A stretch of DNA of 37,314 nucleotides from the NCBI GenBank assembly GCA_043749935.1, contig JAYVCO010000327.1, positions 1 to 37,314 on the forward strand. Reading direction: 5' to 3'. Positions within the stretch are counted from its first letter, which is position 1. The number at the start of each line of letters is the position of its first letter. A program made the translations under genes and the position numbers. Positions 1 to 37,314 of this stretch are shown here, one piece after another. Under the pieces are notes generated by a model. That model was not told the origin of the DNA and did no database searches. It was given only the letters and a program-made list of their open reading frames with translations. This stretch comes from Planctomycetia bacterium. Lineage in GTDB: Bacteria; Planctomycetota; Planctomycetia; Pirellulales; PALSA-1355.

Positions 1-1
1 G

Positions 2-238
2 GCTTTGCGGATGGTCCCCGACGTGATCTTCTTTTTAACCGACGCCGACGAGCCGCGTTTGACCGCCAAGCAGTTGGCCCACATCGTCCACGTGAACAAG
101 GGCACGTCGGTTCACGCCATCGAGTTTGGTTTCGGTCCTCAATACGATTCTGACAATTTCCTGGTCAAGCTAGCCCGCCAGAACGGCGGCAAGCACGTCT
201 ATGTCGACGTATCGCGGCTGCCCGCGCCGCGCCGGTAG
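2..238 (+). CDS. C-terminal fragment of a vWA-like domain protein (5' end lies outside the window)
   Basis: The frame is open from the window edge. VIFFLTDADEP...HAIEFGFG...LARQNGGKHVYV resembles the end of a von Willebrand A fold. The stop at 236-238 lies 2 nt before the next start. Confidence 0.5.
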   Translation, partial: ALRMVPDVIFFLTDADEPRLTAKQLAHIVHVNKGTSVHAIEFGFGPQYDSDNFLVKLARQNGGKHVYVDVSRLPAPRR

Positions 239-240
239 TT

Positions 241-2811
241 ATGAACACACCCGGGAAGTCGACGACCTGGCTAACGAGTGTAGCAATTGCGTTGCTGGTC
301 GTGTTGCCAACCGCCGCTCCATTGCTAGCCGCATCAGCCGCTTCCAAAGACCTGCAATTGCTGCAAGGTTTGCGCGATCGACGGCAATACGAACAGGCGG
401 AAAAATACTGCGCCGAGCAATTGCGAGACGCACGGCTCTCTGACGCGCGCCGCCTGGAGCTGACGCTCGAATTATCGCGCACCCTGGCACAACACGCCGT
501 TGATTCGCCTGCCGCGGAGCAAGGTGCGTTGTGGAAACGATCGCGAGACGTGCTCGTCGAATTCGAAGCGGCCAATGCGCGCCATCCCCGGCTTGTGCTC
601 CTTCGCGTGCAAAGTGGGCTCACGGCGGTTGCGCAGGGAGAGTCTGCCCGCGAAAACGCGGAACTTGCCGGCGACGCGGGGAAACGCACCGATGAGGCTC
701 GCGCGCTCCTTCGCGGCGCGATCACGCAGCTTCGCAAACTGGACGAATCCTTGGGCGCCGAGATTCAGCTTCGCGGCCGTACACCGCGTGTCGCCGAGCC
801 CGACCAGCTTTCCACGGCCGAGTTGAATTCGTTGCGATCGCACGTGCGGTATCAACTGGCGCGCGCACTGCGCAATCAATCGCTCTGCTTTGCGGCCGGC
901 AGCGCCGATCGCACCAATGCCCTGATGCAAGCCGTGGAGTTGCTTTCCGAACTTGCGCGCCAGGATTTCGAGTCGCCGCTGGCCTGGTCTAGCCGACTGG
1001 ATGAGATTACTTGTCTGCGACTGCTCGAGCGTTATGCCGTCGCGGAAAAGAAGCTCGCGGAGTTGGAAAAGGCTGCTTCGCCAGCGCAAACGGTCGGGAA
1101 GTTGCGGGCCGAGCGGATTCGGCTGGCGCTGGCCCGCGGGCAAATCGACGAAGCCCTGTCCGAGGCCGGCCCCAATAGCATGCGAGGCGAAGCCGCCGGG
1201 CCGGACGCCAGTTATGCTCAACTCGAGGCCTATCTTCGCGGGTGGCAACGGGCCCGCGAGTCGCACGCCACTTCAGAGGCCGCCGAATGGGAAAAAACCG
1301 CCATCGATCAGGTGCGCCGGATCGAACGAAACTATGGGCCGCTTTGGATGCGCAAGGCCGAAACGCTGTTGGCCCGGTCGGTCCTCAAAAGCGCCGGCTC
1401 TGAAAGCCCCGAGGCCTTGGTCCGCGTCGCCCAAAGCTTGTATCGCAGCGGGCAAGCCGATGAGGCGTTAATGATCTACGATCAGGCCGAGAAGCGGGCT
1501 CGCGACAAAGTCGACAAAACACAGGCGTTCGACATTGCCTACACGGCGGCAACGATCGAAAAAGACCAACAGCACTTTCGCTCCGCGATCGATCGCTATC
1601 GCAAGCTCTCGATCGCCAATCGGGGCGAGGACCGCTCGGGCGAAGCACATCTATTGGCCGTGCATTGTGCCGCACAACTGGCGCAGCAAGGCAAACCTCC
1701 GAAACTGGAGGAATACGAAAAATTGCTGCGAGAGCACATTGCCACGTGGCCCAAGGATCCCACCGTTTCGCAAGCCTGGTGGTGGCTGGGCCGGCTGAAG
1801 GAGCATCAAGGCGCCTGGCAGGAAGCCGCCCGCGCGCTGCGCAACGTTCAGCTCGACCATCCGCAATACGTGGCGGCCATCGAAGCCAGCGGCCGCTGTT
1901 CCGAAGTCATGCTTGAGCAACTTCGAAAGGCTGGCAACGCCAACGTGCCGCTGGCTCGCGACACGATTCGCTTTTTCGAGCAAATAATCGGTCCGCGCGC
2001 GCAACAGGTTAAGCCTTGGAGCCCAGCCGCCCGGGCAGCGGGCACGGCGGCCGCGACCATCTGGCTCAAGGAAGTTCCGGGGGGAGCCGCGCAGGCAGAG
2101 GATATTTTGAAGTCAGCGCTCGGGGGTGCAGGCGATGCCTCGCCCGAGTGGAAGGTCAACGCACGCCGGCTGTTGGTCTGCGCCGTGGCCGCGCAAGGCC
2201 GAACCGCTGACGCCGAGCAATTGCTCGAGCAGACTCCGATCGGCACCGCCGCCGAGTCACTCGCAATGATCGAAATGTTGGCCGAACTCGTGGATGGCGC
2301 ATTGCCGGATCGCAAACCGAAATTGGCACCTTTGGCTCTGACCGCCACGGATGATCTGCTTGCGCGGCGCGACGAGCTCGATGCGGCCACAATTCAAAAA
2401 CTATCGCGAGTGCAGGCGTCGATGCTCCTGGCAGCTGGCCGGCCGCAGGACGCGATCGAAACCTACAAGGCTCTGGCCAAGGCGAATCCTCGTGATGGCC
2501 AGGTGCAGGAAGACGTGGCCGCGGCGCTTTCGGCCATGGGCGATCCGGCCGGCTTGCAAGCGGCGCTGGTCGCATGGCGCGAGGTGGTTGGCAAGAGCCG
2601 CCCAGGTTCGCCGCGCTGGTTTCGCGCGAATTACTCCTTGGCTCTCACGCAGTTGACGTTAGGCGACCGGGGCGAGGCCCGCGCGACGATCTCCCGCTTG
2701 GAATCGAGCCACCCGGAACTGGGCGGGGCGGAAATGAAAGCCCGCTTCGTGCAACTGGCCGCCGAGTGCGAGTTGCCTCCCCCGGCACGTCGCGGCACGC
2801 AGAAGAAATGA
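241..2811 (+). CDS. Large secreted or membrane-anchored TPR-like helical-repeat protein
   Basis: 856-aa ORF with an ATG start and an N-terminal hydrophobic signal/anchor (TWLTSVAIALLVVLPTAAPLLAASAA). It is rich in Ala/Leu/Arg/Glu and has TPR-like stretches (ALMIYDQAEKRARD, QDAIETYKALAKANPRDGQ). It is tightly coupled to the upstream vWA-like gene. Confidence 0.75.
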   Translation: MNTPGKSTTWLTSVAIALLVVLPTAAPLLAASAASKDLQLLQGLRDRRQYEQAEKYCAEQLRDARLSDARRLELTLELSRTLAQHAVDSPAAEQGALWKRSRDVLVEFEAANARHPRLVLLRVQSGLTAVAQGESARENAELAGDAGKRTDEARALLRGAITQLRKLDESLGAEIQLRGRTPRVAEPDQLSTAELNSLRSHVRYQLARALRNQSLCFAAGSADRTNALMQAVELLSELARQDFESPLAWSSRLDEITCLRLLERYAVAEKKLAELEKAASPAQTVGKLRAERIRLALARGQIDEALSEAGPNSMRGEAAGPDASYAQLEAYLRGWQRARESHATSEAAEWEKTAIDQVRRIERNYGPLWMRKAETLLARSVLKSAGSESPEALVRVAQSLYRSGQADEALMIYDQAEKRARDKVDKTQAFDIAYTAATIEKDQQHFRSAIDRYRKLSIANRGEDRSGEAHLLAVHCAAQLAQQGKPPKLEEYEKLLREHIATWPKDPTVSQAWWWLGRLKEHQGAWQEAARALRNVQLDHPQYVAAIEASGRCSEVMLEQLRKAGNANVPLARDTIRFFEQIIGPRAQQVKPWSPAARAAGTAAATIWLKEVPGGAAQAEDILKSALGGAGDASPEWKVNARRLLVCAVAAQGRTADAEQLLEQTPIGTAAESLAMIEMLAELVDGALPDRKPKLAPLALTATDDLLARRDELDAATIQKLSRVQASMLLAAGRPQDAIETYKALAKANPRDGQVQEDVAAALSAMGDPAGLQAALVAWREVVGKSRPGSPRWFRANYSLALTQLTLGDRGEARATISRLESSHPELGGAEMKARFVQLAAECELPPPARRGTQKK

Positions 2812-2831
2812 GCGGCTGCTTGCGACGCAGT

Positions 2832-2872
2832 AAAAAAAGAGCGGCTCTCGCACCGCTGTGCGCAAGAGCCGC
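2832..2872 (-). terminator. Rho-independent terminator for the minus-strand gene 2918..3286
   Basis: An 8-bp GC-rich stem pairs gcggctct (2841-2848) with agagccgc (2865-2872). On the minus strand it is followed by a T7 run, the complement of a32-a38. It sits between convergent genes. Confidence 0.6.
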
Positions 2873-2917
2873 CCCCGGGGATAGACTTTTACGTTGCCGA
2901 GTTCGCAAACGATCCGC

Positions 2918-3286
2918 TTACCAAGGTCCGCGGATGTAGTACGTGCCGAACTGCCGGGTGTCGTTGGGCCATTGCGGCGCCGCCAGGAAACCGTACGGCG
3001 TCCAATATCCGTTCGGCCACGGACGTTGAAACTGATGGTCGATGCGCGTCATCCGCGAAGCCGGCACGCCCCAACCATAATCGGTTTGCAATTCGGCCGT
3101 GGGCGGCACGACCAGCGCCAAAGGCTGACCGTATTGCACGTTGTAGTATCGACCGTGCCAGGGGCGCATGCTGGCGCGCCAACGGGCACTCTTGCCGTGT
3201 AGCGTCTCATCGAGCGCGTACGCGCGGCTAGCCGAAGCCAAGGCCCCGACCGCCAAGACGGCGATTGCCAAAGATCGGAATTTCAT
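2918..3286 (-). CDS. Small secreted Tyr/Trp/Pro-rich hypothetical protein
   Basis: The start was moved to the internal ATG that gives MKFRSLAIAVLAVGALASASRAYA, a classic signal peptide with an AxA site. The mature part is rich in aromatic residues and proline. A terminator lies downstream. Confidence 0.65.
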   Translation of the reverse strand: MKFRSLAIAVLAVGALASASRAYALDETLHGKSARWRASMRPWHGRYYNVQYGQPLALVVPPTAELQTDYGWGVPASRMTRIDHQFQRPWPNGYWTPYGFLAAPQWPNDTRQFGTYYIRGPW

Positions 3287-3393
3287 GCGTGGGAATCCTT
3301 GTGTGCGGACATGGGCGCGCTCGGGGCGGCAAATCAGGTGGGACACCGCTCGGGCCCGAGCTCCCTTCGAAACCGTCAGGTGGGAACAAAATC

Positions 3394-3702
3394 TCAGTGA
3401 TAACGCACGCGAGCCACGGTGTAGCCACCATTACGGTAGTACTTGTAGTACGCCCGGTGATGGTGATAGAGGAACTCGTGCGGCATCAAGGGTGGGTAGG
3501 TAATGTAGGTGTGGCCTACCAAGGGCGGAGTGGGACGCGGGGAGATGTATAGTTGGGCTGGCACGCCGCCCGCCAGGGAGGGGCCGTTGTAGAAGTTGTA
3601 GAGGATGTCAGGGTGATCGGCTTTGGCCGTCGAGCTGAGCAGGCTGGCGGAGCAGCCGATCGCCAGACAAGCGAGCGTCGCGCGGAGTATCGTGCGGACC
3701 AT
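3394..3702 (-). CDS. Small secreted Tyr/Pro/His-rich hypothetical protein
   Basis: The internal ATG gives MVRTILRATLACLAIGCSASLLSSTAKA, a signal peptide. The mature part is Y/P/H-rich (YITYPPLMPHEFLYHHHRAYYKYY). It lies in tandem with 2918..3286. Confidence 0.6.
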   Translation of the reverse strand: MVRTILRATLACLAIGCSASLLSSTAKADHPDILYNFYNGPSLAGGVPAQLYISPRPTPPLVGHTYITYPPLMPHEFLYHHHRAYYKYYRNGGYTVARVRYH

Positions 3703-4095
3703 GCGGTGGTTCCTCCTTGCGGAAATAAATGGGGGGTTCGCCCAGGCGCTCGGCCAGCCCAAGGGGAAACCCTTACTGTCCGGGGGGCGAGGGAATCATG
3801 GCGTGTTGTTTTGCGGTGGGACGACCAGGTTCGGGCGAACCGTCGACCCTAGACTCAATCTCGTCCAGGTACGGCCGAAGGGGTGAGCGATTGTCTGCCG
3901 GATATCGCAATTGGGCCTGTTTTGCCGCGTGTGCGGGGCGATTGCGGCTGGCCTGAGGGCTTATAATCGTTATACTCGGCACAAACGGATTTCTTGTCGG
4001 TCCACAGCCAGCCACGCGCCGGAGGCGCCTTTCAACGGGCCACCCTCGACTGCCCGCTGGCCCCCGCAAACTTTACCAGGGTTCACTATTTATAG

Positions 4096-6201
4096 ATGGC
4101 CAAAAGAACTAGCAAACGCGGTAAGCCAAACGTGAAAGTCGCCGACGTCGACGAATCGCTCGATGAAACGGCCGCCGAGGAAGTCGCTGCCGAAGCCGAG
4201 CCCCAAAACGGCCAGGCCCACGGAAAGCGCCGTCGCGCCACGGCCCAGTCGATGGCCGCTAGCCAGCGCGATATTTCGGTCAGCGAGTTTTTCGCCAAGA
4301 ACCGGCACCTGCTCGGCTTCGACAATCCGCGCAAGGCCCTGCTGACCACGATCAAGGAAGCCGTCGACAATTCGCTCGACGCCTGCGAAGAGGCCGGCAT
4401 CCTGCCTGAGATTTGGGTTCACATCGAATCGACCGGGACCAATCGCTTCAAAGTCGGCGTGCAAGACAATGGCCCGGGCATTCTCAAAAAACAAATCCCG
4501 CTGATTTTCGGCAAGCTGTTGTACGGCTCGAAGTTTCATCGCCTGCGGATGAGCCGCGGACAGCAGGGCATCGGCATTAGCGCGGCCGGCATGTACGGCG
4601 TGCTCACCACCGGCAAGCCGGTGAAAATCGTTTCCAAGATTTCGCCGCGCAAGCCGGCCCACTATTACGAAATCAAAATCGACACCAAGAAGAACTTGCC
4701 AGAGATCCTCAATGGCGGCGGCGATGGTGTTGATATTCCGCCGAACGACGCCGGCACCAAGTACATCGAGAAGCATGGCATCGAATGGGTCGCCATCGAT
4801 CACGGCACGCGCGTGACGATCGAGCTCGAGGGCCGCTTCATTCGCGGCCGTGGCAGCGTCGACGAATATCTGGAACAAACCGCGATCGCCAACCCGCATG
4901 TCACGATCCACTATCTCGATCCCGAAAGTGTGCCCGGCGAGGACGAAAGACTTTATACGCGTTCCACCAACAAGCTGCCGCCCGAGCCAAAAGAGATCAA
5001 ACCGCACCCTTACGGCATCGAGTTGGGCATGTTGGTCGCGATGCTGCAAGACGCGAAGTCGATGACCTTGTCGCAATTTCTGACCACATCGTTCAGCAAG
5101 GTCAGCTCGAGCGTAGCCAGCAGAATCTGCGAGACGGCCAAGGTGAGCACTCGGGCGAACACCAGCAAGATCGGCCGCGACGAAGCCGACAAGCTGTACC
5201 ACGCGATCATGCAAACCAAAATTGGTCCGCCCGCGACCGATTGCATTTCGCCCATCGGCGAGGAACTGTTGCTCAAGGGTTTGCACCACGTCGTGCCGGG
5301 TGAGTTCTATATCGCCAGCACCCGGCCGCCGGCCGTCTATCGTGGCAATCCGTTTCAAATCGAAGTCGCGCTCGCCTATGGCGGAATGTCGAGTGCCAAT
5401 CGAGTGCCGCTCGACGTGCTTTCTGAACTGCTGGCCGAAAGCGACGCGCGCACGCTGCGGCAGTTCTTGAGCAACACGTTTTACGGCCTGGGCAGCGAAG
5501 CGGCCGACAAGATCATCAAGGAAGCCGCGATTGGCCCTCGCACTTCGCCGGGCAAGCTCAAGCCGGCTCAAATTGCCAAACTGCACGGAGCGATGGCCAG
5601 TGTCAACTTGGAATCCGGCCAGACGATGAATGTGCTGCGATATGCCAATCGCGTGCCGCTCCAGTTTCAACCCAGCGCGTGCGCGATCACGCAAATGGTG
5701 ATGGGAACCAACTGGCGCGCCTACGGGCTGACTCAATCGCGCGGCCAACTGCCGACCGGCCCAGTGACGATCATGGTCCACATGGCCAGCGTCTGGGTCC
5801 CCTTCACCAGCGAATCGAAAGAGGCCATCGCCAGCTATCCCGAAATCCAAAAAGAGCTGCGCCTGGGATTGCAATCCGTGGGGCGCAAATTGGGCATGTA
5901 CATGCGCCGCCGGTTGAAGGTGAAACAAGAAGGTGAGCGGCGCAATATTTTCCTGCGATACCTGGGGGAAGTGGCCGGCGCGGTAAGCGAAATCAACCAG
6001 GCCGATCGCAAGAAACTATATGAGCAACTGCTGCTGGTCGCTAAGCGCAAGACGGCTACGGCCGATATGAAACTCGACGAGCGCGGAAAGGTGTTGCAAG
6101 AAGAGCCCGAAGACTTTGGCGACAATGTGTTGATCGTCGAACAGAAATCCGATTTTGTAATTCGCAACATGGAAGCAAAGAATGGCCAAAAAGGCTCGTA
6201 A
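4096..6201 (+). CDS. top6B: DNA topoisomerase VI subunit B (GHKL/Bergerat ATPase)
   Basis: Motifs seen: ISVSEFFAKNRHLLGFD, N-box EAVDNSLDA, G1 box DNGPGI and G2 box GQQGIGIS. The transducer-like C-terminal half contains YANRVPL. The product is 701 aa with a Lys/Glu-rich N-terminal tail. Confidence 0.9.
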   Translation: MAKRTSKRGKPNVKVADVDESLDETAAEEVAAEAEPQNGQAHGKRRRATAQSMAASQRDISVSEFFAKNRHLLGFDNPRKALLTTIKEAVDNSLDACEEAGILPEIWVHIESTGTNRFKVGVQDNGPGILKKQIPLIFGKLLYGSKFHRLRMSRGQQGIGISAAGMYGVLTTGKPVKIVSKISPRKPAHYYEIKIDTKKNLPEILNGGGDGVDIPPNDAGTKYIEKHGIEWVAIDHGTRVTIELEGRFIRGRGSVDEYLEQTAIANPHVTIHYLDPESVPGEDERLYTRSTNKLPPEPKEIKPHPYGIELGMLVAMLQDAKSMTLSQFLTTSFSKVSSSVASRICETAKVSTRANTSKIGRDEADKLYHAIMQTKIGPPATDCISPIGEELLLKGLHHVVPGEFYIASTRPPAVYRGNPFQIEVALAYGGMSSANRVPLDVLSELLAESDARTLRQFLSNTFYGLGSEAADKIIKEAAIGPRTSPGKLKPAQIAKLHGAMASVNLESGQTMNVLRYANRVPLQFQPSACAITQMVMGTNWRAYGLTQSRGQLPTGPVTIMVHMASVWVPFTSESKEAIASYPEIQKELRLGLQSVGRKLGMYMRRRLKVKQEGERRNIFLRYLGEVAGAVSEINQADRKKLYEQLLLVAKRKTATADMKLDERGKVLQEEPEDFGDNVLIVEQKSDFVIRNMEAKNGQKGS

Positions 6202-7342
6202 ACCTGCCACCGCCGCCAACGGCAGCGCCAAGCCCAAGGCCGTGCTGACCGATCGCGATAAGAAAACGCTCAAAGACCTGCTCGGCTTGGCAGATCGTAT
6301 CGTCGACGACGCCGAGAAGAAGCGCGATCCGTATATTGACATTCCCACGCGTGCACTGTCGAACGTGCGCTACAACAAGAGCAAGCGGCGGATCGAGATG
6401 GGCTCGAACAAGAACCGCCGTCAGTTGTTCAACCTCTCGCAAGCCAAGAGCTATATGCAAACCGTGCTCGTGGCCAGCGGCTGCAAGCAACTGATCGAGC
6501 AAGGCAAGACCACCAGCATCCGAGGTCTCTATTATTTGCTCAAGCACACGATCGAGGGCACGCGCGAAGAAACGTTCGACGATCAGGCCGAGTGTGACCC
6601 CGTGATCGAAGACGTGGAAGTCGGTCTGAACAGCCTGCGCGAAGAGTTGCACGTCTACGCGTCGAATCGCGGCAACCTGGTCGGTCCGTTGACGCTAATC
6701 GACAGCGGTGACGAAATCGATTGTGCCCGCATGGGCTCGGCCGGCTACAGCATTCCCTCGATCGTCGAGCGCGACGTGATCGAGATCAAGAAGTGTACGG
6801 CCAAATTCATCTTGCACGTCGAAAAAGACACGGTCTGGCGCCGTTTCAGCGAGGACAAGTTCTGGCTCAAGCACAACTGCATTCTCACGCACGGCGGCGG
6901 GCAGCCCCCGCGCGGTGTGCGGCGCATGCTTAATCGACTGCACAATGAGCAGAAGCTGCCCGTGTATTGCCTGCTTGATAACGACCCGTGGGGATACTAC
7001 ATCTACAGCGTGCTCAAGCAGGGTTCGATCAACCTGGCCTACGAGTCGGAACGCATGGCCATCCCCGACGCCAAGTTTCTCGGCCTCCGCTCGCGCGATT
7101 ACGAGGCCTGCGGTCTCTCGCCCAGCGTGAAGATCAATCTCAACGAGCAAGACATCAAGCGCGCCAAGCAGATCGCCAGCTATCCCTGGTTTGAGCACAA
7201 GAAAGCCTGGCAAAAAGAAATCGAGCAAATGCTTTCCAACGGCTTCAAGCTAGAAGTCGAAGCCCTGATCTCCAAAGACATCAGCTACGTGACCGAAGAG
7301 TACACGCCGGCGCGGCTGGCGGATGGGGATTGGTTGGATTAG
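6182..7342 (+). CDS. top6A: DNA topoisomerase VI subunit A (Spo11 family)
   Basis: The catalytic-Tyr context is SIRGLYYLLKH. Toprim motifs are HVEKDTVW (Glu) and LLDNDPWGYYI (DxD), plus GQPPRGVRRML. It overlaps the end of top6B by 20 nt, which suggests translational coupling. Confidence 0.9.
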   Translation: MAKKARKPATAANGSAKPKAVLTDRDKKTLKDLLGLADRIVDDAEKKRDPYIDIPTRALSNVRYNKSKRRIEMGSNKNRRQLFNLSQAKSYMQTVLVASGCKQLIEQGKTTSIRGLYYLLKHTIEGTREETFDDQAECDPVIEDVEVGLNSLREELHVYASNRGNLVGPLTLIDSGDEIDCARMGSAGYSIPSIVERDVIEIKKCTAKFILHVEKDTVWRRFSEDKFWLKHNCILTHGGGQPPRGVRRMLNRLHNEQKLPVYCLLDNDPWGYYIYSVLKQGSINLAYESERMAIPDAKFLGLRSRDYEACGLSPSVKINLNEQDIKRAKQIASYPWFEHKKAWQKEIEQMLSNGFKLEVEALISKDISYVTEEYTPARLADGDWLD

Positions 7343-7377
7343 AGACGCAGCGCACTTCCAAGCAACGTAGCTGGTGC

Positions 7378-7607
7378 AATGTGGGCCAACGGCCCAACTT
7401 GTAAATAGCCCGGGGCGAAGCCTTGCGCAGCCCCGGGAAGAGGTTGAAACGACGACCATTCAAGCCCTGAGGGGGCGCCCGATCTTGGCACACCACTGGA
7501 GAAAGCTCGCCTCGATGGGGCTTGAATACAAGGGTGACCGAGGTGGCGCGTCTCGATACTTGAGTCGATTGGCCCAGGCTCCTACAGATGGGCCGTTGGC
7601 CCACATT
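7378..7607. mobile_element. MITE-like or structured intergenic element with 19-bp perfect terminal inverted repeats
   Basis: aatgtgggccaacggccca (7378-7396) is the exact reverse complement of tgggccgttggcccacatt (7589-7607). TGC flanks both ends. Internal inverted repeats are cccggggc/gccccggg (7409-7416/7430-7437) and attcaagccc/gggcttgaat (7458-7467/7518-7527). Confidence 0.45.
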
Positions 7608-7680
7608 TGCGACACTCTGCCTCGACGGCGCAATCTTGCGATTCGCGAGATGAATTCTCGGACAGCCTCATCTCCCGAAG

Positions 7681-8673
7681 CTACGGCTTAAGCACGATCT
7701 TCCCGCTCAACGTCCCGGCCTTGTGCAGGGTGTTGTCTTCTTGCAGCTTGTGGGCGGCGGCGGCGGCGGAGAGGGGCAGAACGCGGTCGATGTTGGCTTT
7801 GAGTTTGCCTTTGGTGAGCCAGCCATTGATGTCGTTGGCGGCGGCTCGCTGTGCCTCGGGCGACGCGTTGAACATGGCGAAGCCGAACAGCGAGCAACCT
7901 TTGACATAAAACGGCCCGACCGGAAAGATGGGCCTGGCTTGTCGACCGGCCATCACGATCATTCGTCCCCGCGCGGACAACAGCGGCACGGCGCGCTCGA
8001 AGTTCGGCTCGCTCAACGTTTCGTACCAGACGTTGACGCCCGTCGGAGCGTACTCTTTGATTCGCGCATCGACGTCTTCGGTCTTGTAGTTGATCAGCTG
8101 CTCGGCGCCGAGCTGGCGACACAAGGCGACTTTTTCCGCGCTGCCGGCCGTAGTGATCACGCGGGCGCCGATGGCCGCGGCCATTTGCACGACGGCCGAA
8201 CCCACGCCGCCGCTGCCGCCGTTGACGAACACGATTTCGCCCGGCTGAAGTTTTGCCGCGCTGACCAGCCCCAGATGCGCCGTGATGCCCACTAGCGAAA
8301 GCGCCGCGACCGTTTCGCTCTCGATGCCCGCGGGTGTGGGGTACAACCACTGCTCGTCGACGGCGGCATACTCGGCAAACGTTCCCTGGCGACCCAGCAA
8401 CCCCTGGTTCGAGCCCCAAACGCGATCGCCGGGCCGAAACTGCGTGACCTTCGGACCCACGGCCTCGACCACTCCGGCCAGGTCACAGCCGACGATGTAC
8501 GGAATGGGCAACGCCATGGCCACCGTTCCACTGCGCACGTATGTGTCGATCGGATTGACGTCCACCGCCTCGACTTTCACCAGCACTTCGCTGCCGGTCG
8601 GCTTTGGCGTGGGGAGATCGCCGAAAAGAATGTTCTCCGGCGTGCCCGTTTGTTTGATGTACGCGGCTTTCAT
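7681..8673 (-). CDS. NADPH:quinone oxidoreductase-like MDR (zeta-crystallin) family protein
   Basis: 330 aa with a medium-chain dehydrogenase fold. The nucleotide-binding motif is VNGGSGGVGSAVVQMA. The N-terminus (MKAAYIKQTG...GEVLVKVEAVDVNPID) and C-terminal GKIVLKP are typical of quinone reductases. Confidence 0.85.
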   Translation of the reverse strand: MKAAYIKQTGTPENILFGDLPTPKPTGSEVLVKVEAVDVNPIDTYVRSGTVAMALPIPYIVGCDLAGVVEAVGPKVTQFRPGDRVWGSNQGLLGRQGTFAEYAAVDEQWLYPTPAGIESETVAALSLVGITAHLGLVSAAKLQPGEIVFVNGGSGGVGSAVVQMAAAIGARVITTAGSAEKVALCRQLGAEQLINYKTEDVDARIKEYAPTGVNVWYETLSEPNFERAVPLLSARGRMIVMAGRQARPIFPVGPFYVKGCSLFGFAMFNASPEAQRAAANDINGWLTKGKLKANIDRVLPLSAAAAAHKLQEDNTLHKAGTLSGKIVLKP

Positions 8674-8708
8674 TTATGTGCAACCTTGGAACCATCGAAG
8701 AAACGCAA

Positions 8709-9263
8709 TCAACCGACCCGCGAGCGGGTCTTTCCTGGTCCATTCTCTTTCAGTGGAACGAGCGCGACGGCCGCCGCCGCCACGAGCGCCAGCACTCCCA
8801 GGCCCAGCACGATGCGAACTCCCCAGACCAGCGAATCTCGTTTTTCCACATACTTTTGGATCGTCGTTTCGCCGGGAGGGACGAAGGCTATTCCTTTCTT
8901 GAGCTCTTGGTACGAAGCAAAAACCTCGCCGGTCGAACCGTTCTCGAAGGCTTCGCTGATCTCTTGATCGGTGGCGGGCGTCGCCGCGGGCGGCAGGCTC
9001 AGAGCCAGGTATCCGCCAGTCGCAAACGCAACGACCGCCAGCACAACGAACACGAACGTGGCACGATGTCGATTGTTCCAGGAGTGCGCTGGGCGGACGG
9101 AAGAGTCGCCCTGCGCCAGGTCGCCCCGAACCAAATCGCGCAGTCCGCGGAGCGTGGGCACTTCCAACTGCACTCCGCACGAGCAGCGCACCGATTGCCC
9201 CGCCTGGCTGGCCGTCACCGGAATTTTTTCCCCGCAAGCACAAGGCAAGAGATAGTTGGACAT
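8709..9263 (-). CDS. Membrane protein with an N-terminal Cys-rich zinc-ribbon-like motif and two TM helices
   Basis: The start was moved to the ATG at 9263 (MSNYLLPCACGEKIPV...VRCSCGVQLEVP), because the longer ORF would overlap the SDR gene. The TM helices are ATFVFVVLAVVAFATGGYLALSL and IVLGLGVLALVAAAAVALV. Confidence 0.6.
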   Translation of the reverse strand: MSNYLLPCACGEKIPVTASQAGQSVRCSCGVQLEVPTLRGLRDLVRGDLAQGDSSVRPAHSWNNRHRATFVFVVLAVVAFATGGYLALSLPPAATPATDQEISEAFENGSTGEVFASYQELKKGIAFVPPGETTIQKYVEKRDSLVWGVRIVLGLGVLALVAAAAVALVPLKENGPGKTRSRVG

Positions 9264-9351
9264 AAGGATCTTTTCGAGTCGAAGAATCGGCCGGAGTGTT
9301 ACGAGTCGTGTGTGGCCAGGTCGGAGCAGACGGCAGGCGGCCGCGAGCGAG

Positions 9352-10155
9352 CTACTCAGGCACTCCCGAGCCACGATGGGCCCACCAGGGAAGCGTAATG
9401 CCGCCGTCGATGAGCAAAGCACTGCCCGTAATATAGTCGCTGGCCGGATCGCAGAGAAACACGACGCCCCGCGCGACCTCGGCGGGCGTCCCCAATCGCT
9501 TCCAAGGTAGTTTGCCCGACGCGTTTTGAATCGTCTCGTCGCTGGCGAACTTTCGTTCGCCCGGCGTGTCGATCCAGCCGGGTGTCACCAGATTGACCCG
9601 AATCTTTTGCTCCACCAGCTCGATGGCAGCGGTCCGGGCCATTTGGTCGATCGCGGCCTTCGAGATGTTGTAGGCCATCGAACGGGGCACCGGCACGTAG
9701 GCATGGGGGGAGCTAATGAGCACGATCGAGCCCGCGCAAGTGTCCCCTGCGGGGCCTTGGGCGATCATTTGCCGGGTGGCTGCCCGCAGCAGGTAAAAGG
9801 CTCCCCACATCGTCACGTCGACCGTGCGACGAAAGCCATCCATGTCGGCCTCATAAAACAGCTCGCGATCGCTGAAGGCCGCGTTGCTGACGGCAATGTC
9901 GAGTCGGCCAAAACTGGCAACCGTTTCCGCGACCATGCGTTCGACCGCCGACTGCTCGGCGACATCCGCTTTGACGAGGACCGCCCGGCCACCCAATCGC
10001 TCGATTTGCTCGACTGCCGCAGTCGCTTCGTGAGGGTCCTGGCGATAGTTAAAGGCAACGCTGGCACCAGCTTCGGCCAGGGCCACTCCAATCGCCAGCC
10101 CGATACCCTGGCTGGCTCCGGTGACGAGCGCCACACGGCCTTTGAGAGGTTCCAC
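9352..10155 (-). CDS. SDR-family oxidoreductase
   Basis: It has the TGASQGIG cofactor motif, the catalytic YNISK (YxxxK) and PGWIDTP. I place the start at GTG 10155 (M-EPLKGRVALVTGAS, the usual SDR N-terminus). The track ORF extends to 10461 through lower-GC, non-coding-looking sequence. Confidence 0.8.
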   Translation of the reverse strand: MEPLKGRVALVTGASQGIGLAIGVALAEAGASVAFNYRQDPHEATAAVEQIERLGGRAVLVKADVAEQSAVERMVAETVASFGRLDIAVSNAAFSDRELFYEADMDGFRRTVDVTMWGAFYLLRAATRQMIAQGPAGDTCAGSIVLISSPHAYVPVPRSMAYNISKAAIDQMARTAAIELVEQKIRVNLVTPGWIDTPGERKFASDETIQNASGKLPWKRLGTPAEVARGVVFLCDPASDYITGSALLIDGGITLPWWAHRGSGVPE

Positions 10156-10715
10156 GGCGTAGTTTCCTTCCAATCTTGGGAACGCGAACCGACAGATCGC
10201 TCCGTATGCTATCGCCGCAAGCGCCAGCGAACAAGCAACGAAGACAGTGAAGAAAATCGTGGTTTGTGGCCTGGTAAAACACTGGACCGATTGCCCTTCG
10301 CGGTTACAATTGATCGCTTCAGAAGGTCGCGTAGATGGGTCCCTAGGCCGCGCGTGCGTGATGTGAAAATGGGAAAGATACGTTGAATAGGTTGAGTATC
10401 GGTCTCGTTTGTCCAGACGTAATTTCTTGCCAAATTTTGAACTTGGCGCTCCGTCCAACAAACGAGTGATAGAATTTGTTGGATTTTGGCCGCCGCTCTA
10501 GGGATAATAGCTTGGATCTAAAGTGCTGGACCCTTACTCCGCGTTTTAGCACGCCGCGTTTTGGCAGGAAGGTTTTTTGTGACCTACCGCGCTCCTGCAG
10601 CACACCAACTATCGTACCTCGTATCGGTTCCTGTCTTTGCACACGCCCTGTCTGTTAACGTTCGACGCTGAAAATCGGACACTCATTTCATTTGGCTCAC
10701 CGTAGGAGTGTTGAC

Positions 10716-12284
10716 TTGTACGACGCATTATTGGACGAATTGGAAGACGATCCGACGCCGCATCAGGAAGAGGCCAGCGAATTATCGGACAAGCCCGCCG
10801 GCGACCTCGATCTGGACGATGATCTAGACGGCGTCGAACTTGGCGCGGATTTGGATCTGGATCTGGATCCCAAGGCTGAAGACCTGTTGGCCGTTGCCGA
10901 GGAAGAAGGCGAATCGTGGTCCGACGACCCGGTGCGCATGTACCTGACGCAGATGGGCGAGATCCCGCTGCTCACGCGGCAGGAAGAAATCTCGCTGGCC
11001 AAGAAAATCGAGATCACGCGCGCTCGCTTTCGCAGCCGCTTGCTCGAGTGCGACTACGTCATTCAAGTCGCGGTCAAGGTGCTGAAGCGCGTGCATGCCG
11101 GCGAGCTTCCGTTCGATCGGACCGTGCAGGTCTCGGTGACCGACCGCTTGGAAAAAGACCAGATTTTGGGCCGCTTTCCGCACAATTTGCGGACCATCGA
11201 CATCCTGCTCAAACAGAACCGCGACGATCACCGGATCGCCAGCAGCAAGTCCTATAAAATGTCGCAGCGTCGCGACGCCTGGCATCGCTTGGGTCGCCGC
11301 CGCCGCCGCGCGGTGAAGTTGGTCGAAGAGCTCGGCTTGCGCACCCAGCGCATCGAGCCGATGATTCGCACGCTGGAAGATTTCAGCCGGCGCGTCGATG
11401 GACTCAAGGCGCAAATCGATGCCCACAAGAAGGCCAAGGGCCCGCTCGCCGAACGCAAGTCCTGGATCATCGAGTATCGCACGATCTTGCGGGCCACGCA
11501 GGAGTCGCCCACCAGCCTGCGCAATCGGGTCATGGGCTTGAAGGTCGTCTATTCGCAATATCAGCAGGCCAAGCGCGGATTGTCGGAAGGCAACTTGCGA
11601 TTGGTCGTGTCGATCGCCAAAAAGTATCGCAACCGCGGGTTGAGCTTCTTGGATTTGATTCAGGAAGGCAACGCCGGTTTGATGCGCGCGGTCGACAAGT
11701 TCGAGTATCGCCGCGGCTTCAAGTTCTGTACCTACGCCACGTGGTGGATTCGCCAGGCGATCACTCGGGCGGTGGCCGATCAGAGCCGCACGATCCGGAT
11801 TCCGGTCCACATGGTCGAGACGATGTCGCGCGTGCGGAACGTTTCGCGCCAGTTGCTGCAAGAGTTGGGTCGCGAGCCGACGATCGAAGAGACCGCCAAA
11901 GCCGCCGGCACGGCCGTCGACGAGGCCCGTCGCGTGTTGGCCATGAGCCGCTACCCGATCAGCCTCGATCGGCCGGTGGGCAACAGCGAAGACAGCCATT
12001 TCGGCGACTTATTGCCCGATTCGGGTGCTGAAAACCCGGCCATCGGCGCCGCGCAAGAGATGTTGCGCGGCCGGATTGCCAAGGTGCTCAAAACGCTCAG
12101 CTACCGCGAGCGCGAGATCATCAAGCTCCGCTACGGTTTGGGCGACGGTTACAGCTATACGCTCGAAGAAGTGGGCCACATTTTCAAAGTGACCCGCGAG
12201 CGCATCCGCCAGATCGAAGCCAAGGCCGTCCGGAAACTCCAACAGCCCAGCCGCAGCCAAGAGCTAGTCGGGTTCTTGGATTAA
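10716..12284 (+). CDS. rpoD: Primary RNA polymerase sigma-70 factor RpoD
   Basis: Motifs seen: [32 protein letters not shown] (region 2.4) and [27 protein letters not shown] (region 4.2), with an acidic region 1.1. The track starts the ORF at TTG 10692. The in-frame TTG at 10716 sits 7 nt after AGGAG (10704-10708), so I prefer it. Confidence 0.9.
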
Positions 12285-12319
12285 GCGACGCGTCGCTGAC
12301 CGTTAAGAAGTAACAACTC

Positions 12320-12357
12320 GCGAGCTGGACGACTTATTCGTCCAGCTCGCTTTTTTT
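12320..12357 (+). terminator. Rho-independent terminator of rpoD
   Basis: A 13-bp perfect stem pairs gcgagctggacga (12320-12332) with tcgtccagctcgc (12338-12350). The loop is cttat and a T7 run follows (12351-12357). Confidence 0.85.
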
Positions 12358-12468
12358 GGTAGGTCACTGCCCATCTACAAAACTAACGTTTGGTGGTCGA
12401 TATAACCGGAAAACTACCTTTCCCAATCGGCTGTTTTTTCATGCATGAGCGAAGAGTAGAATCAGGGC

Positions 12469-12678
12469 ATGAAACTAAAACCGCGAATAACGGTTGGGGT
12501 CGTCTTTGCAGGCATTCTTGGATTCTTGGCAGGCATGTTGGCTTTCGCCATCAAGGGTTCCGTCACAGATTCACGAGATGCAGTGCGGTGGGCTGGGGAA
12601 AAAATGGAACTACGCCAAGAAATCTTTGCCCTCAAGGATCAAATCGAGGCTATGAAGGCGGAAACGGGCGACCGATGA
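12469..12678 (+). CDS. Small single-pass membrane protein with a coiled-coil tail (hypothetical)
   Basis: 69 aa. The TM helix is ITVGVVFAGILGFLAGMLAFAI and the tail has a heptad-like pattern (ELRQEIFALKDQIEAMKAE). I recognise no family. Confidence 0.45.
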   Translation: MKLKPRITVGVVFAGILGFLAGMLAFAIKGSVTDSRDAVRWAGEKMELRQEIFALKDQIEAMKAETGDR

Positions 12679-12720
12679 AAAACTGTTCAAATGATGTCAC
12701 TACCTTTTTCCTCAGGCAGT

Positions 12721-12749
12721 TTGACAAACCCAACCTCTACTGCTAGATT
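12721..12749 (+). promoter_or_regulatory. Sigma-70-type promoter with an extended -10, driving the B12 riboswitch leader
   Basis: TTGACA (12721-12726), a 17-nt spacer ending in TGC, then TAGATT (12744-12749). It lies about 12 nt upstream of the riboswitch P1 stem. Confidence 0.5.
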
Positions 12750-12760
12750 GCCCGCCTAGC

Positions 12761-12966
12761 GTGTGTTGGTGGTCGGAGGCTTCTCTCTTGAAGTGTCCGA
12801 CAAACAGGGAACTCCGGTGCAATTCCGGGACGGCCCCGCCGCTGTAACCGAGTGTCAAGGGAAGCTGATTCGTGCCATTGTCTGCCCGGGTCGCCGCAAG
12901 GTGAACCGACGCCGACGAGAAGGCCAGCCCAGCCCGAACTCGGGAGTCAGAAGACCTACCAACACG
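12761..12966 (+). promoter_or_regulatory. Cobalamin (adenosylcobalamin/B12) riboswitch, Rfam RF00174-like
   Basis: The core cagggaactccggtgcaattccgggacggccccgccgctgtaacc matches the conserved AGGGAA..GGTG.AA.TCC...CCCGCC.CTGTAA core. A gccattg element is present. The B12 box agtcagaagacctacc lies at 12945-12960. The closing P1 helix pairs gtgttggt (12763-12770) with accaacac (12958-12965). Confidence 0.85.
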
Positions 12967-13163
12967 TTGATCGGTGGCTCGCCGCGAGGGACGGGGGCCG
13001 CAGAGTGTTTGTTGGCCTTAGGACGCCGCTAATCGTTCGCTCTTGCTCTCGTTGACCACTCGAACCCGGGTCATGCGCGCTGGCTCTTTGCGCCCGCTGC
13101 ACGCACCCCCTCGGTTTCTGTCTCGACGTTGGCACGCGCGAACCGTGTGCGCTTGAACGACCC

Positions 13164-14051
13164 GTGACGAAACAGCATCCCGCACTTTGCCGCCTGCGCT
13201 CTCGAGCTTTCACGCTCGTCGAGCTGCTGGTCGTGATCGCCATCATCGGCGTGCTCGTGGCGATATTGCTACCGGCCATTCAGCAATCGCGCGAGAGCGC
13301 CCGGCGTAGTAGCTGCGCCAATAATCTGCGGCAGATCGGCATCGGCCTGTTGGCCTATCACGATGCCATCGGCACTTTTCCGCCCGGCCTGATCGACGGC
13401 CGCACGGGCCACAACCCTCACGGCAAGCAGCACGCCTGGTCGATCTTCTTGCTGCCGTTCATCGAAGAGACGAGCATCTCGGGTCGGTTTGATCTGAACT
13501 TCGCCTACGACAGCCAGCAAAACCGCGCAGGCGGCGGCACCGTGCTATCGATTTACAATTGCCCCAGCACTTCGACCTTGGCCTCCGACCGCAAGGGTGA
13601 CACGACCGGCGACATGAATGGCAATGGGCAGTGGGATCCGGGAGACGACTTGGCATTCACCGATTACGGCGGCAATTTCGGCTTCTCAGGTTTGAACAAG
13701 CCGTACATGAACGGCGTGCTGCTGTATGAAAAACCAATTGCGATCGGCCAGATCCGCGACGGCACCTCGCACACGATCATCGTCTCGGAAGACACCGGCC
13801 GCGGGCCCGCCTTCGACGGCCAATGGGCCAACGGCCAGAACATTTTCGACCAATCGGGCCCCATCAACGATCGCACGTCGCCGCCCTACTTGTGGGCCAA
13901 CAACGAAATGTGGAGCGATCATCCCGGCGGGATCAACGCCCTGATGTGCGACGGCTCGGTGCACTTTTTGTTCGAACAGATGGACCTCGACACGTTGGCA
14001 GCGATTTGCACGCGCGCCAGTGAAGAAGTGCTCGATGGCAGCGCATTTTGA
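13164..14051 (+). CDS. DUF1559 / H-X9-DG protein with a type IV pilin-like (prepilin) N-terminal domain
   Basis: The N-terminus is RAFTLVELLVVIAIIGVLVAILLPAIQQSRESARRSSCANNLRQIG, a prepilin cleavage/methylation motif plus the DUF1559 signature. The C-terminus is HPGGINALMCDG (H-X9-DG). The start is GTG, because an upstream in-frame stop at 13152 limits extension. Confidence 0.9.
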   Translation: MTKQHPALCRLRSRAFTLVELLVVIAIIGVLVAILLPAIQQSRESARRSSCANNLRQIGIGLLAYHDAIGTFPPGLIDGRTGHNPHGKQHAWSIFLLPFIEETSISGRFDLNFAYDSQQNRAGGGTVLSIYNCPSTSTLASDRKGDTTGDMNGNGQWDPGDDLAFTDYGGNFGFSGLNKPYMNGVLLYEKPIAIGQIRDGTSHTIIVSEDTGRGPAFDGQWANGQNIFDQSGPINDRTSPPYLWANNEMWSDHPGGINALMCDGSVHFLFEQMDLDTLAAICTRASEEVLDGSAF

Positions 14052-14061
14052 AACACGACCC

Positions 14062-15204
14062 ATGAACTATCCAAACCCGACTTCAAACTTATTCAGCAGG
14101 TCTCACATGACGAACAATGTAACGACGAGCAAGTTGACCGACGCTGGCCCCAAGAATCGAAAGGCTTTCTCTGCCGCCTCGAAGGTCGCTCTCGGCGGCG
14201 TAGCGGTTGTCTTCACGATTTTGTCATCGACCGCGGCAGGAGCGCAAGTTCCGCTGCCCGCGGCGCCAATCACGATCACGTTTCCCAATCCCACTTCGCC
14301 CAACGTGCCGCCGTTTTCCACGGTTTCGGCCACTTTCGGCCCCAGCGACGGTTTGCTGTATGTGTGGGATGGAGTGAGCGTGTTGAAAGAGAGTGCATCC
14401 GGGACCAGCGTGTTCAATCCGTTTGGTTCGGTGCCCAACACGAACAGCTCGGACCCCGGACCAATCAGTTTTTCGAGCGACGGCAATCAAATCTTGCTGG
14501 GCAATGGCGCGGGCGGCAACCTGGGCGGAACGTTCAATGGCATGATGTTCGTGATGCCGAAAACCGGCGGCGCCGTTTCAGCGCCGGTCGGCGGCACTGC
14601 CCCTTGGCACGACGCGTTTGTCGCCAGCCCGCTTTCCGCCAGCCAATTCTTCATCAACCAGGGCAACGCAAGTTTTAGCGCCAGCAGCGTTTCGCGATAT
14701 GACTTGACCTCCGACATCGTCAAGAGCGTCATTCAAAACATTCCTGGCGCGGGCGCTTCGATGGCGGTTCAGAATGGACTACTCTACGCGGACATCGGAT
14801 ACGGGCCCCAACAGGGCGAGATTCGCAGCTTCGCATTGACGCAACTGAATACCGCGGCCGCGAATAATTCTCCGCTGGAATGGACTGCCGGAACGCTCTT
14901 CAACTCGCTGAACAACAACAGTGGGGCCGGAATGTTTTTCGACCAGCGGAGGTTCCTGTTCGTCGGCGGCGGCGATGGAGTCACCGTGTTCGACACGATT
15001 GGTAATAGCCGGCTGTACACGAACAACGGCTACTCGGCCGTGACCTACGATTCGCATAACAATGCCGTGCTGGTCACTGGCTATGGCGACCACCAGGGAA
15101 TTTATCCCGCGTCGATTTTTACTGTTCCCGAGCCAAGCACCGCTGCGTTAGCACTGGTCGGCCTGCTCTTGCTTCCGCTGCGCCGCCGAATGCGGCGTCG
15201 TTAA
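14062..15204 (+). CDS. PEP-CTERM-anchored secreted protein, possibly beta-propeller-like
   Basis: The C-terminus is VPEPSTAALALVGLLLLPLRRRMRRR (PEP motif, TM helix, Arg cluster). The signal region is VALGGVAVVFTILSSTAAGAQ. The start is uncertain (GTG 14020, ATG 14035, 14062 or 14107). Strand-then-Gly/Asp motifs recur: LLYVWDG, ILLGNG, LLYADIGYG, LFVGGGDG and VLVTGYG. Confidence 0.8.
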   Translation: MNYPNPTSNLFSRSHMTNNVTTSKLTDAGPKNRKAFSAASKVALGGVAVVFTILSSTAAGAQVPLPAAPITITFPNPTSPNVPPFSTVSATFGPSDGLLYVWDGVSVLKESASGTSVFNPFGSVPNTNSSDPGPISFSSDGNQILLGNGAGGNLGGTFNGMMFVMPKTGGAVSAPVGGTAPWHDAFVASPLSASQFFINQGNASFSASSVSRYDLTSDIVKSVIQNIPGAGASMAVQNGLLYADIGYGPQQGEIRSFALTQLNTAAANNSPLEWTAGTLFNSLNNNSGAGMFFDQRRFLFVGGGDGVTVFDTIGNSRLYTNNGYSAVTYDSHNNAVLVTGYGDHQGIYPASIFTVPEPSTAALALVGLLLLPLRRRMRRR

Positions 15205-15361
15205 AGGCGGCTTTGGCCGCTGATCATTTAGAGTTTCGTCGCCGAGATCACAAAAAAAGATCGAACGCGATGTCCGCTCGCGGTGCGCGCACAACGAGCG
15301 GATGAGCGTGTCTTGAGCGCCAGATTTTTCCATCCTTCTTGAACCTGCGAGGACTCGACTA

Positions 15362-16270
15362 ATGCACGTTTCGATACTATCGGCAACGCTGGCAATCCTG
15401 TTGGTGGCCCAAGCCTCGGCCGGCCCTTATGCTCCGCCCGCCGGGCAGCCCGGCTCGACCGCGATTCCCAACTCCAGCCCCTCGATTGTCGAGTGGGCCA
15501 GCGGGTTTCAAAACCTGATTCGCGGGCCGATGGACATTGCCAATCCAGCGGGCGGGCTCGCTTCGTTCGGAACCGGCAACGAGGCGCTGGCCGTCGCCGA
15601 CGGCAATTCGTTGCACGTGGTCAGCCTCGGCGATCGTGGACAAATCACGCTCAGCTTCGACCGGCCGATCGCCGATGGTCCGGGCGCGGATCTGGCGGTG
15701 TTCGAGAACAGTTTTAGCGACAGCTTTTTGGAACTGGCGGTCGTCGAAGTTAGCACCAACGGAACAGACTTCTTGCGATTTCCGGCCGTCTCGCTCACGC
15801 AAACCACGACCCAAGTCGGCGGGTTCAGCTCGCTCGACGCCACAAACCTCGACAACCTGGCGGGCAAGTATCGCGGTGGATTTGGCACTCCCTTCGACCT
15901 GCACCAGCTCGCCGGCCTGTCGCCCAACGTCGACGTCAACCAGATCCATTTTGTGCGAATCATCGACGTCGTCGGCTCGATCAATCCAAGTTTGGGGACG
16001 CAAGACTCGTTGGGCAATATGATCAATGATCCTTACCCCACCGCGTCGGCCAGCGGCGGCTTCGACCTGGACGGTGTCGGCGTGATCAACGTGGTGCCCG
16101 AGCCAGCCACGCTGACGCTGTTGGCGGTCGGTTTTGTGCTGGCCTGTGGATTTCGCAGGCGCCGCCGCGCGTTGACAGTCGGGGCCTTGGCTGTGTCCAA
16201 TCGAGCCAGCCTCGATTTACAACATAGCTGGTCGAAACAACCCTCTAATGAGTTCTCCGCAGGAACATAA
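15362..16270 (+). CDS. PEP-CTERM-anchored secreted protein with an unusual 33-aa tail after the Arg cluster
   Basis: The signal peptide is MHVSILSATLAILLVAQASAGP. The PEP-CTERM motif is VVPEPATLTLLAVGFVLACGFRRRRR. The body contains GADLAVFENSFSDSFLELAVVEVSTNGTDF. The 3' end overlaps the next gene by 23 nt. Confidence 0.8.
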   Translation: MHVSILSATLAILLVAQASAGPYAPPAGQPGSTAIPNSSPSIVEWASGFQNLIRGPMDIANPAGGLASFGTGNEALAVADGNSLHVVSLGDRGQITLSFDRPIADGPGADLAVFENSFSDSFLELAVVEVSTNGTDFLRFPAVSLTQTTTQVGGFSSLDATNLDNLAGKYRGGFGTPFDLHQLAGLSPNVDVNQIHFVRIIDVVGSINPSLGTQDSLGNMINDPYPTASASGGFDLDGVGVINVVPEPATLTLLAVGFVLACGFRRRRRALTVGALAVSNRASLDLQHSWSKQPSNEFSAGT

Positions 16271-17051
16271 CCGCAAGGCGTGGGACGCGCGCGTGCGCGC
16301 TTCTGCACGTTTTACGCAGCCTGCCGCCGATGAGGATTTTCGCAATCCACTGGCCGTCGTCGATGGGCCGGGTTGGTTGGGCCGCACGATCGCGGGCCGG
16401 CGGCTCTTGTGTCTGGCCAGCGGCGGCGGACGCCAAAGCGCGCTGTACGCCGCCGCCGGAGCGCTGGTGACGGTCGTCGACATCAGCGCCGAAATGTTGG
16501 CGCTCGATCGTGCTGTGGCTGCGGAGCGTGGACTGGAGCTGCGGACGATCGAAGCGTCGATGGACGACCTGACCGCGCTTCAACCAGCGAGCTTCGAAAT
16601 TGTGATTCAGCCGGTCAGCACTTGCTACGTGCCCAACGTGGTGGAAGTCTATCGCCAGGTTGCCAGGGTGATGGTGCCGGGCGGGCTGTACATCAGCCAA
16701 CACAAGCAGCCAGCCAGTTTGCAAGCGGCCGTCGACCCGACTGCGCGGCGCGGATACGAGTTGATCGAGCCTTACTATCGTAGCGGTCCGCTGCCGAGCG
16801 TGGTCGGCAGTCCTCATCGCGAGCCGGGCACGGTCGAGTTTTTGCATCGCTGGGAAGAGCTGTTGGGCGGAATGTGTCGCGCCGGCTTTGCCATCGAAGA
16901 CCTGCTCGAACCCTTGCACGCCGACGACCAGGCCGAAGTCGGCAGCTTTGCGCACCGCAGCCGCTATGTGGCACCCTACGTACGCATCAAAGCCCGGCGA
17001 AACAATAACGCCCCCAAGGAAAACTCGGCCGCCAAGGTCTGGCTGCCGTGA
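16248..17051 (+). CDS. Class I SAM-dependent methyltransferase
   Basis: Motif I is LCLASGGGRQSALYAAAGALVTVVDIS. An acidic loop and VPGGLYIS follow it. The N-terminus is NRKAWDARV. 267 aa. Confidence 0.8.
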   Translation: MSSPQEHNRKAWDARVRASARFTQPAADEDFRNPLAVVDGPGWLGRTIAGRRLLCLASGGGRQSALYAAAGALVTVVDISAEMLALDRAVAAERGLELRTIEASMDDLTALQPASFEIVIQPVSTCYVPNVVEVYRQVARVMVPGGLYISQHKQPASLQAAVDPTARRGYELIEPYYRSGPLPSVVGSPHREPGTVEFLHRWEELLGGMCRAGFAIEDLLEPLHADDQAEVGSFAHRSRYVAPYVRIKARRNNNAPKENSAAKVWLP

Positions 17052-17054
17052 GGA

Positions 17055-17145
17055 ATAGTGGTTAGTGGTTGGTGGATAGTGGTTAGCACAAAGGCAAAAG
17101 AACTGCATTTTCCCTAATCCCGAATCCCTAGTCCCCAACCCCTAT
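17055..17145 (+). repeat. Long imperfect G-U-rich hairpin with an internal direct repeat, in the methyltransferase-aroE spacer
   Basis: A 32-nt G/T-rich arm (17055-17086, with atagtggttag twice) faces a 32-nt C/A-rich arm (17114-17145). A hand pairing gives about 20 Watson-Crick and 5 G-U pairs, on the plus strand only. Confidence 0.4.
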
Positions 17146-17243
17146 TTCGCCGGCCGTTGCATTCCTTCCCGCGCTCGATCAAGATAGACGCACACTTGCT
17201 GACTGCCCAAAAGCCTCGAAAAATCCTCTGAGAAACCGCGTCC

Positions 17244-18092
17244 GTGTCCAACCCCGTGATCCAAGAAATCGTAGCGGTGTTTGGCCAGCCCGTGGCGGGG
17301 AACCCGACGCAATACATGATGGAAAAGGCCTTCGTCCAGGTCGGCCTCGATTGGCGATATCTGACGCTGGAGGTCGCGCCCGAAAACCTGGCCGACGCGG
17401 TCCGCGGCATGCGTGCGATGGGTTTTCGCGGCTGCAATCTGACGATTCCGCACAAGGTCGCAATCATTCCCTATCTCGATCGCACGAGCGAAGCCGCCAC
17501 CTTGATGGGCGCGGTCAATTGCGTCAATCGCGTGGGCGATGAACTGGTGGGCGAGAATACCGACGGCAAGGGCTTCGTGCAATCGTTGCGCGAAGTCACC
17601 GACCCGACCGGAAAGAACGTTTTGATTCTGGGCGCTGGCGGCGCGGCCCGCGCGATTGCCGTTGAAGTGGGTCTGGCCGGCGCGGCGCAAATTGCGATCG
17701 TCAATCGCGACGAAACGCGCGGCCAGCAGTTGGTCGCATTGCTAAACGAGAAAGTACACGTCCCGGCGCGGTATGTGAAATGGGAAGGCAGTTTCGAAGT
17801 TCCTCCCGAGGTCGAGGTGGTGATCAATGCCACGTCGATTGGATTGGGCGACGCTTCGGCCCGGGTGCCGCTGGCCGTGCAAACGCTCGAGCCCGACATG
17901 GTCGTGGCCGATGTGATTTTCAATCCGCCCGAGACGCGATTGATTCGCGATGCTCGCTCGCGCGGTTGCCAGACGCTGGACGGGTTGGGCATGCTCGTCA
18001 ACCAGGCGGTGATCGCCTTCAAGATTTGGACCGGCCAGGACGCCAACGCCGAAGTAATGCGCGACGCGTTGGAGGAATTCCTGGGCCTCTAG
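17244..18092 (+). CDS. aroE: Shikimate dehydrogenase
   Basis: Motifs seen: GCNLTIPHK, GAVNCV, GENTDGKGF and the ILGAGGAARA Rossmann motif. 282 aa with a GTG start. Confidence 0.9.
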   Translation: MSNPVIQEIVAVFGQPVAGNPTQYMMEKAFVQVGLDWRYLTLEVAPENLADAVRGMRAMGFRGCNLTIPHKVAIIPYLDRTSEAATLMGAVNCVNRVGDELVGENTDGKGFVQSLREVTDPTGKNVLILGAGGAARAIAVEVGLAGAAQIAIVNRDETRGQQLVALLNEKVHVPARYVKWEGSFEVPPEVEVVINATSIGLGDASARVPLAVQTLEPDMVVADVIFNPPETRLIRDARSRGCQTLDGLGMLVNQAVIAFKIWTGQDANAEVMRDALEEFLGL

Positions 18093-18174
18093 GTTTTCGG
18101 TCCATCGCGTGATGTTTGGTTTGCTCCTTGCTCTTAACAACCGCTGACTTACACCCTTGAAAAGGCTTACCAGG

Positions 18175-20577
18175 ATGACTGCGAAACAGGCTTGGCTCGG
18201 CTCGGTTTTGGCGTTGGCGATCGGCGCCGTTAGTTCTCCGCTTTCTGCCGCCGAACCGGCTGGCGTAAAACTGCTGCGGCTCGATTCGCTCGCCGGCTGG
18301 GAGCATGGAGCGACGCGGCCCGCCCATTGGAGCATTAGCCAGGGCCGGCTCACCGGCACGGCCCAGTCCACTCCCCTGCTCTCCGGTTGGACCGTCGGTG
18401 ATTTCGAGCTGCGATTTCAGTGGTCGGTCGGTTCTGGGGGCGCGTGGCAAGTTGGCTTGCCCGACGTGCCGAGTGGGCCGGGCCTGCTGTTGACGTTCAA
18501 GGAAGGGGACGGCTGCGGCGCGGTGCGCGCCATGGACCAGGTTCTTTCCAGCGGCGCGAAGATCGATCCGCTTGCAGCCGGTGCCATGCACAGCGCCGGT
18601 ATCCGCCGTAGCGGCAATACGCTTTCGATCATTGTCGACGGTAAAGTCACGGGCGAGGTCTCGCTCGATCGCAACCGTCGTTTCGGGCTTGCGCTCTCGG
18701 TGCCCGCCGGCGAGGGCACGCTCGCCGATCTGCGGCTGGAAGAGCCGCGTGGCAATTCGCTGTTCAACGGCAAAGATCTGAGCGGCTGGTTCGTCAACAA
18801 TAACAAGGGCGAATGGAAAGTCGACAATGGCGACATCATTCCCATCGCCCACAAGGGATTGCACTATCTGCGACCCGACAAGGAATATGCGAATTTCACG
18901 CTTTCCTTGGACTATACCATTTCGCGCGGCGGCAACTCGGGCCTGGCCATCCGCACCGCCAAAGACGGCTGGCCCTCGGGCGACGGCATGGAATTGCAGA
19001 TTCTGGATCATCCGGGCGAAGTCAAAGACTCGACGATGGCAATCTACGGCAATCTTCCGCCGCTCGACCGGGCTGACAAATCGCTCGAGTGGAATCGCAT
19101 CACCGTCAAAGCCGATGGCCGCATGATCTCGGCTTGGATCAATGGCGAGTTGGTGCAACAAGTGAACACGGCCGAACTGCCGGAGCTCAAACATCGGCAC
19201 TTGAAGGGCTGGATCGGCGTGCAAGATCATGGCGGCAAGGTGCGTTTCCGCGAGATTTACATTCACGAAGCGCCCGAGGGACTGGGCCTCGATGCCTGGT
19301 ATCAGCCGCACCCCGAACCGGCGGCCGGCATCGTGCTCGATCGCGTGATGAACAGCGAGCGGCTTTCGCGAGTCGATGGTTTGGGTTCGGGTGTGGTCAG
19401 CAAAACCGTTCCCAAGGGCGGCGAACACGTACTGGCCGAGCTGACCGGTCCGGGCGCGCTTGTGCGCTGCTGGCGCAGCTTTGCCGCCGGTCGGATGGCG
19501 TTTTATTTTGACGGCGAAACCGAGCCGCGCATCGAGTGCGACGCCGAACACCTGTTCGATCATGTGCCTGGAATTGCCCATCAAGATCAGCCGGTGCTCG
19601 GGTGTTTGAACTTTGCCAAGAGCCTCAAGATCGTCGTGACCGATCCGCTGCCGGCCACCTATCGGTTCGATTACGTCACGTTTCCCAAGGATGTGCCGGT
19701 CGAAAGCTTCACGCGCAAGAGTCCCGGCGTGCCGCGCGGAATGCCGCAGGCCATTAGCTATCGCCACGAAGGAATGGCCGGCGGAAAACTTCGCGAGGCC
19801 GAGATCTACGATCGGATCAATTCCGAGCCGCGCACGATCGAGCCCGGCACCACCGTGCAACTGGCGTCGGTCGAAGGCGCGGGCATCGTAAACTGGCTGC
19901 GCTTGCAGACCAGTCGCACGGCACTAGCCGACAACGACCTGTGGGTCGAGGTCACGATCGACGGCGAATCGGTGCCCGCCATCGCCGCGCCGGCCCGGTT
20001 TCTCTACCCTGCGTTTGCAGGCACCGAGGACACCAAGGATTTCAACAGCCTGGTCCTGACCAGCAAGGAAGGCTTTGCAAATCTGCTGGCGATGCCATTT
20101 GGAAACGGGATTTCCGTCGCGGTGCGAAACCGTGGTTCAAAGCCGATCGAGAAAATCGCCGTTTCGATGTCGGTCAATCGAGCCAACGACAAGAACCGGG
20201 CCGATTTCGCGAGCCGCATGCGCTTGCGTGGCGTCTTCCAATCCGCCGGCTCGGATCTGCACGACCTGATCAGTCAGTCCGGCGGTGGTCGTTGGGTGGC
20301 CCTGGTTTATCAGCAGCCCGAGGGTACGACCGGCGTCGCGTCACTCGATGTCGACGGAAAGCCCCGAGAGGGTTGGGCATCGGCCGATTTGGAATCGTTC
20401 TGGGGTCGGCCGGGCGAGGGGAACAACTTCTATCGAGCCCTGAGCGGCCGCAAGGGCGGCTTGGCTTGGCGCTATATGCTCTTGGAAACCGTAAGCTTCG
20501 AGCACTCGCTAGTGCTCAAGCCAAATGCCGGCGACAAGCTCGGCGATCGCTTGGCACTGTTCTATTTGAAGAAGTAG
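18175..20577 (+). CDS. Secreted multidomain protein: two DUF1080-like domains fused to a DUF2961 (GH172-like) domain
   Basis: The signal peptide is MTAKQAWLGSVLALAIGAVSSPLSA. A canonical DUF1080 segment runs LFNGKDLSGW...GNSGLAIR...MELQILD...WIGVQDHGGKVRFREIYI, preceded by a degenerate copy. The C-terminal half has the GPGALVRCW signature seen in DUF2961. I prefer ATG 18175 over TTG 18157. Confidence 0.75.
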   Translation: MTAKQAWLGSVLALAIGAVSSPLSAAEPAGVKLLRLDSLAGWEHGATRPAHWSISQGRLTGTAQSTPLLSGWTVGDFELRFQWSVGSGGAWQVGLPDVPSGPGLLLTFKEGDGCGAVRAMDQVLSSGAKIDPLAAGAMHSAGIRRSGNTLSIIVDGKVTGEVSLDRNRRFGLALSVPAGEGTLADLRLEEPRGNSLFNGKDLSGWFVNNNKGEWKVDNGDIIPIAHKGLHYLRPDKEYANFTLSLDYTISRGGNSGLAIRTAKDGWPSGDGMELQILDHPGEVKDSTMAIYGNLPPLDRADKSLEWNRITVKADGRMISAWINGELVQQVNTAELPELKHRHLKGWIGVQDHGGKVRFREIYIHEAPEGLGLDAWYQPHPEPAAGIVLDRVMNSERLSRVDGLGSGVVSKTVPKGGEHVLAELTGPGALVRCWRSFAAGRMAFYFDGETEPRIECDAEHLFDHVPGIAHQDQPVLGCLNFAKSLKIVVTDPLPATYRFDYVTFPKDVPVESFTRKSPGVPRGMPQAISYRHEGMAGGKLREAEIYDRINSEPRTIEPGTTVQLASVEGAGIVNWLRLQTSRTALADNDLWVEVTIDGESVPAIAAPARFLYPAFAGTEDTKDFNSLVLTSKEGFANLLAMPFGNGISVAVRNRGSKPIEKIAVSMSVNRANDKNRADFASRMRLRGVFQSAGSDLHDLISQSGGGRWVALVYQQPEGTTGVASLDVDGKPREGWASADLESFWGRPGEGNNFYRALSGRKGGLAWRYMLLETVSFEHSLVLKPNAGDKLGDRLALFYLKK

Positions 20578-20609
20578 CGAGTGTCCGGCATTCATCCGGC
20601 GGGCGGGGA

Positions 20610-21644
20610 TTACACCGGCTGCTGCTGCGTAATGCAATGATACGCTCCCAGGCCCCAGGCCAGGTCGACGGCGTCGAGGCCGCGGATTTGCCGGCCCGGG
20701 AAGACCCTCGCCAACGTTTCGACGGCCACTCGGTCGGCCGGATCGTTGAATTGCGGCACGATCACCACGCCGTTGGCGATGTAGAAATTCATGTAGCAGG
20801 CCGGCAGCCGGGCATCTTCAAAGAACAGCGGCCGCGGCATGGGGATCGGAATCACTTCCAGCGGCCGACCCCGCTCATCGCTTATGCCTTGCAGACGCAG
20901 GTAGTTGTCTTGCAAGGGCTCGTAATTCTCGTCGCGCGGGTCCTCCTCCAGTGCGGCCACCACCGTCGTAGGACCGACAAAGCGGGCCAGTTCGTCGATG
21001 TGACCGTCGGTATCGTCCCCAACAATGCCTCCACCCAGCCAGAGAATCTTTTTGGCACAACAATAGTCTCGCAAATAGCGCTCAACGTCGGCACGCGATA
21101 GTTGCGGGTTGCGGTTGGGATTGAGCAGGCACTGTTCGGTCGTCAGCACCGTGCCGCCGCCATTGCCGTCGACGGCGCCCCCTTCCAAGATGATTCCCGG
21201 AGTGAACACGCGTCGGTCGGTAAGACTGGCGACGCGGGCCGGCACCAGGTTATCGAGATCGAACGGCGGATATTTTCCGCCCCACGCGTTGTACTCCCAA
21301 TCGATGAGCGCTGGCGGCAGCGACTCCGGGCCTGAAAGAAACATCGGGCCGTGGTCGCGTGCCCAGACGTCGTTCGTGGGGATGTCGTGCAACACGACAT
21401 GGCGCAATCCGCCGACCAGCGTTTTCGCTTCGGCCATCACGTTTTCGCCACCCGCACAGATGTGTACGGGTTCGAATGCGGAGAGCGTGCGGACCAACGT
21501 GGCATAAATGCCGGGGATCGGCTCGAATTTCCCAGGCCAGGTCTCTGGTTTGTGGGGCCAGGCCAGCCACGTCGCGGCGTGCGGCTCCCATTCGGCCGGC
21601 CAGCGATATCCGAGCGATGCGGGCGTGTCAGTTGACATGAGCAA
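20610..21644 (-). CDS. aguA: Agmatine deiminase
   Basis: Motifs seen: YRWPAEWEPH, WARDHGPMF, GHIDELARF and the C-terminal catalytic-Cys context GAYHCITQQ. 344 aa. Confidence 0.88.
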   Translation of the reverse strand: MLMSTDTPASLGYRWPAEWEPHAATWLAWPHKPETWPGKFEPIPGIYATLVRTLSAFEPVHICAGGENVMAEAKTLVGGLRHVVLHDIPTNDVWARDHGPMFLSGPESLPPALIDWEYNAWGGKYPPFDLDNLVPARVASLTDRRVFTPGIILEGGAVDGNGGGTVLTTEQCLLNPNRNPQLSRADVERYLRDYCCAKKILWLGGGIVGDDTDGHIDELARFVGPTTVVAALEEDPRDENYEPLQDNYLRLQGISDERGRPLEVIPIPMPRPLFFEDARLPACYMNFYIANGVVIVPQFNDPADRVAVETLARVFPGRQIRGLDAVDLAWGLGAYHCITQQQPV

Positions 21645-21675
21645 CCATCGTGAAGAACAAAAGACAGCAGACGGC

Positions 21676-22590
21676 CTAGTCGAGATAACGTTTCGTCAGA
21701 TCGCCATAAGCGTCGATGCGTCGATCGCGCAGAAAAGGCCAATGGGTGCGCACCACGTCGATCTGTTCAAGATTGCACTCGACGAGCATCGTTTCTTCGC
21801 GATCGTGCGTGGCCCGGGCGAGGATGTTTCCGTTGGGATCGGCCAAAAACGACGCGCCCCAGAATTCCAGTTTTCCTTCTCTACCGGTGCGATTCGCGGC
21901 GGCCACGAACACGCCATTGGCAATCGCATGGCTGCGCATCATCGTCTCCCACGCCGAGTGCTGGCTCGCGCCATACACATCCTTCTCATCCGGCAGCCAA
22001 CCGATCGCAGTCGGGTAGAAAATGATTTGCGCGCCGGCCAGTGCCGTCAGCCGTGCCGCTTCCGGATACCACTGGTCCCAGCAGACACAAACACCCACGC
22101 GACCAAATCGCGTATCGAACGCGCGAAAGCCCAGGTCGCCGGGTGTGAAATAAAACTTTTCGTAATACAGCGGATCGTCGGGAATGTGCATCTTGCGATA
22201 CATTCCGGCCAGCGAGCCGTCGGCATCGAACACCACGGCCGTGTTGTGGTACAAGCCCGCCGCGCGGCGCTCGAATAACGAACCAATGACGACCACCTCG
22301 TGGCGGCGCGCGGCTTCGGACAATGCCTGGCTGGTCGGGCCAGGGATCGGCTCGGCCTCGTCGAAGCGGGCGTGATCTTCCGTTTGACAGGGATACTGGC
22401 CGGCGAACAATTCTTGCAAACAGACAACATTGGCCCCGGCGGAGGCGGCTTCGCCGATCCTGGCGAGCGCCTTCTCGACATTCTGGGCCTTCGACACCTG
22501 CCCCGTCATTTGCACCAGCGCAACCACGACCGTGCTCGGACCGCTGGAATGGGGCTCATCTTGTTGGTTTGAACTCATCATCGAACTCAT
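21676..22590 (-). CDS. aguB: N-carbamoylputrescine amidase (CN-hydrolase family)
   Basis: The CN-hydrolase triad contexts are VCLQELF (Glu), YRKMHIP (Lys) and VCVCWDQWYPE (Cys). It is adjacent to and co-oriented with aguA. Confidence 0.85.
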   Translation of the reverse strand: MSSMMSSNQQDEPHSSGPSTVVVALVQMTGQVSKAQNVEKALARIGEAASAGANVVCLQELFAGQYPCQTEDHARFDEAEPIPGPTSQALSEAARRHEVVVIGSLFERRAAGLYHNTAVVFDADGSLAGMYRKMHIPDDPLYYEKFYFTPGDLGFRAFDTRFGRVGVCVCWDQWYPEAARLTALAGAQIIFYPTAIGWLPDEKDVYGASQHSAWETMMRSHAIANGVFVAAANRTGREGKLEFWGASFLADPNGNILARATHDREETMLVECNLEQIDVVRTHWPFLRDRRIDAYGDLTKRYLD

Positions 22591-22605
22591 GGTAACTTAT
22601 GCCCT

Positions 22606-23340
22606 ATGACGCGCAAACCGGTCCGCGGACTATTTATTACTGGCACCGACACCGAAATCGGCAAGACGTACGTCGCGGCGATGATCGCCCGCTCGCTGGC
22701 TGCCCAGGGCCATCGCGTGGGCGTTTACAAGCCCGCCGCCAGTGGTTGCGAGGTGCAAGCCGGAACGCTGGTTTCCGATGATGCTCTTACGCTTTGGAAG
22801 GCTGCTGGTTCGCCAGGAACATTGGCCGAGGTTTGTCCCCAGGTGTTCGCGGCGCCCCTGGCGCCCCATTTGGCGGCCAAGGCCGAAGGCAAGCAACTCG
22901 ACCTGGCTCTGTTGCGACGCGGGCTGGATATTTGGCTAGACCAGTCCGATGTCGTTCTGGTCGAAGGGGCGGGAGGGCTGATGTCGCCGCTCGGCGAAGA
23001 CGAATATGTGGCCGATCTGTCTGCCGATCTCGGCTTTCCATTGGTGGTTGTCGCGCGCAATACCCTCGGCGTGATCAATCACGTGTTGCAAACACTGATC
23101 ACGGCGGCTACGTTTCGCGAGGGTCTTCCGGTCGCGGGGATCGTGCTCAACGAAACGTCGCCGAGAACCAGCAACGCGAGCCTCGACCAAAACGCCCGCG
23201 AGATTCGCCGCCGCGCGGTGCCGCCGGTGCTGGCCGAAGTCGGCTGGCAAGCGGACCGCTTCAGCCCGGAGGTGGATTGGTTCGCCCTGGCAGCCGAGGC
23301 GGGGCAATTGAACGCGGGGCATGACGATGGCGATTCGTAA
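22606..23340 (+). CDS. bioD: ATP-dependent dethiobiotin synthetase
   Basis: The P-loop-like motif is LFITGTDTEIGKT. VEGAGG is present. 244 aa. It diverges from aguB with only 15 nt between the two start codons. Confidence 0.85.
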   Translation: MTRKPVRGLFITGTDTEIGKTYVAAMIARSLAAQGHRVGVYKPAASGCEVQAGTLVSDDALTLWKAAGSPGTLAEVCPQVFAAPLAPHLAAKAEGKQLDLALLRRGLDIWLDQSDVVLVEGAGGLMSPLGEDEYVADLSADLGFPLVVVARNTLGVINHVLQTLITAATFREGLPVAGIVLNETSPRTSNASLDQNAREIRRRAVPPVLAEVGWQADRFSPEVDWFALAAEAGQLNAGHDDGDS

Positions 23341-23406
23341 ACGGAGTCTGACGAGGTCTCAGCGGATGTTTTCCGCGATTGATTCAACCATCTCGGGAAA
23401 TATTCG

Positions 23407-24279
23407 ATGGATTTGATTTATCGATTCGATCCGTTCCGACCGATTGCAATCGATCGCCCGGCCGACGCCAAAGCGGCGATTCGGGTATTGCTCGAAGGCA
23501 ACCAGCGCCTTGTCGACTTCATCGACCGGATGCAGCGAGCGACTGTTCACGGCAGCGCCGGACCTGAGCAAACGATCGTGCCGGTCGACTTGTTGTCGAT
23601 GGGCCTGCCGTTCTTTCCCGGCGCGGCACTCGATCAGGCCCCATTCGCCTTGGTGCTGGGTTGTTCCGATGCACGCGTGCCGATCGAATCGATTTTCGAT
23701 CAAAGCTTCAACGATCTGTTCGTGGTACGAATTGCCGGAAACGTGCTGGGGACTGAGTGCATGGGCAGCTTCGATTACGCGGTGCGCAGCCTGAGCGGGG
23801 GGCTCAAGGCCGTCGTCGTCTTGGGCCATACGGCCTGTGGCGCTGTCACCGCCGCGGTCGATACTTATTTGAACCCGAACGACTATGCCGATATCGCCTT
23901 TACGCACGCCCTGCGATCGCTCATCGATCGTATGCTGGTCTCGGTGCGCGGCGCGGCACACTCGTTCGAGCGGCATTGTGGGCACGAGATCCATTGTCAT
24001 CCGGGCTTTCGTGCCGCACTGATCGAGGCCTCGGTGTACTTGAACTCCGCGATCACGGCGTTCGACCTTCAACGTGAAATCGCCAGTGCGGGCGGAATTA
24101 GTTCGCTGGCGGTTTTCTACGGCGTGTGCGATATTTCCGACATGCTCGTGCGATCGGATCCGGCTATCGGACAAGCATTCGATCCCCAGTTGCGGCCGGC
24201 GCCAACGTCGACCGATAACTTCATGGGGCTGGCCGACCATTTGGCGCGAGTGATTTCGGCCGGCGAACTGCTCAAGTAA
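23407..24279 (+). CDS. Beta-class carbonic anhydrase
   Basis: The zinc-ligand and active-site contexts are LGCSDARVP and VLGHTACGAV. 290 aa. Confidence 0.8.
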   Translation: MDLIYRFDPFRPIAIDRPADAKAAIRVLLEGNQRLVDFIDRMQRATVHGSAGPEQTIVPVDLLSMGLPFFPGAALDQAPFALVLGCSDARVPIESIFDQSFNDLFVVRIAGNVLGTECMGSFDYAVRSLSGGLKAVVVLGHTACGAVTAAVDTYLNPNDYADIAFTHALRSLIDRMLVSVRGAAHSFERHCGHEIHCHPGFRAALIEASVYLNSAITAFDLQREIASAGGISSLAVFYGVCDISDMLVRSDPAIGQAFDPQLRPAPTSTDNFMGLADHLARVISAGELLK

Positions 24280-24312
24280 GAAAAGATGGCACGACCCGTC
24301 TTGCGCGAGCTG

Positions 24313-26478
24313 CTACGACGTCAGAGCCGCGACGCGCTGTTCGTGGCGGCTTTCGGCGAGGCTAGTGTCGATTGCCAGGTTCATGACGACGCTCCAGCGG
24401 CCTTCGGCATCCCCTTGCACGATCCAATGCGGCTCGACGACCACCGATTGGTGAACCAGTTCGAATCCGCCTTCTGATTGGCTGACGCTCTCGATCGGAA
24501 AGGCCCAGATTCCCGACGGCCGCGAAAAACTCAGATTCAGGTCGATGCCCAGCCACTCGTCGACCAGGCCTAAATGCTGGGCGTCGTTCAAGTCGAGCCG
24601 GCTGCCAAGCTGACCGTAACGTTGGTGATCATCGCCGTAGAAGTAGCGATCATCGGCGCCCGAGGGCAGGCCCGCGAAATTGAACTCGACGCCGAAGTGC
24701 AACGGCTGGCTCGGCGGCAACCCCTCGAGCAAGTAGGCGATTTCCAAATTCGAGCGGCCGGCTTCCATCGTCACGCTCTTGGTGATCCGCACTGGCACGT
24801 CGCCGGCCAGCCCCGCCGCGGAAAGCTGCAATTGCATCCGGTTCGGATTGCGTCTTAACTTCGCCTCGTACGGCCGGTCCAGAAAGTTGCCTTGTTCGAG
24901 CGCTTCGCCCCGGGCGACGGCCGCGAGCGTGGTCTGCGGCTCGTAAAAATGATCCAACAGGCTCTTCCGCGGAAACTCGTCGTATTGCAGGTGAGTATCG
25001 AGCCCTTCTTGCTTGAATATCACGCGATCGCTCACGCCGGCCACGTCGTTGCGGCCGTCGGCGCCCGAAAGCACCTTGCGATGGTAGGCTTCGGGCCGGC
25101 GCGTCATCGTGGCCAAGAGATTGTGGCCAATCGAACGCACGTCGAGCTCGTACAGCATTCCACCGCGATTGGGCGCGGCCAGTGCGATCAGCTTATCGCC
25201 CGTCAACGCGACTTCCTGGCGGCCGTCAAAATTGTAGTCGTCGGCAGTCAGCTCGACCCAAGCGGCCGGTTTGCGCAAAGCTCGATCCAACAAATCGTCG
25301 GCAACGATCAATTCGCGATAGATGGCATTGCGTAAATGAGGCAAGTAGACGCCGCCAAACGCCCCGTGCCAATAACCGCAGTTGCACTGTCCGCGATACA
25401 GGGCGCGGCGAGCCTGGTCGATCAGTTCTCCACGGATTCCGTTATCGAGCGCCGCTTGCAGCCTGCGGCTGACCATCATCATGCGACAATACATTTCGTT
25501 GGCTTCGGAATACTTGACGCGGAAGTTGCGCCAGAACCCGCCGCGGACGAATCGCGCGATGCGCGGCCAGCGGGGATCGTGTTCCAACTCGCGACGGACC
25601 GCGACGTACTCGGCCAATTGCTCGGATGGCAAGACCCACTCGGTCATTTCCCGATAGCTGCCCTCGGGCAAATAAATCTTGTCGACTGGCGGCGTGCTGT
25701 CGATGACTTCCGCGGGCGTCACCGATTCGATCCAGCTTTGATTGGCAGCGAGCAGATCGAAGAATTGCACCAGCCAACCGTCGTCGTACACGTGTTTTTT
25801 GGTTTCAGGCCAGGCTCCAAACTTCTCGCCGTCATCGCCAAACATGCAGATCGCGCCGGGATGCCGGGCGGCCACTCGGGCCAGATAATCGATCGACTCC
25901 TGCGGCGAGGCAAACGGAATCATGTAGCGCAGCGGTTCGCTATCGGGAAACACCGACAGCAGATTGCCGTCGTCTTCGGTCAAGTAATAGCCGTGCAGTT
26001 GATCTTCCGACAGACCAGCGTTCTTGAAATGAAAATCGTCCAGCATCGTGTACTGGATCCCCGCGGCGACCAGATCGCTGGTCATGCTCTGTTCCCAAAC
26101 GCGTTCGGGCATCCACATGCCGCGCACCTGGGCGCCCAGCCGCCCTTCGAGCCAGCGGGTGAAGCTTTGGATTTGACCGATGCGATCCCGGCGCGGAATC
26201 ATCGACAAAATCGGTTCGTAAAACGCTCCGCCAATGATTTCGATCCGACCCGCGGCCACCAGGCGCGCCAGCCGTTCGAGATACTCCGGATGATGCGCAT
26301 CGAACCACTCCATCAGCGGGCCGCTGGTGTGCAGGCCCATCTTCAGATGTTCATAGCGCTCGAAGACGTCGAGAAACGGCCGGTAACTGTCTTGATACGC
26401 TTGCTCGAAGACGTGCTCGAAATTGCCGACGGGCTGATGATCGTGCAGGACGAGGACAAAGCGGATAGTGTTCGACAT
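24313..26478 (-). CDS. GH57-family alpha-amylase / 4-alpha-glucanotransferase-like enzyme
   Basis: GH57 conserved regions are present: LHDHQPVGNF, the nucleophile context GMWMPERVWE and the acid/base context FGDDGEKFGAW. A long C-terminal extension brings the length to 721 aa. Confidence 0.85.
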   Translation of the reverse strand: MSNTIRFVLVLHDHQPVGNFEHVFEQAYQDSYRPFLDVFERYEHLKMGLHTSGPLMEWFDAHHPEYLERLARLVAAGRIEIIGGAFYEPILSMIPRRDRIGQIQSFTRWLEGRLGAQVRGMWMPERVWEQSMTSDLVAAGIQYTMLDDFHFKNAGLSEDQLHGYYLTEDDGNLLSVFPDSEPLRYMIPFASPQESIDYLARVAARHPGAICMFGDDGEKFGAWPETKKHVYDDGWLVQFFDLLAANQSWIESVTPAEVIDSTPPVDKIYLPEGSYREMTEWVLPSEQLAEYVAVRRELEHDPRWPRIARFVRGGFWRNFRVKYSEANEMYCRMMMVSRRLQAALDNGIRGELIDQARRALYRGQCNCGYWHGAFGGVYLPHLRNAIYRELIVADDLLDRALRKPAAWVELTADDYNFDGRQEVALTGDKLIALAAPNRGGMLYELDVRSIGHNLLATMTRRPEAYHRKVLSGADGRNDVAGVSDRVIFKQEGLDTHLQYDEFPRKSLLDHFYEPQTTLAAVARGEALEQGNFLDRPYEAKLRRNPNRMQLQLSAAGLAGDVPVRITKSVTMEAGRSNLEIAYLLEGLPPSQPLHFGVEFNFAGLPSGADDRYFYGDDHQRYGQLGSRLDLNDAQHLGLVDEWLGIDLNLSFSRPSGIWAFPIESVSQSEGGFELVHQSVVVEPHWIVQGDAEGRWSVVMNLAIDTSLAESRHEQRVAALTS

Positions 26479-26552
26479 GGCGGGCCGATTGGGGCGTGAG
26501 GGCAGGTGAGTGCTCAGTGTTGCAATGTAGTAATCGGCAAATGGAACGCCAT

Positions 26553-27596
26553 TTATCCAGTCGCCCTGGTCGGAATTTCTTGCGCCGCCTGTGACGAGTC
26601 GTCCAGCTCTCGCATGAAGGTGGCGGCCTCTTCGGGCGGAACGGGATTAATGTAAAAACCGGTCCCCCACTCGAAGCCCGCCGTCTTCGTCACGCGCGGA
26701 ATAATCTCTATATGCCAGTGATAATGCCCCAGCGCTTGAGTGTCAAACGGCGCCGTGTGAATGATGTAATTGTACGCGGGCCGATCCAATGCGAGCTCGA
26801 TTTTCTGCATCACGCGTTTGACCACGCGGGCCAATTCCTCGGCGCCGGCCCGCGATAGCGTCTCGTAGTGACTCGAGTGGACGGTGGGCACGATCCAGGT
26901 CTCGAACGGAAACCGCGCCGCGAACGGGCAAAACGCCACGAAACCGGGCGAATCGAACACGATTCGCTGCTCGAACGACAGCTCCTGCTCGATCATGTCG
27001 CAAAACACGCAGCGCCCGCGATAGCGATAGAATTCCTGCGATCCGGCGATCTCTTCTGCCACACTAATCGGCACAATCGGCGTAACGATCAGTTGGCTGT
27101 GCGTGTGCTCGAGCGACGCGCCGGCTGCCGCCCCGACGTTTTTGAAGATCATGCCATACACCAGCCGAGAGTCCTTTTTCAAATCCAGCAGGCGGTCGCG
27201 ATAGACCCAAAGCACTTCGCGCAGGTTTTCGATGCTCAGTTGCGTGGTGCTGGTGAAATGTTGCGGCGACTCGATGATCACTTCGTGGGCTCCCACGCCG
27301 CGCATCATGTCGTACATACCTTGCCCGCGCTTGTCCAAGTCGCCTTCAATTTCCAAAGCCGGAAACTTATTGGGGACCACCCGCACGCGCCAGCCGCGCG
27401 CGTCGCGGTGGGTGCCGGGTTGACGATGAGCGGCGATTTCGTGCGGCGTGTGGTGTTCGTTGCCTTCGCAGAACGGGCAGAAGCCGCGAGTCGGCGCGTC
27501 AACCGTCCCGTCGATCATGTCGTGTGGCCGCTTCGCGCGGTTCTTCGCAATGATCACCCAACGGCCGACAATCGGATCTTTTCGCAAATCGGGCAT
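26553..27596 (-). CDS. GalT-family (HIT superfamily) hexose-1-phosphate nucleotidyltransferase / ADP-glucose phosphorylase-like protein
   Basis: It has the zinc knuckle CPFCEGNE and the active-site EHTHSQL (HxHxQ). The N-terminus is [16 protein letters not shown]. The first ATG at 27596 was chosen over the track's TTG at 27680. Confidence 0.8.
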
Positions 27597-27693
27597 AGCG
27601 GAACTTTTCTGCTTTCGGAAACTTACCGGCTCTTGAAAAACGGCCCTGGCACCCGATGCACTCGGGGCCAGCGAGATCAATAGTTTGTACGCG

Positions 27694-29889
27694 TCAGGCT
27701 TGCCACATCATCAACTCGAAATCGGGGGAGGGAACGACCGTCTCCAGAGCTCCTTCGTGCGGAATGCGTTCCAATACATGTTCATTGCGGATCAGTTCCA
27801 CGTAAAAGTGAATCTTGGCATCGGTCGCCGCCGCCAGGCTCCGCCAGGCAACCGCGACTTCCAAGATCACGTCGGCCGCCGCTTCGACCCCCGCGGCGCT
27901 GACAGGCACGTCATTTTGATACATCTGCACGATCGGCTCTCTCACGCTGGGCTCGGTGACCAGCAGTTCGAAACCGGCTGGCTCGCTGAATACGATGCGT
28001 AGGGTATCGACGTCTTCCAAATGTTGCCGCATGCTGCCGTGCGAGTCGAGCCTCAATAGCAGTCGCTCGGCATCGAAACCGAAAAATAACTTTTCAATGC
28101 GTGGCGGTTCGGCCATCGACATCGTGCCTCGCCCTGTCGAGGCCGTGTAGAGACCCGCATTGAGCCACTCGAAATACGTTTCGCGGCCGTTGATTTTCAC
28201 GTCCAACAGAGCCGTCGGCTGCGTAAAGAGTTGTGCCTGACGTTGATGCTCGCCGATCGGCCTGAGCAGCGCTTGAGGCGGCTCTTCTCCGAGGAGCGTG
28301 TAGACGTTGTGCAAGTGCTTGCGGAACAACTGGTCGAAAAGTTCGTCCTGGGCGCTGGAGTGGCTGTCGTCGAACCACCAAAACCAATCGCTTCCCTCGG
28401 CGATGTAGATTTCGTCCCAAGCCGCGGCGAGTTGTTCCGCGGGAAGTTCGTCTTCGCTCGCGTGTTTGACCAGCATAGTTCGCGTTTCGGAGAGCAGATC
28501 CCAGGCCCGGTTGCAGGCTGGATGGCCGATCCAGATGCCAAAATTGTGGCTGATCCAACTGCCGGCGAACAACTGGCCCAGGCGTTGACTGGTCGGATGC
28601 TTCTTCAAATAGTCGCGGACGCGCACCGTTTTGATTTTCTTGTGGCGAGCCAGGCGCCGATAAAGGCCGCGCAAGAAATCGAGCCCGCCGTTGGGATAAT
28701 ACTCCCAGCAGTTTTCGCCATCGAGGATGATGCTGACCAGTTTCGGTTGATCGCCGGCCTGCTCGCCGCTCGCACGCTGAATGTTTTCGAGCTTGCCTAC
28801 CAATTCGTCGACCGCGTGTTCGGCCTGGTAGCCCTGATAGTGGAAACCGATCTGATCGCTCAGCGCGTGATCGCGAAAGATCATTTGCAACTCTCGGCCA
28901 TTCTCTTCCACGCGCCAAGCACGATAGAGGGATTCCGGATTTTCGACCTGGCCCCGGGGGTCGCGCGAAATCCAGTCGTGGGTCGAGTGGGCCAAGATCT
29001 CTTCATCCGTCGCAATCCACTCGATCCCCGCCTCCGCAATCAGGGGAATGATCGACTGGCTCACTGAGCCCTCGGAAGGCCACATTCCCACCGGCGGACT
29101 GCCGAAAATTTCCGTATGATATTTCACCGCGCGGCGAATTTGCGCCGCGGCGTCTTCCGGATAGCCTTCGAGATGTCGAGGCAAATCGACGTGCGGCATC
29201 GCTTGTCGTGCCAGCTTCTTGTCGACCAGCAGCGGCAAGATCGGATGATAAAAGGGCGTGGTCGTCAGTTCCACTTGCCCGCGGTCGGCCAATTTCCGGT
29301 GCAATGGAATAACCTGGGCCAATATTTCCATTTGTTTGTCGAGCAGCCACTGCTTTTCGTCTTCCGACCAATGTTGCCCCTTGTTGCGGAATTCCGCCAG
29401 GTCGTCGTGCAACTCGAAAGCCAGCGGATGAAACCACGTCAGATTGCTCCAACATTGCAGGTCGAGCATGTCCTGCACCGAAAATCGGCGCGCCGCCCGC
29501 GCGGCGGTGTCGCTGCTCAGCCCGCGCTGCTGATAGAGCTCGTAGTAGCGCGGGTAGGGCCGGATCATGTGCTGCGGGTTGGCCATGAAAAAGTTGTCGA
29601 GCAGATACAGCCGCTCGGCCTCATCGAGGCTGTCCGCCGCCAGCCGCGACACGCGCAAGTGTTCGTCTTGCCGATGGTCGTCGGTGTAGGCCAGAAGTTG
29701 CTTGAGCAGGCTGGGCACGAGGTTGATCGTGGCCCGCATCTCAGGCACTTCGCTCAAGTGCATCGCCATGCCCCAATAGTCCTTGGTGCCGTGCAGCCGC
29801 ACCCAAGGCATGGCGTTGTGACCCGTCAGATCGTCGGGGTAGTAGGGCTGATGCTGGTGCCAGACGAAAGCGACGGATAAATCGTGCAT
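27694..29889 (-). CDS. GH57-family glycoside hydrolase (glycogen or alpha-glucan processing)
   Basis: Motifs seen: [10 protein letters not shown], the nucleophile context [10 protein letters not shown] and the acid/base context [11 protein letters not shown]. 731 aa. Confidence 0.85.
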
Positions 29890-30024
29890 GGCAATCCCAC
29901 GCCGTGTGGGCCCCGTGGAGGGTTCATGACCCGCGACCGCCCGCCGATGGTCCCTTTCGATACTTGTTGGCGAACGGCATTTGCCGCGAGCCGCTGACTT
30001 TGATCGAGTTAGTTTACTCTAGCT

Positions 30025-30173
30025 GCCCGTTGAAAAATGCCATCGTGGCATTTTTCAACCTCGCCAAGTGTGGAGCTAAGCTCCAAACGGCTCGCAAAAT
30101 AACGACTTGCGTCATTATTTTGTTATCGCATCCATGCGATATAGCAGCCCGTCGAATAATTCAACGGGCTGCT
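30025..30173. repeat. 149-nt five-hairpin repeat element, copy A
   Basis: It aligns without gaps to the reverse complement of 32701-32849, with 21 mismatches in 149 by hand count. It has a 14-bp perfect stem (gttgaaaaatgcca/tggcatttttcaac) and a terminal 10-bp stem (agcagcccgt/acgggctgct). It overlaps the glgA stop codon by 2 nt. Confidence 0.85.
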
Positions 30174-31668
30174 AGGCGTGGTTGGAAACGGAACCGCGGC
30201 GCACCTGATTGGCCGTGGCGCGATACAAATCAATGTACTTCCGAGCGCTCGTCGCCCAAGACCAGTCCTGCAGCATGCCGTTGTGCATCAGCCGCTTCCA
30301 AACGTCGGCTTGCGCGAAAGTGTTGCAAGCTCGCTGCAACGATTCGGCCAGCGCCAGCCCACTATAGTCGCCGAACGTAAACCCGTTGGCCGTGCCAGAT
30401 GCGAGCGTCTTTTCCGATAAATCGGTAATCGTGTCGACCAATCCGCCGGTAGCTCGCACCACGGGCACGGTGCCATATTTCAGGCTATAGAGTTGATTCA
30501 AGCCGCACGGCTCATATCGGCTGGGCATCACGAAAATGTCGGCGCCGGCTTCGATGCGGTGCGCTAGCCGGTTGGAAAACTCGAGCCGCGTGGCCACTTT
30601 TTGTGGAAACCGCTCGGCCAGCATCATGAACTGTTCCTGGTAAGCCGCTTCGCCGGTGCCCAAGATGACCCACTGCGCATCGTGCAAATGGACCCACTCG
30701 CGCACGGTGGCGGAAAGCAAATCGATTCCTTTTTGATCCGCCAGCCGACCGATGAACGCGATCAGAGGCACCTTTGGCAACACGGGCAAACCGAGCTCGG
30801 CTTGCAGCGCGGCTTTGCAAACCGGCTTGCCGGTTTCAACCGTTTCCGCGCCGTAGTTGGCCGGCAGATGCGGATCGGTGGCCGGGTCCCACTCGCGATA
30901 GTCGACGCCGTTGACAATGCCCGAGAGCACTTCGCGCCTGCTTTGCAACACGCCCTCGAGACCACAGCCCAAGGGCGCGGCCTGTATTTCTTCCGCGTAG
31001 CGAGGACTCACCGTGTTGAGCCGATCGGAAAAAATCAGCCCCGTCTTGAGCAGGTTCAGATTTCCAAAGAACTCCATCTGCTGCCAATTGAAATACTTCC
31101 AGTCGAGCCCGGTCAACAGCATGTCCCAATGCCAGAAGACGCCCTGATAGGCCATGTTGTGGATCGTGAAGAGCGTGCCGATGTTTTCATAGCCGGGCAC
31201 GCCGCGATGTTCGATCTTCAACAGCGCCGGCAGCAGGCCCGTCTGCCAATCGTTGGCGTGCAAGATGTCGACTTCCAATTCGAGCAGGCGAATGCCTTCC
31301 AGGATTGCGCGCGAGAAGAAGACGAATCGCTCGCAGTTGTCCTTATAATCCTGGCCGTTCTCTTGATACAGCTCTGGGCGATCGAAGTAACGGTCCTGGT
31401 GAACCAGATAGACCGGCACCGTGCTATTGGGCAGATGGCTTTTCGAAAAGCTCCCCTTTACGGTCTTGCTGCCAATCTGCACGTCGAAGTAAATTCCGGT
31501 GGGCTCGATCGGCACGCCAGCCGAGTGGACCTGTCGGTAAGCCGGCAGAAACACCATCGGCTCGTGGCCAAGTTTTTCTAGCTCGACTGGCAGCGCCCCG
31601 CAAACATCGGCCAGACCGCCGGTTTTTGCGAACGGGACCGCCTCGCTCGTGGCTATCAGAATCTTCAC
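30172..31668 (-). CDS. glgA: Glycogen synthase (GT5)
   Basis: Motifs seen: VKILIATSEAVPFAKTGGLADV and PSRYEPCGLNQLYSLKYGTVPVVRATGGLVDT. I prefer GTG 31668, which gives M-KILIATSE after a purine-rich AGGGGAAAAG. The track's ATG at 31728 lies inside a tandem AT-rich repeat and remains an alternative. Confidence 0.88.
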   Translation of the reverse strand: MKILIATSEAVPFAKTGGLADVCGALPVELEKLGHEPMVFLPAYRQVHSAGVPIEPTGIYFDVQIGSKTVKGSFSKSHLPNSTVPVYLVHQDRYFDRPELYQENGQDYKDNCERFVFFSRAILEGIRLLELEVDILHANDWQTGLLPALLKIEHRGVPGYENIGTLFTIHNMAYQGVFWHWDMLLTGLDWKYFNWQQMEFFGNLNLLKTGLIFSDRLNTVSPRYAEEIQAAPLGCGLEGVLQSRREVLSGIVNGVDYREWDPATDPHLPANYGAETVETGKPVCKAALQAELGLPVLPKVPLIAFIGRLADQKGIDLLSATVREWVHLHDAQWVILGTGEAAYQEQFMMLAERFPQKVATRLEFSNRLAHRIEAGADIFVMPSRYEPCGLNQLYSLKYGTVPVVRATGGLVDTITDLSEKTLASGTANGFTFGDYSGLALAESLQRACNTFAQADVWKRLMHNGMLQDWSWATSARKYIDLYRATANQVRRGSVSNHA

Positions 31669-31967
31669 GCGTGCTTTTCCCCTGATCCGAGTTGAATCGC
31701 CGGCGATTGGCGCCACCGGCCTATTCATCTCTATTCATCATAACTACTACGTGTCGCCCTGCCGTCGCATTTGTGCGCTCTCCAGGAACAAGCGGCCGCC
31801 GGACTGAAACATCAGGCTATCAGATACGGACGCAAAACGACAAGGCGAAGCAACTTACGCTTCGAGTAAGGTAAACTCGACGCGAATTACCCTGTTTGCC
31901 TTAGTGATAGCATCGGAACTTGAAGGGAGGTGGGATCAATCTTTCCGATGTCGAAGTCGTTATCTCA

Positions 31968-32553
31968 TCACTGCCGCGGCGCTTGGTACGGATTGTCGCT
32001 ACTCTGAACTGGCGGCAAGCTAACCTTCGCCGGGCCAAAACTGGTGCCTTGGGGGAGAGGTTGGCCGGTGAACACCGGGTTATCGGCATACTTGCGCCAG
32101 ATCACCTTTGACTTCGCCCAGCCGTCGCCGATGCGAAACCCTTTGAGCAATCCAAAGCCAACGATGAGCGGCATGAATGGAATTAGCACCGGCAGGTTCC
32201 TGGCCGCCGCGCTTCCCAGGCCGATCGGCTGGTACGTTTCGCGATTGACGGCTTGCACTCCCATCATGGCCTTGCCGGGCGAGCAACCCGCGAACGAGTC
32301 TTTGACCAGCAGCAACGAAATAAAGGATCCATACGACGTCAAAGTCAGTACGACTTCGGAGCTTGGCGGCAACGGCGGCCACGCACGCGATTTGCGCGAT
32401 TTGAATCAGGAAACTGTCGATGAAGAAAGCGAACTGCCGGCGATTGGCAAACCCGTTGCGGCATTTCTTGCACACCTTGTAGCCGTAGAGCAGTTTCTTG
32501 TGGTTCATCCCCTTGGTTCGGCCACACAGTGGGCAACTTTCGCCGGTACTCAT
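31968..32553 (-). pseudogene. RDD-family membrane protein with an N-terminal zinc ribbon, split by a +1 frameshift
   Basis: Frame A (32553 downwards) reads CPLCG...VCKKCRNGFANRRQFAFFIDSFLIQIAQIACVAAVAA. Frame B, through 31968, reads VVLTLTSYGSFISLLLVKDSFAGCSPGKAMMGVQAV...RNLPVLIP...FRIGDGWAKSKVI, a typical RDD C-terminal half. The two frames swap within gccgccgttgccgccaagctcc, around 32355-32376. Confidence 0.6.
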
Positions 32554-32700
32554 GATCTGGCTCCTGGTTTTTGGGATGAGCGCGTAAGGTCAAATCCCCT
32601 TAATGTAGGGTGTGCAAGCGCGCAATCAAGTGATTTGCGAGTCGCAACAAAAACAGGTCAGAAAACTCGTGCGGCGAGTCCGAGTTTTAGCGGCTCTTTT

Positions 32701-32849
32701 AGCAGGCTGTTGATTTAGTCAACAGCCTGCGATGTCGCAGGAATGCGATGACAAAATAGCGACGCCAGTCGTTATTTTGCGAGCCGTGCGGAGCTTCGCT
32801 CCGCACTTGGCGAGGTTGAGAAATGCCACGATGGCATTTCTCAACGGGC
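32701..32849. repeat. 149-nt five-hairpin repeat element, copy B (inverted relative to copy A)
   Basis: Its reverse complement matches 30025-30173 at about 86% with no gaps. Compensatory changes preserve the stems. The element supplies the last three codons and the TGA stop of the aminotransferase gene. Confidence 0.85.
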
Positions 32850-34034
32850 TAGGAATGCTTCGATCCGATCGAAGCCTGCCTTGAGCGTGTCCAGGCTGGT
32901 CGCAAACGAGACCCGTGCATATCCCTCGGCGCCGAATGCGGAACCCATCACCGTGGCGACATTCTGTTGCTCCAGGAGCGTCAGGCACCACTGGGTCGAA
33001 TTGTCGACGCGGGTGCCGCCGTACATGCGGCCGAGGTGGGCCTTGATATTGATGAACGCGTAGAACGCGCCGGCCATGTCGGGACATGAAAGCCCCGCGA
33101 TGCTGGCGATGCGCGAGCGCACGAACTCGCGCCGCTTGGCGAACTCGGCCAGCATTTCGCTCACGCACTCTTGCGGGCCTTCGAGCGCGGCCAAGGCCGC
33201 ATATTGACTGACGCTCGAGGGATTCGACGTCTCTTGGCTCTGCAGGTCGGCCATGGCCGTGGCCACGTTGGCCGGCGAAAGCGTCCAACCAATCCGCCAG
33301 CCGGTCATCGCGTAAGCCTTGCTCGCGCCGTTGACCAGGATCGTGCGATCCTGCATGCCCGGCCGCACGGTGGCGAAGCTGGCGAAGTGATGGTTTCCAT
33401 AAATCAGCCGCTCATAGATTTCATCCGAGATCACGATCAGGTTCCGCTCGATCGCGACGTCGGCCAGATGTCCCAACTCTTCGGGCGAGTACATCGTGCC
33501 GGTCGGGTTCGATGGGGAACAGACCAACAGCATCGTGGTCTTGCCGGTGATGGCCGCGCGCAGTTGGGTCGGCGTCAGTTTGAAATTGTTCGATTCTTCG
33601 GTCGGCACGATCACCGGCACGGCGCCAGTGAGCTTGACCAATTCGGCATAGCTGACCCAGTAGGGCGCGGGAATGATCACCTCATCGCCCGGGTTGCACA
33701 GCGCGGTGAAAACATTGTGCAGCGAGTGTTTCGCGCCATTCGACACCACGACCTGTCCGGCCGCGTACTTCAAACCGTGGGTCGCCTGATACTGCTTGGC
33801 GATCGCGGTGCGCAGCTCGGGAATGCCGCTGGCCGCGGTATAGTGCGTGTGGCCGGCTTTCATGGCCGCCACGGCCGCCTGGCAGATGTGCTCGGGCGTG
33901 GTGAAGTCGGGCTCGCCGACGCTAAAGTCGTAGACCGCTTTGCCGGCCGCTTTCAATTCCTTAGCCTTGGCCGCCATGGCCAAAGTGGCCGAAGGCTCCA
34001 GGGCTCTGACGATGCGAGAAATAGACAGCGGCAT
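32841..34034 (-). CDS. Class I pyridoxal-phosphate-dependent (aspartate-type) aminotransferase
   Basis: The PLP-lysine motif is NGASKAYAMTGWRIGW. VCSPSNPTG and the N-terminal FSVGEPDFTTP are also present. The start was moved to ATG 34034 (MPLSISRIVRALEPS), which follows a GGGAG Shine-Dalgarno-like site. Confidence 0.88.
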   Translation of the reverse strand: MPLSISRIVRALEPSATLAMAAKAKELKAAGKAVYDFSVGEPDFTTPEHICQAAVAAMKAGHTHYTAASGIPELRTAIAKQYQATHGLKYAAGQVVVSNGAKHSLHNVFTALCNPGDEVIIPAPYWVSYAELVKLTGAVPVIVPTEESNNFKLTPTQLRAAITGKTTMLLVCSPSNPTGTMYSPEELGHLADVAIERNLIVISDEIYERLIYGNHHFASFATVRPGMQDRTILVNGASKAYAMTGWRIGWTLSPANVATAMADLQSQETSNPSSVSQYAALAALEGPQECVSEMLAEFAKRREFVRSRIASIAGLSCPDMAGAFYAFINIKAHLGRMYGGTRVDNSTQWCLTLLEQQNVATVMGSAFGAEGYARVSFATSLDTLKAGFDRIEAFLAR

Positions 34035-34779
34035 GGCCCACGGCTCCCGGGAAGAGAATGCAGAAATCTGACGCGATAGAACGGTTTGCGCGCCGACAAG
34101 TCGCTCGCGCGCTTGTCGGCTAACGTGCGACAATCATAGTAGTTGCAAGGTTCGCTTCCAAGTGGCCGCCGGGGGGAGAAATCGAGCCAAACCGCCGGTT
34201 GAAAGCGCATTTGCGGCTTTCGTCAATCGAGTTCGATGACTGGATTTTCCTCATCCAGCTAGCATCTTTTCAAGTCACGCGAGATGTCTCTCTCTGCTGT
34301 GCCGCATTGGCTTGATGACCCCAATCAAGTTTGCGAATGCCATGTCCTGCGCGCGTTGGCGCGCGTCTGAAACTGAAAACGAGTCATCGCGCGCGAGAAG
34401 ATATTTTTTCGCGGATTGGGCCAATTGCCGGAATTCGCCTTGACTCGGTCCTACGATAACTGGTTCAATCCGCGAAGTTAGGGGGGCGGAGCAACTGGCA
34501 GCTTGACAATTAAACCTTTCTCGTCTTCCACGGTAAGTAAGCCGGGGTCGACAATCAGAGCACAAGCAGCCGTCCCCATAGCTTCTCGATCTTTCGAGCG
34601 TTCTTCAGAACGACTGGGGCGATTAAGAACAAGGATGTTGAACGGATGCGAGTCCCCGCGGGGATTCGCTTTAACGATACGAGTGAACTCGTAGAGCTCG
34701 AAACGGCTTCCCCTGTCAGGGTACCCAAGGGGATGTCTCAGTTAGTGAAGCGGGTACCCGCAACCGAGGAGCCACGGAA

Positions 34780-34932
34780 ATGGCAATCCCCAAGAAAGCG
34801 ACGAAGAAGAAGACCATCAAGAAGGCCGCTCGCTCGACCAAAGCGAAGGCCGCCAAGAAGCCGTCGCACGCCAAGACCGCCAAGCGTTCGCCTAAGAAGG
34901 CCGGCGCTCGGAAAGCCCCCAAGCGCGCCTAG
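34780..34932 (+). CDS. 50-aa Lys/Ala-rich histone-H1-like basic protein (not in the ORF track)
   Basis: The product is MAIPKKATKKKTIKKAARSTKAKAAKKPSHAKTAKRSPKKAGARKAPKRA, with 21 of 50 residues Lys or Arg and no acidic residues. GAGGAG (34766-34771) lies 8 nt before the ATG. No earlier start exists in the frame, which opens after a stop at 34684-34686. A terminator hairpin lies downstream. Confidence 0.65.
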   Translation: MAIPKKATKKKTIKKAARSTKAKAAKKPSHAKTAKRSPKKAGARKAPKRA

Positions 34933-34962
34933 CGCTAGAACGGCTTTTTTAACCGACGAGAA

Positions 34963-35003
34963 AGGCCGGCTCGCCAATGTGGCGGGCCGGCCTATTGTCT
35001 TTT
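34963..35003 (+). terminator. Probable intrinsic terminator of the histone-like gene
   Basis: The stem pairs aggccggc (34963-34970) with gccggcct (34986-34993), plus an inner cgcc/ggcg pairing. A T-rich tract attgtctttt follows. Confidence 0.5.
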
Positions 35004-35132
35004 AGCCGGCATGGCTAGTCCGACATCGCCTTTCGGCCTCGGTCGCCGCAGTCGCCGATTTAACCGCCATAATGAGGCGGTTTTGACCCTTCTTGTCTCC
35101 CGCGCCAGAGGCCAGCCGCAAGCGGGCTGGCG

Positions 35133-35161
35133 TTGACGAAACCCATGCTGGCTGCTAGAGT
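35133..35161 (+). promoter_or_regulatory. Sigma-70-type promoter with an extended -10, upstream of the DEAD-box helicase gene
   Basis: TTGACG (35133-35138), a 17-nt spacer ending in TGC, then TAGAGT (35156-35161). The architecture matches the promoter at 12721-12749. Confidence 0.45.
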
Positions 35162-35231
35162 TACAGTAGAAATCAAATTACCTGCCGACCATGGCGCGTC
35201 TGCGGGAACCGCTTGCCAGTAAGCTCACCCA

Positions 35232-36563
35232 TTGGACGTTGTGTTGGACAGTTCCACGAAAGTTGCAGAAACACCCGCTAGTTCCTCTCCCGGATTTGCT
35301 GACCTTAATCTTTCTCCGACCATGATGGTGGCCCTGGAGAAGGCCGGGTATCTTGAGCCCACTCCGATTCAGGCGGGTCTGATTCCTCACGCTTTGCCCG
35401 GCGGCGATGTGCTCGGCCAGGCCCGGACTGGCACCGGCAAAACGGCCGCCTTTGTGATCCCCATTCTCGAGCGGATCCAACCGAACAAAAAAGGGGTCGG
35501 TGCCCAGGCGCTCATTCTGGTCCCAACCCGCGAGTTGGCCGTGCAAGTTCGCGAGGAAGTCGTCAAGCTTTCGCACGGCCGCAAGACTCACTCGGTCGCC
35601 CTCTACGGCGGCAAGCCGATCCGAGGGCAAATCGAAAAACTCGCGCGCGGGCCCGACATCATCATCGGCACGCCCGGGCGCGTCTTGGATCACATGGGCC
35701 GCGGCACGTTGAAAATGGACGATCTGATGATCGTCGTCTTGGACGAAGCCGACCGGATGCTCGACATTGGCTTTCGGCCCGACATCGAAAAAATTCTGCG
35801 TCGCTGCCCTCGCGAGCGGCAAACCCTGCTACTGAGTGCCACGGTGCCGCCGCCGGTCGAGCGGCTGGCGCGCAGCTACATGCGCAACCCGGAGTCGCTC
35901 AACTTCTCGCCGACCGACATTTCGGTCGAGACGATCGAACAGTTCTATTGCACGGTCGACGCCGATCGGAAATTCGAGTTGCTCGAGCACCTCGTGAAAC
36001 GTGAGCAACCGCACCAGGCCATCGTCTTTTGCCGTACCAAACGGGGCACCGACAAGGTCGAGCGGCGGCTGACCAAGAAATTCGACAACGTGGCGTGCAT
36101 CCACGGAGATTTGGCCCAGAGCGCCCGCGATCGGGTGATGGCGGCCTTTCGCGAAGGCAAAGTTCGCGTCCTGGTGGCCACGGATGTCGTGGGCCGCGGC
36201 ATCGACGTCAGCAGCATCTCGCATATCTTCAATTACGACATTCCGCAGTTCTGCGACGACTACGTACATCGGGTCGGGCGCACCGGCCGGATGGGTCGCG
36301 AAGGTGTCGCCTACACATTCGTCACGCCCGAAGAGGGTAGCGAACTGACGCGCATCGAAATGCGGATCGACCGGCTGCTCAAGCGCGACGACGTGCCTGG
36401 GTTTGCCTCCCGCGAAATCACGCCGGTGTCGCAAGCGGCGGTTCGAGCGGCAGACGCCGCGGCTGGGGACGGCGCGGACGCGGCTGCGGAAGCCCCCAAG
36501 CCGGCGCCCCCTCTCTACGGTCGCGACGGCCGGCCCCGTCGAAGAATTCGCCGAGCGCTCTAA
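35232..36563 (+). CDS. DEAD-box ATP-dependent RNA helicase (RhlE/DeaD-like)
   Basis: The Q-motif region is PTPIQ. Motif I is ARTGTGKTAAF, motif II is VLDEADRML, motif III is SAT and motif VI is HRVGRTGRMG. The C-terminal tail is Arg-rich. The track gives a TTG start at 35232. Confidence 0.9.
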   Translation: MDVVLDSSTKVAETPASSSPGFADLNLSPTMMVALEKAGYLEPTPIQAGLIPHALPGGDVLGQARTGTGKTAAFVIPILERIQPNKKGVGAQALILVPTRELAVQVREEVVKLSHGRKTHSVALYGGKPIRGQIEKLARGPDIIIGTPGRVLDHMGRGTLKMDDLMIVVLDEADRMLDIGFRPDIEKILRRCPRERQTLLLSATVPPPVERLARSYMRNPESLNFSPTDISVETIEQFYCTVDADRKFELLEHLVKREQPHQAIVFCRTKRGTDKVERRLTKKFDNVACIHGDLAQSARDRVMAAFREGKVRVLVATDVVGRGIDVSSISHIFNYDIPQFCDDYVHRVGRTGRMGREGVAYTFVTPEEGSELTRIEMRIDRLLKRDDVPGFASREITPVSQAAVRAADAAAGDGADAAAEAPKPAPPLYGRDGRPRRRIRRAL

Positions 36564-36642
36564 CAGAATCTGCCGCGTCGAGTCGTTCAAGGCAACCCAT
36601 GCGAGCGGCGCCGTGCCACCGCTAGCGGCTTAGCAGCGCGCC

Positions 36643-37314
36643 ATGCACAACATGCAATCGCAACGGGACATCCTGAATCTTCGAGCGATCGCGTTTGCAA
36701 GCGCCCTGCTAATAGCCGTCCCCATACTGGCCGCCGAGCCACCTGCCGCGCCCGCCAAGGCGCCCACGATTCGCCAGATCGACTCGCAGCACCTGACACT
36801 CTTCACCGATCTTCCTCCCAGCACCGAGATCGACGCACTGCCCGACATTTTTGACCAGGCGTTTCCGCAGTGGTGCGCCTACTTCGGCGTGGATCCCAAA
36901 GAACACGCCGACTGGAAGCTGCGCGGCTACTTGATGAAAGCTCGCGAACACTTCGAGGCCGCGGGCATGGTGCCGGCTGATCTGCCGAACTTCTTGAACG
37001 GGTATTCGCGCGGCAAGCAGTTCTGGCTCTATGACCAGACGAGCCCCTACTATCGCCGCCATTTGCTGCTGCACGAGGGAACGCACGCTTTCATGGACAC
37101 GCTCGCCCACGGCCGCGGCACTCCCTGGTTCGCCGAAGGGATGGCAGAATTGCTGGCCACGCACCGGATCGAGAATGGCCAGTTGGAGCTAAATTACTTT
37201 CCGCGCGATCGCCACGAAGTTTCGAAATGGGGGCGGATCGAGATCGTGCAAACCCAGTTCGCGGCCCGGCGCGCGATGAGCCTCGAAAAGATTCTTGCCC
37301 TGCCGGGCCGCGCG
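36643..37314 (+). CDS. N-terminal part of a secreted HExxH metallopeptidase-like protein (DUF1570-like); the 3' end lies outside the window
   Basis: The frame runs from ATG 36643 to the window edge (224 codons). It is absent from the ORF track because it has no stop in the window. The signal peptide is LRAIAFASALLIAVPILAAEP and the motif is LLLHEGTHAFMD. Confidence 0.65.
   Translation, partial: MHNMQSQRDILNLRAIAFASALLIAVPILAAEPPAAPAKAPTIRQIDSQHLTLFTDLPPSTEIDALPDIFDQAFPQWCAYFGVDPKEHADWKLRGYLMKAREHFEAAGMVPADLPNFLNGYSRGKQFWLYDQTSPYYRRHLLLHEGTHAFMDTLAHGRGTPWFAEGMAELLATHRIENGQLELNYFPRDRHEVSKWGRIEIVQTQFAARRAMSLEKILALPGRA

Follow-up and report, generated by a model that had tools for sequence, protein, structure and literature searches.

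A cobalamin-riboswitch-led cluster of a DUF1559 prepilin, two PEP-CTERM proteins and a methyltransferase in a Pirellulales bacterium, a candidate corrinoid-acquisition module

Here, we describe a locus from a Planctomycetia bacterium (Pirellulales; PALSA-1355; assembly GCA_043749935.1) which is probably a B12-repressed operon scavenging extracellular corrinoids, with components characteristic of PVC-type envelopes. It lies in contig JAYVCO010000327.1, of which 37,314 nt, referred to below as the window, were analysed, and it reveals the order riboswitch, ORF1, ORF2, ORF3 and ORF4 on a single strand (Table 1). The initial annotation, which had described a DUF1559 prepilin, two PEP-CTERM proteins and a methyltransferase led by a B12 riboswitch, was confirmed by the Rfam model and by domain searches. 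Its suggestion of a cobalamin-responsive module for capture or uptake at the cell surface gains support from comparative genomics, and a role of the module in B12 acquisition is well supported by the same data. If this reading is true, B12 would be scavenged with a pilin in place of the usual outer-membrane transporter. No earlier description of a module consisting of riboswitch, prepilin and surface proteins was found in the literature.

Table 1. Features of the cluster, with positions in the window
Feature	Position	Strand	Remark
Promoter-like site, TTGACA-17-TAGATT with TG extension in the spacer	12721..12749	+	directly 5' of the riboswitch
Cobalamin riboswitch aptamer, RF00174	12750..12977	+	Rfam covariance model
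Candidate expression platform, GC-rich hairpin (12971-13004) and U-rich tract GUGUUUGUUGG	12971..13015	+	
ORF1, type IV prepilin-like, DUF1559 (SBP_bac_10) with H-X9-DG motif (HPGGINALMCDG)	13164..14051	+	first regulated gene
ORF2, secreted six-bladed beta-propeller with PEP-CTERM anchor	14107..15204	+	predicted structure, sequence motif
ORF3, secreted beta-jellyroll with PEP-CTERM anchor	15362..16270	+	family profile, predicted structure
ORF4, cytoplasmic class-I SAM-dependent methyltransferase	16248..17051	+	Methyltransf_11, E 3e-14

Architecture of the locus

The aptamer, the sole Rfam match in the 37-kb window, scored 80.3 bits (gathering score 31.5; E 2.1e-18) over the full model (1-189), with high posterior probability in the B12-box region. 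A motif scan of positions 12200-17400 detected the promoter-like site, which is sigma-70-like with 10 of 12 consensus matches, as the single such site compared with a mean of 1.2 in shuffled sequences, and by sequence alone it is only suggestive of a promoter. Being located before the aptamer and after a strong rpoD terminator (12320-12350), it fits an independent transcript. The interval singled out by the initial annotation begins exactly at this site. Behind the aptamer, the hairpin (-18 kcal/mol) is kept in four close relatives, and compensatory changes affect four of its pairs; its stability is no greater than that of shuffled sequence (z = 0.24), it was not detected by a simple terminator scan, and it is not a canonical terminator. 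Together with the U-rich tract, it is tentatively regarded as a candidate expression platform.

In line with the initial annotation, which saw none nearby, the scan of larger ORFs in the 37-kb window yielded no btuB, btuFCD or cob/cbi gene; neither TonB-dependent receptors nor pilus assembly genes (ATPase, platform, secretin) were detected among the window ORFs scanned, and the window holds no members of BtuG/DUF5074 or DUF4465. Other genes in the window include rpoD, aroE, GH172, topoisomerase VI, agmatine deiminase and glycogen genes. The annotation had taken the 157 nt that separate ORF2 from the start of ORF3 at 15362 as a possible sign of a separate transcript; this gap is real, and the terminator scan revealed no terminator-like site on the + strand within it.

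ORF1 matches three family models, each above its cutoff, namely N_methyl (PF07963; 30.5 bits), SBP_bac_10/DUF1559 (PF07596; 150.6 bits, E 1e-43) and H-X9-DG-CTERM (TIGR04294; 37.4 bits), and its prepilin cleavage motif R-A-F-T-L-V-E-L-L is intact. Matches to the GspG, ComGC and PilA models cover the N-terminal segment only, those to solved structures (geopilin, PilE, GspG) are limited to the N-terminal pilin helix, and scores against equivalog models (GspG and others) fall far below cutoff. Apart from the first 65 residues and the H-X9-DG motif, prepilins of planctomycetes could not be aligned with verrucomicrobial ones.

For ORF2, the ORF listing begins at 14020, and the 365-aa form agrees with the database protein P0001. 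Its model (pLDDT 85.5) finds its best Foldseek matches in six-bladed propellers, namely gluconolactonase, Drp35 and strictosidine synthase. The C-terminal end (VPEPSTAALALVGLLLLPLRRRMRRR) scores 17.1 bits with the Pfam PEP-CTERM model, below the cutoff of 20.7; the pattern of VPEP, hydrophobic stretch and RRRMRRR is visible, and members of the family carry PF07589. This family is small, with 51 matches. An assignment to BtuG (DUF5074, PF16819), which is seven-bladed, was rejected, there being no Pfam match, six blades, an hhalign value of 22% against the DUF5074 proteins of the loci and no BtuG in the Foldseek top 50. The analogy to BtuG drawn in the initial annotation is thus sound at the fold level and fails at the family level. 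DUF4465 (PF14717) gave no Pfam match to ORF2 either.

ORF3 carries a PEP-CTERM motif at residues 245-268 (PF07589, 25.0 bits, cutoff 20.7; TIGR02595, 21.1 bits, cutoff 16), followed by a tail of 34 aa. Its top PDB match by Foldseek (model pLDDT 78) is 8blw_B, which is BtuG1 (E 2.5e-4, TMq 0.35), and sequence matches to this chain by profiles (E 0.05 and 0.0018) fall within the BtuH-type domain, residues 393-472, with one shared motif block. In a reverse phmmer search from this domain, ORF3 homologs alone were matched (E 3e-4), and hhalign of the family against it gave 68% (E 4.7e-5 over 79 columns); BtuH2 (7BIZ) was not among the top 50 Foldseek matches. The nearer solved relative in the module's comparison with Btu proteins is the BtuH domain, and its similarity, a weak one, is to ORF3, which may be no more than distantly related to this B12-binding domain. 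An identity as BtuJ/DUF4465 (PF14717) was rejected, with no Pfam match and an hhalign value of 0.4% between the families.

ORF4 overlaps ORF3 by 23 nt. Its classification as the corrinoid-protein-associated methyltransferase CpaM (NF043040) was rejected, as the score of 31 bits falls far short of the cutoff (180), and the similarity to CpaM is generic class-I methyltransferase likeness only.

Recurrence and genomic company

The synteny of riboswitch, DUF1559 and PEP-CTERM genes recurs in other genomes. The full four-gene order is found in L001-L003, and again in L096 with an uncharacterised stretch of about 620 nt between ORF3 and the methyltransferase; in L084, riboswitch, DUF1559 and ORF2 are followed by the contig end. 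More distant Planctomycetota reveal variants of the arrangement (L006, L036, L065, the carrier of which is Botrimarina hoheduenensis Pla111, and L094), and the three secreted proteins of the cluster reappear, in permuted order, in Verrucomicrobiota. There, the riboswitch-proximal PEP-CTERM proteins are homologs of ORF2 (hhalign 97.8%, E 1e-12), standing behind riboswitches and before ORF3. Orthologs of ORF1 directly follow RF00174 in L001-L003, L006, L036 and L065. Relatives of ORF1 (43-72% identity) were also found in metagenome loci; where the DNA upstream could be used, RF00174 directly precedes the gene in 8 of 8 cases, and the partners in such loci include ORF2-like proteins, ORF3 and the methyltransferase. 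In L086, a BtuF/FhuD-type Peripla_BP_2 protein is encoded beside the ORF1 relative.

Orthologs of ORF4 (E 1e-83 to 1e-142) end the cluster in L001-L003, L036, L065, L094 and L096. In Pirellulales-like lineages, the methyltransferase belongs to the conserved gene set and is no bystander. Verrucomicrobial clusters, and most of the others, lack it but keep ORF3 and a prepilin.

ORF3 is the conserved core of the module. Its family is large (3401 clusters at 50% identity), has no Pfam model and is spread over many phyla, so a module specific to the planctomycete envelope, as the initial annotation had it, is not what we found; nor is the prepilin format planctomycete-only, being common to Planctomycetota, Verrucomicrobiota and Armatimonadota. 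Across phyla, the domain displays 47-59% identity, and numerous positions with Asp, Glu, Asn, Ser or Lys are invariant; this conservation is far above that of validated B12 binders and could indicate catalysis or another role instead of simple binding. The anchor changes with the phylum, PEP-CTERM being present in 20 of 24 PVC members and a C-terminal sorting domain of type IX secretion (T9SS) in 43 of 48 Bacteroidota members, which marks ORF3 as a putative extracellular or surface domain.

This family is linked to B12 riboswitches, DUF4465, and BtuB-type and BtuG-type genes. Of 80 genome loci, 63 have a same-strand cobalamin riboswitch upstream; 24 of the 63 reach the Rfam gathering score, and the remainder were called with an nhmmer profile, whose calls Rfam bore out in all 11 cases checked. 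Many loci are phylogenetically related, so that fewer independent events stand behind such counts than the figures suggest. In Bacteroidota and Proteobacteria, the family stands beside BtuB-type TonB receptors, BtuG-family propellers and DUF4465. The latter adjoins ORF3 homologs in eight loci (L005, L006, L010, L020, L032, L058, L063, L074) and, in 13 of 58 multidomain representatives, forms one protein with the ORF3 domain; it is thus a neighbour or fusion partner of the family and a different domain. Proteins with DUF4465 bind B12 experimentally, verrucomicrobial and planctomycete members included (PMC13398666, PMC12751083).

Prepilins and TonB receptors are distributed in a mutually exclusive fashion. 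Of the 26 clusters of Planctomycetota, Verrucomicrobiota and Armatimonadota, 23 contain prepilin genes, as against 0 of 55 of other phyla, whereas TonB-dependent receptors are found in none of these 26 and in 35 of the 55, as are, in the same number, DUF5074 (BtuG-family) propellers; the flank examined around the loci was about 6 kb, and BtuB or BtuFCD could sit elsewhere in those genomes. Among 295 genes scanned in PVC loci, all 18 motif-detected prepilins fall within the clusters. This distribution suggests that in PVC and Armatimonadota clusters the prepilin takes the place of the receptor.

Proposed import route and alternatives

In the mechanism that we propose, low B12 would lead the riboswitch to permit expression of a transcript from the 12721 promoter. 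Propeller ORF2 and jellyroll ORF3 would be exported by their Sec signal peptides and anchored at the cell surface via the PEP-CTERM/exosortase route, where they may capture corrinoid and pass it on, comparable to BtuG, BtuH and BtuJ in Bacteroides. ORF1, filling the operon position held by the TonB-dependent receptor BtuB in other phyla, would carry corrinoid across the envelope, most likely as a subunit, specific to B12, of a type IV pilus or of a pseudopilus-like fibre that moves its cargo inward. For the last step of import, a transporter of the inner membrane with its genes at another site would be needed. The cytoplasmic methyltransferase is a conserved, lineage-specific addition.

The closest known counterparts are the Btu loci of Bacteroides thetaiotaomicron, which comprise BtuB and the surface lipoproteins BtuG, BtuH, BtuJ (DUF4465) and BtuK (PMC6143338, PMC8941943, PMC10404256, PMC12751083). 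Like our cluster, they are operons under cobalamin riboswitch control and encode more than one secreted accessory protein with a beta-propeller or beta-sandwich/jellyroll fold, anchored at the surface or, in our cluster, predicted to be so. The fusion of propeller and H-domain in BtuG1 (PMC10404256) parallels the adjacent propeller ORF2 and ORF3 with its weakly BtuH-like domain, and in environmental Bacteroidota the ORF3 family is found inside BtuB-BtuG loci. In comparison, the window has no BtuB, BtuG/DUF5074 or DUF4465 and adds prepilin and methyltransferase, and its anchor is PEP-CTERM instead of lipidation. The DUF4465 B12 binders of Verrucomicrobiota and Planctomycetota, for instance D5EK51 of Coraliomargarita and a Mucisphaera protein (PMC13398666), share phyla, a secreted jellyroll-type architecture and genomic neighbourhoods with ORF3 homologs, whereas in our cluster ORF2 takes the position of DUF4465. 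For the neighbourhoods of DUF4465, that study reported transporters and propellers, but not prepilins or the ORF3 domain.

Type IV pili and competence pseudopili take up DNA, and type II secretion also has pseudopilins. ORF1 shares their prepilin leader and hydrophobic N-terminal helix, and a fibre moving cargo across the envelope is the working principle proposed here, too. In contrast to these systems, a vitamin would be transported, the DUF1559/H-X9-DG globular domain lacks a solved relative, and genes for an assembly ATPase, a platform or a secretin are missing near ORF1. Within the same phylum, pili-like fibres of crateriform structures bind dextran, which is then internalised (PMC5394234); this resembles the fibre-mediated nutrient capture proposed here without a TonB-dependent transporter.

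Keeping the role in B12 acquisition, ORF1 could also be a BtuF-like periplasmic binding or hand-over protein, tethered to the inner membrane by an uncleaved pilin-like helix, with corrinoids passing the outer membrane by another route. The Pfam short name of DUF1559 (SBP_bac_10) and the lack of pilus assembly genes nearby agree with this, and unrelated globular parts in planctomycete and verrucomicrobial prepilins might be expected of adaptable binding modules. We nevertheless consider it unlikely, since the prepilin stands in for a receptor, and the operons of other phyla hold outer-membrane and surface parts (TonB receptor, BtuG, DUF4465) and not BtuF/BtuCD; moreover, the cleavage motif is intact, and the genuine BtuF-type protein beside the ORF1 ortholog in L086 argues against a simple replacement of BtuF.

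Improbable, in our opinion, is a hoarding or sequestering of corrinoids by the surface proteins as a competitive reservoir or signal, without import and with the prepilin serving attachment or fibre display. A preprint proposes that BtuJ1 of Bacteroides acts as a vitamin reservoir outside the cell (bioRxiv 10.1101/2025.07.01.662609), and no transporter was found among the window ORFs scanned, but the presence of the ORF3 family within the TonB-dependent-receptor operons of other phyla and of one DUF1559-gene relative beside a BtuF-type protein points to import.

Cobalamin riboswitches often repress B12-independent isozymes. That the riboswitch serves the methyltransferase or another B12-independent function, with DUF1559 and PEP-CTERM genes as hitch-hikers, would match such common targets, the great expansion of both families in PVC bacteria and the conservation of ORF4 in Pirellulales-like loci, but it is very improbable and largely refuted by the comparative data, as ORF3 and the prepilin are kept in clusters lacking the methyltransferase, the motif-detected prepilins are all inside clusters, the riboswitch precedes the ORF1 relatives in every testable locus, and B12-transport genes partner ORF3 across phyla.

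The riboswitch-headed cluster in the window

All elements described in the initial annotation, namely a riboswitch-led DUF1559 gene, two PEP-CTERM genes and an overlapping methyltransferase gene, are present in the window. The riboswitch is the sole Rfam match there, and since a promoter-like site lies directly 5' of it and the rpoD terminator comes before, it probably heads a transcript of its own. No btu or cob genes were found among the larger ORFs scanned in the window, the identified ones being housekeeping genes. A terminator scan revealed no canonical intrinsic terminator 3' of the aptamer. The region 12940-13200 folded no better than shuffled sequence, and a conserved hairpin (12971-13004) with a U-rich tail is only suggestive as an expression platform.

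Features of the cobalamin riboswitch cluster and its upstream flank
Feature	Position	Strand	Properties
Terminator of preceding rpoD	12320-12350		Strong
Promoter-like site	12721-12749		TTGACA-17-TAGATT with TG extension; directly 5' of riboswitch
Cobalamin riboswitch aptamer (RF00174)	12750-12977	+	Complete; 80.3 bits (gathering score 31.5), E 2e-18
ORF1	13164-14051	+	Prepilin N-methylation motif, DUF1559/SBP_bac_10 (E 1e-43), H-X9-DG
ORF2	14107-15204	+	Pfam: only a sub-threshold PEP-CTERM motif
ORF3	15362-16270	+	Pfam: only an above-threshold PEP-CTERM motif
ORF4	16248-17051	+	Class-I SAM methyltransferase; 23-nt overlap with ORF3

In the public annotation (ENA scaffold), ORF1 begins at 13233 and has 272 aa, with prepilin leader and FTLVELL motif cut off; a GTG start at 13164 gives the protein a canonical prepilin N-terminus again (13164-13235). 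ORF1 and its closest orthologs share an insert at residues ~143-162 (window 13590-13650), GDTTGDMNGNGQWDPGDD, which resembles a calcium-binding loop. It is absent from the ortholog of locus L006, and in the L065 ortholog the insert aligns only in part and lacks the motif. ORF3 does not stop where its PEP-CTERM signal ends in an Arg-rich stretch but runs on for 34 residues (16168-16270), overlapping the methyltransferase start by 23 nt. Among 27 aligned homologs, this long tail is common only to the database protein P0053 (92% identical); most stop within ~10 residues after the Arg cluster, and two have other, unrelated extensions. Elsewhere on this planctomycete-like contig, two adjacent genes encode subunits B and A of topoisomerase VI (4096-7342; Topo-VIb_trans, TOP6A/Spo11 Toprim).

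Recurrence of the arrangement and the link of the ORF3 family to B12

A check proposed in the initial annotation, whether riboswitch-DUF1559-PEP-CTERM synteny recurs, had a positive outcome, with the full order found again in four loci. Three of them (L001-L003) are close relatives that share their flanking genes, and in the fourth, L096, an uncharacterised stretch of ~620 nt separates ORF3 from the methyltransferase; L006, L036 and L065 represent more distant Planctomycetota. Two carriers are strains in culture, Botrimarina hoheduenensis Pla111 (L065) and Aquisphaera insulae JC669 (L020).

Gene orders at genome or metagenome loci encoding ORF3 or ORF1 relatives (Verrucomicrobiota: riboswitch confirmed where upstream DNA sufficed)
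Order	Loci
Riboswitch, DUF1559, ORF2, ORF3, methyltransferase	L001, L002, L003, L096
Riboswitch, DUF1559, ORF2, then contig end	L084
Riboswitch, DUF1559, DUF4465, ORF3	L006
Riboswitch, DUF1559, 291-aa protein of unknown family, ORF3, methyltransferase	L065 (Botrimarina hoheduenensis)
Riboswitch, DUF1559, ORF3, weak DUF4465-like, methyltransferase	L036
Riboswitch, DUF1559, ORF2-like, methyltransferase	L094
Riboswitch, PEP-CTERM protein or DUF4465, ORF3, prepilin	12/13 Verrucomicrobiota loci

By hhalign (97.8%, E 1.3e-12, 288 columns), ORF2 is homologous to the PEP-CTERM proteins of the verrucomicrobial loci. The prepilins of these loci have the H-X9-DG motif, and full-length homology with the planctomycete prepilins was not found, the alignment to ORF1 covering the N-terminal 65 residues only. 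In a metagenome scan for ORF1, 14 loci were recovered (43-72% identity), and RF00174 lies directly upstream of the ORF1 relative in all eight with usable upstream DNA.

Some loci displayed peculiarities. Only in L001, a Diphthami_syn_2 (PP-loop ATPase-like) ORF is found between the ORF2 and ORF3 homologs (4424-5413), so an insertion can occupy this gap. The ORF3 homolog of L002 (4835-5659) has an in-frame stop (WAG*FDNL) in its conserved N-terminal region within an otherwise intact cluster; pseudogenisation or an error in the assembly could account for it. In the verrucomicrobial L044, two cobalamin riboswitches on the - strand (4219-4419 and 11003-11186), opposite to an ORF2-like/ORF3 pair, flank that pair; with a second ORF3 paralog at 11665-12531, the locus looks like a larger B12-regulated island.

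The ORF3 family comprises more than 7600 clusters at 90% identity in a word-indexed search and, in an exhaustive search, 3401 50%-identity representatives at E <= 1e-3 (1283 at E <= 1e-30), and no Pfam or specific NCBIfam model describes it. Identity of ORF3 to members from other phyla is unusually high (47-59%), and such extreme conservation may reflect more than passive binding. A genome scan yielded 560 confirmed matches, the best 80 of which belong to Planctomycetota, Verrucomicrobiota, Bacteroidota, Armatimonadota, Beta-/Deltaproteobacteria, Chlorobiota and Cloacimonadota. A cobalamin riboswitch lies upstream on the same strand in 63 of these 80 loci, which were taken with ~6-kb flanks and simple greedy ORF calling, many of them being mutually related and from metagenome-assembled genomes. 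Rfam confirmed 24 of the 63 at the gathering score; the others were called by an nhmmer profile built from Rfam matches, and all 11 such calls re-tested with Rfam were confirmed. In eight of the 17 negative loci, the available upstream sequence is shorter than 2 kb.

Family labels for neighbour genes were built on trimmed domains, without the shared PEP-CTERM and type IX secretion (T9SS) tails. In Bacteroidota, the riboswitch is usually followed by DUF4465, a TonB-dependent receptor, DUF5074 (the BtuG family) and ORF3, in this order, the receptor being present in 32/48 clusters, DUF5074 in 34/48 and DUF4465 in 17/48; Aquabacterium reveals riboswitch, ORF3, DUF4465-PEP-CTERM and TonB receptor. 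Of 58 multidomain representatives with the ORF3 domain, 13 also carry DUF4465 and five DUF4430, which we take to be a transcobalamin-like C-terminal domain. In vitro binding of B12 is documented for DUF4465 proteins, verrucomicrobial and planctomycete ones among them (PMC13398666; PMC12751083). The C-terminal sorting signal of the ORF3 family is PEP-CTERM in 20 of 24 PVC (Planctomycetota/Verrucomicrobiota-type) members and a T9SS sorting domain in 43 of 48 from Bacteroidota; this variation by phylum argues that ORF3 is an exported, surface-displayed domain.

In L058 (3228-3615), from a deltaproteobacterial MAG, a cobalamin riboswitch (78 bits) is followed ~110 nt on by a c-di-GMP-I-GGC match (RF03167, 63.3 bits, gathering 59). 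The two precede DUF4465 and an ORF3 homolog, and may form a tandem two-ligand leader.

Predicted folds of ORF2 and ORF3

The AlphaFold model of ORF2 is a six-bladed beta-propeller (pLDDT 85.5), nearest to propellers of the gluconolactonase, Drp35 and strictosidine-synthase type, with BtuG outside the top 50 matches. An assignment as BtuG homolog was rejected on this six-bladed model, the missing DUF5074 match and an hhalign value of 22%. ORF3 was modelled (pLDDT 78) as a beta-jellyroll of the CBM32/discoidin kind, and its best single PDB match is 8BLW chain B. This chain is BtuG1 of Bacteroides thetaiotaomicron, in which the BtuG propeller is fused to a BtuH-type B12-binding domain (PMC10404256). 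Two independent profiles of the ORF3 family match residues 393-472 of it, inside the H-domain, with marginal, motif-level E-values (0.05 and 0.0018). Searched against ~900 genes of the fetched loci, the 80-residue BtuG1-H fragment matched ORF3 homologs only. Profile-profile comparison by hhalign gave 68% probability and E 4.7e-5 across 79 columns; it spans no more because a homology search seeded with the 80-aa fragment gave only three short fragments.

This similarity is weak but consistent, and a remote relationship to the BtuH-type H-domain, not family membership, is possible. ORF3 as a clear BtuH homolog is not established, the profile matches being marginal and a direct phmmer search of ORF3 against PDB giving no match; a DUF4465/BtuJ identity was rejected. 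For ORF4, CpaM was likewise rejected, and assignment to another named enzyme was rejected or uninformative.

Prepilins and TonB receptors in B12 clusters

The 26 clusters from Planctomycetota, Verrucomicrobiota and Armatimonadota include a prepilin in 23 cases and neither a TonB receptor nor DUF5074 in any, whereas of the 55 clusters from all other phyla none has a prepilin, 35 have a TonB receptor and 35 have DUF5074. DUF1559/H-X9-DG pilin-like proteins number hundreds per PVC genome and have, to our knowledge, no known function. Chance adjacency to such an abundant paralog family does not explain the pattern, since all 18 motif-detected prepilins among 295 PVC-locus genes lie inside the clusters. 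None of the large neighbouring ORFs of the PVC loci proved to be a hidden TonB receptor.

As far as sequence data go, they support a module for B12-repressed corrinoid scavenging. The modelled folds, the anchors and a strong genomic association support predicted surface capture by ORF2 and ORF3, and a putative role of ORF1 is deduced from its substitution for BtuB. ORF1 could act like BtuF or as an envelope-crossing pilus or pseudopilus subunit. We favour the latter, because non-PVC operons encode outer-membrane and surface parts and not BtuF/BtuCD, and because a BtuF-type protein accompanies the ORF1 ortholog in one PVC-type cluster, L086, which is among the 14 metagenome loci. Behind the ortholog (53% identity) at this locus (838-2939) come a PEP-CTERM protein that includes a dockerin-like segment and, next, a Peripla_BP_2 (BtuF/FhuD-type) protein. 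No other PVC-type cluster showed a direct connection with an ABC-type importer of B12.

Pilus-mediated DNA uptake is a general precedent for an envelope-crossing ORF1. A precedent from the same phylum is given by the fibres of planctomycete crateriform structures, which bind dextran (PMC5394234). A broader reading, which we regard as rather doubtful, would make DUF1559/H-X9-DG proteins cargo-specific subunits of TonB-independent pilus nutrient import, with B12 as the first ligand assigned, that of the riboswitch subfamily, and the ORF3 jellyroll a pan-bacterial corrinoid hand-over module docking BtuB or pilin.

B12 is an essential, ecologically limiting vitamin, and B12-riboswitch-controlled surface relays are known from Bacteroides, so this kind of system is not new. 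Judged by the searchable literature, new aspects are the receptor-less, prepilin-containing version in PVC bacteria, the placement of a DUF1559 subfamily in a named ligand pathway, and the recognition that the ORF3 domain, unnamed and widespread, is a part of B12 uptake loci that is strongly conserved across environmental Bacteroidota, PVC bacteria and Proteobacteria. No earlier account in this literature links PEP-CTERM with a cobalamin riboswitch, or a prepilin with cobalamin in Planctomycetes, and DUF1559 is not mentioned there together with a riboswitch; a term search in a September 2026 review on the Bacteroides Btu system gave nothing on PVC phyla or on anchoring by PEP-CTERM or T9SS. 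The distribution of prepilins versus TonB receptors suggests a B12 route for bacteria whose B12 clusters are without a BtuB gene. DUF1559 is among the largest unexplained gene expansions of Planctomycetota, and as the riboswitch names the pathway ligand, the subfamily under its control offers a direct, testable way into family function.

In L011 (5782-8715) and L019 (5974-7605), a single reading frame combines the ORF3 domain with an H-X9-DG prepilin, by fusion or read-through, and one 50%-cluster representative with the ORF3 domain also bears N_methyl and SBP_bac_10.

Follow-up and report, generated by a model that had tools for sequence, protein, structure and literature searches.

Two inverted hairpin repeats beside glgA in a Pirellulales bacterium stem from separate insertions of a short non-coding MITE

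Introduction

The window analyzed here, a stretch of 37,314 nucleotides from a Planctomycetia bacterium of the order Pirellulales (contig JAYVCO010000327.1, assembly GCA_043749935.1), contains two inverted copies of a repeat made of consecutive hairpins, one at the 3' end of glgA and the other at the 3' end of an aminotransferase gene. The locus raises the question of what kind of element this is, how it came to lie at two stop codons, and for whose benefit its hairpins are kept. An earlier note, made from the sequence alone, favored a REP/BIME/Correia-like or MITE-like DNA element, or a bidirectional terminator/insulator module, over a single oriented sRNA.

Results

Two copies at the glgA locus

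A repeat search of the window returned one outstanding inverted pair, 30025-30174 and 32700-32849, of 150 nt and 86% complementarity. Direct comparison aligned both copies without gaps and with 21 mismatches in 150 nt (positions 10, 30, 47, 53, 61, 62, 84, 90, 91, 100, 108, 110, 116, 119, 124, 126, 129, 132, 136, 142 and 144), in agreement with the ungapped inverted pair and the mismatch count of the earlier note; the four compensatory pairs that it listed (10/30, 47/61, 124/144 and 126/142) are all among these positions. The repeats are where it had placed them (30025-30173 and 32701-32849), but their exact ends are not, since the true element is shifted by two bases (Table 1). Two assemblies made independently from other samples (L001 and L002) also contain both copies and differ from the window by one SNP over 3.2 kb, so the locus is not an assembly artefact, and the assembly duplication that had been raised as a possible objection is excluded. 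This SNP, at position 30086 in hairpin 2, is A in the window and C in L001 and L002, and one pair is broken in the window version only.

Table 1. Coordinates of the two element copies, their parts and the neighboring genes in the window
Feature	Position	Strand	Remarks
MITE copy A, 149-bp core	30023..30171	+	hairpin 1 to hairpin 5 on the plus strand; core equals modal family length
Target duplication (TSD) of copy A, left (CTAG)	30019..30022		sequence; TSD analysis
Target duplication (TSD) of copy A, right (CTAG)	30172..30175		minus strand: glgA stop TAG (30174-30172) lies inside
Left terminal inverted repeat, copy A	30023..30034	+	CTGCCCGTTGAA; family consensus CAGCCTGTTGAA
Right terminal inverted repeat, copy A	30160..30171	+	TTCAACGGGCTG
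Hairpin 1, copy A	30029..30059		14 bp; inner part of the left terminus forms the 5' arm
Hairpin 2, copy A	30063..30091		folding; covariation
Hairpin 3, copy A	30094..30123		A-tract / stem / T-tract palindrome
Hairpin 4, copy A	30124..30141		folding; covariation
Hairpin 5, copy A	30144..30172		right terminus pairs with an internal terminus copy
MITE copy B, 146-bp core	32703..32848	-	orientation opposite to copy A; lacks 3 nt at the hairpin-1 terminus
Copy B flanking 4-mer, hairpin-5 end	32699..32702	-	CTAA on the minus strand
Copy B flanking 4-mer, hairpin-1 end	32849..32852	-	CTAG on the minus strand; CTA is an aminotransferase Leu codon
glgA	30172..31668	-	498 aa in the gene calls of public assemblies; stop inside the copy A duplication, protein unaltered
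Class I/II aminotransferase	32841..34034	-	397 aa; last residues ..L-A-R-stop from the copy B duplication and terminus
RDD-family gene region between copies	31968..32553	-	two overlapping ORFs; bystander outside the element

Neighboring genes and empty sites

The stops of glgA (30172-30174) and the aminotransferase (32841-32843) are placed as the earlier note had them. The gene between the copies had been called a frameshifted RDD gene; the two overlapping ORFs are present, and a frameshift is plausible but not proven, with an RDD Pfam match in one ORF only. Relatives whose GlgA is 79-80% identical keep the gene order aminotransferase-glgA-GH57 and lack the element at the syntenic loci, thus providing the empty sites that had been suggested as a check; the RDD gene is missing at this position in them. 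In-silico excision of copy B restores an aminotransferase ending in ...IEAFLK, and the orthologues end in FLKSK and FLKRD. With copy A removed, the glgA stop is in the same position as in the orthologues.

Element family, termini and target duplication

The two repeats, the only copies documented in the source genome, are members of a family. An exact 20-mer scan matched at least 110 DNA stretches in about 22 MAGs of planctomycetes, chiefly Pirellulales, and nhmmer gave 137 matches, including about 100 full-length copies, so that the copy count proposed in the earlier note came out in favor of a dispersed repeat. The modal core length is 149 bp (55/92 copies), which leaves no room for a transposase and no coding capacity. 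The family termini are CAGCC(T/C)GTTGAA...TTCAAC(A/G)GGCTG. The terminal inverted repeats span 12-19 bp, CAGCCYGTTGAA[AAATGCC], and CAGCCYGTTGAA was found at about 160 of the roughly 200 ends examined, on both sides; the ends also share A at position 3, T at position 4 and C at position 6.

Copies are flanked by a 4-bp target duplication, NTAN, of the Py-T-A-Pu type (YTAR), mostly CTAA or CTAG. Left and right sides agree at the four flanking positions in 73-76% of copies, compared with 17-33% just outside, and the 4-mers of both sides are fully identical in 38/92 copies (among them CTAA in 15, CTAG in 14, CTAC in 3 and TTAA in 2). Position 4 of the flanking 4-mer is concordant in 45/55 copies, including C/C and T/T within one genome, and CTAA, which is not a palindrome, is repeated in direct orientation on the two sides. 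A TA duplication like that of IS630/Tc1 was rejected, because the bases beside TA co-vary between left and right and also differ between IS copies whose transposase is identical (see below).

No longer version of the element was found when the fetched loci were searched for extra termini and the partial nhmmer matches were inspected; these checks turned up truncated copies, contig-end copies and mini-elements only, and the ORFs beside two truncated copies encode no transposases. Solo hairpins of 27-41 nt are also present. A search of the planctomycete MITE and RAYT literature found no description of the 149-bp element. Its size, terminal inverted repeats, copy-specific duplication, dispersed copies and empty orthologous sites are those of a MITE, and the two repeats in the window are independent insertions of this small non-coding element, which is common in Pirellulales bacteria. 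Copy number, inverted repeats with duplications, empty sites and the covariation described below all support the earlier preference for a MITE- or Correia-like DNA element over an oriented sRNA.

Association with stop codons

In 33 of 56 clean copies (59%), the duplication holds the exact end of a long, inward-running ORF, and in six more such an ORF ends at the TGA at +11. As background, 21% of 1756 YTAR sites in general lie at stop codons of long ORFs. The element is found beside genes in both orientations (13 left versus 20-26 right). The YTAR target together with selection against intragenic insertions explains the stop-codon position.

Hairpins and covariation

On either strand, the two copies form five hairpins, with minimum free energies of -71 to -89 kcal/mol, compared with -35 to -48 for shuffled sequences (z = -10.4 to -11.3; 0/200 shuffles as good). 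The chain of five stem-loops seen in the earlier note is therefore real, and consists of five near-perfect hairpins at z of about -11. Covariation was assessed by counting pairs directly on the copy A structure, projected across the family; RNAalifold on a MAFFT alignment had given a poor consensus because of gaps in the alignment, and was replaced. Across copies, 89% of the cells in the projected stems were paired, and 181 cells were doubly changed, compared with 54 +/- 7 for shuffled and 24-46 for slid controls, so that the covariation exceeds both kinds of control. Private substitutions within genomes affect 6.0% of stem positions versus 7.5% of unpaired sites, and most of them break pairs.

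The claim of selection on structure is thus upheld for the propagating lineage, in which stems covary, but not within genomes, in which stems are hit nearly as often as unpaired sites. Because lineages covary but genomes decay almost neutrally, the hairpins most likely serve the spread of the element, with no apparent host function at each locus. The compensatory changes could also come from template-switch correction of quasi-palindromes instead of selection.

A candidate mobilizing insertion sequence

Metagenomes and one Gemmataceae MAG contain a 1.44-kb IS with the termini of the MITE and CTAG/CTAA-type flanks. At locus L136 it reads CTAG|CAGCCTGTTGAAAAATGCC...1442 bp...TTCAACGGGCTG|CTAG, with an ORF of 465 aa; eleven further copies of 1440-1462 bp, one of them in the Gemmataceae MAG, have the same termini and YTAR-type flanks. 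The IS encodes a single DDE transposase of 441-465 aa with at least 8000 relatives. The L136 transposase contains the domains DUF772, DDE_Tnp_1 and DDE_Tnp_1_6, with Pfam DDE_Tnp_1 and DUF772 above their cut-offs. Its nearest NCBIfam model is IS1182 (2e-57), followed by IS5, with 195 bits against a cut-off of 270 for IS1182 and 113 against 140 for IS5 (IS5_4); since both scores are below the cut-offs, the family assignment is approximate. E. coli IS5 InsH had no match better than E = 0.9 in all loci (tblastn).

MITE and IS share the terminal 12-19 nt only, and not the IS subterminal sequence. The partner transposase had no match in the MITE-bearing loci and the window (tblastn, about 830 kb), and nhmmer found no MITE on the IS-bearing contigs; as no shared contig was found, co-occurrence is established at the level of the Planctomycetota/Gemmataceae labels only. 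In several IS copies the left and right 4-mers differ at position 1 or 4, which we attribute to repeat-induced chimeric metagenome contigs, but which could also mean a shorter duplication. A second MITE family, of 120 nt, has the same termini and 4-5-bp duplications of arbitrary sequence, so YTAR is no fixed property of all enzymes that use these ends. The 1.44-kb IS, absent from the MITE-bearing contigs searched, is the likely mobilizer of the MITE.

Discussion

Very probably, the two repeats are independent MITE insertions, mobilized in trans at YTAR sites, where those at stop codons survive selection; their hairpins most likely serve the element. The transposase of the IS, or a close relative in the same cell, would bind the MITE termini, make a 4-bp staggered cut at YTAR and mobilize the MITE in trans. 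The duplicated 4-mer carries TAA or TAG on one or both strands, so a gene whose stop codon takes the insertion keeps both its stop and its protein sequence, as happened at glgA, and such insertions survive selection. Insertion a few codons upstream replaces the tail of the protein, and translation then stops, no more than 12 nt on, at the TGA of GTTGA, the case seen in the aminotransferase. Hairpins 1 and 5 are built partly from internal copies of the terminus, and the role of the hairpins for the element may be, for example, in transposase recruitment, synapsis or host tolerance.

Palindromic repeats moved by other enzymes have to be considered, since the element is a chain of palindromes and solo hairpins of 27-41 nt occur. 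Rhodopirellula baltica belongs to the order Pirellulales. It has been reported to carry several REP families and RAYT genes, and GTAG REPs, which are palindromic and occur in a planctomycete, often supply the TAG stop of flanking ORFs (PMC3733652). In such a REP/REPIN/BIME-type repeat, moved by a RAYT (an HUH tyrosine transposase), the tetranucleotide would be a conserved tag. However, copies in a single genome carry different 4-mers (CTAA, CTAG, CTAC, TTAA, TTAT and CAAG), which match in direct orientation on the two sides, as target duplications do and an inverted fixed tag does not, the terminal inverted repeats are common to a DDE-transposase IS with the same flanks, and no RAYT gene was noticed beside any copy in 8-kb windows. 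Because the flanking 4-mers are direct and copy-specific, the REP/BIME alternative of the earlier note fails, and we regard it as very improbable. PATE-like elements have subterminal hairpins and no terminal inverted repeats, and insert without duplication 3' of a fixed tetra- or pentanucleotide; an IS200/IS605-derived palindromic element of this kind was rejected, as inverted repeats and duplications are present where none are expected. A composite transposon that imported glgA and the RDD gene would account for inverted copies enclosing 2.5 kb and for an RDD gene that relatives lack here, but copy A has its own perfect CTAG/CTAG flanks and copy B its own CTAG/CTAA flanks, the aminotransferase-glgA-GH57 order is conserved in relatives without the element, and the copies, at 14% divergence, are no recent pair; this origin is hardly credible. 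The earlier note had described the copies as bracketing glgA. Given separate duplications for each copy and an ancestral glgA synteny, this bracketing has no special meaning and is a coincidence.

A structured RNA or cis module selected by the host at each locus (a bidirectional terminator/insulator, an mRNA 3'-end stabilizer or an sRNA), with mobility secondary, would fit the very stable hairpins on both strands, the significant covariation and the position directly after stop codons in 59% of copies; by eye, the A-tract / stem / T-tract sequence of hairpins 1 and 3 also resembles bidirectional terminators. An intrinsic terminator has a G+C-rich stem-loop with a T-run directly after it. The T-runs of hairpins 1 and 3 are part of the stems, and a terminator scan gave 3 sites in 29700-33100 and none in either copy, so the bidirectional terminator idea of the earlier note finds no canonical terminator inside the element. 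The element was below every gathering score in Rfam 15 (best TD-2, 25 bits, E = 0.98), and the sole match above threshold in the window was a cobalamin riboswitch outside it. Also against this module are the presence of both orientations beside genes and a stop-codon position already accounted for by target and counterselection; stem substitutions near the unpaired rate, and mostly pair-breaking, argue against purifying selection locus by locus. Selection of this kind is improbable. Somewhat less so, though still unlikely, is a variant in which hairpins 2-4, which are unrelated to the transposase-binding termini and have been conserved through compensatory changes in over 20 species, are selected cargo, a strand-symmetric RNA/DNA module that may act as a bidirectional terminator, 3'-end stabilizer or insulator brought precisely to stop codons; if so, the MITE would be a self-spreading 3'-UTR cassette tolerated or exploited by Pirellulales.

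The MITE has its closest parallels in the IS5/IS1182 superfamily and its MITE derivatives. The partner IS encodes DUF772 and DDE_Tnp_1 domains and has its best NCBIfam scores with the IS1182 and IS5 models, although these scores do not reach either curated cut-off. The terminus of IS903, a member of the IS5 family, has the same TGTTGAA block at positions 6-12, but IS903 makes 9-bp duplications, unlike the 4-bp duplication of the MITE; E. coli IS5 has termini, GGAAGGTGCGAA, that bear no relation to those shared by the MITE and the IS. The target of IS5 is Py-T-A-Pu with a 4-bp duplication, and the duplications of the MITE match the CTAG, CTAA, TTAG and CAAG listed for it from ISfinder, with CAAG occasional (PMC5493358).

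Correia elements (CREE/NEMIS) of Neisseria are MITEs of about 150 bp with 26-bp terminal inverted repeats and a TA duplication, present in high copy number next to genes and giving hairpin transcripts. The planctomycete element is like them in its length of about 150 bp, terminal inverted repeats, TA-containing duplication, many copies beside genes and strong hairpin potential. It differs in its host and apparently in sequence and termini, as well as in its 4-bp YTAR duplication instead of TA, its interior of five separate hairpins instead of one long hairpin between the inverted repeats, and its identifiable autonomous partner IS. Correia elements are listed among bacterial MITEs in the same work that describes the GTAG REPs (PMC3733652). 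Like the element, REPs and REPINs consist of palindromes, often overlap stop codons and occur in a planctomycete, whereas they have a fixed tag, no target duplication and RAYT tyrosine transposases where the MITE has copy-specific direct duplications and a DDE partner; the R. baltica REPs are set apart here by their description, as their consensus sequences are given only in a figure (PMC3733652). The SPRITE, BOX and RUP repeats of Streptococcus pneumoniae, proposed as terminators or regulators, are also small, non-coding and stably folding in transcripts (PMC10969869), but are unrelated in sequence and host, and no terminator signature was detected in the MITE.

These results explain a conspicuous repeat of uncultured Pirellulales genomes, one that breaks assemblies (several copies are at contig ends), creates spurious ORFs and changes real C-termini, as in the aminotransferase here. 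Its consensus, exact limits and candidate transposase can be used for masking and annotating it. The combination of covariation across lineages with neutral decay within genomes is a caution that compensatory changes in repeats need not mean a host-selected RNA. The element also offers a clean natural case of a YTAR-targeting transposon landing on stop codons in a GC-rich genome, where the gene is left intact because the 4-bp duplication carries the stop codon.

Two inverted copies of a hairpin element

When the entire 37-kb window was searched for repeats, the strongest inverted repeat by far consisted of two gap-free segments of 150 nt with 86% complementarity and 21 mismatches (see the table). 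The pairs that the earlier note had described as compensatory (10/30, 47/61, 124/144 and 126/142) were all among the mismatched positions in a direct comparison. Each strand of each copy folded, as had been claimed, into five near-perfect hairpins, with MFE values of -71 to -89 kcal/mol and z-scores of -10.4 to -11.3; in 200 dinucleotide shuffles no fold was as good as that of either copy. An assembly artefact, which the earlier note had left as a possibility, was excluded, since both copies were found in two independent assemblies of the same organism from other samples (L001 and L002), which align with the window without gaps and differ from it by a single substitution in 3.2 kb. This sole SNP (29800-33000) was at position 30086 in hairpin 2 of copy A, where the C of L001 and L002 gives a perfect 9-bp stem and the A of the window breaks one pair. 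The gene order on the minus strand was aminotransferase, copy B, RDD-domain region, glgA, copy A and GH57 glycoside hydrolase. A cobalamin riboswitch aptamer elsewhere in the window was unrelated to the element.

Coordinates of the elements and associated features
Feature	Location	Strand	Flanking 4-mers	Remarks
Copy A	window 30023-30171	+	CTAG (30019-22)/CTAG (30172-75)	149-bp MITE
Copy B	window 32703-32848	-		MITE, 146-bp core
Inverted repeat arms	window 30025-30174, 32700-32849			
Split RDD region	window 31968-32553	-		
Cobalamin riboswitch aptamer	window 12750-12977	+		RF00174, 80 bits, E = 2e-18
Full-length MITE copy	L031:4175-4325			461-kb contig, Chloroflexia-labelled MAG
Contig-end MITE copy	L111:2-139			Gemmataceae MAG
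MITE copy with insertion	L073:2739-2941			~47 nt in hairpin-3 loop
120-nt MITE	L122:3323-3443, L125:4321-4440, L128:6903-7022, L141:1823-1943, L147:3562-3681			approximate
122-nt variant	L121, L131			
150-nt element	L133			
Single-hairpin mini-element	L113:7742-7776		TTAG/CTAG	
Single-hairpin mini-element	L013:5786-5834		TTAG/CTAG	
Single-hairpin mini-element	L055:150-200		CAAG/CAAG	
CTTGACA(G) inside left IS terminus	L136:1640-1660			example

Copy number, distribution and related elements

The copy count proposed in the earlier note, made by scanning a 20-mer from the element against one genome per species (596 Gb), matched at least 110 DNA stretches in about 22 MAGs. A profile search of these stretches gave 137 matches, about 100 of them full length, with a modal length of 149 bp and the consensus CAGCCTGTTGAAAAATGCCnTCGTGGCATTTTTCAACCTCGCCAAGTGCGGAGCAAAGCTCCGCACGGCTCGCAAAATAACGACTTGCGTCGCnATTTTGnCATCGCATCCnTGCGATGnCGCAGCCnGTTGAATACTTCAACAGGCTG. 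Several copies were at contig ends, as expected of a repeat that breaks assemblies, and one had an insertion in the hairpin-3 loop. Among the matches listed, the carriers were almost all labelled Pirellulales, Planctomycetia or Planctomycetaceae, the outliers being one Gemmataceae and one 'Chloroflexia' MAG, whose copies could reflect horizontal spread, or mis-binning or mislabelling. Xenorhabdus budapestensis (L101) was rejected as a carrier, having the exact 20-mer without the rest of the element; about one such match is expected by chance in 596 Gb.

The 120-nt elements form a second MITE family, with the termini CAGCCTGTTGAAAAATGCC...TTTTTCAACAGGCTG of the 149-bp MITE. Their interior is unrelated to that of the 149-bp MITE and richer in AT, and their duplications are 4-5 bp long and arbitrary in sequence (CGGCC, GAGC, ATGCG, GAAG, TCTT). 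There are also mini-elements that consist of a single hairpin, 27 nt long for the hairpin-5 type and 41 nt for the hairpin-1 type. Separate 4-mers flank each of them, and they are either what extreme deletion has left of the 149-bp element or the units from which it was built.

Termini and target duplication

Inverted repeats 12 nt or longer form the ends of the MITE. The left and right flanks agreed in 73-76% of copies at each of four bases, against a random 17-33% further outward, and the identical 4-mer pairs were CTAA (15), CTAG (14), CTAC (3) and TTAA (2), plus single cases. Within one genome the fourth base was A in some copies and G, C or T in others, each time the same left and right. 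Duplication of TA was ruled out by this co-variation of the outer bases, which also differ among copies of a related insertion sequence (IS, described below) with identical transposases; the duplication is thus a 4-bp NTAN. The REP/BIME alternative of the earlier note does not hold, because CTAA...CTAA is direct and not inverted, and the 4-mers are therefore target duplications rather than a REP-like tag. Their spectrum matches the Py-T-A-Pu (YTAR) targets of IS5, which are CTAG, CTAA, TTAG and rarely CAAG (PMC5493358); CAAG was also found on both sides of one mini-element.

Maintenance and decay of the hairpins

In hairpin 1 the left terminus pairs with an internal inverted copy of terminus positions 6-19, and in hairpin 5 the right terminus pairs with a direct copy of the terminus located internally. 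Hairpins 2-4 bear no relation to the termini. The covariation check supported paired changes: among 99 distinct copies, 89% of the cells were standard pairs, and 22 of 56 pairs had changed on both sides. Doubly changed cells numbered 181, versus 54 +/- 7 in shuffles (0 of 500 were as high) and 24-46 after sliding the partners by 1-3 columns. Pairs alternated in hairpin 1 (U-A/C-G/A-U/G-C), hairpin 2 (G-C/A-U/C-G), hairpin 4 (C-G/G-C and G-C/A-U) and hairpin 5 (U-A/C-G); hairpin 3, its 5' arm fixed by the search pattern, gave little information. In the MAG SMAG_U5421 (L038, L058, L064, L070, L081) the change was concerted, with GTTGAA to GGGGAA and TTCAAC to TTCCCC in four sequence blocks at once, namely both termini and both internal arms.

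Within genomes, differences from the genome's own consensus affected 6.0% of stem versus 7.5% of unpaired positions, and of those in stems 186 broke a pair, 72 left a wobble and 64 were compensated. The selection on structure proposed in the earlier note is therefore upheld for the lineage that gives rise to new copies and not for inserted copies, whose stems decay. This points to a role of the hairpins in propagation or immediate tolerance rather than in a host function at each locus. The compensatory changes could instead be purely mutational, arising by template-switch correction of quasi-palindromes. That hairpins 2-4 are functional cargo delivered to gene ends seems unlikely. No matching Rfam family was found, and a simple terminator scan detected none inside either copy, which speaks against the terminator module that had been suggested; hairpins 1 and 3, as we read the sequence, resemble bidirectional terminators in their A-tract/stem/T-tract symmetry.

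Empty sites and insertion at stop codons

By its GlgA the window belongs to an uncultured Pirellulales bacterium. The nearest relatives by GlgA, only ~80% identical, keep the aminotransferase-glgA-GH57 order with no trace of the element there by BLAST, providing the empty sites that had been sought; their glgA-GH57 spacer is 131 nt versus 283 nt in the window. The insertion of copy A was a harmless case, with the TAG stop of glgA inside the right CTAG, at the position of the TAA stop of the orthologues. At copy B the insertion narrowly missed such a site: the aminotransferase had its last residues replaced and is now terminated by the element's TGA. In silico removal of copy B and one flanking 4-mer changed the end ...IEAFLAR* to ...IEAFLK..., which matches the orthologue ends ...FLKSK* and ...FLKRD*.

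The inverted copies on either side of glgA could be read as a composite transposon or insulated cassette; however, each has its own duplication, they differ by 14%, and the synteny of glgA predates both, which argues against such a unit and against a special meaning of the bracketing pointed out in the earlier note. The frameshift noted in the RDD gene is plausible: the gene occupies two frames that overlap, and the Pfam RDD domain was found only in the downstream ORF. Two other assemblies carry exactly this sequence, which means that any frameshift exists in the population. At this position one relative (L004) has no gene and another (L003) has other small ORFs.

The longest ORF of at least 150 codons reading into the element was examined in 56 copies with clean flanks. 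In 33 of them its stop fell precisely within the duplicated 4-mer, and in six more it lay 11 nt inside the element, at the TGA of GTTGA. In the same 826 kb (62% G+C), YTAR occurs at 2.1/kb, and only 21% of the sites are the stop of such an ORF. The simplest reading would be that the enzyme requires YTAR, of which a substantial share in a GC-rich genome would be TAA or TAG stops, and that selection removes insertions inside genes. An insertion at a stop codon would do no harm, since a gene coming from either side finds its stop in the 4-bp duplication.

A candidate partner insertion sequence

No transposase-like genes were found in the fetched Pirellulales stretches. A metagenome scan with the 19-nt terminus that left out continuations into hairpin 1 returned 30 loci, which included the 120-nt MITE family. 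One locus (L136) had the terminus and its inverted copy 1442 bp apart (CTAG, CAGCCTGTTGAAAAATGCC...TTCAACGGGCTG, CTAG), enclosing a single 465-aa ORF with the Pfam domains DUF772, DDE_Tnp_1 and DDE_Tnp_1_6. The best NCBIfam model was IS1182 (2e-57), followed by an IS5 model, both below curated cut-offs, and at least 8000 relatives were found in the protein collection, typically of 441 aa on contigs of ~1.5 kb. Eleven further IS copies that were fetched (1440-1462 bp) had termini CAG(C/G)C(C/T)GTTGAAAA and YTAR-type 4-mers on both sides; six contexts shared one transposase sequence, and a Gemmataceae MAG carried one of the copies. The MITE terminus variants resemble those of the IS, with GTTGAAATAGGCC in one MITE subfamily and at the right end of the Gemmataceae IS. 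tblastn with the IS transposase gave no match in the window or in the 830 kb of DNA that carries MITEs, and no MITE was found on the IS contigs. The likely transposase of the MITE belongs to the IS1182/IS5 superfamily, under curated thresholds. The ends of IS903 (IS5 family), GGCTTTGTTGAATAAATC, share TGTTGAA at positions 6-12 and 10 of 18 bases, a resemblance to the MITE termini that is suggestive only.

In all IS copies the left terminus is followed on its inner side by CTTGACA(G), which resembles a -35 hexamer and may serve transcription of the transposase gene; this sequence is missing from the MITE. At L154-L157 and L160 the IS copies have other transposase genes as neighbours on one or both sides (DDE_5, DDE_Tnp_1_4, DDE_3, and the same family in a second copy). 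One right flank is joined there to differing left flanks, a pattern that points to islands rich in IS or to contigs made chimeric by repeats.

Classification

The element is small, with terminal inverted repeats, copy-specific duplications, many dispersed copies and empty sites, and is by these defining features a MITE, as the earlier note had proposed. Its target behaviour is the same as that of the IS5 group, and it does not fit the definition of REP or REPIN. It works like Correia and other structured MITEs, is not known to have any sequence in common with them, and has a 4-bp duplication in contrast to TA. No description of a planctomycete MITE or of this 149-bp repeat was found in the literature searched; a 2013 survey of tagged REPs gives only the REPs and RAYTs of R. 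baltica (PMC3733652). The MITE is relevant to work on mobile DNA and to the annotation of planctomycete MAGs.
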